IMG/VR virus record: IMGVR_UViG_3300045988_097822
Location: 1-39,003 of that record
Length of the DNA: 39,003 nt
Source of the DNA: a virus
Direction: 5' to 3' (one strand)
Shown here: positions 1 to 39,003 of the stretch, in pieces
Numbering within the stretch: position 1 is the stretch's first letter
How the letters are laid out: every line of letters begins with the position of its first letter
Position numbers and translations under genes: made by a program
Notes under the pieces: model-generated
Told to the model about the DNA's origin: nothing
Seen by the model: only the letters and a program-made list of their open reading frames with translations
The model's database searches: none

Positions 1-119
1 CCTCGTTGTAATCGTCGCGGTGCCCCTGCTCGTTGATCCTGCGCCCCACGACGCGCCCAGCCACAGGGACGGCATAAAGCCCGGTTTTTGCGCCCAGGCC
101 GCCGCCATTCCCGCAGAGG
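1..119. repeat. Terminal overlap, left copy (identical to 38885-39003)
   Basis: Base-by-base comparison of the first and last 119 nt found no mismatch. Confidence 0.97.
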
Positions 120-844
120 ATTACGCTTTTGGCGTCCGGGCTGTAAACACGGTATTGCTGGCTGTCAAAAGTCTGGTTCTTTGCGTCGTTCTCAATGGTC
201 CCGATACGGACAGGCTCGGCGCAAATGTTGTACGGCACGCCGCGATGAACATTTGCGGTGATGCAAAGCGCTTTGTCTGCCTCCCCTGGCTTTTGCAGAT
301 ATGTCCAACGGTCGGAGTATTTGCCATGCTCACCAACCATGTAATCCATTTCCCGCTCCAGCGTCTTAATGGCAACAGGTTCCGCCGCACCATTCCGCTG
401 GTGTCTGGAAACCATGTCGTCCGCCGTGGTTCCGCCAGTTGTGGACAGCAGGGCATACCCTTTTTCTTTCCAGCAGACACCACTTTCCAGAATGTCGCGT
501 AGGAGGATCCCACTGTCCACCGGCTGCTCCACCGCCACTTGGCTGTATGTGCCGTCCGGGTTACGCTTTCCCACCCAGTAGAGCCGCTGGCGGTTCTGCG
601 CCGATACCAGTGCGGAGTTGATAAGCACGGGTTCCACGCCCAGCTCCGCCGTGATCTGCGCCCGGATAGCGGGCGACATGGACTTGTTGTTCTCGTAGAG
701 AAAGAAATCCGGCTTATACTTGTCGCGGGCGATACGGTAGTTTAGAAATAGCTCCCAGCCGATGCCGCTGGCTTCGGTCTCGCGGTTCTTCGTCTGTGCG
801 ATGCTCCAATGTGTGCAGGGACTTCCGCCGATCAATAGTTTCAT
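1..844 (-). CDS. DNA (cytosine-5) methyltransferase, 5' part of a wrap-around ORF (motifs IV, VI, VIII and TRD copy 1). It continues at 38884 down to 38130, 532 aa in total.
   Basis: My own translation from the ATG at 844-842 (ATGA overlap with the upstream stop) gives MKLLIGGSPCTHWS (motif IV PC), FFLYENNKS (motif VI ENV-like), SAQNRQRLYW (motif VIII QxRxR) and QQYRVYSPDAKSVILCGNGGGLGAKTGLYAVPV. I found no stop before the window edge. Confidence 0.85.
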   Translation of the reverse strand, partial: MKLLIGGSPCTHWSIAQTKNRETEASGIGWELFLNYRIARDKYKPDFFLYENNKSMSPAIRAQITAELGVEPVLINSALVSAQNRQRLYWVGKRNPDGTYSQVAVEQPVDSGILLRDILESGVCWKEKGYALLSTTGGTTADDMVSRHQRNGAAEPVAIKTLEREMDYMVGEHGKYSDRWTYLQKPGEADKALCITANVHRGVPYNICAEPVRIGTIENDAKNQTFDSQQYRVYSPDAKSVILCGNGGGLGAKTGLYAVPVAGRVVGRRINEQGHRDDYNE

Positions 845-1131
845 ACGCCCTCCAATTCCCCGCCGCAGGCAGCGTAACCGGCGAGGTCAATCCAGTTATC
901 TGCTTTGCCGTGGCCGGTGGCGATGCGGGCCAGCTTAAACAGGCACATCATAGCCCCCACGTCAGCGCCGGTGATGCAGACGTCGCCGTCCGGGTTGACG
1001 CATTTCTCGCGGATATACGGCTCCCACAGCGCCGCAATCATGTTGAAAGACTTTTCTGGACTGCCGTAATCCTGTTCCCGGTCTCCGCACACGCACTGCT
1101 TGGCAGCGGCTAAAATCTCTTCACGGGTCAT
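841..1131 (-). CDS. Small helical phage protein, DUF6378 / dATP-dGTP pyrophosphohydrolase-N-like
   Basis: Sequence MTREEILAAAKQCVCGDREQDYGSPEKSFNMIAALW...DVGAMMCLFKLAR. The ATG at 1131 follows a GGAGGTGGAGGA RBS and has an ATGA overlap with the upstream gene. Confidence 0.4.
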   Translation of the reverse strand: MTREEILAAAKQCVCGDREQDYGSPEKSFNMIAALWEPYIREKCVNPDGDVCITGADVGAMMCLFKLARIATGHGKADNWIDLAGYAACGGELEGV

Positions 1132-1475
1132 TCCTCCACCTCCGCAAGCCAGAACGCCTTTCTGCACTCAATGCAGTCTATCCCTGTGGGGCAATTCCCA
1201 CACAATGCTCTATCCACTTGGCAGGGGGATACCCGGACAAGCCCTGTGTCTGGATATATTGGCGCATCGGGAAACATCTTCAAGAACTCGCTCTGTCTGG
1301 TTTTAGAGGGGTGCTCCTTTGCCCACTTTTCGGCAATGGCAACGGCCTCCTCCGGGTGGGTTCTTTGCCAGACAGGGCAGGTTTCAAACCCGCTACGTAC
1401 TTTTCTAAACTCGCATTTGAGGCACTCACAGTGGCACATTCTGTTCAATGTTTTCAAATACTCCACAGCGTCCAT
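1128..1475 (-). CDS. Cys-rich hypothetical phage protein
   Basis: 115-aa ORF with several CxxC-type pairs, tightly coupled to both neighbours. Confidence 0.55.
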   Translation of the reverse strand: MDAVEYLKTLNRMCHCECLKCEFRKVRSGFETCPVWQRTHPEEAVAIAEKWAKEHPSKTRQSEFLKMFPDAPIYPDTGLVRVSPCQVDRALCGNCPTGIDCIECRKAFWLAEVEE

Positions 1476-1885
1476 TACTTTTCCTCCTCAATGATGACCT
1501 CCACACGGGAGGCACCGGTTGTCTGGTACTTCCACACCGTCAAAGCTGCGATTGCGCTGTCATCGTTGTAAGCGTGGCCGTTCAGCGCGTCTAGGATGGC
1601 CTTCGCCACGTTGTCAGCGTCAGGGCGCTTAATGTGGGGCGTTCCGTCCAGCGCGGCGGCCTTTTTCTTTGACGTGCTTCTCGGCACCGTGAAGAACGCC
1701 GTGACGGTGGCCGACAGTGGGATACCCGCCGCAAAGCCCTTGCCGTTCTGGCACTGCCAGCACTGGACCACCTTGTCCTCGTAGTCCTGCGTTTTCTGTG
1801 GGGTGTATGTATGATGGCCGTTTTTTGTGAACCGGGGACGGCCCTTGCCCACCGGAATACCGGGGACTGTGAATGTAACCTTCAT
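1475..1885 (-). CDS. rusA: RusA-family Holliday junction resolvase
   Basis: GKGRPRF near the N-terminus and RPDADNVAKAILDALNGHAYNDD, which are typical RusA catalytic-region motifs. Confidence 0.85.
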   Translation of the reverse strand: MKVTFTVPGIPVGKGRPRFTKNGHHTYTPQKTQDYEDKVVQCWQCQNGKGFAAGIPLSATVTAFFTVPRSTSKKKAAALDGTPHIKRPDADNVAKAILDALNGHAYNDDSAIAALTVWKYQTTGASRVEVIIEEEK

Positions 1886-2019
1886 CGTTTTTCTTCCTTT
1901 CCGTCAATGATGACCTGCACCACCCGGACGCGGCCCAGAGGCTCCAGCAGCATGGCCACCGCCTCCTTGGTGCCCTGCGTATCCTCGCCATCGTAAATGT
2001 CAACTACGATCCGCATCAT
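1882..2019 (-). CDS. Small hypothetical protein (45 aa, below the ORF-track cutoff)
   Basis: My translation is MMRIVVDIYDGEDTQGTKEAVAMLLEPLGRVRVVQVIIDGKEEKR. An AGGAGGG RBS lies upstream and both ends overlap neighbours (ATGA). Confidence 0.45.
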   Translation of the reverse strand: MMRIVVDIYDGEDTQGTKEAVAMLLEPLGRVRVVQVIIDGKEEKR

Positions 2020-2303
2020 CGTGTGTCCCTCCTGAATTTGGGGCAGTAGTGGATCACGAACGAGGATGCTACCCGTATGCCGCCCTTGCCCTTGCCGCCA
2101 ACCTTCAGCACCCGGCTTGTGGGGGTGGCGTCCCAGCCGGGGACCGGCTCAAGGTGGTCGGACCACTCGCAGCCGCCGCAGGCGTTTGCACAATCCCAGC
2201 AGGGCTGCTTGGACTGGAAATCGACCTTGGGGGCTTTCTTTTGCTTCTTCTCCCATGGGGGATAGCGGCGGATCAGCTCGTCCAGCTGAAAATTACTTGC
2301 CAT
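2016..2303 (-). CDS. Hypothetical Zn-binding phage protein
   Basis: MASNFQLDEL...CWDCANACGGCEW. The ATG at 2303 overlaps the upstream stop (TAATG). Confidence 0.5.
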   Translation of the reverse strand: MASNFQLDELIRRYPPWEKKQKKAPKVDFQSKQPCWDCANACGGCEWSDHLEPVPGWDATPTSRVLKVGGKGKGGIRVASSFVIHYCPKFRRDTR

Positions 2304-2707
2304 TAAACACCTCGCATATCTGCCAGAGCGCACCATGCGGCATAGGTCATCCCCTGCTTCTTCGCTTCGGAGGGGGTGGGGATACCGGCCTCGTGCCAGC
2401 GCTCGTGCTGTTCGCCTGCCTTGGCGTAGAATTTTTCCAGATAGGCGTCGGACGGCTCCGGCATGGGGGCCTCCTTCGCCTTGGTGGCTTCCGGTTTTGG
2501 CAGGTAAGGGACCAGTTCGGATGCGTCCGGCGGGAACCGGTTCTCCCGTGCCCGGAGGATCACCGCCTGTTTCGCGTCCTCATAAGCCCACGGCTCCAAT
2601 ACCAGCGTCCACGCCTCTAAATCTGCGGGGGTGCGGGGCTGCTGCTTGGAGCTGGGGTAAAGTGTCTCAATCAGGTTAAACAACCGCTGGGTGTCCTGCT
2701 TCTCCAT
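2303..2707 (-). CDS. Putative replicative-helicase loader (SPP1 G39P-like N-terminal domain)
   Basis: The pattern RLFNLIETLYP...W..VLEPW.YEDAKQAV...RENRFPPDASEL resembles the G39P loader/inhibitor family. The gene lies next to an origin-like gap. Confidence 0.45.
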   Translation of the reverse strand: MEKQDTQRLFNLIETLYPSSKQQPRTPADLEAWTLVLEPWAYEDAKQAVILRARENRFPPDASELVPYLPKPEATKAKEAPMPEPSDAYLEKFYAKAGEQHERWHEAGIPTPSEAKKQGMTYAAWCALADMRGV

Positions 2708-2736
2708 GTTCTTCTCCTGTAAGACTTCCGTAGTAG

Positions 2737-2836
2737 TCTCTAATTAGCTTCTAATTCCTGTATTAGCCTCTAATTCTTTTCCCCCTGCCAATAGAGAGAT
2801 AAATATATATATAATCTTTTCTTCTTAGGGGGGTGT
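2737..2836. promoter_or_regulatory. Origin-like non-coding element: three CTAATT-containing repeats plus an AT-rich core flanked by C-run and G-run (copy A)
   Basis: tctCTAATTag / ttCTAATTcc / cctCTAATTct at 2737-2775. These are followed by CCCCCTGCC..AGAGAGATAAATATATAT..TTCTT..AGGGGGGTGT at 2781-2836. The 236-bp gap lies between ssb and the loader-like gene. Confidence 0.4.
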
Positions 2837-2943
2837 GGGGGGGCGTTCTTCTTTTCTCTGCGGCTGCTGTGTGCGTCGGTGATCGTGCTGCGGCTTGCTT
2901 GCATCCGCCCGTCATCACTCTTTAGACACACACGGCAAAGCTG

Positions 2944-3363
2944 TTAAAAAGGAAGTTCCCCGTCATCCTCAATTTCGGTGAAATTATCCTTGGGGGCGTG
3001 GGCGGCATAGGCACTCTGGGCGGGGGCCTGCCCAGCGGTGCTGGCGGAGACACAGACGTAATCCGCCACCAGGTCGTTATAGGTCTTGCCCTCATAGTCG
3101 TGGCTCTCCACACGGCCCACAGCGAATACGGAATCACCCTTGCGGACATTGGCAAGGAGCCGTGCCCAATGGCCCCAGCCCTTGACGGTGAGCCATGCGG
3201 TGGTGCCGTCCTGCTTATCGTAGGCCGGTACGGAGACGGAGCCGACCTCCTTTCCGCTCTGGGTGGCGTAGATCTGGCCGTCCTTGGCGGCGCGGCCCAC
3301 GATCAGGCCGGTTTGCAGCTTCTTGCCCTCCTTGCTGTAGGTGGGCAGCCCGTTAATGAACAT
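2944..3363 (-). CDS. ssb: Single-stranded DNA-binding protein
   Basis: OB-fold-like N-terminal part, a low-complexity linker and an acidic C-terminal tip EDDGELPF (canonical SSB DDxxPF tail). Confidence 0.8.
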   Translation of the reverse strand: MFINGLPTYSKEGKKLQTGLIVGRAAKDGQIYATQSGKEVGSVSVPAYDKQDGTTAWLTVKGWGHWARLLANVRKGDSVFAVGRVESHDYEGKTYNDLVADYVCVSASTAGQAPAQSAYAAHAPKDNFTEIEDDGELPF

Positions 3364-4082
3364 CAGGCATCCTCCTTCGGTTCCAGCGCATCCAGCAGGG
3401 CGTCAAAGTCCTTGCTGAGGACCTTGCTGGCGCTGTCATAGCCGTGGGCCTTCAAGAGGGCTTTCGCCTCCTGCTTCGTCAGGCCGTGGCGGGAACAGGC
3501 AGAATAGAAGAATTTGACCTGCGCGGCGGTAATGGGGGCGTTGGGGTCCTTGCCGGTCAGATATGCGCTGCCGTCCTCGGTGTCACTCTCAATGTCCTGG
3601 GTGAACATATCGGAGACGCAGCCGAGAGACAGGGCAGCGGAGACCAGGGCGCGTTTCTGGGCCATCTTCACGGCGCTGTTGGCACCGTCATAGGGGGACT
3701 GGGAACCGGTGCGGCCCTCGCGGGTGTTGCCGGAGCCGTAGGCAGAGGTGATGACGTATTCCTTGCCGTCATAGATCTTGATGAGATCACAGCGGACGAG
3801 GAAATAGAAAAAGCCGTGCTCGATGTCCTCCAGCTTGCTTTCCAGCGTGTAGCGCTGGCAAAGGCCGTAAGCCACGGCCACCTTCTCCGCGCCGGACTTG
3901 AAGAGGGTGGGGTTTTTCGTCATGGCGTCGCCGTTCTTTTTGCGGATCATGCCGAAGTCGATGCCGCGTTTCAGGATGGCGGGCGCTCCGTCTGGGGCGC
4001 AGATGGTGTAATTCCCGGAGCGGGGGACAGGGGCCACCGTCAGAGCGGCGGCGTTGTATTGGTACAGGGCGAGTTCATTCAT
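3363..4082 (-). CDS. Putative single-strand annealing recombinase (Rad52/ERF-superfamily-like) with a C-terminal helical tail
   Basis: Its position between the exonuclease and SSB fits an annealing protein. NSAVKMAQKRALVSAALSLG is reminiscent of phage annealing proteins. The family assignment is uncertain. Confidence 0.45.
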   Translation of the reverse strand: MNELALYQYNAAALTVAPVPRSGNYTICAPDGAPAILKRGIDFGMIRKKNGDAMTKNPTLFKSGAEKVAVAYGLCQRYTLESKLEDIEHGFFYFLVRCDLIKIYDGKEYVITSAYGSGNTREGRTGSQSPYDGANSAVKMAQKRALVSAALSLGCVSDMFTQDIESDTEDGSAYLTGKDPNAPITAAQVKFFYSACSRHGLTKQEAKALLKAHGYDSASKVLSKDFDALLDALEPKEDA

Positions 4083-4663
4083 GTGCGTTTCTTCCTTTCT
4101 GTGGCTTTATGGAGGGTGCGGCAGGCGTTCACCAAATTTGAATTTGGTTCTACATGGCGAAGCTCATAAGTGCCGTTCTTTGAGAGTTTCAAGGCATAGA
4201 GCGATTGAATTTTCCCGAAACCGCAGCGCGGGTCCCATGAGAAAATCATCTTGTAGGCGGTGAGCTGGGCGGAAAGGGCGGCGTCATGGAGCTGGCCGGT
4301 CTTAATGTCCAGAATCGCGGGGGCATTATGGATGATGCCAAAGCGGTCCATCGTTCCGGCCATTTTCATATTCCGGTCCGCTATAGGACATTCAATCAGT
4401 TTCCATTCCGGTTTCCAGTCTTTGAGAAACCGGCGGTAGGCTTTCAGGTATCCAGCAATCTCCGGGGTTTCCTCCGGCTCCTCTCCGTAGTCGATGAGGG
4501 CGCAGGCTTCGTGGACGGCGGTTCCCCGGCGGGCGGCAGCCTCCGCCAGCCATGGCCGGTCTGACTTGTAGTCATAGGCGCAGAAGCGGGTGACTTCGGT
4601 CACGCTTGGAAGCCTTACGCCGTCAAGGGTGTAGGTGTGGGCGGCCTCGTCAAATGTCAGCAT
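4079..4663 (-). CDS. PD-(D/E)XK (RecB/Cas4-like) phage exonuclease
   Basis: MLTFDEAAHTYTLDGVRLPSVTEV...GTAVHEA...GTMDRFG...AILDIKTG, giving H..D..D/E-x-K ordering. The ATG at 4663 follows a GGAGG RBS. Confidence 0.7.
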   Translation of the reverse strand: MLTFDEAAHTYTLDGVRLPSVTEVTRFCAYDYKSDRPWLAEAAARRGTAVHEACALIDYGEEPEETPEIAGYLKAYRRFLKDWKPEWKLIECPIADRNMKMAGTMDRFGIIHNAPAILDIKTGQLHDAALSAQLTAYKMIFSWDPRCGFGKIQSLYALKLSKNGTYELRHVEPNSNLVNACRTLHKATERKKRT

Positions 4664-4874
4664 TGGGAACCTCCGTATACAGGACCGGGATACCAAGGGC
4701 ATCGGCAAACAGGTCCATATTTTTATCCAGTTCGTTCGACAGGTAGTCCTTAAAGCAGGGCGGGCAGCACAGCTCCCCATTAGGCAGGACGAACACGCGG
4801 TCGCAATCGTCCTCCGCATTGGGGTTCAGGGGATGCTCGCAGAAGTGGCAGATGGGATAGGTTTTTCTGGTCAT
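4650..4874 (-). CDS. Hypothetical Zn-ribbon protein
   Basis: CHFCEHP...CCPPC. The ORF overlaps both neighbours. Confidence 0.5.
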   Translation of the reverse strand: MTRKTYPICHFCEHPLNPNAEDDCDRVFVLPNGELCCPPCFKDYLSNELDKNMDLFADALGIPVLYTEVPNADI

Positions 4875-5062
4875 AGTTGGATCTCCCTCCAGGCACGGAC
4901 CGCGTGGGCGATGTCCGTATAGTTTTTCGTGCGGTAGCCGCAGGAATCGCAGAGGACGAAAAACAGGTCCTCCTTTCCGGGGGCTACCATCCGTTTACCG
5001 CCGTACATGTGGCACCGGGGGCAGGGCGGTAATTCTGCCATCCGGCCACGGCGTCTGCGCAT
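4871..5062 (-). CDS. Lar-like restriction alleviation family candidate
   Basis: MAELPPCPRC...VLCDSCGYRT...AHAVRAWREI. The CPxC...CxxCG...A..AW layout resembles Lar and begins like the second copy at 37333-37545. The start may be 5041. Confidence 0.4.
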   Translation of the reverse strand: MRRRRGRMAELPPCPRCHMYGGKRMVAPGKEDLFFVLCDSCGYRTKNYTDIAHAVRAWREIQL

Positions 5063-5190
5063 CAGATCACGCCCAGCATGTGGGCCAGCACCATGAGCAG
5101 GAAACCGAGGAAGCAGCTGAAGGAAATCCAGGCGGAAAAGTCGGCCCGGTCCCGGCGGCGCTCCTCCCGTGTGCGGCTATCTCTTTTCAT
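5062..5190 (-). CDS. Tiny single-TM peptide (42 aa, below the track cutoff)
   Basis: My translation is MKRDSRTREERRRDRADFSAWISFSCFLGFLLMVLAHMLGVI. A TGATG junction links it to the next gene. Confidence 0.35.
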   Translation of the reverse strand: MKRDSRTREERRRDRADFSAWISFSCFLGFLLMVLAHMLGVI

Positions 5191-5287
5191 GGCGGGGCCT
5201 CCTCTCAATCATGTCTACGATTTTGAAAAGCCAGGCGGCGGCGGTGGATGCGCCGATCAGCACGAAGATGAACGTTGTGGTATCCAT
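5177..5287 (-). CDS. Tiny single-TM peptide (36 aa, below the track cutoff)
   Basis: My translation is MDTTTFIFVLIGASTAAAWLFKIVDMIERRPRHEKR. A GGGAGG RBS lies upstream of the ATG at 5287. Confidence 0.35.
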   Translation of the reverse strand: MDTTTFIFVLIGASTAAAWLFKIVDMIERRPRHEKR

Positions 5288-5289
5288 AG

Positions 5290-5502
5290 TTAAGCCTCCC
5301 CGAAGTGATAGCACTGGCGCAGGCCTCCGTCGAAGGTGACCAGAAACCAGCGGTGCGGAATGTTGATGTAGGAAACGGTGCCGGTGCGGGTTGGGTGCTC
5401 AGCGTCGCCAAGGCAAAGGCGGAAACTGCACCGGGCACCCAGCTCCGGCGGCGCGGGCGGCTTTGGGTCCGGTTTGAAGCCGCAGAGGTTGAGCTTGCTC
5501 AT
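5290..5502 (-). CDS. Hypothetical protein
   Basis: The ORF starts at MSKLNLCGF and is preceded by a GGAGG RBS. Confidence 0.5.
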   Translation of the reverse strand: MSKLNLCGFKPDPKPPAPPELGARCSFRLCLGDAEHPTRTGTVSYINIPHRWFLVTFDGGLRQCYHFGEA

Positions 5503-5699
5503 TTTCTGGCACCTCCGCAAAGCTGGCGGGCCAGCGTGGCGGCGGAGATATAGCCGTCAATGAACGTGAAGCGCCGGTGAATGGCCCGGTAGTCCTTCAG
5601 GCCGGTGAAGGCCAGAACCTCTTTGATGTTCAAGAGGTTGCGGCCATGGGAAAAGGTCAAAATCTGTTCAAGATTGTCTCGATATGCGGGATGTTCCAT
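5499..5699 (-). CDS. Small putative DNA-binding (HTH/Xis-like) protein
   Basis: 66 aa. LLNIKEVLAFTGLKDYRAIHRRF resembles a short HTH. It is the first gene after the antirepressor. Confidence 0.3.
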   Translation of the reverse strand: MEHPAYRDNLEQILTFSHGRNLLNIKEVLAFTGLKDYRAIHRRFTFIDGYISAATLARQLCGGARK

Positions 5700-5830
5700 A
5701 GGGGCCTCCTTCTTTGGTTTTGTCGTGATTGCGATTGGTGGTGCGGGCCGTTAATTGCCTGAGCTATGTGCATTGACGTTTCTGGGTAAAGAGCGAGGGG
5801 AATTGTTCGTGTAACGGCACGAATAATTAT

Positions 5831-6556
5831 TCATTTTTTCGAGAGGAAAAGATTGATGAAGTATTGCTGCCCCTTGCCCGTGACCTTCGGCGTTTTGTTC
5901 ACGCTAATGTGACCGTCGGAATGGGACACGGTGGTTTCTTTTACCTCGAATAGGCCCATTTCCATGCTCCGCTGTGTTGGCATGTTGTGATCGCTGCCAT
6001 TACGCCGAACCAGATAACCGTTCTCTCTCATCCAGTCGAATAAACGGTGCCCGCCGATCTTTACGCCGTTCTGCTTCAAGATCTTTGCCAAGTCAAAAAT
6101 CAGGATGGATGTGTGGGACGCTGCCACGCTGTCAGCAAACAGCACTTTAGGTCGGTTCTCCTCAGACTGCGCTTCCAGATTTTTGATTTTTCTCTCCGCA
6201 ATCTGCAAGGCTCTTGCCATGACCTTTTCCGGGCTGTTCCAGTCCTTTTCCAGTTGGATGAAATAATGACGGGCCTGCTTGCCCTTTTCATTCCGCTGGA
6301 GCATACACAGCTCCTTTGCCATGTCAATGGAGATTTGCGCATCATCGACAAGGCGTGTAACCGTTCTGCCGCCTTCACTCTGAACCCGCTCAATTTTGAG
6401 AAGGTTGAAATCGCGTCCAGCTTCAAAGCCGTATTCGCACATTCTCGGGAACCAGTCCGCATATTTCGCTCCGATTTCCAATAGGCCGTGCAGGTCTCTT
6501 GCGGAAACCGTGATTCGCTCCGGGTCGCTCATGTTAATAGGGATCAGTTCATTCAT
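5831..6556 (-). CDS. Phage antirepressor (AntA/ANT N-terminal domain + KilAC C-terminal domain)
   Basis: VSARDLHGLLEIGAKYADWF (ANT-like) and LFADSVAASHTSILIFDLAKILKQNGVKIGGHRLFDWMRENGYL...PTQRSMEMGLFEVKE...VTGKGQQYF (KilAC-like). Confidence 0.8.
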   Translation of the reverse strand: MNELIPINMSDPERITVSARDLHGLLEIGAKYADWFPRMCEYGFEAGRDFNLLKIERVQSEGGRTVTRLVDDAQISIDMAKELCMLQRNEKGKQARHYFIQLEKDWNSPEKVMARALQIAERKIKNLEAQSEENRPKVLFADSVAASHTSILIFDLAKILKQNGVKIGGHRLFDWMRENGYLVRRNGSDHNMPTQRSMEMGLFEVKETTVSHSDGHISVNKTPKVTGKGQQYFINLFLSKK

Positions 6557-6683
6557 CTTGCGCATCCTCCTTCCGCTTGCCTTTAGATTGATAAAACACC
6601 ACTTTTTCCATTAGCTTAATGACAAGTGCCTGCTTTTCCGGGGACAGGGATCGCAATGCCAACAGGATTTCAAGGTCACTCAC
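6549..6683 (-). CDS. Mini-ORF (44 aa) encoding an L..L.PEKQA helix. It is either translationally coupled to the Cro-like gene or its frameshifted C-terminus.
   Basis: A GTG start sits inside GTGAGTGA, which overlaps the cro-like stop. The sequence is VSDLEILLALRSLSPEKQALVIKLMEK. An AGAGGG RBS lies upstream. Confidence 0.4.
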   Translation of the reverse strand: MSDLEILLALRSLSPEKQALVIKLMEKVVFYQSKGKRKEDAQDE

Positions 6684-6903
6684 TGCGCAACCCTCTTTTC
6701 TTTCTATTTTTTGAACTAACACCAAGAAGCTCGTCCAAAGAAAGGCCGAGAGCTTCCGCAGCCTTGCAAGCAGTTTCAAGTGTCGGTTCGCTTCCCTGCT
6801 TCCACCCGGTGACAACAGAAGCGGAAATATTGGCAGAAGCGGCTGCGGCGGTTGGGCTTACTCCGGCACGCTTGCACGCTGCCGAAAATTTTTCGTAAAA
6901 CAC
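6676..6903 (-). CDS. Cro-like XRE-family HTH regulator
   Basis: MFYEKFSAACKRAGVSPTAAAASANISASVVTGWKQG...LGLSLDELLG. It is divergent from the CI-like gene. Confidence 0.8.
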   Translation of the reverse strand: MFYEKFSAACKRAGVSPTAAAASANISASVVTGWKQGSEPTLETACKAAEALGLSLDELLGVSSKNRKKRGLRSE

Positions 6904-6926
6904 GGAGATCTCCTTTCATTTTGGTA

Positions 6927-6955
6927 TTGACTTATTCGGAATACCGTAGTATCCT
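6927..6955 (+). promoter_or_regulatory. Rightward promoter candidate (TTGACT-17-TATCCT) with an embedded operator
   Basis: TTGACT at 6927-6932, the 17-nt spacer tattCGGaataCCGTAg, then TATCCT at 6950-6955. Confidence 0.5.
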
Positions 6956-6992
6956 GTAATTGAGAAGTTCGGTGTTCCGTATCGACACGTTC

Positions 6993-7021
6993 ATAATACT
7001 ACGGTGCGCCGTAAAAGTCAA
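6993..7021 (-). promoter_or_regulatory. Leftward promoter candidate (TTGACT-17-TATTAT) with an embedded palindromic operator
   Basis: The reverse complement reads TTGACT tttaCGGcgcaCCGTAg TATTAT. It is nearly a mirror copy of the rightward promoter. Confidence 0.55.
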
Positions 7022-7078
7022 TAAATAAATACGCCATTCCGTATTTATGGCGTGATACACAAAGAAAGGGCTTCCGTT

Positions 7079-7507
7079 ATGGACGATTTATACAAATTGA
7101 TTGAGGGGAAATGTAAAGAAAGGGGCATCAAAATATCAAAGTTGTGTACCGATGTGGGCATAAGACAAAGCATCTTATCAGATTTAAAACATGGGCGGAC
7201 AAAAACACTTTCCGTCCCTACCGCAAGTAAATTAGCAGAGTATTTTGGCGTTGACATTACTGAATTTCTTGATTATGCAAACGAGGATTCAGTGGAAAGT
7301 TATTACGAAGGGTGGAAAGATGCATGTGAATCATCATGGGCGCCACCGGAATTTAGGGACGGGATTGCACAACAAGAAAAGCCCGCCCCCACGAATGGGG
7401 ACGGGCTGAGCGAAGATGATAAGCGGATCATTGAACTTTTACATCAGCTGACGCCGGAGAACCGGGAGCGGATCGTTGAGATAATAAAAGCTCTTGCATC
7501 GCAATAA
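7079..7507 (+). CDS. CI-like XRE-family repressor (N-terminal HTH, C-terminal L..L.PE..helix)
   Basis: ISKLCTDVGIRQSILSDLKHGRTKTLSVPTASKLAEYFGV is an HTH_3-type segment. The C-terminal sequence is LSEDDKRIIELLHQLTPENRERIVEIIKAL. Confidence 0.8.
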   Translation: MDDLYKLIEGKCKERGIKISKLCTDVGIRQSILSDLKHGRTKTLSVPTASKLAEYFGVDITEFLDYANEDSVESYYEGWKDACESSWAPPEFRDGIAQQEKPAPTNGDGLSEDDKRIIELLHQLTPENRERIVEIIKALASQ

Positions 7508-7571
7508 GTACGGCGGCTTGCTTCTCCGGCAGTAAGTTGCGGAAGGTTTTCAGAAATTCAAGGTCTGTCAT
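7428..7571 (-). CDS. Mini-ORF (47 aa), second stand-alone copy of the L..L.PEKQA helix. It converges on and overlaps the repressor 3' end by 80 nt.
   Basis: MTDLEFLKTFRNLLPEKQAAVLIAMQELLLSQ, with an AAAGGAGC RBS before the ATG at 7571. It is clearly similar to the 6549-6683 mini-ORF. Confidence 0.35.
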   Translation of the reverse strand: MTDLEFLKTFRNLLPEKQAAVLIAMQELLLSQRSAPGSPASADVKVQ

Positions 7572-7594
7572 GGGATGCTCCTTTCTATTTGAAA

Positions 7595-7621
7595 CCCCGG
7601 CCCGCCGAAGCGGGACCGGGG
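7595..7621. other. Strong GC hairpin (CCCCGGCCCGC cgaa GCGGGaCCGGGG)
   Basis: About 11 bp of stem with one bulge. A T-run is present only in the minus orientation. It may be a terminator or RNA-stability element. Confidence 0.4.
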
Positions 7622-7721
7622 AAAGGGGAGTGGGCCTATGAGAACAATAGACCCATTTAGCGGGAAAGTCCAATTCAAAGGGAGGATTTTCCTTGCAAAA
7701 AACTTTCAAGGAGGGGAAACG

Positions 7722-8075
7722 GTGAATTTTTCGGAAAAGGCGAGGGCAATGCGCATGAAAAGCCCGCTGACCCTGCGGGAAATCGGCGAGCAGTGCAATG
7801 CATCGGAAAGCATGGTATCGCGCTACATTTCCGGCGCGGCGAAACCGCCGGACGATGTGGCCGAAAAGATTCTGGAGGTGCTGCGGAACAGCGAACAGGA
7901 CGATGACCGGGGCATTTACGCCGCGCATATTGACGATCTGCGGCGGCTGATCCGCCAGCAGCAGAGGGAGAAGCGGGTCCTGTTTGGGATTCTCACGTTC
8001 CTTTTGATTTTTTTGCTGCTGCTCTATCTGGACGCTACTCACGGGGCCTGGGGCGCGATCCGTTACATAGAATAA
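7722..8075 (+). CDS. Membrane-anchored XRE-like HTH protein
   Basis: The GTG at 7722 lies 7 nt after AGGAGG. LTLREIGEQCNASESMVSRYISG is the HTH. VLFGILTFLLIFLLLLYL is a C-terminal TM helix. Confidence 0.6.
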   Translation: MNFSEKARAMRMKSPLTLREIGEQCNASESMVSRYISGAAKPPDDVAEKILEVLRNSEQDDDRGIYAAHIDDLRRLIRQQQREKRVLFGILTFLLIFLLLLYLDATHGAWGAIRYIE

Positions 8076-8099
8076 AAATTTTGATGGGAAGTGGGGAAA

Positions 8100-8822
8100 A
8101 TGACAGACCTTAAAGAGATTCTTTTCGTGTGCTCACTTCTATTTTTCTTTTTCGCATTAGTGACTGTGTGGGCACTCATAGCTTCCGTGTTTGAATTGAT
8201 CTTCAAGAGGAAAAAGATAGATTGGAGCATGTTTAACCTTGCCGATTTTTTCAGAAGTGCTTTTTCAGAAAAACATTCCATGACGGGTAAAATTGTTTAT
8301 GGAATTGTATTGCCGGCTGCTATTGTGGCTGGCGGTGTAAATGCGGCGCTCTGGCATTTCTGCTCCAAACCGGAGGTCGGGGCTTTTTATGAACAAGATA
8401 CATACAAGCAAAATTACGCATCCTGGCTGGATACTGGAACGAGCTCAATTTTCTGCATTGCAACAGTCTCCAAGTACGAGGGATACACCATCGAAAATAT
8501 ACGCCTTCCGTATGGGAGGGAAGACAGTGGCGATTCCGAATATGACCCCCAAAAGAATGTTGCCAGCGTGTATATGGGACCGGAAGGGGTAGACTGTGAC
8601 CTATCCCTCGACCACGTTGCTACTGCTATGGACTACGAATTTCTACGGACCTATACCATTACGAACTATGGGGAGTTCTGCGCAAGCAGACGCGGAGATA
8701 CCTATCATTTTTCAGACTGCCCATACGTGAACCAAATAAAGCCTGAGAATTTAATTTATTTCAACAGCTGCGATGATGCTATGGCGTTAGGGTTTGAGCC
8801 ATGCGGTTTTTGTGGCGGATAG
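8100..8822 (+). CDS. Two-TM membrane protein with a C-terminal YH..C...PCxxC zinc motif (low-GC moron)
   Basis: The TM helices are ILFVCSLLFFFFALVTVWALIASVF and IVYGIVLPAAIVAGGVNAALW. The C-terminus is GDTYHFSDCPYVNQIKPENLIYFNSCDDAMALGFEPCGFCGG. The gene is visibly more AT-rich than its flanks. Confidence 0.6.
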   Translation: MTDLKEILFVCSLLFFFFALVTVWALIASVFELIFKRKKIDWSMFNLADFFRSAFSEKHSMTGKIVYGIVLPAAIVAGGVNAALWHFCSKPEVGAFYEQDTYKQNYASWLDTGTSSIFCIATVSKYEGYTIENIRLPYGREDSGDSEYDPQKNVASVYMGPEGVDCDLSLDHVATAMDYEFLRTYTITNYGEFCASRRGDTYHFSDCPYVNQIKPENLIYFNSCDDAMALGFEPCGFCGG

Positions 8823-8843
8823 GGTATAACAGAATAAAAAAAC

Positions 8844-8873
8844 GCCGTCTGAGTGTGGGAACACTCAGACGGC
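8844..8873. terminator. Perfect 13-bp hairpin bounding the low-GC moron
   Basis: GCCGTCTGAGTGT ggga ACACTCAGACGGC. An A7 run lies on the left, which is a U-tract only when read on the minus strand. Confidence 0.5.
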
Positions 8874-8966
8874 AAACCCACCAATCGCAATCACGACAAA
8901 GCCAAAGGAGGATCAGTCACAGTATAGCACGATCCCCCTGGCGATGCAACAGGAGGAAAGGAAAAA

Positions 8967-10085
8967 ATGGCGAAAAAGGAGAAGTATTACAAAAGGCCGG
9001 ACGGGCTATTTGAGGCCATTCGGACGGTGAACGGAAAGCGGAAGGCGTTCCGGGGCAGAACCTGCCGGGAGGTAGATCGGAAGATCCTGGAATACCGGGA
9101 CGAAGCTGAAAAGGGATGGACATTTACCAAAGCGGCGGACAACTGGTATCGGGAAATCGAAACGGAAGTTGCCCATGCGACCTACCGCAACTATGGAAAC
9201 ACCATGCGGCGGCTGGTGGCAAGGTTTGGGCCGGAGCGGATCGCGGAGATCACGCCGGAGGAAATCGTGGCCTATATCCGACAGTTTGAGAAGAAAGACT
9301 ATTCCCGGGACACGGTGCAGCTTGAAATCTCCGTTTTGAAGCTGATTTTCCGGTCGGCCATCAACCGCAGAACGGAAAGCGGGCTTGCCGTCAATCCGGC
9401 GGCGGAGGTCCGCAAGTCAAAGGGCCTGAAACACCGGGTCAGAACGGCGCTGACGGAAGAACAGGAAGCAAAGGTTGAAGCCACGGCCAGAGAGAAGCGG
9501 GGCGAGTGGTGGCTGCTGGGGTATTTCCTCATGTACACCGGTTTACGCCGGGGTGAGGCGCTGGCGCTGACATGGCGGGACATCGACCGCAAAGCCGGTG
9601 TGATCCATGTGTGCAAAAAGCTGAACTATGACAACGCCAATGTGCCCTTGCTAGAGGATCACATGAAATCCGAGAACGGCAGGCGGGATGTCCCTATCTT
9701 TGACGAGCTGGCGCGGATGCTTCCGCGAAACCAGATCGGCTATGTGTTTCCGTCCCCGGATACCGGAAAGTATCTAACTGCGTATGAGCTTGCCAAATAC
9801 TGGAAGCAATATTGCCGGGATGCCGGGTTGATGGATACAATCACCGCCGACAACGGGAAACAGAAGGAAAAAACGCAAGTCTCCCCCCACTGCTTCCGGC
9901 ACACCTTTGCAACGATCTGCTACGAAGCCGGGGTGGATGCCCGGACGGCGGCGGAGTGGCTGGGGGACAGCGTGGCGGTCATGGAAAAGGTCTATATCAA
10001 CCTGCGCAAGAACCACCGGAGCGACAGCGTGCGGCAGGTCAACGAACATCTTTCCAGGGCGAAAGCGGCGGGGGAAAGATCTTAA
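8967..10085 (+). CDS. int: Tyrosine recombinase / phage integrase
   Basis: An N-terminal SAM-like domain is present. The catalytic region reads GLRRGEALALTWRDID ... HCFRHTFAT ... MEKVYINL (R..HxxR..Y). Confidence 0.9.
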   Translation: MAKKEKYYKRPDGLFEAIRTVNGKRKAFRGRTCREVDRKILEYRDEAEKGWTFTKAADNWYREIETEVAHATYRNYGNTMRRLVARFGPERIAEITPEEIVAYIRQFEKKDYSRDTVQLEISVLKLIFRSAINRRTESGLAVNPAAEVRKSKGLKHRVRTALTEEQEAKVEATAREKRGEWWLLGYFLMYTGLRRGEALALTWRDIDRKAGVIHVCKKLNYDNANVPLLEDHMKSENGRRDVPIFDELARMLPRNQIGYVFPSPDTGKYLTAYELAKYWKQYCRDAGLMDTITADNGKQKEKTQVSPHCFRHTFATICYEAGVDARTAAEWLGDSVAVMEKVYINLRKNHRSDSVRQVNEHLSRAKAAGERS

Positions 10086-10335
10086 CAAACAAACGGCGTC
10101 AAGTGTGTAGATTCTGTGTCGAACCGCACGCAAAGCAGCCGCAACAAAGGCAAAAATACGCAACCTAAGAAAGCGGCTAAGAGCGTTGATATATAACGTT
10201 TTTTAGGGAAATTTTGCGTGAATTGGTGTTTTGCGGTGTAGGGGGAAACTGTAACGGAATTGTAACATGATTTGAGGAATGGCAAGGGATTGCGGCTATA
10301 CTGTGAAGGTACTGTGAAGCATGGAGAAAACGGCA
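10086..10335. other. Putative attP region
   Basis: This non-coding stretch lies directly 3' of int. It contains TACTGTGAAG twice (10299-10308, 10310-10319) and TGTAAC twice (10250-10255, 10261-10266), each pair with an 11-nt period. Confidence 0.3.
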
Positions 10336-10343
10336 TAAAAAAT

Positions 10344-10380
10344 CAGCGGCTCGGATGGCTCCGGGCCGCTGTTCTTTTTC
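10344..10380. terminator. Bidirectional intrinsic terminator
   Basis: CAGCGGCtCGG atggct CCGgGCCGCTG, flanked by AAAAAAT on the left and TTCTTTTT on the right. It lies between convergent int and the 10386 gene. Confidence 0.7.
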
Positions 10381-10385
10381 GATTG

Positions 10386-10841
10386 TCAACGCTCCCAACT
10401 GCGCTTCTCGGTGTCTTGATAGGTCTCAATGCCGGGGCGCTGGTGCTTCAGCTCCGCGAACCGAGCAAAGGCTTTCCGGCGCTCCGTGCCAAAATATTTC
10501 TCGTCCAAAACGCGCTCCGTGGTTCCGTCCTCATAGGTGCGGACGATCCGCACAAAGTAGATTACCGGCTTGCCCCTGTAACCGGGGTCACGGGTCAGCT
10601 CCAGCCGGTCACGGTATGCGGCAGTCGCAAGGGCGGCGTATCGCTCCGCCAGAGCTGCGCGGTACTCGGTCAGCTGGCCGATCAGCTCGTTACATCGGGC
10701 AATCATCCGGGCGGCGCTGTCATCGTGGGCCTTAATGCGGTCGGCGGTCAGGACGTCAGGCCGGAGCAGATAGGTGGTCAGCCGTATTTCCGCTTCCCGG
10801 CTGGGGTTGCCGTAGCGCTGGAAGAGGTCAAGATAGCTCAT
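10386..10841 (-). CDS. Hypothetical protein
   Basis: The ORF starts at MSYLDLFQRY with an ATGA overlap to the upstream gene. Confidence 0.55.
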   Translation of the reverse strand: MSYLDLFQRYGNPSREAEIRLTTYLLRPDVLTADRIKAHDDSAARMIARCNELIGQLTEYRAALAERYAALATAAYRDRLELTRDPGYRGKPVIYFVRIVRTYEDGTTERVLDEKYFGTERRKAFARFAELKHQRPGIETYQDTEKRSWER

Positions 10842-11050
10842 GCGGTGGCCTCCTCTTCGATCTGCTCCACCTGATCCCACGTCAGGAACCCGGCGGAAAC
10901 GATGCGGCTTTCAATGTCGGAAAGAACCGCGCAGGATTCCATGGAGAATCTGGCGGGAGAAAGTAAAAACGCGGCGGTGCGGCGGAGATACCCGGCTGCG
11001 GTCTGGCGGCTGATGACGGAGCCGGGAACGCTGATAGCATAGGGTTTCAT
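10838..11050 (-). CDS. Hypothetical protein
   Basis: 70-aa ORF within the operon. Confidence 0.45.
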   Translation of the reverse strand: MKPYAISVPGSVISRQTAAGYLRRTAAFLLSPARFSMESCAVLSDIESRIVSAGFLTWDQVEQIEEEATA

Positions 11051-11064
11051 GGTTCATTCTCCTT

Positions 11065-11262
11065 TCAGTGGGTGGCGTGGAGGATCTGCCAGAGATCCCC
11101 GACGGCGGAAACGGTCAGGCCCATTTCAGCGGCGGCACGGCGGGCGGCGTCCTCGGTGCGGTAGGCTTTGCCGTTGGTGGGGTTCGTGCCGGTCTCGGTG
11201 ACGGCTTTCACGGTGTAGCGGGTGCGCTTACCGTAGCCGCTGGATTCGATTGCATAAATCAT
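11065..11262 (-). CDS. Hypothetical small protein
   Basis: MIYAIESSGYGKRTRYTVKAV..., with an AAAGGAG RBS before the ATG at 11262. Confidence 0.45.
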   Translation of the reverse strand: MIYAIESSGYGKRTRYTVKAVTETGTNPTNGKAYRTEDAARRAAAEMGLTVSAVGDLWQILHATH

Positions 11263-11296
11263 ATCAATGCTCCTTTCTGGTGGTGGCGCGCCCCGG

Positions 11297-11797
11297 TCAA
11301 GCCGGGAGCGCGTCGGAGTTGGTGGAGCGGGCAAAGGTGGTGCTTCCGTACTTGCTGCGGATCTCGGCCATGGTCTTGGTGCCCTTGTGCCAGCGCTGGC
11401 CCTCTTCGGCGAAATGCCAACTCCATAGCTTCTTAGTGGAGGACCAGCGGCACCCGGCAGCCTTCAGGGCTTCTTTGTGCTCCTTGGTGTTGCCGCCGAT
11501 CCAGAGCCAGCGACCGCACAACTCAATTTCGAGGCCGTCCAGCTTCAGCAGGGCCGCGATAATGGCGATGAAATCGCCGGCGCTCTCGGTGGTGGCGTGG
11601 GTCCGTCCGGTGGTGTCCTCGGCGGCCTGCTCGTTCTGGCTGCGCTTGAGCACCTCAAACCGGGCGGAATACTCGGCGTTGATGGCCTGCATGGTGGCGG
11701 TGTCTCCGCCTTTGTCGGGGTGGTTCTGCATGGCGGCGGCCTTGTAAGCCTTCTTCAGCTCGTCGAGGTTCTTGCAGTTGATGAAATAAGTAGTCAT
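11297..11797 (-). CDS. J-domain (DnaJ-like) protein
   Basis: LKKAYKAAAMQNHPDKGGD contains the HPD tripeptide of J domains. The C-terminal sequence is LEIELCGRWLWIGGNTKEHKEALKAAGCRWSSTKKLWSW. Confidence 0.75.
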   Translation of the reverse strand: MTTYFINCKNLDELKKAYKAAAMQNHPDKGGDTATMQAINAEYSARFEVLKRSQNEQAAEDTTGRTHATTESAGDFIAIIAALLKLDGLEIELCGRWLWIGGNTKEHKEALKAAGCRWSSTKKLWSWHFAEEGQRWHKGTKTMAEIRSKYGSTTFARSTNSDALPA

Positions 11798-11857
11798 TTT
11801 GTAATCCTTTCCGGCCTGTCGGCCTGTGGCGTTGTCGTGTTTGCTTTTGTTGCCTGA

Positions 11858-11887
11858 ATTATAAGGCGGACTGATACGAGCTGTCAA
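11858..11887 (-). promoter_or_regulatory. Consensus sigma70-type promoter driving the J-domain operon
   Basis: The reverse complement reads TTGACA, an 18-nt spacer, then TATAAT. Confidence 0.6.
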
Positions 11888-11963
11888 GGGGGTTTTCGCA
11901 AATTCGTGCAGGTTTGGCAGGTTCGCACAGTATCAGGCGGACTTTTTTGTGCATGTTGTCAGG

Positions 11964-11992
11964 CTGACTTATACGCGCCTATGCGATATAAT
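11964..11992 (+). promoter_or_regulatory. Divergent promoter candidate for the RHH-nuclease pair
   Basis: CTGACT-17-TATAAT (the -10 is at 11987-11992), followed by an AAGGGGG RBS and a TTG start. Confidence 0.4.
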
Positions 11993-12016
11993 AAAACGCA
12001 AAAGGGGGTGTAACTA

Positions 12017-12214
12017 TTGGAGCACAAGACATTGAGGACCAGCGACGCCCAGCGCCGCGCCTCTCTCAAATGGGAGCACGCGAACAACGAGAAAATCACG
12101 GTCAAGCTGAGGACCGGCAGCGACCCCAGCAAGGCCCAGATCAGAGCGGCAGCAGCCGCCGCAGGCCAGAGCGTCAACGCCTGGATTATTGAGGCCATCC
12201 GGGACAAGCTGTAA
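12017..12214 (+). CDS. Ribbon-helix-helix (Arc/CopG-like) DNA-binding protein
   Basis: It has a TTG start. The C-terminal SVNAWIIEAIRDKL is typical of RHH and antitoxin-type proteins. Confidence 0.5.
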   Translation: MEHKTLRTSDAQRRASLKWEHANNEKITVKLRTGSDPSKAQIRAAAAAAGQSVNAWIIEAIRDKL

Positions 12215-12228
12215 GGGGGTGAGACGCG

Positions 12229-12600
12229 ATGTCGAAGCAGCGCAAAGAATCACAGTATAACGAGGCTGGAGAGCTGGTTTATCAGGTCGGCAACAATGGC
12301 CCAGCGGGTGACGTTTCAGGCGTCAGAGAACCGGCAAACAAGGCGGAGGCACAATGCTTCAAGCTGTTGCAGGACAACGGATGGACGCCGACAAAGCGCG
12401 GATGGCCGGACTTCTTCTGCATCAAGGGAAACCGGGTCTGTGCGGTCGAGGTAAAACCGCGAAGCACAACGCCGCTAAAGAAGAACCAGCTTGTAATCAT
12501 GGGCGAATTATCAGCAAAGGGAATCCCCTGCTTCCTCTGGTCGCCGGATGGAGGCTTTGAGGAAGTCAAGGGAGTAATTCGTAACTGCCTAATCGAATAG
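12229..12600 (+). CDS. PD-(D/E)XK nuclease (VRR-NUC / Hjc-like)
   Basis: GWPDFFCIKGNRVCAVEVKPRSTTPLKKNQ gives a D...E-x-K core. Confidence 0.6.
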   Translation: MSKQRKESQYNEAGELVYQVGNNGPAGDVSGVREPANKAEAQCFKLLQDNGWTPTKRGWPDFFCIKGNRVCAVEVKPRSTTPLKKNQLVIMGELSAKGIPCFLWSPDGGFEEVKGVIRNCLIE

Positions 12601-12660
12601 CAAAGCAACCCGCCGGGGTGTGGATCTGTCAAGGTTCACGCCTCGGCTTTTCATGTCATA

Positions 12661-12717
12661 GGGGGAACCATAAGGGGAACCATGGGGGGAAACCTTAAGG
12701 AAGGGGGGAAGGAAGGG
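12661..12717 (+). repeat. Purine-rich G-run tandem repeats (GGGGAACCAT-like units)
   Basis: GGGGGAACCATAA GGGGAACCAT GGGGGGAAACCTTAA GGAAGGGGGGAAGGAAGGG. Confidence 0.7.
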
Positions 12718-12736
12718 TTACAGGAGGGGGCGTATT

Positions 12737-12782
12737 CCCCCTACCCCAGAGAGATAAATATATATTTCTTACAGGGGGGTGT
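12737..12782. promoter_or_regulatory. Second copy (B) of the C-run / AT-core / G-run element seen at 2781-2836
   Basis: CCCCCTACCCC AGAGAGATAAATATATAT TTCTTAC AGGGGGGTGT. The 18-nt core is identical to 2793-2810. Confidence 0.6.
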
Positions 12783-12840
12783 TATATATATACTCTACCG
12801 AGAGAGTACCGGAAGAAGGAGAGCCAGCGAATAAAAAACG

Positions 12841-12876
12841 CGAGAGAACGAGAGAAAACGGGAGCAAAACGGAGCA
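12841..12876 (+). repeat. Iteron-like 10-11 nt tandem repeats
   Basis: cGAGAGAACG AGAGAAAACG GGAGCAAAACG GAGCA. Confidence 0.6.
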
Positions 12877-13504
12877 TTTGTGAGGTATTCGGAGATATTC
12901 GCAGATAGGCCGGTGATCCGGTCAGAGGTCAGCGGCTCCAATTCGGCGGGGCAATTACCCTTTTCCGGTGAGATTTAAGGGGCTATTAAATATTTCCGTT
13001 GGGACTGCTGGGCTTCGGCTGTTGCTGTGTCGATTCTGTGTATTTCCTCTTCCGGCCTGGGCAATTCCTGTTGCCTGCTCCGGCTGGGGGCTGATTCCAT
13101 CAGGACGGGCCGAGGCTTCACCGGCTGGGGGTCAGGGGGCCAGAGGTAGAGACCAGAGAGCAGGGGGTTAGGGGGGTAGCGGAAAAACAGGGGGTGTCTC
13201 TCGCGCGGGGTATAGGGCTATATATCCACATCCCCTCCCCCCTTTCACAGACCTCTTTGCACTGGCATGTCAGCTGCGGGAAGCTATGCCGGTGCTCCCT
13301 CTGGGTGGGGGTGGCGGAAAAAGGGGGCGGGGGATTTTATGTAGAACATTACGAAAATAACTGAAACCCATTGTGTCCACTTGACGAAATATGCTTGAAT
13401 GAAGTTGGCGGGATAGAATCCGCCTGCCTCCTGTGTCAGACGCCAGTTTTCACCTTCAGTTCCTTTCCTGTTGCCCGGTGGGTCCGAACAGCCCACCGGA
13501 GCAT

Positions 13505-13580
13505 GGTTTCGTAGCTCAGCTGGAAGAGCGAGCGGTTGTTAACCGCTGGGTCGCAGGTTCGAGTCCTGCCGGGACCGCCA
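13505..13580 (+). tRNA. tRNA-Asn(GTT): tRNA-Asn (anticodon GTT) with encoded CCA
   Basis: Manual cloverleaf of 76 nt. Acceptor stem: GGTTTCG/CGGGACC. D arm: GCTC-AGCTGGAA-GAGC. Anticodon arm: AGCGG-TTGTTAA-CCGCT. T arm: GCAGG-TTCGAGT-CCTGC. The 3' end is the discriminator G followed by CCA. Confidence 0.9.
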
Positions 13581-14230
13581 GAAGCCGGGTCGCACCCGGA
13601 CAATGTGAGACCGTTCGTCATGGCTCATATGGGAATGACAATGCTCGCTGAAAACTGCGCTTGTCTTGATGCGTCAAGACCGGTTTGACCTGACGGAATA
13701 GGGGCTATGACTTTTCGGAGCGTAGTTGCCGGTAGCGTGTGACAATCTAAGCGAGAAAGACGGCCAATATGCGGCATAGGTGCCCCGTAAGGGGAGACCA
13801 CAGCGAGTGACGGGGACTTTCCTCGAAGCGCTAAAGCAGGGCAGGACTGCAATGCCGTACCAGATGTATGCTACCGCATTGCGGCACCACGGAAGGGTAA
13901 GACCGCTACAAGGGGCTTGCCTGTGCGCTGTATGAAAGCGGCAGGCCGAATAATAATTATTTGGCTGGCTCCGGCTATGAATGAAGAAACGGATGCGACT
14001 GACATACCGGCGCAGGGCTGAAAAGTTCCGTGGTTAGCGCGTACAGAACCATGCAGAGCGAACTCCGAGGCGTGTTCATCGAAAGGTATGCGGAAGTGGT
14101 GAGGTAACGGCTGCCCTTGGGCAAGGCCGTTGTGTAGGGCAGTATGCTTGCCCGGTTCTGTACGGCTAATTGTGTAAGCAATCCAAACGGAGCGCAATGC
14201 CGTACCAGAATTTTTTGTGAGAGGGGGGCC
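13581..14230 (+). ncRNA. Candidate large structured non-coding RNA (ROOL/GOLLD-class hypothesis). Ends and strand are provisional.
   Basis: About 650 nt has no credible ORF. Hairpins are dense: CCGGGTcgcACCCGG, GTCTTGAtgcgTCAAGAC, CCCCgtaaGGGG (GNRA loop), ACGGCTGCCcttgGGCAagGCCGT and GCAATGC..GCATTGC. The 16-nt GCAATGCCGTACCAGA occurs twice. The stable tetraloops read correctly only on the + strand. Confidence 0.4.
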
Positions 14231-14235
14231 GGGGC

Positions 14236-14769
14236 ATGGCTTATCAGAAGAAAAATCCAACTGCGGAAGAGCGCAAGGCGCACATGGATAACATGAACGA
14301 GAAGGCCGCCGCGGCCCACAGGAAACAGACGATTGAGAAGATCAAGGCGTTCCTGAAGCAGTCTGAGGAATACTTTGACGCGCAGGACCGGCTGGAGCAG
14401 GCATACAGCGAGGCGGGCCTTGCCAATGCGATGCGATGGACGGTTCAGCGGCTTCAGGGGTATTACGACTACAACGATGGCCGGGAGGCCGAGGTGGTCG
14501 AAGCGCAGGTGGAAGCCTTTGAAGCGGGCAATGAGGAGATCAACGATCCCCGCTGCGTTATGAGTTACTACGTGCGGCTGGCATACCAGCGGATTCAGGA
14601 GCAGATCGACACCAGCCCCATCTACCAGGAAAAGGGCATGGTGACGCGAGGCATTTTCCTGAATAAGCAGAAGCGTCTGGGCGGCTATCAGGACAAGCAG
14701 GAGACCCGCCAGGACATCAGCGTGAACGTGACCTTCGGGGACGGCGTGGACGCAAGCGACTTCAAGTGA
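14236..14769 (+). CDS. Hypothetical protein (first gene of the rightward late/accessory block)
   Basis: 177-aa ORF preceded by a GAGAGGGGGG RBS. Confidence 0.6.
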   Translation: MAYQKKNPTAEERKAHMDNMNEKAAAAHRKQTIEKIKAFLKQSEEYFDAQDRLEQAYSEAGLANAMRWTVQRLQGYYDYNDGREAEVVEAQVEAFEAGNEEINDPRCVMSYYVRLAYQRIQEQIDTSPIYQEKGMVTRGIFLNKQKRLGGYQDKQETRQDISVNVTFGDGVDASDFK

Positions 14770-14781
14770 GGAGGCGGCGAG

Positions 14782-15024
14782 GTGAACGGCCTGATTTTGG
14801 TTTTATCCCTGATCTGCGGGGCGGCCAGCATGGGCGCTGCCGTATGCGCAGTGCTGATCCTGCGGCTGCTGCGGGAGATCAAAGCCCCCTCCCCCACGGA
14901 ACCGGAGAAGCCGGAGGTGGAAGAGCCTACGGACCGGCAGAAAAGCGTGGAACAGGGCATTGATAACCTGATGACCTACGATCTGAACACCATGAAAGCC
15001 AGCCTGAAGGGGCGGGAGGTGTGA
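14782..15024 (+). CDS. Small membrane protein (N-terminal TM)
   Basis: GTG start after GAGGAGG. The sequence is LILVLSLICGAASMGAAVCAVLILRLL. Confidence 0.5.
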   Translation: MNGLILVLSLICGAASMGAAVCAVLILRLLREIKAPSPTEPEKPEVEEPTDRQKSVEQGIDNLMTYDLNTMKASLKGREV

Positions 15025-15025
15025 T

Positions 15026-15475
15026 ATGGCGGTTACGGTACAGCAGATTTTTGACATCGCCATCCACCTGATGGATTCCCAGAATGAATCCACCGGTTCC
15101 ACGGACACGGCGGACACCAAGGAGTACAAGCTGCGGACTGTTTCTCTGCTGAACAGCGTTTTAGACAGGGCGTTCCCGTACAGCGACAACTACCGGGAGG
15201 CACTGGAAGCGGCGGGCGGCAAGCGGCCTATCTGCCCCAAGGTGACGGAGATGGCGGACGAGGTGGCGCTGGATGAGCGGATCTGCACCGGGGCGCTGCC
15301 CTACGGTCTGGCAGGTCTGCTGCTGCTGGAGGAGGACCCCAGCCGGGCCAACTTCCTGTGGCAGACGTTTCTGGAACAGCTGGAGCTGTGCCGCCAGAGC
15401 CTTCCAAGCGTGATCGGTGACGTGGAAAACCTTTACGGCGGCATTGAACACGGGGAGTTTGGAGCATGGTGGTAG
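15026..15475 (+). CDS. Hypothetical protein (possible virion adaptor)
   Basis: 149-aa ORF tightly packed with its neighbours. I recognised no motif. Confidence 0.5.
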   Translation: MAVTVQQIFDIAIHLMDSQNESTGSTDTADTKEYKLRTVSLLNSVLDRAFPYSDNYREALEAAGGKRPICPKVTEMADEVALDERICTGALPYGLAGLLLLEEDPSRANFLWQTFLEQLELCRQSLPSVIGDVENLYGGIEHGEFGAWW

Positions 15476-15666
15476 ATGGGACGTGGGTCTACCGCTGCCC
15501 TATCTGCGGGAAAGCGCTTCAGCACATCGAACCGGGTAGCGTGATCTACAACGCGCCAATTTACTGCCGAAGATGCAAGGTGAGTCACTACCCAACCATT
15601 TTTGAGGGGCGGGAGCTGGATACAGACGTCCCCTTCCCCATCACACATGTACAGACGGAGGAATGA
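15466..15666 (+). CDS. Cysteine-rich KTR-like zinc-ribbon protein
   Basis: YRCPICGKAL...NAPIYCRRCK resembles the Cys-rich KTR family layout. Confidence 0.5.
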   Translation: MVVDGTWVYRCPICGKALQHIEPGSVIYNAPIYCRRCKVSHYPTIFEGRELDTDVPFPITHVQTEE

Positions 15667-15668
15667 CA

Positions 15669-16127
15669 ATGAAAATGAAAACCTACATCGGCACGAAAAT
15701 TATTGAGGCGATCCCTGCTATTCGCAAGGGTGGCACGGTCTACGAGAAAGACCAGCCCATCCCCAAGAGCATGGACCCCGAGGAGGAGGGCTATAAGGTC
15801 CGCTACCAGGACGGCTACGAGAGCTTTAGTCCAAAGGCTGTGTTTGAGGCCGCATATCGGGAAACAGACTGCCTGAGTTTTGGCCTTGCCATTGAAGCAG
15901 CGAAGAAAGGGAAGAGAATTGCCCGCCGCGGTTGGAATGGCAAGAATCAGTATGTTGAGCTTGCGGAGCGCATCAGCTATGAGAACGCTGCGCATGAGGT
16001 GGTCAACGCCAATCACGAAGCTATCGGCAACAAAGCACTTGCTTTTGTCGGCACATCCGGCGTGCAGCTCGGCTGGCTGGCATCGCAGGCGGATATGCTG
16101 GCTGATGACTGGGAGATTGTGGAATAA
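15669..16127 (+). CDS. DUF2829-domain protein (Tad2-like candidate anti-Thoeris sponge) with an N-terminal extension
   Basis: LSFGLAIEAAKKGKRIARRGWNGKNQYV ... LGWLASQADMLADDWEIVE matches the hallmark DUF2829 termini. The ATG at 15669 lies 7 nt after GGAGG. Confidence 0.65.
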   Translation: MKMKTYIGTKIIEAIPAIRKGGTVYEKDQPIPKSMDPEEEGYKVRYQDGYESFSPKAVFEAAYRETDCLSFGLAIEAAKKGKRIARRGWNGKNQYVELAERISYENAAHEVVNANHEAIGNKALAFVGTSGVQLGWLASQADMLADDWEIVE

Positions 16128-16145
16128 TTCTCCAGTAAACTGAAT

Positions 16146-16210
16146 AAACGAGAGCCAAACGAGGCCATGAGAACGGCGAAAGCCGTTTCTTGTGGTCTCG
16201 TTTTTGTTTT
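16146..16210 (+). terminator. Intrinsic terminator (long interrupted hairpin plus T-tract)
   Basis: AAACGAGAgCCA...ACGGCgaaaGCCGT...TGGtCTCGTTT followed by TTTTGTTTT. Confidence 0.6.
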
Positions 16211-16219
16211 GTCAGCAAA

Positions 16220-16263
16220 GCCAGACCAGGCTTTGAAAATACAAAGATCCGGCCAGACCAGGC
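16220..16263 (+). repeat. Two 12-nt direct repeats GCCAGACCAGGC, 32 nt apart, upstream of the scaffold gene
   Basis: The copies are at 16220-16231 and 16252-16263. The second lies within the CCGGCCagaccaGGCCGG palindrome. Confidence 0.6.
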
Positions 16264-16280
16264 CGGGGAAAGAGGCCAAT

Positions 16281-17186
16281 ATGGACGAAAACATGAACCA
16301 GATCCCCGAACAGGAGACCGAAACTACGGACGCCTTTTTGGATGGCTGGGACGGCGAAGCAGAAGCAGCGGCAGACCAGCCGGAAGTGGACGCAGAGCCG
16401 GTGGAGACTGGCGAGGAAACGCTTGCCGAGGACCCCAGTGAGAGCGCAGAGACGCCGGAAGAGGGCACTGAGCCTCCCGCAGATGCGGAACAGGCATCCC
16501 AGACGCAGCAGACCGAGGCGGAGACCGTGGACGCACGGCCCCAGACATGGGAGCTGCGGCACATGGGCGAGGTGCGGCAGGCCAACGAAGCGGAAATGGT
16601 GGCATTGGCCCAGAAGGGCATGGACTATGACCGCATCCGCAGCCAGTATGACGAGTTTAAGCCTGTGATGGAGATGGTCAACCGCTTTGCAAACCAGCAG
16701 GGGTTGAACACCAATGACTACATTTCCATGCTCCGGGCGCAGGCAAAGCAGGCCGAGGGCCTGAGTGAAGCGGACGCACGGCGCTCCGTGGAACTTGAGG
16801 ACCGGGAGGCCGTTGTGGCCGCCGCAGAAGCGGAACGGCAGGCCCAGCAGGACGCCATGGCGCAGGCCCAGCGGGCCGAGGCCGAGGCGGCAAGCCGCCG
16901 ACAGGCGGACATTCAGGAATTTCAACAGACATTCCCCGAGGCAGCAAAGGACCCCAACAGCATCCCGCCCCAAGTCTGGGCGGACGTGCGGAACGGCTCT
17001 TCTCTGGTAGCCGCCTACGCCCGATACGCCGTGCAGCAGGCACGGCAGGACGCGGCAGCCGCCCAGCGTGAGACGGCTTCCGTGCAGCAGAACCAGAAGA
17101 ACGCAGCTCGGGCCACCGGCAGCATGCAGAGCGCCGGTGATGGGCCGAAGTCTAAGGACCCGTTCCTGGAGGGCTGGGGGGACTAA
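16281..17186 (+). CDS. Capsid scaffolding protein
   Basis: It has an acidic N-terminal part and A/Q/E-rich coiled-coil-like segments. It lies directly upstream of the major capsid gene and ends DPFLEGWGD. Confidence 0.6.
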   Translation: MDENMNQIPEQETETTDAFLDGWDGEAEAAADQPEVDAEPVETGEETLAEDPSESAETPEEGTEPPADAEQASQTQQTEAETVDARPQTWELRHMGEVRQANEAEMVALAQKGMDYDRIRSQYDEFKPVMEMVNRFANQQGLNTNDYISMLRAQAKQAEGLSEADARRSVELEDREAVVAAAEAERQAQQDAMAQAQRAEAEAASRRQADIQEFQQTFPEAAKDPNSIPPQVWADVRNGSSLVAAYARYAVQQARQDAAAAQRETASVQQNQKNAARATGSMQSAGDGPKSKDPFLEGWGD

Positions 17187-17231
17187 GCCTTTGCATCGCC
17201 GGGGATACCGACGAAAGAGAGGTTTTGAACC

Positions 17232-18284
17232 ATGGCTATCAATTACGCCGTTAAATACGCAACCAAGATCGCGGAGGCTTTCTCTAAGCCTTCTATCACC
17301 GACGACGATGCCGGTAAGGCATACACCTGGACCGGCCCCAACAGCAAGACCATTGTCGTTGGCAGCGTGGACACCGTGCCGGAGACCGAGTACACCAACA
17401 CCGGCGACAACCGATTCGGCACCACCTACGACCTGGGCGACACCCAGCAGGAGATGACCTGCGAGCAGAAGCCCGCTTTCTCCTTCACCATCGACGCGGT
17501 GGATCAGACGGATCAGGCCATTGAGAAGTCCGCTTCCCGCGCCCTGCGGCGTCAGCTGGAGCAGCGGACCACCCCCAACATGGACCGCCACCGCATCAAG
17601 AAGTGGGTGATGGGCGCTAATATCCAGCGTCAGGAGACGACCGCCCCCACCAAGAGCACCATCGGCGGCCTGATTATCGACCTGAACGCCGATATGACCA
17701 ACGCCCTGGTGCCCATGGAGAACCGCACCCTGTACATTGCCACCAGCTATTACAAGCTGCTGAAGCAGGATCCCGCCTGGCTGGGCACCGAGAGCCTTGC
17801 CAAGGAGGCCCTGACCAGAGGCGTGGTGGGCCAGTACGACGGCTGCCGGGTGAAGAACATCCCCGACCGCTATATGCCCGCCGGCGTGTACTTCTTCATC
17901 AAGTGGAAGGGCAGCACCGTGGACCCCGTGAAGCTGGCGCAGTACGACATTCTGCCCAAGGTGAAGGGCTATTCCGGCCCCGTGGTGCAGGGCGTGACCT
18001 ACTATGACAGCTTCGTGCTGGGCGCCAAGGGCGACGGCGTTGCCGTTTGCGGCAATGCTGCCATTCTGGCGGCTCCCACGATGTCTATCACCGGCCATGC
18101 CGTCAGCATCACCGCCGTGTCCGGCGTGGTGTTCAAGTACACCACCGACGGCACCAACCCCCGATACTCCAACACCGCCCAGATCTACACCGCCGCTGTG
18201 ACCCTGACCGCCGGTCAGACCATGCGGGCCGTGGGCACCAAGGACGGCTGCGTGGGCATCGAGGGCACCAAGGATTACGAGTGA
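17232..18284 (+). CDS. Major capsid protein with a C-terminal Ig-like (chitobiase/hexosaminidase-C-like) domain
   Basis: The call rests on its position after the scaffold gene and its size. The C-terminal FKYTTDGTNPRYSNTAQIYTAAVTLTAGQTMRA matches the YTxDGSxP..S..Y pattern. Confidence 0.75.
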   Translation: MAINYAVKYATKIAEAFSKPSITDDDAGKAYTWTGPNSKTIVVGSVDTVPETEYTNTGDNRFGTTYDLGDTQQEMTCEQKPAFSFTIDAVDQTDQAIEKSASRALRRQLEQRTTPNMDRHRIKKWVMGANIQRQETTAPTKSTIGGLIIDLNADMTNALVPMENRTLYIATSYYKLLKQDPAWLGTESLAKEALTRGVVGQYDGCRVKNIPDRYMPAGVYFFIKWKGSTVDPVKLAQYDILPKVKGYSGPVVQGVTYYDSFVLGAKGDGVAVCGNAAILAAPTMSITGHAVSITAVSGVVFKYTTDGTNPRYSNTAQIYTAAVTLTAGQTMRAVGTKDGCVGIEGTKDYE

Positions 18285-18290
18285 TCTCAT

Positions 18291-18354
18291 GGGAGGGGGC
18301 TTCGGCCCCTTCCCCCATATATGGACGGAGCGGGTGCATGAACCCGGCCCGTCC
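18291..18354 (+). terminator. Two tandem GC hairpins after the capsid gene (attenuator or RNA-stability element; no U-tract)
   Basis: GGGAGGGGGC ttcg GCCCCTTCCC, then GGACGG..CGGG tgcatgaa CCCG..CCGTCC. Confidence 0.4.
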
Positions 18355-18374
18355 ACCAGATATAAGGAGCGATT

Positions 18375-19760
18375 ATGCCTCGATATAAACAGACAGCAGG
18401 CGGGACGGTACAGGTGGATTTGGGGACGCTGAACCCCAAGCAGAAGCAGTTCTGCCAGTCCAGGAGCCGGTACACGGCTTACGGAGGCGCCAGAGGCGGC
18501 GGCAAGACACACGTTCTGCTGCGGAAGGCGGCAGGCGGCGCGCTCACCTACCCCGGCATTAAGATCCTGATCGTGCGCCGGGAATACCCGGAATTGGAGC
18601 AGAACATCATCTTACCCATGCAAAAGCTGATCCCGCCGGAGGTGGGCAGCTACAACGGCAGTATGCGCATGATGTTCTTCTGCAACGGCAGCATCATCAA
18701 GTTCGGTCACTACGGGGCCGGAGACGATCAGGAGTATCAGGGCCTTGAGTTTGACTGGATCTTCATGGAGGAGGCCACCCAGTTCTCGGAATCCCAGTTC
18801 CGCACACTGGGCGCTTGCTTGCGCGGTGCAACGAAGTTCCCCCGGCGGATGTACCTGACCTGCAACCCCGGCGGCATCGGCCACCTGTGGGTGAAGCGGC
18901 TGTTCGTGGACCGGGAGTACCGGGAGGGGGAAAAGGCCAAGGATTACACCTTCATCCCCGCCACGGTGGACGATAACCCCCAGCTTTTGGAGGCGTCTCC
19001 GGAGTACAAGCAAATGCTGGACCTGCTGCCGGAGGATGTGCGGCGGGCGTGGCGCTACGGCGATTGGAACGCCATGGCAGGCACGTTCTTCCCGGAGTTC
19101 CGGCGGGAGACCCATGTGATCGCGCCCTTTGTACGGGTGCCTCGTGAGTGGAAAAAATACCGGGCGTTCGACTACGGCCTTGATATGTTCGCCTGCCTTT
19201 GGGTGGCGGTGGACTTTGAAGGGCGGGCCTATGTGTATCGGGAGGTACAGCAAAGCGGCTTGATCGTCAGCGAGGCGGCAAAGCTGGCAAATGCCCTGAC
19301 CCCGCCGGAGGAACACATTGAGTTCACCATTGCCCCGCCGGATATGTGGAACCGGCAGAAGGACAGCGGTCGGAGCATGGCGGAGATCTTCGCGCAGTAC
19401 GGGCTGGGACTGCTGAAGGCCAGCAACAACCGTGTTCAGGGCTGGATGGCCGTGAAGGAGCTGCTGAAGCCCATGAAGAGCGACACGGACCGGCCCGGAT
19501 TGCTGGTGACGGAAAACTGCGTGGGCCTGATCCGCAACCTGCCCTCCATCCAGCATGACGAGAAAAACCCCTCGGACTGCGCCACGGAGCCCCATGAGAT
19601 CACCCACATCTGCGACGCTGCCCGGTATTTCTGTGTCACCCGCGTGTTGGGTGCCCAGAAAACCGTGGAGAAGATCGTGGACGATTTTGACGAGGGCGAG
19701 GACTACGATGACGTGATGACGGGCGGGGAGATGACCGCCGGTTATCTATCCTACGGATAA
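18375..19760 (+). CDS. terL: Terminase large subunit
   Basis: Walker A is YGGARGGGKTH and Walker B-like is FDWIFMEEATQF. A nuclease half lies C-terminal. Confidence 0.9.
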   Translation: MPRYKQTAGGTVQVDLGTLNPKQKQFCQSRSRYTAYGGARGGGKTHVLLRKAAGGALTYPGIKILIVRREYPELEQNIILPMQKLIPPEVGSYNGSMRMMFFCNGSIIKFGHYGAGDDQEYQGLEFDWIFMEEATQFSESQFRTLGACLRGATKFPRRMYLTCNPGGIGHLWVKRLFVDREYREGEKAKDYTFIPATVDDNPQLLEASPEYKQMLDLLPEDVRRAWRYGDWNAMAGTFFPEFRRETHVIAPFVRVPREWKKYRAFDYGLDMFACLWVAVDFEGRAYVYREVQQSGLIVSEAAKLANALTPPEEHIEFTIAPPDMWNRQKDSGRSMAEIFAQYGLGLLKASNNRVQGWMAVKELLKPMKSDTDRPGLLVTENCVGLIRNLPSIQHDEKNPSDCATEPHEITHICDAARYFCVTRVLGAQKTVEKIVDDFDEGEDYDDVMTGGEMTAGYLSYG

Positions 19761-19774
19761 AGGAGGCCCGGACG

Positions 19775-21622
19775 ATGGCTCAAATCACATCCAGCAACGA
19801 TATTCAGGTGTTGAAGATCCGCCAGTTTTTGGGCCTGAACGAGAACCCGGACGGAGATACCAAGATCAAGAACGGCGAAATGAGCGAAATGCGGAACTTC
19901 CGTGTGACGCGGGAGAAGCACTTGCAGCTGCGCCCCGGCACCAAGACGGTCCTGAACCTGAAAACGGCATGGGACGCATGGTGCGCGGAGAGCGGCCACA
20001 CGGCCCCCACAGCAAACCCGGTTTTCTCCGGCGCGTGGGAGGGCGTGGTAGACAGCAAACAGCGGACCCTTGCCGCCTTCGGCGGGCTGATCTTCTCTCT
20101 GGACCCGGCGGCGGCAACAACCAAGGTCGTGGGCCAGTGCACGCAGGCACAGACTTCGTTCTTCGGCTTTTCCAACAAGGTTTACTTGCTGAACGGCCAT
20201 GAATACATGAGCTGGGACGGCAAGGAGAACAGCAGCTTTGCGGCGGTGGAGGGCTATATCCCCACAGTGATGAACGCCACCACGCCTGCGGGCGGCGGGT
20301 TTCTGCTGGAAAACGTGAACCGGCTGACGGGCAAGCGGAAGGTGCTGTATTCCCCGGACGGCAAGGAGACGGTTTTCCACATCCCGGAAAAGACGGTGGA
20401 TGAGATCATCTCCGTGAAGATCGGGGACACGGCGCAGACCTACACCTCCGACCTGACGGCCCGGACGTTTACCATTACCCCCGCCCCCGCTGCCGGAACC
20501 AACACACTGGAGCTGATCTACCGCAGCGGCAACGGAGAACGGGCGCAGGTAACGGGGATGCGATTCTCCGAGCTTTACAACGGTCAGACGGACAGCCGTG
20601 TGTTTCTCTACGGAGACGGCACCAACAAGACCATTTACTCCGGCATTGATTCCGCCACCGGCAAGCCTTCTGCGGAATACTTCCCGGATCTGTATGAGGC
20701 GGAGGTTGGCGAGGCCAACACGCCTATCACCGGCATGGTGCGCCATTACGCACGGCTGGTGGTATTCAAGCAGGACGCCACCTACTCCATGAGCTATTCC
20801 ACGCTGGTAACGGCTACGGACGTCACCACGGCGGCGTTCTATGTGACCCCTGTCAACCGGCAGTTCGGCAACAAAGCTCCGGGTCAGGTGGACATTCTGG
20901 AGAACAACCCCCTGACGCTGGACGATCAGGCGGTGTATCGGTGGCAGAGCGTATCCACCAGCGGAAATATCACCTTTGACGAGCGGAACGCGGAACGGAT
21001 CAGCAACCGGGTAGAAGTGACGCTAAAAGGCTTTGATATGGCAGAGACCCGGACCTTCAACCGGAAATCGGCGCAGGAATACTGGTGGATGTACGGAGAC
21101 AAGGCGCTGATCCTGAACTACGGCGCGGACGCATGGTATCTCTACACCGGATTGAGCTTCCGGGCCATGGTGGAGGTGGGGCTTGAGACCTACGGCTTCC
21201 GGCCTGACGGCGGCGTGGTGCATCTCTCCCGGCAGTACCGGAACGATGACGGCAAGGACATTGACGCCTACGCTGCCACCGGCTCCATGGACTTTGACCG
21301 AGACTGGGTGCTGAAATACAGCCCGCTTATTTTCGTGGCGATCCAGCCGGAGAGCAACGCGCGGGTGCACGTAACGGTGGAGACCAACCGCCGCAGTGAC
21401 TACCCGGAGAAAATCGTGTCCTCCGGCCTGGCCACCTTTGCCCATGCGGACTTCGCCCACTGGTCTTTCGGCACCAACCGAAAGCCGCAGGTACGGCGGG
21501 TGAAGATGAAGGTGAAGAAGGCCACTTTCTACAAGCTGGTATTCAAGAGCAAATCGGCATCGTCTACCGCAACGGTTCTGGAGACGGACGTGCAGCTCCG
21601 CTATACCGGAAATGTGAAATAA
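19775..21622 (+). CDS. Putative tail tubular/nozzle protein (T7 gp12-like N-terminus)
   Basis: FLGLNENPDGDTKIKNGEMSEMRNFRVTREKHLQLRPG parallels the T7 gp12 pattern GGISQQP...N......GLQKRP. The gene sits between terL and portal. Confidence 0.4.
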   Translation: MAQITSSNDIQVLKIRQFLGLNENPDGDTKIKNGEMSEMRNFRVTREKHLQLRPGTKTVLNLKTAWDAWCAESGHTAPTANPVFSGAWEGVVDSKQRTLAAFGGLIFSLDPAAATTKVVGQCTQAQTSFFGFSNKVYLLNGHEYMSWDGKENSSFAAVEGYIPTVMNATTPAGGGFLLENVNRLTGKRKVLYSPDGKETVFHIPEKTVDEIISVKIGDTAQTYTSDLTARTFTITPAPAAGTNTLELIYRSGNGERAQVTGMRFSELYNGQTDSRVFLYGDGTNKTIYSGIDSATGKPSAEYFPDLYEAEVGEANTPITGMVRHYARLVVFKQDATYSMSYSTLVTATDVTTAAFYVTPVNRQFGNKAPGQVDILENNPLTLDDQAVYRWQSVSTSGNITFDERNAERISNRVEVTLKGFDMAETRTFNRKSAQEYWWMYGDKALILNYGADAWYLYTGLSFRAMVEVGLETYGFRPDGGVVHLSRQYRNDDGKDIDAYAATGSMDFDRDWVLKYSPLIFVAIQPESNARVHVTVETNRRSDYPEKIVSSGLATFAHADFAHWSFGTNRKPQVRRVKMKVKKATFYKLVFKSKSASSTATVLETDVQLRYTGNVK

Positions 21623-21634
21623 AGGGGTGAACCC

Positions 21635-23302
21635 ATGAGCAAACAGACGATGACCCCGGAGCGGGTCGGTAAGGAATACAACGCGGGTATCAGCTTCAAC
21701 AGCGGTATTGACCTCTATGACTGCGTGGAGACCAACGAAAATTTCTTCATAGGTAAGCAGTGGGAGGGCGTGCAGAGCAACGGCCTCCCCACCCCCGTAT
21801 TTAACTTTTTAAAGCGGGTGGTGCTGTTTTCCGTGGCGAATATCTCCACGGATAACTTGAAGCTGTGGGCACGGGCCATGTCCTCCAGCGGGGAGCGGAA
21901 CACACAGACCTTGGAGCTGGTGGCCGACATTCTCAACGATCAGTTCGCGTCCATCTTTGAGCACAACAGCATCGGCGGGCGCATCCGGGAGTATACCCGC
22001 AATGCCGCCGTGGACGGTGACGGCTGTATGTATACCTACTGGGACGATACGGCGGAGACCGGACAGTCCAGCAAGGGCGCTATCCGCACGGAAGTTCTGA
22101 TGAACACGCAGGTTTTGTTCGGCAACCCCAACAACCGGGACGTGCAGAGCCAGCCCTACATCATTCTGGAACGGCGGATGCTACTGAGTGAGGCCCGGAA
22201 GCGGGCCAAGCGGTACGGCAAGGACCCGGACGAGATCCAGCCGGACAACAAGGACTGCGGCAACAACTACATGGATTCCATGAGCGGCAGCGGGAACAAG
22301 GTGACGGTGCTGCTCCGGCTATGGAAGGATGACGAGACCGGCACCGTCCACGCCTACGAGTGCACCCGGCAGGCGGAGATCCGGGGCGATCTGGACCTCG
22401 GCATCAAGCTGTATCCCCTGACGTGGATGAACTGGGACTATGTGCAGGACTGCTATCACGGACAGGCCATGATTACAGGTCTGCTGCCCAACCAGATCTT
22501 TGTAAACAAACTGTTCGCCATGTCCATGATCTCCCTTATGACGCTGGCCTATCCGAAGGTGGTATACGATTCCACCAAGGTAGCCAAGTGGACAAACAAG
22601 ATCGGCGGAGCCATTCCGGTAAACGGCAGTGTGGAGGGCGTGGCGAAGATCATTGACCCCGCCAGCATCTCCCCCCAGATCAGCCAGTTCATTGATATTG
22701 CCATCAGCTACACGCAGAAGTTCCTCGGCGCGTCGGACGTGGCGCTGGGCGATACACGCCCGGACAACACCTCCGCCATTATCGCCTTGCAGCGGGCGGC
22801 GGCAACGCCTATGGAGCTGACGAAACAGAACCTCTTGCAGAGCATTGAGGATCTGGGCCGCATTTATATGGAGTTCATGGGCGAATACTACGGAGAGCGG
22901 TATGTGGAGATCTCCAACCCCTATGACAACAGTAAATTGGTAGTTCCCTTTGACTTCTCCATCCTGAAGGAGATCCCCTTCACCATCGGACTGGACGCAG
23001 GCGCGGCCTCCTATTGGAGTGAGATCGCCGCCATGCAGACCTTGGACAATCTGCTGATGCAGGGCAAGATCTCCACGGTGGAGTATCTGAAGCGTCTGCC
23101 CGCCGGACAGATCACCGACAAGGAGGCTCTGATCCAAGCCCTCCAGCAGCAGGAACGTGCCATGATGGGCGGTCAGCCAGGAGCAGAGGGCGAACAGCCT
23201 GTTACCGAGGAAGAAGCCGTCCCCATTCGGGGCGGGGCCGGATACGGCCAGTTGCAGCGGAAAATCAACGAGACCGGCGAAGTGCCGAAAACGGAGGTGT
23301 AA
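21635..23302 (+). CDS. Portal protein
   Basis: NENFFIGKQWEG near the N-terminus, a size of 555 aa and an acidic/Gly-rich C-terminal tail. Confidence 0.7.
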   Translation: MSKQTMTPERVGKEYNAGISFNSGIDLYDCVETNENFFIGKQWEGVQSNGLPTPVFNFLKRVVLFSVANISTDNLKLWARAMSSSGERNTQTLELVADILNDQFASIFEHNSIGGRIREYTRNAAVDGDGCMYTYWDDTAETGQSSKGAIRTEVLMNTQVLFGNPNNRDVQSQPYIILERRMLLSEARKRAKRYGKDPDEIQPDNKDCGNNYMDSMSGSGNKVTVLLRLWKDDETGTVHAYECTRQAEIRGDLDLGIKLYPLTWMNWDYVQDCYHGQAMITGLLPNQIFVNKLFAMSMISLMTLAYPKVVYDSTKVAKWTNKIGGAIPVNGSVEGVAKIIDPASISPQISQFIDIAISYTQKFLGASDVALGDTRPDNTSAIIALQRAAATPMELTKQNLLQSIEDLGRIYMEFMGEYYGERYVEISNPYDNSKLVVPFDFSILKEIPFTIGLDAGAASYWSEIAAMQTLDNLLMQGKISTVEYLKRLPAGQITDKEALIQALQQQERAMMGGQPGAEGEQPVTEEEAVPIRGGAGYGQLQRKINETGEVPKTEV

Positions 23303-23305
23303 CCT

Positions 23306-25120
23306 GTGGCGATTGAGAAATTCAACAAAAACATGGCGATCATTGCGGCATTGGACGATGAGCCTAATGACGTGGGCGGGATGACCTCTGCCGAGCTGAA
23401 AAACAAGTTCGACGAAGGCGGCAAGGCCCTTCAGACCTACATGAACGAGACCCTGATCCCGGCGCTGGAAAATCTGGGTGTGGAAACGGCGGTGCTGTTG
23501 CCGCAGAACAAGGCCGGATTCAAGTACATCCGGCTGAACAGCGATAAGGTGCTGGAGGTCAGCACGGACGGCGATACCTGGCAGGCAACCGGTTCTTCTG
23601 GCCACCTGATTATCGGCCCGGACGGACAGGCCCTCCCCCAGCGGAGCCGGATGCAGTTTACCAACGGCACGGTGACAGACCAGAACGGCGTGACCGTTGT
23701 GGCCGGCATCAAGGGCGATACCGGCGCAACCGGCGCAACCGGCGCACAAGGTCCGCAGGGTATCCAGGGCGTGAAGGGCGACCGGGGCCAGGTGCTTGTT
23801 CCCAGCATCAACGATGACGGCGTAATCTCGTGGAGCATCCAGGAGCCTACTACCACGGTTCCGGCCAGCCGGAACATCCGAGGCCCGCAGGGTATTCAGG
23901 GGATTCAGGGTCCCCAAGGTCTGCAAGGGCCTGCCGGAGCTACCGGTGCACAGGGTATTCAGGGGCCTATCGGTGCCCAAGGCCCCAAAGGTAACGATGG
24001 CGCCGATGGCCGCAGCTTCACGATCAAAGCTATGTATGCTTCTTTGGCGGAGCTGAACGCCGCGCATCCGACCGGTGCAGAGGGGGACGCATACGCTGTT
24101 GGTACAGCAGAGAGCAATACCATCTACAACTGGGATGTAGACCGAAAATTATGGAGCAATATCGGCCCAATCAGAGGTCCGCAGGGTGAACAGGGAATTC
24201 AGGGCGAACAGGGAATTCAGGGTATTCAGGGCACGCAAGGTCCGCAGGGCGTCCAGGGCACGCAAGGTCCGCAAGGCGAGCAGGGAATTCAAGGGCCGGA
24301 AGGCCCACAAGGGCCAAGAGGATACCCCGCCAACATCAATGGTAAGACGCCGGATGACGCTGGCAACATCACTCTGAACGCCGGGGACATTTCCGGTTCC
24401 GTCCGCTACGACGCGGCGCAGACGCTCAGTGACGAGCAGAAGGCGCAGGCCCGTACGAATATCAACTCCGCTCCCGGCGGGTTTGGGTGGGGAGACTCTT
24501 TGAGAAACGTACTCGCATCCGACACCGAAGATACCTATGAAACATACTGTGGCAAGCTTGATGCGTTACTTGCCGATATGCCAGACGGAACATCACAACT
24601 TATTTATACACGTGGTCCAGCTTCAACGGGCCAATATTCTGGGGCCGGGAATATCGTTGCCGTTCTATCAAAACTATTAGGTACAAGCGCATCACTGATT
24701 GGCATTTCGCCCGAACCGAGAGGCACTACCAATGGATTGTGGCGAATGTTAAAGGATAATGGGGTGTGGCGGCCAGTCGAATGGAGTAATCCTCCCATGG
24801 AACTGGGCGTAGAGTACCGCACAACTGAGCGGTATCTGGGCAAGCCGGTTTATGTCAAGACGGTGGATTGTGGCACCCCTCAAACAAATACGACATGGGC
24901 AACGCCCCACGGAATATCTGGGGTTAAGAATTTTATTTCAGCGACAGCGCAGTCAGGCGTTTATATCGCCAATGGCATTTTCAAGGGTTCAGAGGGTTTA
25001 GGTGGGGATAGCATAACTATAGCGACAGACCCAACAAATATTCATATCTCAACATATGGGTACTGGACAACCTCGGAGCATGCTATCGCCTTGCTCAAAT
25101 ACACCAAGACCACTGACTGA
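23306..25120 (+). CDS. Tail fibre with three collagen-like (G-X-Y) blocks
   Basis: GTG start. The G-X-Y runs are at aa 134-161, 193-235 and 291-339 (nt 23705-23788, 23882-24010, 24176-24322). Confidence 0.8.
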   Translation: MAIEKFNKNMAIIAALDDEPNDVGGMTSAELKNKFDEGGKALQTYMNETLIPALENLGVETAVLLPQNKAGFKYIRLNSDKVLEVSTDGDTWQATGSSGHLIIGPDGQALPQRSRMQFTNGTVTDQNGVTVVAGIKGDTGATGATGAQGPQGIQGVKGDRGQVLVPSINDDGVISWSIQEPTTTVPASRNIRGPQGIQGIQGPQGLQGPAGATGAQGIQGPIGAQGPKGNDGADGRSFTIKAMYASLAELNAAHPTGAEGDAYAVGTAESNTIYNWDVDRKLWSNIGPIRGPQGEQGIQGEQGIQGIQGTQGPQGVQGTQGPQGEQGIQGPEGPQGPRGYPANINGKTPDDAGNITLNAGDISGSVRYDAAQTLSDEQKAQARTNINSAPGGFGWGDSLRNVLASDTEDTYETYCGKLDALLADMPDGTSQLIYTRGPASTGQYSGAGNIVAVLSKLLGTSASLIGISPEPRGTTNGLWRMLKDNGVWRPVEWSNPPMELGVEYRTTERYLGKPVYVKTVDCGTPQTNTTWATPHGISGVKNFISATAQSGVYIANGIFKGSEGLGGDSITIATDPTNIHISTYGYWTTSEHAIALLKYTKTTD

Positions 25121-25122
25121 CC

Positions 25123-25209
25123 ATGGACTATTGCGTGATATGCGGAGCCATTGTGCCGGAGGGACGGTGGGTTTGCCCAATCTGCGAGAGACAATGGCCT
25201 GAATTTTAA
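25123..25209 (+). CDS. Tiny zinc-ribbon ORF (28 aa, below the track cutoff)
   Basis: MDYCVICGAIVPEGRWVCPICERQWPEF (my own translation). Confidence 0.3.
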   Translation: MDYCVICGAIVPEGRWVCPICERQWPEF

Positions 25210-25212
25210 CCC

Positions 25213-25258
25213 GCACGAAACCAAGTCGGACTTTTGACTTGCACGAAAGCAAGTCGGA
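25213..25258 (+). repeat. Two 18-nt direct repeats GCACGAAA(C/G)CAAGTCGGA upstream of the lysis cassette
   Basis: The copies are at 25213-25230 and 25241-25258 with 1 mismatch. An AAGTC..GACTT inverted repeat lies between them and a CGGTTGcacagaCAACCG hairpin follows. Confidence 0.6.
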
Positions 25259-25310
25259 TTTAATTTGAAACGGTTGCACAGACAACCGCAAAATTGAAAG
25301 GAGAAACACT

Positions 25311-25631
25311 ATGGAGAAGAAGTTTGCCGAGATCATCAACGAGGGCTGCAAGAGTGGCAAGACCATCGAGGCCATCAACAAGGAGCTGAAGGAGGCGGGG
25401 GCCAACTTCCACCTGAATCCTGACGGCGGCGTTGCCAACTGGACCGAGGCTGAGATGGCCGAGGGCTTCAACCTTGCGGAGACCGAACCCACCGACGTGC
25501 GTCACCTGCATGACTATATGCGGTACGATGTCACGAAGGCCGGTCAGACCGTGCGGGTGGAGACCCCGGAGGGCACCTACAATATTACGTGGGACGAGGG
25601 CGGTCATCCTGAGAAGGCCGTGCGGGTGTGA
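25311..25631 (+). CDS. Hypothetical protein
   Basis: 106-aa ORF preceded by an AAAGGAG RBS. Confidence 0.55.
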   Translation: MEKKFAEIINEGCKSGKTIEAINKELKEAGANFHLNPDGGVANWTEAEMAEGFNLAETEPTDVRHLHDYMRYDVTKAGQTVRVETPEGTYNITWDEGGHPEKAVRV

Positions 25632-25651
25632 CCACTGAAAGGAGGTACACA

Positions 25652-26107
25652 ATGAACGCTTTACACATCAAAAATACGGTGTTGGCGGTGCTGGCTGCGG
25701 CTGGCTCCGCCATCGCCCAGGCGCTGGGAGGCTGGGACGTGGCGCTCAAAGTTCTGATCTGCTTTATGGCGTTGGATTACGCCACGGGCTGGCTGGTGGC
25801 AGCGATCTGGCACAAGTCCGGCAAAAGCAAAACCGGGGCGCTGAGTTCCGACGCCGGGTTCAAGGGGCTGGCAAAAAAGTGCGTCATGCTGGCGCTGGTA
25901 TGGATGGGGGCATTATTGGATCAGGCCACATCCAGCGACTTTGCCCGTGACGCAGTGTGTATGTTCTTTATTGCCAACGAGGGATTGTCGATTTTGGAGA
26001 ATACGGCAGTGATGGGGATCCCCTACCCCGCCTTTATTAAAAATATGCTGGATGCCATTCGTCAGGCCAGCGATCAGGGGAAACAGAATACGGAGGCTCA
26101 CACATGA
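25652..26107 (+). CDS. Holin (phage_holin_4_1 / TcdE-like family)
   Basis: MALDYATGWLVA, GFKGLAKK and FFIANEGLSILEN motifs are present. The protein has multiple TM segments. The ATG follows AAAGGAGG. Confidence 0.75.
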   Translation: MNALHIKNTVLAVLAAAGSAIAQALGGWDVALKVLICFMALDYATGWLVAAIWHKSGKSKTGALSSDAGFKGLAKKCVMLALVWMGALLDQATSSDFARDAVCMFFIANEGLSILENTAVMGIPYPAFIKNMLDAIRQASDQGKQNTEAHT

Positions 26108-27123
26108 GCACGAGAGCGGGCACCGTCCCGCTCTCCGATCTCCAATTCATCAAGATCTATTTCAACCGGAAGCGTCTCCGCTCCACCACGGCCAACCTGA
26201 AGAAGATGCTGGCGGAGGCGGGCGGGGACGCTATCTGCAATGGCTCCATTTTCCTGCGGAACCAGACCCCTGCCTGCCATTTGAAGGCAGACGGCAAGGT
26301 CCGCAAGGCCCCTAATTACCGGGCGTGGGCCATCAGCTGGGACACCCCGGCGGACTTCGGCGTGAAAACCGTGCCCAACGGGGACGCAAATTACATGGAG
26401 TGCGTCCACCTCATTATCGACGGGAAGAAGATCAGCCCCGTCACCTGCGGAGCGGATATGCGCTACCGTGCCCCCCGGACGGCTATCGGCACCAAGAACG
26501 GGCGGTTCGCCTACTATGTGAGCAAGGCCCGGCGGACGCCGGAACAGCTGCGGGACCTGCTGGCCGCGTCCGGCTGGGACAATGCCATTATGATGGACGG
26601 CGGCGGGTCTACCTGCTTCATGGATTCGACAGGCAAGGGCTTTACCGGGGACGGGCGGGTGATCCCGTTCTTTCTTGTCTGGAAAAAGAAAAGCGGGGAT
26701 GCGTGTGAGCCGGAAGGAGAGAAACCTATGGTAGAGATCAACGCCTATTCCAAGGCGAAGGACGGCGATAAGAAGCTGTCCACAAACTTTAGAGTGGAAG
26801 AATTTGCCTGCAAGGACGGCTCCGATGCCGTACTGGTGGCGCCCCGGCTGGTGATGGTCTTGCAGAGCATCCGCAGTCGCTTCGGCGTTCCGGTGGTCAT
26901 TCACAGTGCCTACCGGACGCCCCAGTATAACAAGCAGGTGGACGGCGCGGAACACAGCCAGCACTGCTACGGCACGGCGGCGGACATTACCGTGAAGGGG
27001 CAGACCCCCGCAGCGGTGGCAGCCTACGCCCGACAGCTGATGCCCGATTGGGGCGGCGTAGGCAAGTACGGCAGCTTTACTCATATTGATGTGAGAGAGG
27101 TCCGGGCAGACTGGAACGGATAA
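26104..27123 (+). CDS. Two-domain endolysin: N-terminal phosphodiester-glycosidase (NAGPA/DUF2233-like) + C-terminal peptidase M15A-like
   Basis: RTAIGTKNGRF...AIMMDGGGST is NAGPA-like. SAYRTPQYNKQVDGAEHSQHCYGTAADI is Zn D,D-peptidase-like. The gene overlaps the holin stop. Confidence 0.75.
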   Translation: MSTRAGTVPLSDLQFIKIYFNRKRLRSTTANLKKMLAEAGGDAICNGSIFLRNQTPACHLKADGKVRKAPNYRAWAISWDTPADFGVKTVPNGDANYMECVHLIIDGKKISPVTCGADMRYRAPRTAIGTKNGRFAYYVSKARRTPEQLRDLLAASGWDNAIMMDGGGSTCFMDSTGKGFTGDGRVIPFFLVWKKKSGDACEPEGEKPMVEINAYSKAKDGDKKLSTNFRVEEFACKDGSDAVLVAPRLVMVLQSIRSRFGVPVVIHSAYRTPQYNKQVDGAEHSQHCYGTAADITVKGQTPAAVAAYARQLMPDWGGVGKYGSFTHIDVREVRADWNG

Positions 27124-27135
27124 GGAGGGCTAAGT

Positions 27136-29106
27136 ATGGCAGGTTACTACGATAAAAACAAGGACTACTCCAAGGAGCTTCAGCGAACGGACCTGTCCTC
27201 CTCGGAGCGTGACAGGCTGACCAAGGAACGCGAAAATAAGATCGCTGACAAGTACGGCGGCAGAGAGCCCAACATGATCGGTTCCGACAAGACGTACAGC
27301 CAGACCTACGACAAGGGCGGCAACCGGCGGAACAACGGCAGCTCCGGCGGCAGCTCTCAGGGCACCTTCGGCGGGGTTTCTTATACCCGCAATGACAATG
27401 GCGGCGGTATCTACGGGATGCCCACCAGCAACTCCGAGGTGAAAAACTACAAGCAGGGCGGTGTGACTTATCAGGTAGGCGCGGACATGAGCCGCCGTCA
27501 GGATCTGGCGGGCAGGGCGCAGGTGTCCAACGGCTATACCGTGTTTTATGACGATGACGGCTACGCCTACAAAGCCGTGAAGGGCGTGGCGGACTACACC
27601 CCCCATCAGGATATCAACGCCGGGAACGGCAGTTACGGCAAAAGCGGCGCGTGGACGGACAACGAGATGATGTCCGCACTGGATCGCTCCAAGATTCAGG
27701 ACATCCGCAACCGCCTGCAGCGGGGTGAGATTACCGGCGATCAGGCCAACCAGGCTGCAAACGCCATCCGGGCGGGCTACGGCTACACCATAGACAAGAA
27801 CGGCTATGTGACGGACAGCGGGGCACTGTCTGCCACGAATGATCTGCGGCGGCGGCTGGGGCTTGATAACAGCCCGGAAAGCGCGGAGCTGGCCTACTAT
27901 CGCTATCTCATGGGCACGGATACCTCCCCCTCCGCACAGGCCAACGGCAAGGTGCAGTCCTTCGGGGACTATCTAACAGAGAATGGCGGCGTACAGGCCG
28001 GTACACCCGGCTACAGAACCCCGGCATACAGCCAGCAGCAGCGGGTCACGGATATTAACGTAGGCAGTACTCCGGCGAGCAATTTCACGGCGCAGGCCGG
28101 AACGAGCTTTGACATCGGGGATGGCAACGACTATCTGAAAGAGCTGTACGCCAAGAAGGTGGCGGCAGAGCTGGCGGCGCTGAAATCCGCCTACGAGCAG
28201 AACACCGCCACGTTGGATGCCAGCCGTGCGCAGATCGCGCCGGTATATGACATTGCCCGGAACAGCGCGGCCAACCAGAACGCCTTGAGCCGGGGCGCGT
28301 TTCAGGAGATGGCGGTGGCAAACGGCCTGAACACCGGCACCACCGGGCAGGCGGCGCTGGCACAGGACGTTGTGCTCCAGCAGAACCTCTCCCAGATCGA
28401 CCGGGAACAGGCGGAAAAGACGGCGGCCATCGACCTCCAGCGGAGCCAGCTCGACACGGAGTACCGGAACGCCATTGCCAAGGCAGAGGCCACGGGAGAC
28501 GCGGAGCTGGCAAACGCCCTATATGAGGAATACGTCCGGCAGCAGAATCTCTACGCCAAGTACGGCGGGCAGACCGGTGGTTCCGGCTCCGGTTCTTCCG
28601 GCGGCAGTACCGTGGTAAAGCCGACGCTGACCGCCAGTCAGGTGCAGTCCGCCCTGAAAAACGGCATCGTGACGGATGACGTGATCTCCGCCTTTGATTA
28701 CTACTACGGGCAGGGGGCCTACGATTCCCTGTACGGCACCGGAAAGCTGACGGCGGGCAAGCCCTCTGGCAGCAGCAGCACCGGCAAAAAGAAGGGAAGC
28801 TACTCCAACGGTTCCCTGACCAATCAGCAGGTGAAGCAGCTCCAGAAATACTACGGTGTGTCTCAGGACGGCAAGTGGGGGGCCAACTCCAAGAAGGCCG
28901 CAGGCGGCCTGACGGCTGACCAGGCATGGGCGAAGTATCAGGGCGGCGGCAGCGGAAGCGGCAGCAGCAACTACGGAAACATCCGCAGAACGATCACAGG
29001 CTATATGTCTCAGGGTAACTACGCAAAGGCGCAGAGCTACCTAAAATCCAACTGGAACAGCCTGACAGAGGCACAGCAGCAAGAGCTTTCCGATCTATTC
29101 GGGTAA
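27136..29106 (+). CDS. Virion/ejection protein candidate with a C-terminal peptidoglycan-binding-like repeat
   Basis: 656 aa with G/S-rich linkers. VKQLQKYYGVSQDGKWGANSKKAAGGLTADQAW resembles PG_binding_1. Confidence 0.5.
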   Translation: MAGYYDKNKDYSKELQRTDLSSSERDRLTKERENKIADKYGGREPNMIGSDKTYSQTYDKGGNRRNNGSSGGSSQGTFGGVSYTRNDNGGGIYGMPTSNSEVKNYKQGGVTYQVGADMSRRQDLAGRAQVSNGYTVFYDDDGYAYKAVKGVADYTPHQDINAGNGSYGKSGAWTDNEMMSALDRSKIQDIRNRLQRGEITGDQANQAANAIRAGYGYTIDKNGYVTDSGALSATNDLRRRLGLDNSPESAELAYYRYLMGTDTSPSAQANGKVQSFGDYLTENGGVQAGTPGYRTPAYSQQQRVTDINVGSTPASNFTAQAGTSFDIGDGNDYLKELYAKKVAAELAALKSAYEQNTATLDASRAQIAPVYDIARNSAANQNALSRGAFQEMAVANGLNTGTTGQAALAQDVVLQQNLSQIDREQAEKTAAIDLQRSQLDTEYRNAIAKAEATGDAELANALYEEYVRQQNLYAKYGGQTGGSGSGSSGGSTVVKPTLTASQVQSALKNGIVTDDVISAFDYYYGQGAYDSLYGTGKLTAGKPSGSSSTGKKKGSYSNGSLTNQQVKQLQKYYGVSQDGKWGANSKKAAGGLTADQAWAKYQGGGSGSGSSNYGNIRRTITGYMSQGNYAKAQSYLKSNWNSLTEAQQQELSDLFG

Positions 29107-29118
29107 GGAGGCTATACG

Positions 29119-32100
29119 ATGGCGGTAAAGATGCCGGATCTGGTCGCCTACGGCGAGCGGGTCAACAAAACACAGAATAACAGCGGCGGCGTTCAGATGC
29201 CGAACCTTGTAGCCTATGGCAAGCGGGTGGAGACGCGGAAGGCCACTAAGGAGACGAAGGCCGTTACGCCTTCTGCCTCCCCCCGGCCTATGGAGAACGC
29301 CAGCACCGGGAACAGCCGACCCAACAGCCGCCTGCTGGCAGACGTGCGGACCGGCGGCACCACGCCCCCCTCTCTGGATAACGGGCGCGTGGGGAAGGTG
29401 ATCTCCGGTGCAGCGAAGTCCGTCGGCTCCGCCTATACAAATCTGGGCGGTGTGCTGGCGGAGGGGGCCGGGAAGCTGAATACCCGGATCGCCAACCAGA
29501 ACGCCGGGGATTCCCTGCAAAGCGACCATGACGCGGTGAAGCGGTACGAAAAGATGCTCCGGGACGTGAAGTGGGCCAACGGCAAGGCCATGACGGCGGC
29601 GGACGTGAAGCAGGTGCAGAGCTACCTTGCCTCCGCAAAACGCCGCATCGCGGCCCATGAGGGCTACACCAAGGCGGTGGAGCAGTCCGACAAGGCGGTG
29701 GCGGACAAGGCGTATCAGAAGGCGGACCGTCTGTCCCAAAGCTCCGCTGCGGACGTGGCACAGGCCAAGGAAGGTCTGGGGCCGGTGGGCCAGTTCGCCG
29801 TGGATCTGGGCGTTCAGGGTGTACAGATGGCGGGGGATGTTGCGGCCAGCGCCGTGATCCCCGGTGCCGGTCTCGCTCTGATGACGGCCCGGTCCGCCGG
29901 GAGCAGCGCTCAACGGGCCAGACAGGCCGGGGCTACCTATGGCCAGCAGCTTGCCTACGGACTGGGTAGCGGCGCGCTGAGCCTTGCCACGGAGAAGATC
30001 AGTAACGTGGCAAGCCCCTTCAAGAAGGCGTTCGGCGGCGGCGTTCTGGACAACGCCATCAGCGGTGCGCTTGCCAAGATGAACAACAGCACGGCGGGCC
30101 GTGTGGCTCTCTCCATGATCTCCGAGGGCGGTGAGGAATTTATCGAGGATATTTTCCAGCCCATCTTGCAGCGGGCCACCTATGACCCCTCTGCCCGGTT
30201 CGATCTGAGCGGGGCGCTGTATGACGCGGCGGTGGGCGCGGCCATGGGCGGCATCGGCGCAGGCGTTGACGTCATCCGACAGCGTGGAAACGGTCAGGCG
30301 GACGCACAGCCTACGCAGGAGGCACGCCCGGAGGTACGGGAGGGTACTTATACCCCCACCACCGCAAACACCGCAGAGGGCACGCAAAACGCCGCCCCCG
30401 GTGTGGAGACGGCGGAGAATATTCGGGTGGGTCAGGCGACTACCATCAAGAAGCCTTACAAGGGCGAAGTGCCGACCCAGACACAGCGGCAGAACACAGC
30501 GCCGGTGCAGGTGAGCAGCGAAGCCTTGACCCGAGCGCAGAACAGCATTGCCGGTGCACGGGGGCTGGAATCTTCCCTTCCGGGACAGAGTTTCAAGAGT
30601 ACGCTGAAGAACGTCTACAAGAGCATCTTCAAGCCCGCAACGGGCGTTGTGGTAGATGGAACCTCTTTCGGCGGGCAGCCCTATGCGGTAGACATTCCAA
30701 ACAGTGTCCCCGGGAAAGTTATCAGCGACACAAATCTGACTGCGGAAAAACTGGCTTTGCTGGATAATCTGCCTGATGTTGTACGCAATGGTACTTATGT
30801 AGGGAGCGGGGAATATGTTCCCCACGGTTCCAAGGCAAAAAAGACGGTTCGCTTTGATTACTTCGAAGCGCCGGTTGAAATCAATGGGAAACAGTATATC
30901 GCCTCTTTCGATGTTGAGGCATTCCCGGATGTGAACAACTACCGCACTCATAAGCTGAACGAAATAGAACTGTCCCCAATGACGAATGCTGACACGGGTC
31001 GAGATCCCGCTGCAAACGCCATGAGAACAGTTCCTGTTGAGGGTACGCGTCCCCTCAATGCTAATGATAGCATAGCACAGGGGGCGGAAAATGTCAAGAA
31101 CGGTGGGGCAGCAGAGTTTGACACGCCGGGTGACGCCGTGGCGGGTGCGGTGAACACGCCCTTTGACACCATGCAGGCCAAGAGTGAGGACTTTTACCCG
31201 GTGAATCCCAACAGCGCACAGCGCATCCAGGTAAACCAGCGGCGGGCACCCTCTGAGGTCCCCATTGTGAACCCCGATACCGGGCGGAATGTGGAGAAAA
31301 CGGTCTCCACCATTCTCAACAGCCCTCTCACTTCCCCGGAAATGGCAACCGTGTATGAAAACGCCATTGCAGGCGGCGCGTTTGACTATGACGTGGTGAC
31401 GGACCGGAGCGCCGTGCAGCAGGCACAGGCCAAGATCGCACGGGACGGCTGGCGCGAGGTGGCGAACAGTTTCATTGCCAAGGCGGAGCTGGGACAGCGG
31501 ATCACCAAGGCGGACACCGCCGAGGCCATCAGCGCCTACAACCTTGCCATTTCCGAAGGAGACCACAAGGCTGCCTTTGAGCTGGCAACAGCCATTGCGG
31601 AAGCGGCCCATGACAGTGCACAGATGGTGCAGGCCATGAACCTGATGAACCGGTTGACGCCGGAGGGCCGTCTGCTGACGCTGCGGCGGCTGGTAGACCG
31701 AATGAATGACCGGGCGGCACGGCAGAACCGGACGCCCCGGCAGAGTACCGCCGACAGCGGAGACGTGGAAGGCGCACGGGTGGACTACATCGACAAAGTA
31801 ACGGGCTTCACCCTCTCTGACGAGCTGGCCACCAACTACCTGATGGCAGAGACGAACGCGGAGCGGGCGGCGGCGTGGGACGCCATCACCACCTCCATTG
31901 CAGACCAGATCCCCAGTACGTTCCGGGAGAAGGCCAATTTCTGGCGGTACACCTCCATGCTGACCAATCCCACCACCCACATCCGCAACATCATGGGCAA
32001 TGCCATTCAGTTCGGCGCACGAAAGATCAAGGACGGCATCGGGACCGCAATCGAGCGGGCGGTCATCAAGGACCCCTCTCAGCGGACAAAGGCCGTGAAT

Positions 32101-33966
32101 GTTGACAAGGATCTGAAAGCCTTTGCCAAGGGCCAGTATGAGGCAGACCAGAGCGCGGCTATGGGCAGCGGGAAGTATTCCGACGCCACGGCAGCGGGCA
32201 TTGAGCGGGAGATCCAGAGCAAGCGGAAAATGTTCAGGGGGGAGGACGGTCTCTCCCGTGCCGTGCAGGGCATCGGAGACCTGAATAGCCGCGCCCTTGA
32301 CTATGAGGACGTGATCTTCAACCGGAGCGCCTATGTGGACAGCTTCGCCCAAGCACTGCAAGCCAAGGGCGTGACGGCGGCAGAGGCCCACGCGGGCACC
32401 AGAGCCGCAGACGTGGAGGCGGCACGGGCCTACGCCATTGAGGAAGCGCAGAAGGCTACCTACCGCAACACCACGGCGCTTTCCGAGGCGCTGTCTCAGT
32501 TTGGCCGCTATGAGGGGGATAACCCGGTAAAACGGGCAGGTTCCTTCGTGGCGGACGCCCTGTTCCCCTTCCGCAAGACCCCGGCCAATATCCTGACCAC
32601 GGGCCTTGATTACAGCCCTGTGGGGCTTGCCAAGGGCGTGAAGGAAGCCATGTTGGACGTGAAGTCCGGGAAATGCACGGCGGCGGACGCCGTGGATTCC
32701 ATTGCATCCGGTCTTACCGGCACCGGTATTCTGGCGCTGGGCGCTTATCTGGCGGCGGAGGGGCTGCTCCACGTCCGGGCCGGTGATGATGACAAGGAGG
32801 AAGCCTTTGAAAAGTCCATGGGCAAGCAGGACTATGCCATCCAGATCGGGAACAAGTCCTACACGTTGGACTGGGCGGTTCCTGCGGCAATGCCCCTGTT
32901 TGCGGGTGCTGCCATCATGGAATCCGTTCGGAAGGGCGGCGGCACATTTGACGCGCTGGTGGATTCTCTGCTGGGGATGCAGGACGTTGTGCTGGAGACC
33001 TCCATGCTGTCCTCCCTGAATGATTTGGTTTCCAACATCAGCTATGCCAAGAGCAAGCCTATGTACCTCATTGACCGGGCGGCCAGCAGCTACGCCGGAC
33101 AGTATATCCCCACCATCGGCAGCAAGGTTGCGTCCGTATTTGATGATACGGTGCGCAAAAGCTATGTGGAGAAGGGTTCCGGGCAGGTAGCCTCTGACGT
33201 GAACTATTTCTTGCAGGGGGCGGCGAAGAAGGTCCCCGGCGCACGGAATCAGCTTCAGCCCATGGTGGATATGTGGGGCAACGAGGTCTCCAACGGCTCC
33301 GCGCCGGAGCGGGTGTTCCAGTCCTTCCTCTCCCCCGGCTTCCTGAAGGCGCAGGACAACAGCCCCGCCACGCAGGAGATCCGGCGGCTGGCGAAGGCCA
33401 CCGGAGACAGCACCGTTTATCCGGCGGCGGCGGAGAAGTCCTATACGGTGAAGGGTGAGACCCGGACCCTGACCGGCGAGGAATACACCCGGTACGCCAA
33501 GGCCATGGGCCAGACGCGGAAGGAGCTGGTGGAAGCGGCGGTGAAGCTGCCCGCCTACAAGTCCATGAGCAATGCGGAAAAGGCGGATTACATCCAGAAC
33601 GTGTATAAATATGCGCGTGAGACGGCCCGTCAGCAGGTAGACCCCAAGTATGAGCCCAGCGCCAAGTGGATTGAGAACGCAAAAACGTCCAAGCGGGACG
33701 TCGGCGTGTCCACCGGGGAATTTCTGGCCCTGTACCAGAAGTACGGCAGCGAGAAAATGAGCGGAAAAGCCTACGAGAAGGTAAAGCAGGCGCATGATGC
33801 CGGACTTTCCCCCAAGGAGTATTTCTCCATGAAGGACAGGGCCGACGCGAACGGAAACGGCAGGGTCAGCAAGGCGGAGGCCAGCGCCGCCCTTGCCGGT
33901 CAGGAAAACCGGGCGGATTTGTGGGACATTATCTGCACCACCAACGCCAAGAACCCCTACAAATAA
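29119..33966 (+). CDS. Giant (1615 aa) virion-associated ejection or polyvalent protein
   Basis: It is the largest ORF, in a phage without a tape measure gene. Segments include SEGGEEFIEDIFQP, VRFDYFEAPVEINGKQYIASFDVE, FWRYTSMLTNPTTHIRNIMGN and FPFRKTPANIL. I identified no catalytic domain. Confidence 0.55.
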   Translation: MAVKMPDLVAYGERVNKTQNNSGGVQMPNLVAYGKRVETRKATKETKAVTPSASPRPMENASTGNSRPNSRLLADVRTGGTTPPSLDNGRVGKVISGAAKSVGSAYTNLGGVLAEGAGKLNTRIANQNAGDSLQSDHDAVKRYEKMLRDVKWANGKAMTAADVKQVQSYLASAKRRIAAHEGYTKAVEQSDKAVADKAYQKADRLSQSSAADVAQAKEGLGPVGQFAVDLGVQGVQMAGDVAASAVIPGAGLALMTARSAGSSAQRARQAGATYGQQLAYGLGSGALSLATEKISNVASPFKKAFGGGVLDNAISGALAKMNNSTAGRVALSMISEGGEEFIEDIFQPILQRATYDPSARFDLSGALYDAAVGAAMGGIGAGVDVIRQRGNGQADAQPTQEARPEVREGTYTPTTANTAEGTQNAAPGVETAENIRVGQATTIKKPYKGEVPTQTQRQNTAPVQVSSEALTRAQNSIAGARGLESSLPGQSFKSTLKNVYKSIFKPATGVVVDGTSFGGQPYAVDIPNSVPGKVISDTNLTAEKLALLDNLPDVVRNGTYVGSGEYVPHGSKAKKTVRFDYFEAPVEINGKQYIASFDVEAFPDVNNYRTHKLNEIELSPMTNADTGRDPAANAMRTVPVEGTRPLNANDSIAQGAENVKNGGAAEFDTPGDAVAGAVNTPFDTMQAKSEDFYPVNPNSAQRIQVNQRRAPSEVPIVNPDTGRNVEKTVSTILNSPLTSPEMATVYENAIAGGAFDYDVVTDRSAVQQAQAKIARDGWREVANSFIAKAELGQRITKADTAEAISAYNLAISEGDHKAAFELATAIAEAAHDSAQMVQAMNLMNRLTPEGRLLTLRRLVDRMNDRAARQNRTPRQSTADSGDVEGARVDYIDKVTGFTLSDELATNYLMAETNAERAAAWDAITTSIADQIPSTFREKANFWRYTSMLTNPTTHIRNIMGNAIQFGARKIKDGIGTAIERAVIKDPSQRTKAVNVDKDLKAFAKGQYEADQSAAMGSGKYSDATAAGIEREIQSKRKMFRGEDGLSRAVQGIGDLNSRALDYEDVIFNRSAYVDSFAQALQAKGVTAAEAHAGTRAADVEAARAYAIEEAQKATYRNTTALSEALSQFGRYEGDNPVKRAGSFVADALFPFRKTPANILTTGLDYSPVGLAKGVKEAMLDVKSGKCTAADAVDSIASGLTGTGILALGAYLAAEGLLHVRAGDDDKEEAFEKSMGKQDYAIQIGNKSYTLDWAVPAAMPLFAGAAIMESVRKGGGTFDALVDSLLGMQDVVLETSMLSSLNDLVSNISYAKSKPMYLIDRAASSYAGQYIPTIGSKVASVFDDTVRKSYVEKGSGQVASDVNYFLQGAAKKVPGARNQLQPMVDMWGNEVSNGSAPERVFQSFLSPGFLKAQDNSPATQEIRRLAKATGDSTVYPAAAEKSYTVKGETRTLTGEEYTRYAKAMGQTRKELVEAAVKLPAYKSMSNAEKADYIQNVYKYARETARQQVDPKYEPSAKWIENAKTSKRDVGVSTGEFLALYQKYGSEKMSGKAYEKVKQAHDAGLSPKEYFSMKDRADANGNGRVSKAEASAALAGQENRADLWDIICTTNAKNPYK

Positions 33967-33968
33967 GA

Positions 33969-34008
33969 AAACACCCTCGCCATCCGGCGGGGGTGTTTTG
34001 TTTGGTTT
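33969..34008. terminator. Bidirectional intrinsic terminator between convergent late and leftward units
   Basis: AAACACCCtCGCC atcc GGCGgGGGTGTTT followed by TGTTTGGTTT, with an A-rich left flank. Confidence 0.7.
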
Positions 34009-34311
34009 CTACATCATGGACAGGAGCGTTTTCACATGGGCGGCGCGGTCCAGCATCCGCTCATGCTCCCAGTCCCAGACGGCCTTCTCCGCTTCCGTGG
34101 GGTGGAGACCGGCGTCCTTCGCCTTTTCGATGTGGCGAACGGCCATCTCATAGAGCCGATTGGCGTGGCCCAGCTCCTGACGGCTGAGGTCGGCGTAGGT
34201 GCTGGCGTCCTCCGGGTCCTCCCCGGCGTGCTTGACGGCCTCACGGGCGTACTTCTCGGCATCGTCCAGTTCTTCCCGGATCCCTTCGGCCAAGTGTTTG
34301 ATCTCGTGCAT
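34009..34311 (-). CDS. Helical protein with a single ExxH motif (ferritin-like half-bundle?)
   Basis: 100 aa. EELDDAEKYAREA ... SRQELGHANRLYEMA. The assignment is weak. Confidence 0.3.
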   Translation of the reverse strand: MHEIKHLAEGIREELDDAEKYAREAVKHAGEDPEDASTYADLSRQELGHANRLYEMAVRHIEKAKDAGLHPTEAEKAVWDWEHERMLDRAAHVKTLLSMM

Positions 34312-34320
34312 AAGAGCCTC

Positions 34321-34659
34321 CTAACTCTGCTTGATCAGGGTGTAGAGCTTGTCCACATCCGTTTCATTCAGCGTGACGTTCCCAATCAGGGGGATATTGG
34401 TGGTGACGGGGCCTTTGGCGGCTTCGGTTTTCAGGCAGGTGTAGATCTTGTCCAGATCGACGTTCCCCGCCTCGTCAAAGACGCCGAGGGCCTTCATGGC
34501 GGGATGCTCCCGGAGGGCGGAAAGGCTGGCGTCCAGATTGTTAAGGGCCATAGCAGCCCCGGCCCCGACCGCCCATTTCTGCCAGCCGGTGAGCTTGCCG
34601 GTAAATTCCTCATCCACATAGCGAGCAGCGCCCTGCTTGATCTGTTCCAATGTTACCAT
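34321..34659 (-). CDS. Hypothetical protein
   Basis: MVTLEQIKQGAARYVDEEF..., with the ATG at 34659 directly after GGAGGA. Confidence 0.5.
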   Translation of the reverse strand: MVTLEQIKQGAARYVDEEFTGKLTGWQKWAVGAGAAMALNNLDASLSALREHPAMKALGVFDEAGNVDLDKIYTCLKTEAAKGPVTTNIPLIGNVTLNETDVDKLYTLIKQS

Positions 34660-34720
34660 AGATTCCTCCAATGACGGGAGAGAGGGGCGCTATGCCCCTC
34701 TCTTCTTCCCTCTGCGCCTC

Positions 34721-35314
34721 TTAGCAGCCGCAGCCGTGGCCACAGGTGGAGACGGGGAGGGGGTTATAGGTGGACTGGGGCGTGGTGCCGGTGCCGGTGG
34801 TGATGTCCGCGACCATTTTGGGATAAAAGGTGGCGTTCGTGTAGGTGACGATGGTGTTGTCAGCGCACTTCCGCTCGTCCCGCTCCCGAGAAATGGCCCC
34901 GCACAGCTCGTTCTTGCAGCAGTCCACGCGCTCCTGCAACAGCTGGAAGCTGTCCTTGGTGGCCTGATTATTGACCGCCTGAGAAGCCAGCACACCCTGC
35001 ACCTCGCCCAGCTTGCCGTCGATGTACTTGTACATCTCCAGCATCTTCTGGTCCTGGTAGGTGTTGGCATCCCGCAGGGCAATGTCGCTGCGGAGCTTGG
35101 CGTTCTCCTGCACCATGGACAGCTCGTAGCGGTTGACCGTGTGGTTCTCGCTGCATCCGGCCTCCGCCGCCATACCAGCGGCAAAGGGGATGACGCGATT
35201 GCCCAGCAGCATCCCGCCGAGACCGCCCAGAGAGTTCAGGACGCCCAGAGACAGACCGGCAATGCCGGTGCCGAGAGCAGTGCCTGCGACGCCCTTGCTT
35301 GCAAATTCAGCCAT
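34721..35314 (-). CDS. Uncharacterised protein: Gly-zipper hydrophobic N-terminus, coiled-coil middle, Cys-rich tail
   Basis: The N-terminus is MAEFASKGVAGTALGTGIAGLSLGVLNSLGGLGGMLLGN. The middle is LRDANTYQDQKMLEMYKYIDGKL. The C-terminal part reads CADNTIVTYTNATFYPK...YNPLPVSTCGHGCGC. An AAGGAGG RBS lies upstream. Confidence 0.6.
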   Translation of the reverse strand: MAEFASKGVAGTALGTGIAGLSLGVLNSLGGLGGMLLGNRVIPFAAGMAAEAGCSENHTVNRYELSMVQENAKLRSDIALRDANTYQDQKMLEMYKYIDGKLGEVQGVLASQAVNNQATKDSFQLLQERVDCCKNELCGAISRERDERKCADNTIVTYTNATFYPKMVADITTGTGTTPQSTYNPLPVSTCGHGCGC

Positions 35315-35360
35315 AGAGAGATTCCTCCTTCTGTAAAAATACACCCCCTGTTTCCGCGCG

Positions 35361-35408
35361 CAAAACAAGCGGTGCTCTATGGTTACCGTACCACAGGACA
35401 CCGCTTGT
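35361..35408 (-). terminator. Minus-strand intrinsic terminator separating the early operon from the 3-gene cassette
   Basis: On the minus strand: ACAAGCGGTG, a 24-nt loop, CACCGCTTGT, then TTTTG. Confidence 0.5.
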
Positions 35409-35414
35409 CATGGC

Positions 35415-35633
35415 TTATGGATGTTTTTTGTTTGGGCGGGAGATGCCTGCTTTATCCCGGATGGAGTGCAGACAGGCGTTCACGGAGGAACGGGATAGGT
35501 ACAGCTCTGCCGCCGCATCCTCGATCGCCCAGCCACGGCGGCAAACCAGATTGAACACGCGCCGCTCCCGGTCGGTGAGATAGCGGCACTGCTCCATCTT
35601 TTGGAGCTGCTGGACGGTGTATCGGTATTTCAT
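35415..35633 (-). CDS. Small sigma-70 region-4 / LuxR-type HTH protein
   Basis: LTDRERRVFNLVCRRGWAIEDAAAELYLSRSSVNACLHSIRDK. Confidence 0.55.
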   Translation of the reverse strand: MKYRYTVQQLQKMEQCRYLTDRERRVFNLVCRRGWAIEDAAAELYLSRSSVNACLHSIRDKAGISRPNKKHP

Positions 35634-35686
35634 AATGGGCCTCCTTTATGAAGTGCCCCTCCCCTTTGATCTACCGATGCAGGTGG

Positions 35687-35887
35687 TCAGGACCCCTGCG
35701 TGTCTATCATGGCTAACAGCTTTTCCAGATCGTAGAAATTCCGTGGGTTCAGCCCGGTTTCCCGCTGAATGAGCCGAAAGCGGTAGCGGATGGAGTTATA
35801 GTGCAGATAAACCGCGCCGCCGGTCTTTTTCATGCTCATGTTGTTCTCCGCATAGATTTTCAGCAGTTTTTTGTCCCGATCCTCCAT
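35687..35887 (-). CDS. Small PucR-C-like HTH protein
   Basis: MKKTGGAVYLHYNSIRYRFRLIQRETGLNPRNFYD resembles the HTH_30 pattern (H.NT..YR...I......). Confidence 0.5.
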   Translation of the reverse strand: MEDRDKKLLKIYAENNMSMKKTGGAVYLHYNSIRYRFRLIQRETGLNPRNFYDLEKLLAMIDTQGS

Positions 35888-35923
35888 AGCTTACCTCCTT
35901 TTGTTGCGCGGGGCGGCTGGCGG

Positions 35924-36262
35924 TCAGCCATCCCCGCCGTCCTTTCTCTCGCCAAGGCTGCAAAAGAACGTCCTTGTGTCCTTGTCAAATGGCAAAAACA
36001 CGATATTTGTTTTGGGGCAAAATGCGTATATATCTTTTCGGTTCCACACGCACAAATGCTTACAGTCTTTGCACCGCACCACCGGCACAGAAGCATCTTC
36101 CGTTAGAGCAAGATAGGCGATTGCGAGGGGCCGACTATGATGCAATAGTTCATCTTCGTCCATGTATTGTGCGATATGTTCGATGGTTGCAATAGCTTCT
36201 TGTTTCAAATCAACGTCGCCAAGATCATTTGTATAGTGCATCAGTTTTTCCCTAAGCGTCAT
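35924..36262 (-). CDS. Zn-ribbon paralogue 3 of the PVV(H/R) family
   Basis: MTLREKLMHY...SVPVVRCKDCKHL...LGERKDGGDG. The ATG at 36262 lies 6 nt after GGAGGG. An alternative start at 36307 would add MDKYIYGERKDGGRT. Confidence 0.5.
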   Translation of the reverse strand: MTLREKLMHYTNDLGDVDLKQEAIATIEHIAQYMDEDELLHHSRPLAIAYLALTEDASVPVVRCKDCKHLCVWNRKDIYAFCPKTNIVFLPFDKDTRTFFCSLGERKDGGDG

Positions 36263-36299
36263 GGTCCGCCCTCCGTCCTTTCTCTCGCCGTAGATGTAC

Positions 36300-36521
36300 T
36301 TATCCATGCTGCTTCGTCTCCTCCTGAGTCTGGTTGAGCAGCATGATTTCTTCCAAGGACAATTCGTTGCGAGCAACTGCCAGCACCTGCCTGTCCGTCA
36401 GGCCGTACTTGTCTCTAAGTGGCGCCAAAATCGCACACATATTCTTCTTGGTGAAGGGGACCTGCCCAGACGTGAGCTTGCTGTAAGCCTTCTGAATTTC
36501 AACGGCTACTTCTAACTGCAT
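36300..36521 (-). CDS. Hypothetical protein
   Basis: 73-aa ORF preceded by an AAAGGAGA RBS. Confidence 0.5.
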   Translation of the reverse strand: MQLEVAVEIQKAYSKLTSGQVPFTKKNMCAILAPLRDKYGLTDRQVLAVARNELSLEEIMLLNQTQEETKQHG

Positions 36522-36594
36522 AGTTAATATCTCCTTTCAGTCGATGAGTTGATGCTGCAGCCCACGCAGCACACTTTCGCAGGAAGCCGGGCGC

Positions 36595-36855
36595 TCAACG
36601 TTCAGTGTTGTCACCTCCGTCCATCTTGGCCCCGCAGTTGGGGCAGTAGATATATTCGTTGTTAAAGGAAATGCCTCCGCAGGCGGAACAAGCCCATCCA
36701 TACGGTGCGTGTTTTGGCAGTTCCCCAAAACCGGCATCCGACCACCGCCCATGCACCACCGGCACGGCATCCACGGTGGGGGCGTCATCAATTACGTGCC
36801 GAATATTACGGCCTTTATACCACCAATCAAGCTTGTCAGCGTCAATCAGCCGCAT
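36595..36855 (-). CDS. Zn-ribbon paralogue 2 (PVVHGRW...CxxCG...YCPNCGAKMDGG)
   Basis: MRLIDADKL...DAVPVVHGRWSD...CSACGG...YCPNCGAKMDGGDNTER. Confidence 0.6.
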   Translation of the reverse strand: MRLIDADKLDWWYKGRNIRHVIDDAPTVDAVPVVHGRWSDAGFGELPKHAPYGWACSACGGISFNNEYIYCPNCGAKMDGGDNTER

Positions 36856-37147
36856 GGTCAGCACCTCCGTCCATCTTGGCCCCGCATACGGGACAATAAT
36901 TCCAGTTGTTCAGGTAATACTCACTCTCTGTCAGTGCGCAGCCGCAGTTGGTACACCTGACGGCTGTAGAACCACTCGGGAACGTATATCTCCCGGAATC
37001 ATCCCACCGCCCATGCACCACCGGGGCCACGTCGGCGGCTGCTGGCGAGGCAACGATCTCCATAGCCATGGCACCGTCGGAACCGTCCACCCATTTCGCC
37101 GCCATCACCGCTCTTACGGCAGTTTCCCGTTTAATGTATTCAGCCAT
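36842..37147 (-). CDS. Zn-ribbon paralogue 1 (PVVHGRW...CxxCG...YCPVCGAKMDGG)
   Basis: DVAPVVHGRWDD...CTNCGC...YCPVCGAKMDGGADHAAD. Confidence 0.6.
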   Translation of the reverse strand: MAEYIKRETAVRAVMAAKWVDGSDGAMAMEIVASPAAADVAPVVHGRWDDSGRYTFPSGSTAVRCTNCGCALTESEYYLNNWNYCPVCGAKMDGGADHAAD

Positions 37148-37346
37148 TTCCGTTACCTCTGAAAATCAAACGCACAACTTCCATTTGAGCTTCAAGAATC
37201 ATGTTTCGTTTATGCTCTTCTTTCAGCTTTTCTTCAATATTGTGTACCTTTTCGCACATACAGTTGTACTTGTCCCTATATTCCTCATAATAGGCTTCAT
37301 AATTAGGTACACAGGTCTTCTGCTTATTTCCTTCATCCATTTTCAA
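37140..37346 (-). CDS. Hypothetical small protein (AT-richer patch)
   Basis: 68-aa ORF overlapping both neighbours. Confidence 0.45.
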   Translation of the reverse strand: MKMDEGNKQKTCVPNYEAYYEEYRDKYNCMCEKVHNIEEKLKEEHKRNMILEAQMEVVRLIFRGNGNG

Positions 37347-37545
37347 CCCTCCTGTTCCATGCTTCGATTGCTTCTTCTTTGCTGGGCAGCCCAGATACTT
37401 TCATCTTCTTTGTGTGGAGGCCATCACCAGCCCTATATCTCCCACAACCGGCATCCCACCCAAAGTCTGCTCTATCGTAGGTATCGTACATATGGATAAC
37501 GGTTGCAACTCCACCGCACTCAGGACAGCGTTTCAATTCAGCCAT
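37333..37545 (-). CDS. Lar-family restriction alleviation protein
   Basis: MAELKRCPECGG...DAGCGRY...SKEEAIEAWNRR. The CPxCGG start and the EAI.AWNRR end are the Lar-family signature. Confidence 0.65.
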   Translation of the reverse strand: MAELKRCPECGGVATVIHMYDTYDRADFGWDAGCGRYRAGDGLHTKKMKVSGLPSKEEAIEAWNRRVENG

Positions 37546-37708
37546 CCTTCATCGCCTCCAATGCTCTTATATCCGTCTCTGTCAAAGTGCGGTTGCTTGC
37601 AATATATGTCACAGCCTCACTTCTGTTTTGGCAGGCTACACACTCACACCTATTGCAACTACTTGACGTGTTTTCTCGAAACGGGCATGAATAATTAAAG
37701 CAATCCAC
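37538..37708 (-). CDS. Cys-rich mini-protein (56 aa, below the track cutoff)
   Basis: The GTG start overlaps the upstream TAG. The sequence is (M)DCFNYSCPFRENTSSSCNRCECVACQNRSEAVTYIASNRTLTETDIRALEAMKDG. Its stop overlaps the Lar start. Confidence 0.35.
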   Translation of the reverse strand: MDCFNYSCPFRENTSSSCNRCECVACQNRSEAVTYIASNRTLTETDIRALEAMKDG

Positions 37709-38127
37709 TATTTCATCGCCCCCAATACTTTCTCCGTCTCCTCGCTTACCGCAGTAATTCTCCCATGTTTTACCAGATCACAGAACACATTGTAACCCAT
37801 GTGAAACACAATTCCGCAACTGCTGCAATAGCGAATTGCAAGCTCTACATCCTTCATAAGTCGCGAACTGTCGATGTTTTCCTTGCATAGCAAAGTGCGC
37901 CCACTGGTAAATGGCAGCACCACCAGCCGGCCATCCCTGTCGGCTTCGGTCAGTTCCTCCAAATGGCGGAGCTGCGCCCGCAGTTTCTCAATCTCTTTCG
38001 CCTGCGCTTCAATCCGGTCGGCGGCTTCCGCCAGATCATCGCCCAGCGTGATCGGTGTTTCCCACTGGTTCCTTTCCGCCCATTCTGCGTGCTCACGCAG
38101 CGAATTTACGAGGTTTGTATCTCTCAT
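37708..38127 (-). CDS. Hypothetical protein (coiled-coil N-terminal half, Cys pair near the C-terminus)
   Basis: MRDTNLVNSLREHAEW... The ATG at 38127 lies 7 nt after a GGAGGG located in the methyltransferase 3' end. Confidence 0.55.
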   Translation of the reverse strand: MRDTNLVNSLREHAEWAERNQWETPITLGDDLAEAADRIEAQAKEIEKLRAQLRHLEELTEADRDGRLVVLPFTSGRTLLCKENIDSSRLMKDVELAIRYCSSCGIVFHMGYNVFCDLVKHGRITAVSEETEKVLGAMK

Positions 38128-38129
38128 AA

Positions 38130-39003
38130 TCAGCCCTCCAATCTCCAATCATCGTTCCGCACCTGAAATGCGTCGCCCAGTTGTACGGTGTCCGGGAAAT
38201 TGTGCTGTGTGGTTTGGATGGCGTACTTGTCGATCTCGGTCGCGTAGTATCTGAGCAACCACGGCTGTACGCCCAGCTTGTCCAGCGCGATATGGCCGCA
38301 GCTCATGCCATCGTACATGGACAGCACTTCTACCGGCTCCTCCGTCAGTCCGGTAAAATGGCTCATAATGTGGGCAATCACGTCCACGGTCCAGCCGTTG
38401 CCCAGCATTTTATACGCTTGGGTGTCGCTGACGGGAAAGGCGTATGTGTCCGGCACGGTCTGGAGGCGTTTACATTCCGTCACGGTCAGCTTGCGAATGA
38501 TGTAAAATCCGTCTGCCAGTTTAATGGGGTATGTCTTTCCTTTGATGGTGATCCGCCCGCCGCGAACCTCGTAAACTGGGATTTCTTTTCCGCCTGCCGC
38601 CTTAATTACAAACTGCCCTTTCCCGTCCGGGATAACGGGCACGGCATACAGGCCGGTGGCCGCACCGTCGGCTCCGCCGCCGTTCGGCCTTGCCTGCAGG
38701 GAAACGCTCTTGCCGTCGGTGCTGTAAATGCGGCGGCTTTGGCTGGTGCCCAGTTCGCCGTCCTTGTTCGGCATGGCGCCGACGCGGACGGGGACGGCGA
38801 TCATATTGTCTTTTTCCACGGTTGACAGGCAATTTGTTTTGTTCGGATCCTCGTTTACCTCGAAACGCTGGATCCGCTCGATCTCCTCGTTGTAATCGTC
38901 GCGGTGCCCCTGCTCGTTGATCCTGCGCCCCACGACGCGCCCAGCCACAGGGACGGCATAAAGCCCGGTTTTTGCGCCCAGGCCGCCGCCATTCCCGCAG
39001 AGG
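38130..39003 (-). CDS. DNA (cytosine-5) methyltransferase, 3' part of the wrap-around ORF (TRD copy 2, motifs IX, X, then motifs I-III at the C-terminus)
   Basis: SQSRRIYSTDGKSVSLQARPNGGGADGAATGLYAVPV is TRD copy 2. IRKLTVTECKRLQTVPDTY is motif IX. MLGNGWTVDVIAHI is motif X. VLSMYDGMSCGHIAL is motif I (FxGxG-type). YYATEIDKYA is motif II. QLGDAF is motif III. The stop is at 38130-38132. Bases 38885-39003 duplicate 1-119. Confidence 0.85.
   Translation of the reverse strand, partial: LCGNGGGLGAKTGLYAVPVAGRVVGRRINEQGHRDDYNEEIERIQRFEVNEDPNKTNCLSTVEKDNMIAVPVRVGAMPNKDGELGTSQSRRIYSTDGKSVSLQARPNGGGADGAATGLYAVPVIPDGKGQFVIKAAGGKEIPVYEVRGGRITIKGKTYPIKLADGFYIIRKLTVTECKRLQTVPDTYAFPVSDTQAYKMLGNGWTVDVIAHIMSHFTGLTEEPVEVLSMYDGMSCGHIALDKLGVQPWLLRYYATEIDKYAIQTTQHNFPDTVQLGDAFQVRNDDWRLEG
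38885..39003. repeat. Terminal overlap, right copy (identical to 1-119)
   Basis: Same comparison as the left copy. The reading frame of the minus-strand ORF is preserved across the join (position 64 corresponds to 38948, both first codon bases). Confidence 0.97.

Follow-up and report, generated by a model that had tools for sequence, protein, structure and literature searches.

The region 13581-14235 of the window (the whole 39,003-nt stretch of viral DNA analysed here) appears, from comparison with its relatives, to consist of three separate conserved structured RNA genes, A, B, and C, rather than one giant RNA. Each was found to be a separately conserved structured RNA family on the plus strand. 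Gut phages of Oscillospiraceae shuffle the modules as cassettes, always in the orientation of the neighbouring tRNAs and the downstream terminase genes. In the window they follow tRNA-Asn head-to-tail, and we consider it probable that the whole constitutes a phage tRNA/ncRNA island, which would be co-transcribed, processed in the manner of tRNA, and release trans-acting RNAs. The three families are new relative to Rfam 15. The features discussed below are as follows.

13505..13580, plus strand: tRNA-Asn (GTT); Rfam tRNA model (64 bits) and ARAGORN.
13581..13770, plus strand: module A, a structured RNA of about 190 nt; present in 79 of 236 loci, with covarying hairpins.
13771..13862, plus strand: module B, a 92-nt RNA with a tRNA-shaped cloverleaf; conservation, RNAalifold, and MFE.
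13849..13864, plus strand: first copy of the 16-nt direct repeat GCAATGCCGTACCAGA, covering the 3' end of B plus GA.
13863..14180 (end approximate), plus strand: module C, a multi-domain RNA of about 320 nt; covariation and conservation in relatives.
13930..14007, plus strand: kissing-loop pseudoknot of C; covariation in 31 sequences.
13989..14031, plus strand: core three-way junction of C; identical columns in aligned homologues, pairing inferred.
14181..14209, plus strand: recombination scar; sister-phage alignment and resemblance to locus L003.

The original prediction held that 13581-14235 contains no credible gene, and this was borne out by 99 distinct homologues of the 3' two-thirds of the region. 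A coding frame conserved in these relatives was looked for and was absent, no open frame being common to the homologues. The region is regarded as non-coding because the indel lengths in the homologues were mostly not multiples of three (772 against 130 that were). Long open frames do exist on the minus strand (13871-14260, 129 aa, and 13975-14319, 114 aa), but the chance that they encode proteins is virtually nil: the same indel lengths argue against it, the open frames range from 43 to 125 codons between relatives, the apparent "protein cluster" that covers the island runs antisense to the RNAs in every case, and the conservation is accounted for by base-pair covariation.

The prediction of a structured non-coding RNA on the plus strand was likewise upheld by conservation and covariation in relatives. 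Folded as a whole, the 655 nt had MFE z-scores of -1.54 on the plus strand and -1.94 on the minus strand; these values are not significant, and the folding stability of the whole region was rejected as support. The scores of the individual modules were -0.72 for A, -3.17 for B, and -2.37 for C. Thermodynamics alone thus argues weakly for the proposed structures, and conservation and covariation in relatives are their real support. As for the strand, the tRNAs within 2.5 kb of C were encoded on the same strand in 153 cases and on the opposite strand in none. Furthermore, about 12% of the paired cells in the core domain of C are G-U, which would give A-C on the other strand.

The module boundaries (A, 13581-13770; B, 13771-13862; C, 13863 to about 14180) were drawn from 236 related human-gut phage loci. 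In other phages the modules showed sharp boundaries, independent occurrence, and differing orders and spacings. The arrangement of tRNA, A, B, and C followed 43 different orders in the 236 loci, among them B alone, C alone, tRNA-C, A-B, B-C, B-A, and C-B; other megablast-level DNA was common to the window and only 41 of these loci. The region had been predicted to be a single large RNA of about 650 nt, a claim that is contradicted by these three sharply bounded independent units and by the presence or absence of C between sister phages. If one ornate RNA, ROOL/GOLLD-like or new, nevertheless spanned the region, its domains would be A, B, and C, and the variable architecture would stem from domain swapping, comparable to the variable 5' half of GOLLD. 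ROOL and GOLLD occupy the same niche (PMC12286853), A, B, and C follow one another directly in the window with nothing between them, the A-B-C order is found again in a few loci, and single-sequence MFE folds predicted some cross-module helices. However, most loci carry only one or two of the modules, arranged in any order and frequently separated by tRNAs, and the cross-module helices originally proposed were not conserved in relatives. The whole-region z-score of just -1.54, the absence of ROOL or GOLLD matches at E ≤ 10, and the clean indel of C between sister phages also speak for separate units, and we judge the one-RNA interpretation to be highly unlikely.

The sister phage L192 aligns to the window up to 13864 and again from 14194, with the 16-mer in common, and the 330 nt at 13865-14194, corresponding to C, form a precise indel between the two phages. 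This 16-mer had been noticed to occur twice, and both copies were found, at 13849-13864 and 14194-14209. The second copy was present only in the window and in the near-identical contig L051. In the scar it is fused to a fragment that resembles the 3' domain of another C variant and is 94% identical to positions 3231-3262 of L003. The two copies had been taken as a sign of alternative or long-range pairing; with the second copy in two loci only, and at the boundary of an insertion or deletion, this was abandoned, and the 16-mer marks the gain or loss of C. Around C, no flanking repeats of 9 nt or more were found in 76 of 102 loci. Such repeats are therefore not general, and C was rejected as a mobile element with target-site duplications. 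A functional second tRNA-like acceptor at 14194-14209 was also rejected, as it has no preceding hairpin and occurs in only two loci.

The Rfam 15 covariance models were searched against the whole window at the gathering score and against 12500-14400 at E ≤ 10 with lax filters. The sole match, even at E ≤ 10, was tRNA-Asn, confirming that a tRNA adjoins the region, as had been noted; its CCA is encoded at 13578-13580, and it is the first unit of the island. A ROOL/GOLLD-like identity had been suggested, with a search of this kind as the check. The ROOL model (RF03087) matched neither the window at the gathering score nor 12500-14400 at E ≤ 10, and the GOLLD model (RF01998, for the conserved 3' half) was equally unmatched in both; with the Rfam models, ROOL and GOLLD were absent from 50 related loci as well. 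An identity with ROOL is also ruled out by the three independent units of 190, 92, and 320 nt, and one with GOLLD by size, since the largest unit, C, has about 320 nt instead of about 800 nt. The models of drum (RF02958) and skipping-rope (RF02924) were unmatched by the window at the gathering score and at E ≤ 10. No match in the window was obtained with the Rfam models of RNase P RNA, tmRNA, or group I intron, and ARAGORN called no tmRNA. Weak YrlA, JUMPstart, and miRNA matches in the Rfam search were dismissed as noise. No published description of A, B, or C was found; a catalogue of 10,006 candidate viral RNAs (PMC10690425) may contain them.

Module A starts directly after a tRNA CCA in most loci, and its end coincides with the start of the B acceptor stem. 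It comprises helices P1 (13585-89/13595-99) and P2 (13604-11/13623-29), the conserved single strand AAUGACAAUGCUCGCUGAAAACUGC, helix P3 (13657-61/13734-38), which closes a swappable middle domain, and the conserved 3' tail GUGUGACAAUCUAAGCG..GACGGCCAAUAU. The middle domain, of which at least four types were seen in the 79 A-bearing loci of the 236, holds the hairpin 13663-69/13674-80 with the loop UGCG. P1 and P2 covary, for example from GUGAG/CUCAC to GUGGG/CCCAC, GUGUG/CACAC, and GUCGG/CCGAC, and P3 and the UGCG hairpin covary, by inspection, between the middle-domain types. The overall fold of A was no more stable than that of shuffled sequences (z -0.72), an observation that counts against the island reading.

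Module B folds as a cloverleaf. Its acceptor stem (13771-77/13852-58) is followed by an unpaired A (13859) and CCA (13860-62). Arm I (13779-81/13797-99 and 13783-86/13791-94) carries a GUAA loop; arm II (13802-05/13829-32) continues into an internal loop (AGUGA/GAAG) and a variable tip (13811-25); and arm III (13836-39/13847-50) has the 7-nt loop GGCAGGA. An 18-mer of B was found in at least 119 IMG/VR contigs, mostly other than those carrying C, and conservation is sharply bounded at R-CGGCAU and AUGCCG-Y-ACCA. RNAalifold on 50 B sequences gave a four-arm cloverleaf of 26 pairs, 7 of them with double changes, and the MFE structure of the copy in the window was the same cloverleaf (z -3.17). 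The identity among B sequences is high (about 95%), which could partly reflect recent horizontal spread and not constraint. Readings of arm II as a k-turn or loop E were considered by eye and were not substantiated.

As a tRNA, B received no call from ARAGORN and no match from the Rfam tRNA model at E ≤ 10, and the tmRNA and YrlA models of Rfam were likewise not matched. It shares with tRNA and tRNA-like RNAs (YrlA, mascRNA, and the tRNA-like domain of tmRNA) the four-arm cloverleaf, the 7-bp acceptor stem, the 3' NCCA (here A-CCA), and a 7-nt loop in the third arm. In contrast, a GNRA tetraloop caps the first arm; the "anticodon" arm has a tip that varies in length and sequence, with a loop of 3-7 nt, leaving no 7-nt anticodon loop on a 5-bp stem; and the conserved D-loop and T-loop (GG...UUCRA) are missing, the third-arm loop being GGCAGGA and not the T-loop UUCRANY. 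By its sequence features, B is best described as a putative tRNA look-alike that keeps the acceptor end and has lost decoding.

Module C consists of a variable 5' domain (13863-13918), helices H1 and H2, a core three-way junction, and a 3' domain. The long helix H4 (14032-50/14154-71) closes this 3' domain, H5 (14105-15/14120-32) lies inside it, and UUGUGUAAG (14170-78) is conserved at the 3' end. A 27-mer of C was found in at least 119 IMG/VR contigs, which gave 99 distinct sequences, 47-97% identical to the window. In 32 sequences, the cells of 53 pairs were paired in 96.4% of cases, against 34-47% when the pairing was slid, and 25 of the 53 pairs showed compensatory changes with both sides altered. 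The first 55 nt fall into four or more unrelated sequence types. C occurs once per locus; no second or divergent copy was detected by a covariance model in the window and 100 loci.

The core of C comprises H3a (13989-93/14027-31), H3b (13994-14001/14008-14), and H3c (14017-19/14024-26), the last capped by a GAAA tetraloop (14020-23). In 31-32 aligned sequences the core columns were identical, with the exception of three variable loop bases and of one C/U change seen in the window. As the sampling of homologues was anchored on 27 nt of the core, 27 of the 43 core nucleotides were fixed by the search pattern, and invariance is demonstrated for the remaining 16 nt only. We infer the pairing of H3a-c from complementarity, because these helices never vary in the sample, which counts against the island reading. 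The core is locked by a kissing loop formed by the loop of H1 (GUAUG, 13930-34) and the loop of the core (CAUAC, 14003-07); all 5 pairs were formed in 100% of 31 sequences, and 4 of the 5 showed compensatory changes (AUG/CAU, ACG/CGU, UGCA/UGCA, and GCGC/GCGC). A pairing of CCACGGAA (13887-94) with UUCCGUGG (14027-34) was confined to types 1 and 2 of the 5' domain and was discarded as a family feature. An RNase P P4-like motif, an SRP Alu domain, and an 11-nt GAAA receptor were considered by eye and were not substantiated.

Eight helices had been proposed by eye before any relatives were compared, and five of them were conserved and covaried: CCGGG/CCCGG, in fact at 13585-89 with 13595-99 (the original coordinates were off by one); GTCTTGA-tgcg-TCAAGAC (13663-80); CCCC-gtaa-GGGG (13783-94); GCCTG..CGCT..AGCG..CAGGC (13919-46); and ACGGCTGCC..GGCA..GCCGT (14107-31). 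Three were not kept in relatives. In place of GTCAT/ATGAC, the family pairs GUGAG with CUCAC or CUCAU; GAGAAAG/CTTTCCTC would link two separate modules; and GCAATGC/GCATTGC would link B to C, yet C follows many other tRNAs. The AT-rich stem was unsupported.

The setting of the island, in a phage, beside a tRNA, and ahead of the late genes, was as predicted and is the niche reported for ROOL and GOLLD (PMC12286853, PMC5737381). An integrase, a major head protein, and a terminase are among the products encoded in the window. Downstream of the islands, TerS-like, TerL, and portal genes in the same orientation follow after about 0.8-2 kb. Some 1.5 kb downstream of the island is a Tad2-like gene of anti-defence type, which also forms an indel. 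Ordinary genes recur as neighbours (late-activator-like, TerS-like, TerL, portal, and ParB/methylase genes), and no consistent protein partner such as an RT, DUF3800, or ligase was seen among the ORFs of the window or the recurrent neighbouring ORFs. A search of the island's surroundings gave neither a convincing sigma-70 promoter nor a terminator, which counts against the island reading. C was phage-specific, being present in at least 119 viral contigs but in only 4 of 185,579 species genomes, all four being MAGs of Oscillospiraceae or Eubacteriales; the island-bearing phages are phages of Oscillospiraceae. Among cultured or annotated phages (INPHARED, blastn), only three unannotated faecal contigs shared pieces of the region.

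The fixed position just upstream of the terminase genes, together with cassette exchange and a 16-nt repeat scar indicating frequent recombination at the island, could also be explained by a DNA-level element (pac/cos, a recombination hot spot, or an attachment site) or by a cis-acting leader of the late operon. The compensatory changes, strand-specific G-U pairs, and covarying loop-loop pseudoknot are, however, signatures of RNA; C is without flanking repeats in 76 of 102 loci; and the distance from the modules to the downstream genes is variable, with tRNAs in between. Such an element therefore has a very slim chance of being the explanation.

According to the island reading, rightward transcription would yield a single precursor that includes the tRNA. 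Processing sites for RNase P (5') and for CCA-end formation (3') would be provided by the tRNA and by the tRNA-like B, and cleavage at 13580/81, 13770/71, and 13862/63 would release stable A, B, and C; these sites are inferred from the conservation boundaries only. The three RNAs may then act in trans during lytic growth. The junction of C, unvarying in the sample, could serve a conserved partner, of the host or of the phage, as a site of binding or catalysis, and B may mimic the acceptor/elbow part of tRNA to engage a tRNA-handling factor. Their role would be of the same kind as that of ROOL, GOLLD, drum, and skipping-rope, possibly counter-defence or takeover of tRNA or translation. Because no consistent partner protein lies nearby, the trans-acting function is without direct support.

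A and C start 0-5 nt after the CCA of a tRNA or of B in many loci, which raises the question of whether A and/or C are self-cleaving or tRNA-processing ribozymes that free the 3' CCA end of the upstream tRNA. A precursor that encodes CCA and continues into a stable structured RNA requires an endonucleolytic cut; A and C begin immediately after the CCA of many different tRNAs, and the pseudoknotted core of C, unvarying in the sample, is what would be expected of a catalytic site. We nevertheless regard this as quite improbable. No Rfam match to HDV-like, hatchet, hammerhead, twister, pistol, or RNase P was obtained; an HDV-type P1 would be located within the first 55 nt of C, which are of four or more unrelated types; and A opens with a plain covarying hairpin incompatible with such a P1. 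Moreover, 320 nt is far above the needs of self-cleavage, and C and B also occur in loci without a tRNA.

A bolder proposal, which we think unlikely as a whole, is that C is a new large phage RNA class with its own activity, as a ribozyme or a ROOL/GOLLD-like self-assembling particle, that B is a tRNA-mimic decoy, and that both belong to an RNA-only arsenal. B would titrate a host factor that acts on acceptor/CCA ends, for example a tRNA-targeting immune nuclease or toxin. The arsenal would comprise A, B, C, drum, skipping-rope, and at least three further unnamed cassette families, and gut phages would swap these cassettes at tRNA-type processing sites before the late genes.

The functions of GOLLD, ROOL, drum, and skipping-rope in phage tRNA islands have been a puzzle for 8 to 17 years. 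To these RNAs we add three families absent from Rfam 15, of which B and C, scanned directly, each occur in at least 119 human-gut viral contigs, and in their behaviour such RNAs are exchangeable cassettes with tRNA-type ends on both sides. The sister phages represented by the window and L192 differ by C only and provide a natural experiment by which function can be tested by comparison. If the RNAs act on tRNA-directed defences or translation, they would constitute an RNA-based layer of counter-defence in abundant uncultured gut phages.

Several known systems resemble the island. In phage T4, "species 1 and 2" (rnaC/rnaD) are small stable RNAs co-processed from the phage tRNA gene cluster; by description, A, B, and C are similarly small RNAs within such a cluster, but T4 and its host are unrelated. 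HDV-like theta ribozymes lie directly 3' of tRNA CCA in gut Caudoviricetes, the position also occupied by A and C; they are about 50-70 nt long with a nested double pseudoknot, whereas neither A nor C fits this fold or any Rfam HDV model.

ROOL is a phage and prophage RNA found near tRNA islands, with a multi-junction fold and pseudoknots (PMC5737381, PMC12286853). The region likewise lies in a phage near tRNA genes, and C resembles ROOL in its niche, in its several domains, and in having a pseudoknot. ROOL, however, has about 580 nt and few highly conserved nucleotides, whereas C has about 320 nt with a long core unvarying in the sample, and its hosts belong to another clade (Oscillospiraceae). 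GOLLD is a phage RNA beside tRNAs that is induced in lysis and has a conserved and a variable part (PMC12286853). C similarly combines a conserved centre with swappable domains on its 5' and 3' sides, but GOLLD exceeds 800 nt, and no sign of oligomeric cages was seen here. Drum and skipping-rope are small, highly conserved RNAs with a probably sophisticated function (PMC5737381). Their reported association with DUF3800-type proteins was not seen in the window or among recurrent neighbouring ORFs. On the other hand, they occupy cassette slots in the same islands as A, B, and C: in 7 of 36 related loci, B has RNA of these two Rfam families as its immediate 5' neighbour on the same strand. Since they sit directly 5' of B in the same islands, A, B, and C behave as further members of the drum/skipping-rope cassette repertoire.

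The window, a temperate phage or prophage that also encodes an antirepressor, SSB and RusA, has a 1.6-kb gap between an ORF ending at 12600 and one starting at 14236. The RNA region under study is the 655 nt 3' of tRNA-Asn(GTT), for which the original prediction had proposed a single ~650-nt RNA, either ROOL/GOLLD-like or new. The region is made up of three RNA families on the + strand (modules A, B and C), each structured, conserved and independent of the others, which are arranged with tRNAs as exchangeable cassettes.

Features of the window around the RNA region
8967-10085, integrase
13505-13580, tRNA-Asn(GTT) with encoded CCA, the sole tRNA of the 1.6-kb gap
13581-13770, module A, sharp conservation borders across 236 loci
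13771-13862, module B, sharp conservation borders across 236 loci
13863 to about 14180, module C, sharp conservation borders across 236 loci
15663-16127 (+), Tad2-like (Thoeris anti-defence 2) ORF, PF11195, E 8e-21
17232-18284, major head protein
18375-19760, large terminase

When Rfam 15 was searched with the whole window at gathering thresholds, nothing besides the tRNA was found, and a search of 12500-14400 at E<=10 with permissive filters gave the same result. The suggested ROOL or GOLLD membership was thus not recovered, nor was RNase P, tmRNA, an intron or a ribozyme matched in these searches; A, B and C are absent from Rfam 15. The hairpins listed previously exist in the sequence, with one coordinate set off by one. 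Against shuffled sequence, the folding z-score of the whole region was -1.54 for the + strand and -1.94 for the - strand; energy alone was not distinguishing.

Subsequently, relatives were compared. With blastn against deposited phages, three matches were obtained, all unannotated human-faecal phage contigs, each of which has a different piece of the region, one in reversed order and always with tRNA genes around. Exact-word scans of IMG/VR using a 27-mer from C and an 18-mer from B returned at least 119 contigs each, and the two sets were mostly distinct among the matches listed. In the 236 loci taken from the matches listed in these scans, tRNAs and the three modules occur in 43 arrangements, including B alone, C alone, t-C, A-B, B-C, B-A and C-B, and other megablast-level DNA in common with the window was found in only 41 of them. 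The sister phage L192, which is 86-96% identical across 11342-17000, lacks exactly 13865-14194, with the 16-mer GCAATGCCGTACCAGA as the common junction. A single giant RNA across the region is contradicted by this clean absence of C and by the 43 arrangements. The 16-mer is indeed duplicated as predicted; from the L192 comparison, the two copies delimit a cassette indel and are not the pairing element suggested. Since 14181-14193 is similar to the 3' domain of a different variant of C, and flanking repeats of this type are not general around C in related loci, we interpret the repeat as a local scar of recombination and not as a sign of transposition or a pairing element.

The junctions repeatedly read CCA-GA, in the window at 13578-13583, 13860-13866 and 14205-14211 (CCAGAAGCC, CCAGATG and CCAGAAT) and at cassette junctions of other loci (CCAGAGGCC and CCAGTTGCC); this may be a common signal for processing or recombination.

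Module C was represented by 99 distinct homologues with 47-97% identity to the window among the matches listed. Their indels were overwhelmingly not multiples of three (772 versus 130), so C is non-coding, as had been claimed, and a protein-coding region is contradicted. RNAalifold with 32 sequences of less than 93% identity predicted 48 pairs, and compensatory changes occur in 21 of these. A loop-loop pseudoknot (13930-34 with 14003-07) was spotted by eye and added to this structure; it is paired in all sequences and four of its five pairs covary. With it, the 53 pairs were 96.4% paired, compared with 34-47% when partners were slid by 1-3 columns, and 25 pairs (195 cells) were changed on both sides, a level reached in 0 of 500 shuffles. 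The covarying pseudoknot, the compensatory changes and the numerous G-U pairs contradict an element acting at the DNA level. Because G-U pairs are many and all 153 tRNAs within 2.5 kb of C are co-oriented with it, the + strand is the functional one; a structured RNA on this strand, as originally predicted, is thereby upheld.

The 5' domain of C has at least four unrelated sequence types and is followed by helices H1 and H2 and a three-way junction, the core (13989-14031), with a GAAA tetraloop. Across the sample the core differs only at three variable loop bases and by a single C/U change. The search word preset 27 of its 43 nt, so neither the invariance of these 27 nor the core helices are independent of it. 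The 3' domain is closed by an 11-18-bp long-range helix of six types, varying in sequence and constant in position, and C ends in the conserved CUGUGU/A-AA. A covariance model built on the central 129 nt detected a single copy in the window (140 bits) and a single one per locus. The core was present in only 4 of 185,579 species-representative genomes, all of them gut MAGs of Oscillospiraceae, Oscillibacter or Eubacteriales. Where C has a 5' domain of type 1 or 2, CCACGGAA (13887-13894) is perfectly complementary to core UUCCGUGG (14027-14034), so that it would be in competition with core helix H3a; this could be a conformational switch, or else coincidence.

Module B is conserved from R-CGGCAU to AUGCCG-Y-ACCA, with complete divergence outside. 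The same four-arm cloverleaf came from RNAalifold with 50 sequences and from the MFE fold of the window copy by itself (z -3.17).

Parts of module B
Acceptor stem: 7 bp, first pair G-U, G-C or A-U by copy
Arm I: GNRA loop, covarying (CCCC/GGGG, GCCU/AGGC, CCUC/GAGG)
Arm II: long, with invariant internal loop and variable tip
Arm III: invariant 7-nt loop GGCAGGA

B contains no anticodon loop, T-loop consensus or D-loop consensus, and neither ARAGORN nor the Rfam tRNA model matched it. B is thus tRNA-shaped without being a decoding tRNA.

Module A was present in 79 of the 236 loci among the matches listed. Its conserved 5' part has two covarying hairpins and then a conserved single strand with GCUGAAAACUGC; the middle domain has at least four types, with a covarying closing helix (GCGCU/AGCGU, CACGG/CCGUG, CACCG/CGGUG), and the 3' tail is conserved. 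A is the least firmly established of the modules, since the energy of its overall fold is unremarkable (z -0.72). Self-cleaving ribozymes in tRNA trailers are unsupported as an explanation of the modules: no Rfam ribozyme was matched at E<=10, the C 5' domain occurs in at least four unrelated types, and A opens with covarying hairpins.

The Rfam motifs drum and skipping-rope were found in 7 of 36 related loci on the same strand as B, in six directly 5' of B and in L164 (drum) about 0.9 kb upstream. Their discoverers considered them likely biochemically sophisticated, with function unknown (PMC5737381). Neither the window nor the recurrent neighbouring ORFs showed the DUF3800 association reported for them. 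At least three further conserved non-coding cassette families occur in the islands (103, 82 and 33 loci), none of them in the window; one is often 3' of B (ACCA, then ACCACACAAGCGGGCGAGGAAGCG...).

Other cassettes in related loci
drum: L150 231-336; L164 1140-1245; L156 351-456
skipping-rope: L094 72-166; L127 2349-2443; L158 3667-3761; L169 1982-2076
further families, example sites: L170 182-581; L206 9263-9544; L104 4355-4505

In related loci, TerS-like, TerL and portal genes follow the islands at a distance of 0.8-2 kb and in the same orientation, and late-activator-like or ParB/methylase genes are often upstream; the neighbours included no reverse transcriptase, no DUF3800 protein and no other recurrent candidate for an RNA partner. 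In the window, the Tad2-like anti-Thoeris gene lies a short way downstream of the island. This part of the genome is an accessory-gene hot spot, since the Tad2-like gene is itself a clean indel (about 15640-16130), missing in the relatives L192 and L051, which are 94-100% identical elsewhere.

Directly 3' of the ORF ending at 12600 is a terminator-like hairpin of 16 bp with TTTTC after it (12612-12647, +), which suggests that the island belongs to a new transcription unit. The further ~900 nt 5' of the tRNA (12601-13504) are purine/G-rich without a credible ORF and contain tandem CATAGGGGGAAC/CATAAGGGGAAC (12657-12680), two copies of GGGGGTAGCGGAAAAACAGGG (13172 and 13307), and an inverted repeat (13230-45 with 13320-35). 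Their conservation is limited to close relatives (L192, 86%), and they might serve in regulation or packaging or as an origin. At 13476-13500 (+), 4 nt 5' of the tRNA, is a strong GC hairpin, CCGGTGGGT-CCGAACA-GCCCACCGG, which together with the D-arm of the tRNA gave a sub-threshold YrlA (Y RNA-like) match (26 bits versus a gathering score of 69, E 0.008).

The modules would be transcribed together with the tRNA and freed by tRNA-type processing, because A and C start right after CCA ends and A stops at the B acceptor stem; they would then act in trans in the lytic cycle. Two features point to specific macromolecular partners: in C the junction, unvarying and locked by the pseudoknot, and in B the mimicry of an acceptor end. 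Judging from their company (tRNAs, drum, skipping-rope and an anti-defence gene), the most economical guess is a role in counter-defence or in manipulation of tRNA and translation. Our literature search found no paper on A, B or C; they could be among the viral candidate RNAs catalogued in 2023. As a kind, enigmatic structured RNAs encoded in the tRNA islands of phages are already known (PMC12286853, PMC5737381).

What the first reader, a model, noticed from the sequence alone, without database searches (positions are those of the whole stretch)
38130..39003. Circularly permuted C5-cytosine methyltransferase (order IV-VI-VIII-TRD-TRD-IX-X-I-II-III)
The 532-aa ORF runs on the minus strand from 844 to 1, then from 38884 to 38130.
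- It starts directly with motif IV (MKLLIGGSPC). Its ATG overlaps the upstream stop (ATGA).
- It then shows motif VI (LYENN), motif VIII (QNRQRLYW), motif IX (LTVTECKRLQTVPDTY) and motif X (GNGWTVDVIAHI).
- Only after those comes the AdoMet-binding motif I (VLSMYDGMSCGHIAL), then motif II (YYATEIDKYA) and motif III (LGDAF). The stop follows about 12 residues later.

In canonical enzymes LGD(V/I)... is followed within about 10-15 residues by D/x-LLIGGSPC. The new termini therefore sit exactly in the III/IV loop, and X is joined to I by a roughly 12-residue linker (MSHFTGLTEEPVE). Known permuted m5C enzymes have other break points: M.BssHII is IX-X-I..VIII and plant DRM is VI-X-I-V. This break point looks unusual, and the gene sits in a phage that also carries Lar-like proteins.
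Basis: partly seen in the sequence, partly recalled or inferred. Interest (0 to 1): 0.8.

Follow-up and report, generated by a model that had tools for sequence, protein, structure and literature searches.

The report
Circularly permuted phage cytosine-5 DNA methyltransferase
A gut-bacterial phage encodes a DNA cytosine methylase whose cofactor-binding piece has moved from the front to the back of the protein; this gene order is real, shared by thousands of relatives, kept by selection, and missing from published surveys of natural methylase layouts.

Summary
The window is a circular 38,884-bp contig with a 119-bp end overlap. It carries one 532-aa minus-strand ORF (844..1, then 38884..38130) with motif order IV-VI-VIII, variable region, IX-X, I-II-III.

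- **Not a misassembly.** The identical protein lies inside two independent linear contigs. Thousands of homologues start MK(I/L)LIGGSPC and end ...LGDAFQVR...
- **Exact, unit-length permutation.** Joining the C-terminus to the N-terminus in silico restores one continuous match to DNMT3A residues 5-169 and to Pfam PF00145 positions 2-166.
- **Under selection.** The relocated I-III segment has dN/dS 0.09, against 0.06 for the catalytic core.
- **Origin.** Permuted proteins form one clade (bootstrap 69/100) beside canonical-order relatives. Tandem-fused [I-X][I-X] relatives also exist.
- **Variable region.** It holds five TRD-like modules, not two, and these are shuffled among relatives as in multispecific phage methylases.
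- **Novelty.** A 2018 REBASE survey found only the VIII/TRD break among natural permuted C5 enzymes, and its motif-I pattern cannot match this family. A 2025 classification lists two m5C topologies, neither of them this one.

Activity, target sites and the three-dimensional docking of the C-terminal segment were not shown. Verdict: a new variant of a known kind, of moderate to high interest.

The parts
1..844 (-). 5' part of the methyltransferase ORF (residues 1-281 and the first base of codon 282). ATG at 844-842.
38130..38884 (-). 3' part of the same ORF (residues 282-532). Stop codon TGA at 38132-38130.
38885..39003 (.). Exact copy of bases 1-119. This is the end overlap of a circular assembly and is not extra sequence.
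   Evidence: The related contig name k119_65460 suggests an assembler k-mer of 119.
803..838 (-). Motif IV, LLIGGSPCTHWS (residues 3-14). The catalytic Cys is Cys10.
   Evidence: Invariant in the family alignments.
680..706 (-). Motif VI, FFLYENNKS (residues 47-55), containing Glu51.
575..604 (-). Motif VIII, SAQNRQRLYW (residues 81-90), containing Arg85 and Arg87.
1..484 (-). Variable region, first part: modules M1 (371-484), M2 (203-370), M3 (59-202) and the start of M4 (1-58).
38628..38884 (-). Variable region, second part: the rest of M4 (38781-38884) and M5 (38628-38780).
38442..38627 (-). Conserved pre-IX block and motif IX, RKLTVTECKRLQTVPDTY (residues 368-429).
38367..38414 (-). Motif X, YKMLGNGWTVDVIAHI (residues 439-454).
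38328..38366 (-). Linker MSHFTGLTEEPVE joining motif X to motif I (residues 455-467).
   Evidence: Aligns without gaps to the same junction in plant DRM structures. dN/dS 0.28.
38283..38327 (-). Motif I, VLSMYDGMSCGHIAL (residues 468-482): the AdoMet-binding loop, now near the C-terminus.
38220..38249 (-). Motif II, YYATEIDKYA (residues 494-503), containing Glu498.
38166..38186 (-). Motif III, VQLGDAF (residues 515-521), containing Asp519.
38133..38165 (-). C-terminal tail QVRNDDWRLEG. It corresponds to the first part of the ancestral III-to-IV loop.
   Evidence: dN/dS 0.46.
841..1131 (-). Upstream gene (DUF6378, 96 aa). Its stop overlaps the methyltransferase ATG (ATGA).
   Evidence: Same neighbour in L005 and L006.
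37708..38127 (-). Downstream 139-aa ORF of unknown function. It starts 2 nt after the methyltransferase stop.
37333..37545 (-). Lar-like restriction-alleviation protein (70 aa) in the same gene block.
   Evidence: PF14354 at 28.6 bits, equal to the cut-off. phrog_599, E = 6.7e-8.

Best explanation
**What it is.** This is a genuine, selectively maintained DNA (cytosine-5) methyltransferase of a temperate phage of gut Clostridia (an inference from the prophage hosts of homologues). Its polypeptide is a circular permutation of the canonical enzyme.

**Layout.**
- The chain begins at strand beta-4 with the catalytic half: motifs IV, VI and VIII, carrying Cys10, Glu51, Arg85 and Arg87.
- It continues through a variable array of five TRD-like modules, then motifs IX and X.
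- Only then, after a 13-residue linker, comes the AdoMet-binding half: beta-1 to beta-3, motifs I-III, with the Gly-rich loop at 472-478, Glu498 and Asp519.
- The old III-to-IV loop has become the two termini. The old termini are joined by the linker.
- Nothing is duplicated or lost, so the same Rossmann-like fold and the standard C5 mechanism should result. In that mechanism Cys attacks C6 and the methyl group is transferred from AdoMet to C5.
- What is shown: sequence order, unit length, conservation and purifying selection.
- What is inferred: fold assembly and catalysis.

**Likely origin (inferred).** Two tandem methylase genes fused into [I-X][I-X]. The first I-III and the last IV-X were then lost. 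This happened once, in a lineage of DNMT3-like phage methylases.

**Likely role (inferred).** It is an orphan anti-restriction methylase. No endonuclease is adjacent, and it sits in the early replication/recombination block with RusA, SSB, an antirepressor and a Lar-like protein. The exchangeable module array probably lets it protect phage DNA at several target sequences, as in multispecific Bacillus-phage methylases.

**How the confidence splits.** About 0.85 that it is a real, functional, circularly permuted C5 methyltransferase. About 0.6 that it is multispecific and acts in anti-restriction. About 0.6 for a single origin by tandem fusion and truncation.
For: **Order and unit length**
- establish the motif order and the unit-length permutation.

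**Independent assemblies and breadth**
- The identical protein sits inside two linear contigs.
- All of the top 120 homologues of the window protein, and almost all full-length ones among the top 120 of phage nd4's protein, have the same order.
- By homology-based segment order, 76 of about 160 close proteins are permuted, 39 are canonical and 2 are tandem. That set is the 150 best 50%-identity cluster representatives plus 10 added sequences.
- IMG/VR holds 190 relatives.
- 71 loci occur in bacterial genomes, mostly Oscillospiraceae and Lachnospiraceae, including cultured strains.

**Selection**
- dN/dS is 0.09 for I-III and 0.06 for IV-VIII, from about 1,500 sequence pairs.
- An intein is retained at the catalytic Cys of a permuted member.

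**Fold**
- Predicted secondary structure is b4-aD-b5-aE-b6-b7 ... aX-b1-aA-b2-aB-b3.
- The core and the C-terminal segment are predicted with confidence: pLDDT 70-96.
- Foldseek hits are all C5 methyltransferases.
- The X-to-I junction aligns without gaps to the solved DRM structures 4ONJ and 7L4H.

**Origin**
- The permuted proteins form one clade, with bootstrap 69/100.
- Tandem fusions P0387 and P0252 exist among relatives.
- Laboratory permutants with new termini between II-III or III-IV are active (PMC5944983).

**Role**
- Neighbouring genes support an early anti-restriction block.
- The variable region spans 43-375 aa, with at least 55 module architectures among 259 permuted proteins.
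- Near-identical cores carry different module sets.
Against: - No activity data exist for any member.
- Both AlphaFold models have low overall confidence (pTM 0.51 and 0.54), and the variable region is not modelled.
- Foldseek alignments are poor (TM 0.3-0.45, rmsd about 10 A). The docking of beta-1 to beta-3 next to beta-4 was therefore not verified.
- Motif VI is ENN rather than ENV, and the residue after Pro-Cys is Thr rather than Gln. Both are shared with the canonical sister group.
- Support for the permuted clade is only moderate (69/100, NJ).
- Across canonical relatives, similarity in I-III does not track similarity in IV-VIII (r = -0.06). A single duplicated parent versus two different neighbouring parents therefore cannot be decided.
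- The TRD modules have no detectable similarity to TRDs of known specificity. Multispecificity is an analogy only.
Confidence: 0.8

Rival explanations
1. Assembly or circularisation artefact. The I-III segment really lies upstream of motif IV, and the contig was joined wrongly.
For: The ORF spans the two ends of the window. It can only be read through the 119-bp overlap.
Against: - The identical 532-aa ORF is internal to two independent linear contigs.
- It is also internal to dozens of IMG/VR and bacterial-genome contigs.
- Restoring the canonical order would require deleting the other 37 kb of the genome.
- A canonical I-III-IV query maps to 38333..38166 and 838..794.
Confidence: 0.01
2. Decaying remnant of two adjacent methylase genes. 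A truncated IV-X gene is fused to an N-terminal fragment of the next gene, giving an inactive protein.
For: - Tandem fusions exist among relatives.
- I-III similarity to canonical relatives is uncorrelated with IV-VIII similarity.
- No activity data exist.
Against: - dN/dS is 0.09 on the I-III segment.
- All catalytic and AdoMet-binding residues are invariant across sequences down to 39% core identity.
- The termini are exactly unit-length.
- The family includes thousands of sequences from many hosts.
- An intein is kept at the active-site Cys of a permuted member.
Confidence: 0.05
3. The fold does not close within one chain. The C-terminal AdoMet half pairs with the N-terminal catalytic half of a second subunit, giving an obligate domain-swapped dimer. 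The permutation would then change quaternary structure as well as chain order.
For: - The closest solved relatives (DNMT3A/B and DRM2) act as dimers or tetramers (descriptions).
- Class beta amino-methyltransferases, which have the same motif order, are argued to be active only as dimers (PMC7544214).
- The model pTM is only about 0.5.
Against: - The 13-residue linker has the same length as in DRM, where the junction closes within one chain.
- Engineered unit-length permutants of monomeric M.MpeI and M.SssI are active.
Confidence: 0.12
4. The enzyme supplies 5mC as the first step of a phage DNA hypermodification pathway, or has a regulatory role in the lysogen. It would not be a plain anti-restriction methylase.
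For: - Phage C5 methylases can feed TET-type hypermodification (PMC8256090; listed).
- The conserved upstream neighbour DUF6378 has no known function.
Against: - No TET/JBP dioxygenase or glycosyltransferase was found among the neighbouring ORFs that were scanned.
- The Lar-like neighbour and the shuffled TRD modules fit restriction evasion.
Confidence: 0.08

Closest known systems
Canonical-order phage C5 methyltransferases of the same DNMT3-like subfamily. Examples: metagenomic P0290, P0303, P0308 and P0366; more distantly Vibrio phage 1.242.O AUR97606.1, Proteus phage Saba QEG09380.1 and the Bacteroides phage F4 methylase.
   Same: - They share signature motifs: GGSPCT.WSIAQ, YENNKSMS, INSALVSAQNRQR, IRKLT..EC.RLQT.PD.Y and GNGWTV.VI.H.
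- Identity to the window protein is up to 72% in IV-VIII, 79% in IX-X and 56-69% in I-III.
- They are phage-borne and lack a linked endonuclease.
   Different: They run I to X. Here I-III follows X, and the III-IV loop is cut.
Natural permuted bacterial C5 methyltransferases: M.BssHII, M.Alw26I, M2.Eco31I, M.Esp3I and M2.BsaI. These are 'type H' of PMC5944983, zeta class, or class F of the 2025 preprint.
   Same: They are circular permutations of the same fold, with motif X joined to motif I.
   Different: [quoted passage not shown]
- Here the break splits the large domain between beta-3 and beta-4.
Plant DRM2 / NtDRM (domains rearranged methyltransferases; PDB 7L4H and 4ONJ).
   Same: - The X-to-I junction has identical length and aligns without gaps (query 432-519 to DRM2 195-279).
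- Both are DNMT3-like.
   Different:
- It is eukaryotic, and its permutation is thought to have arisen from Dnmt3 within plants (PMC3227630).
- DRM has one TRD, and it acts in RNA-directed DNA methylation.
Laboratory permutants of M.HaeIII (Peisajovich et al. 2006) and of M.MpeI/M.SssI (PMC5944983, types B and C).
   Same: Their new termini lie between motifs II-III or III-IV, and they are active. They were made by tandem duplication followed by truncation, which is the route proposed here.
   Different: They are engineered. The authors noted that these topologies 'do not seem to occur' in nature.
Multispecific C5 methyltransferases of Bacillus phages: SPR, phi3T, rho11s and H2 (Trautner and colleagues, cited).
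   Same: They are orphan phage enzymes with several 40-55-aa recognition modules in tandem between motifs VIII and IX, and high plasticity of that region.
   Different: - They have canonical motif order.
- No sequence similarity of the modules was detected.
- Multispecificity has not been shown for this protein.
Class beta amino-methyltransferases (M.PvuII, M.RsrI, CcrM).
   Same: The linear order is the same: catalytic motif IV, then TRD, then AdoMet motif I.
   Different: They use a DPPY-type motif IV and methylate exocyclic nitrogen. They are unrelated at the family level, so this is an analogy of topology only.

Membership tests
DNA (cytosine-5) methyltransferase, Pfam PF00145 | Profile match above the curated threshold. 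| tested here: met
   102.1 bits against a cut-off of 22, E = 5.5e-29. TIGR00675 scores 82.8 bits, below its cut-off of 100.65, as expected for a match split into pieces.
DNA (cytosine-5) methyltransferase, Pfam PF00145 | Catalytic residues: Pro-Cys (motif IV), Glu of ENV (motif VI) and the arginines of QxRxR (motif VIII). | tested here: met
   SPC with Cys10, ENN with Glu51, and QNRQR with Arg85/Arg87. All are invariant in the family alignments.
DNA (cytosine-5) methyltransferase, Pfam PF00145 | AdoMet-binding motifs I (Gly-rich loop), II (acidic residue), III (Asp) and X. | tested here: met
   YDGMSCG at 472-478, Glu498, Asp519 and GNGW at 443-446. These align to DNMT3A 7-54 and to canonical phage enzymes.
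DNA (cytosine-5) methyltransferase, Pfam PF00145 | Canonical linear order I to X. | tested here: not met
   The order is IV-VI-VIII-TRDs-IX-X-I-II-III. This is a difference of topology, not of fold family.
DNA (cytosine-5) methyltransferase, Pfam PF00145 | Formation of 5-methylcytosine in DNA. | not testable with these tools
   This needs expression followed by EM-seq, bisulfite or nanopore sequencing.
Zeta / type H / class F permuted C5 methyltransferases (M.BssHII group) | [quoted passage not shown] | tested here: not met
   The N-terminus is 2 residues before the beta-4 strand of motif IV, and the TRDs and IX-X lie in the middle. The definition comes from PMC5944983.
Plant DRM | Order VI-X then I-V; eukaryotic; N-terminal UBA domains. 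| tested here: not met
   Only the X-to-I junction is shared. The protein starts at motif IV, no other Pfam domain was found, and it is phage-encoded.
Multispecific phage C5 methyltransferases | Several tandem TRDs between motifs VIII and IX, each conferring a separate target specificity. | tested here: inconclusive
   - Five modules of 38-56 aa carry TRD-like K..(T/S)L(T/S)-type cores.
- Relatives with near-identical cores differ by whole modules.
- Specificities are unknown, and there is no similarity to characterised TRDs.
Class beta DNA amino-methyltransferases | Order IV-TRD-I together with a (D/N/S)PP(Y/F/W) catalytic motif. | tested here: not met
   The order is met, but the catalytic motif is Pro-Cys. 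This is a topological analogue only.
Orphan (solitary) methyltransferase | No cognate restriction endonuclease gene adjacent. | tested here: met
   The neighbours are DUF6378, a 139-aa protein of unknown function, a Lar-like protein, RusA and SSB. In L005/L006 the neighbours are small ORFs and an N6_N4 methylase. The unknown ORFs are too small to be typical endonucleases, but they were not excluded rigorously.

The most novel reading that the evidence does not exclude
This family is a third natural topology of m5C DNA methyltransferases: catalytic half first, AdoMet half last, mirroring the beta class of amino-methyltransferases.
- It arose once by fusion and truncation of tandem phage methylase genes.
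- It is catalytically active.
- It has radiated through phages of gut Clostridia as a multispecific anti-restriction enzyme with freely exchangeable recognition modules.
- Canonical sisters and tandem-fused relatives are still extant. The family would therefore be a natural record of permutation by duplication, a process so far shown for this fold only in the laboratory.
Probability: 0.5. Interest if true: 0.7.

Novelty: new variant of a known kind. Interest (0 to 1): 0.6.

Why it matters
C5 methyltransferases are a textbook case of a fixed motif order.
- The only systematic survey of natural exceptions concluded that nature uses a single permutation type, one that keeps the two structural domains intact.
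- That survey also noted that the most active laboratory topologies "do not seem to occur" naturally (PMC5944983).
- This family shows the opposite. A break inside the catalytic domain, between the cofactor half and the catalytic half, is abundant and under strong selection.

It also offers three practical things:
- A natural system, with canonical sisters, tandem fusions and a permuted clade, in which to test how circular permutations evolve.
- A ready-made split point for engineering bipartite or targeted cytosine methylases.
- A warning that motif-pattern and profile-score annotation mislabels or under-scores such enzymes. One deposited phage copy is annotated 'hypothetical protein', and the TIGR00675 match falls below its threshold.

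If the module array is multispecific, it is also a large untapped source of new m5C specificities in the gut virome.

Tried and rejected
- **Structure test of docking.** Two AlphaFold2 runs were made: the window protein with a 41-sequence alignment, and the shorter relative P0220. They gave pTM 0.51 and 0.54. The core and the C-terminal segment were confident, but the variable region was unmodelled. Foldseek against the PDB returned only C5 methyltransferases, with TM 0.3-0.45 and rmsd about 10 A. Coordinates are not exposed by the tool, so the neighbourhood of beta-1 and beta-4 could not be checked.
- **Chimeric origin.** I asked whether I-III came from a different parent gene than IV-X.
  - Segment identities are uncorrelated.
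  - The window's I-III is closer to Bacteroides phage F4 (65-69%) than to permuted nd4 (50-51%).
  - However, all permuted members share derived features (SMYDG, GDAF..R..W). The question stays undecided.
- **Target specificity from TRD similarity.** tblastn of the variable region against 50,697 phage records found only 6 records. None has a known specificity.
- **SD-like similarity of the two ORF ends.** The sequence TTGGAGGGC appears at both ORF ends. I considered it a possible recombination scar and rejected that: both copies are ordinary ribosome-binding sites for the following gene.
- **Bujnicki 2002.** The paper could not be fetched.
- **Literature searches.** Searches for a described natural III/IV permutant found none. 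The library lacks most subscription journals and REBASE itself.
Full report
**1. The observation**

The first 119 bases of the window are identical to the last 119. The sequence is therefore a circular, or terminally redundant, unit of 38,884 bp.

On the minus strand, 844..1 followed by 38884..38130 is one open frame of 1,599 nt. It encodes 532 aa and has a single terminal stop.
- Its ATG (844-842) overlaps the TGA (843-841) of the upstream ORF.
- The next in-frame stop upstream is at 889. No alternative start codon lies between it and the ATG.
- No motif I-III can therefore be hidden upstream in the same frame.

The match to known enzymes is far beyond chance.
- Pfam PF00145 matches at E = 5.5e-29, in three stretches.
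- phmmer against PDB sequences aligns query 3-92 to DNMT3A 86-180 (motifs IV-VIII).
- It aligns query 456-505 to DNMT3A 7-54 (motifs I-II).
- It aligns query 417-456 to DNMT3A 245-286 (motifs IX-X).
- Each segment occurs once in the window. A canonical I-III-IV query splits between 38333..38166 and 838..794.

**2. Not an assembly artefact**

The identical 532-aa protein is encoded in the interior of two independent linear contigs from different ENA assemblies. Both have the same DUF6378 gene upstream and a different gene downstream.
- All of the 120 best homologues of the window protein, and almost all full-length ones among the 120 best of its relative in phage nd4, start M(I)K(I/L)LIGGSPC and carry motif I after motif X.
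- IMG/VR holds 190 relatives, mostly inside 25-45-kb viral contigs.
- Bacterial genomes hold 71 loci, mainly Oscillospiraceae and Lachnospiraceae. These include cultured Oscillibacter, Anaerotruncus, Pseudoflavonifractor, Acutalibacter and Robinsoniella strains.

**3. The permutation is exact**

Close canonical-order relatives share the unusual signatures of this protein (GGSPCT.WSIAQ, YENNKSMS, INSALVSAQNRQR). In them, motif III is followed by ...GDVF.ADFT.Y.G.DFLIGGSPC.

Here the chain ends ...GDAFQVRNDDWRLEG and begins MKLLIGGSPC.

I joined the C-terminus to the N-terminus in silico.
- The join gives one continuous alignment to DNMT3A residues 5-169, with a single 1-residue gap at the junction.
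- It gives one PF00145 stretch covering profile positions 2-166 at 68 bits. The separate pieces score 42 and 16 bits.

The termini therefore fall in the loop between strand 3 and strand 4. That loop is the boundary between the AdoMet-binding half and the catalytic half of the Rossmann-like sheet.

At the other junction, motif X is tied to motif I by 13 residues. This junction aligns without a gap to the same junction in the solved plant DRM structures 4ONJ and 7L4H. A link of this length is thus known to close the fold.

**4. Is it functional?**

I extracted 60 permuted ORFs from IMG/VR loci and computed Nei-Gojobori dN/dS by segment.

| Segment | dN/dS |
|---|---|
| IV-VIII core | 0.06 |
| Relocated I-III segment | 0.09 |
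| IX-X | 0.15 |
| X-to-I linker | 0.28 |
| Variable region | 0.29 |
| C-terminal tail | 0.46 |

- The relocated segment is as constrained as the active site.
- All catalytic and cofactor-binding residues are invariant in alignments that span down to about 50% identity to the window protein.
- One permuted relative (P0350) even keeps an intein at the catalytic cysteine.
- AlphaFold2 predicts the expected secondary-structure order, beta4-alphaD-beta5-alphaE-beta6-beta7 ... alphaX-beta1-alphaA-beta2-alphaB-beta3. It is confident for both core pieces.
- Overall confidence is low, however (pTM 0.51 and 0.54). Foldseek alignments to M.HhaI, DNMT3 and DRM2 are poor (TM 0.3-0.45).
- I therefore count the three-dimensional docking as untested, not as confirmed. 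Enzyme activity is also untested.

**5. The variable region**

Residues 121-367 contain five modules of 38-56 aa, not two TRDs.
- Each module ends in [AV][EV]PV, and each has a TRD-like K..(S/T)L-type core.
- Modules 3 and 5 are 65% identical.
- Among 259 full-length permuted proteins, the variable region ranges from 43 to 375 aa. A rough greedy module assignment finds at least 55 module architectures.
- Proteins whose cores are 95-100% identical differ by whole modules.
- This matches the architecture and plasticity described for multispecific Bacillus-phage methylases (Trautner, Walter and colleagues; cited).
- The modules show no similarity to any enzyme of known specificity. Multispecificity is therefore an inference.

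**6. Origin**

Of the 150 best 50%-identity cluster representatives plus 10 added sequences, homology-based segment order gives 76 permuted, 39 canonical and 2 tandem [I-X][I-X] fusions. The rest are fragments.
- I re-ordered the cores to 251 aligned columns. On these, all 64 complete permuted proteins form one clade with no canonical member inside.
- Bootstrap support for that clade is 69/100, using neighbour joining.
- The two halves of tandem protein P0387 are each other's nearest relatives in the tree, at 46% identity. Those of P0252 are not.
- This fits the duplication-and-truncation route proposed by Jeltsch (1999). That route was reproduced in the laboratory with M.HaeIII, M.MpeI and M.SssI, where termini between II-III or III-IV gave active enzymes (PMC5944983).
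- It remains open whether the two halves came from one duplicated gene or from two different neighbours. I-III similarity to canonical relatives does not track IV-VIII similarity (r = -0.06).

**7. Context and role**

The window is a temperate tailed phage.

| Gene | Coordinates |
|---|---|
| Integrase | 8967-10085 |
| Portal protein | 21635-23302 |
| Antirepressor | 5831-6565 |
| SSB | 2944-3363 |
| RusA | 1475-1885 |

- The methylase sits in the minus-strand early block.
- It is translationally coupled to DUF6378 upstream.
- It is followed by a 139-aa protein of unknown function and a Lar-like protein (37333-37545).
- No endonuclease is adjacent.
- The most likely role is self-protection of phage DNA against host restriction.

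**8. Comparison with what is known**

- A scan of 20,677 REBASE entries found only that type. The authors concluded that nature favours pathways that keep the two domains intact.
[quoted passage not shown] This family would therefore have been missed even if present.
- A 2023-2025 topology classification of prokaryotic methylases lists only two m5C classes, canonical and zeta-like.
It is thought to have arisen from Dnmt3 within plants.
- The linear order here (IV, TRD, I) equals that of class beta amino-methyltransferases. This is an analogy of topology only.
- Public records name members 'DNA cytosine methyltransferase', 'DNA (cytosine-5)-methyltransferase 3A' or 'hypothetical protein'.
- I found no text that notes the order. 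REBASE and most subscription journals could not be searched.

**9. Verdict**

- The object is a member of the C5 methyltransferase family with a natural permutation topology that published surveys do not list.
- It is common in gut phages rather than unique to this window.
- I rate it a new variant of a known kind, with interest 0.6.
- The main gaps are activity, specificity and an explicit structural check.

Noticed in passing
Relatives P0281 and P0350; not in the window: Inteins are inserted exactly at the catalytic Cys of motif IV (GGSP|C...HN|C). Pfam hits are Hint_2, Intein_splicing and LAGLIDADG_3. This occurs in a canonical-order enzyme (P0281) and in a permuted one (P0350), where the intein begins at residue 11. 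About ten further relatives have 200-410-aa gaps between motifs IV and VI.
   Followed up: partly
Relatives P0252 (962 aa) and P0387 (618 aa): These are single polypeptides made of two complete canonical C5 methyltransferases in tandem, [I-X][I-X]. The halves are 46-49% identical. They are candidate living examples of the duplication intermediate for permutation.
   Followed up: partly
Relative P0011 (686 aa); also L005/L006 95-751: One permuted C5 methylase is fused at its C-terminus to an N6_N4 (PF01555) methylase domain. In the contigs carrying the identical window protein, a separate PF01555 gene lies about 1 kb upstream. The window itself has no such gene among the ORFs scanned.
   Followed up: no
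L003 1498-3174 (Phage nd4, OR777945.1) and P0121-P0240: A second permuted subfamily carries a helical C-terminal extension of about 110 aa after motif III (...EENLRYNCDIIALEYAIGALRR), predicted with pLDDT 88-93. Its function is unknown. The deposited nd4 gene is annotated 'hypothetical protein'.
   Followed up: partly
window 841-1131 (-); L005 1448-1738: A DUF6378 gene is translationally coupled (ATGA) to the methylase start, here and in independent contigs. The PHROG families it matches are labelled 'phosphofructokinase', which looks like a mislabel.
   Followed up: no
L004 1522-2990 (Bacteroides phage F4, MT806185.1): The canonical-order relative is annotated as two CDS (1522-2262 and 2790-2990). 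The intervening TRD region is readable in another frame. This is a frameshifted or interrupted gene, or a sequencing error.
   Followed up: no
window 36595-36864 and 36842-37147 (-): Two adjacent paralogous small Cys-rich (zinc-ribbon-like) proteins both match phrog_22543 (unknown function). They lie next to the Lar-like gene and may belong to the same anti-restriction block.
   Followed up: no
window residues 463-532 compared with relatives: The I-III segment of the window subfamily is more similar to canonical Bacteroides-phage methylases (65-69%) than to the I-III segment of the permuted nd4 subfamily (50-51%). The IV-VIII segment shows the opposite pattern. This hints at segment exchange or unequal evolutionary rates.
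   Followed up: partly
window 1-119 = 38885-39003: The end overlap is exactly 119 bp, and a sister contig is named k119_65460. This is consistent with a circular path closed at the assembler's largest k-mer, rather than a biological terminal repeat.
   Followed up: no
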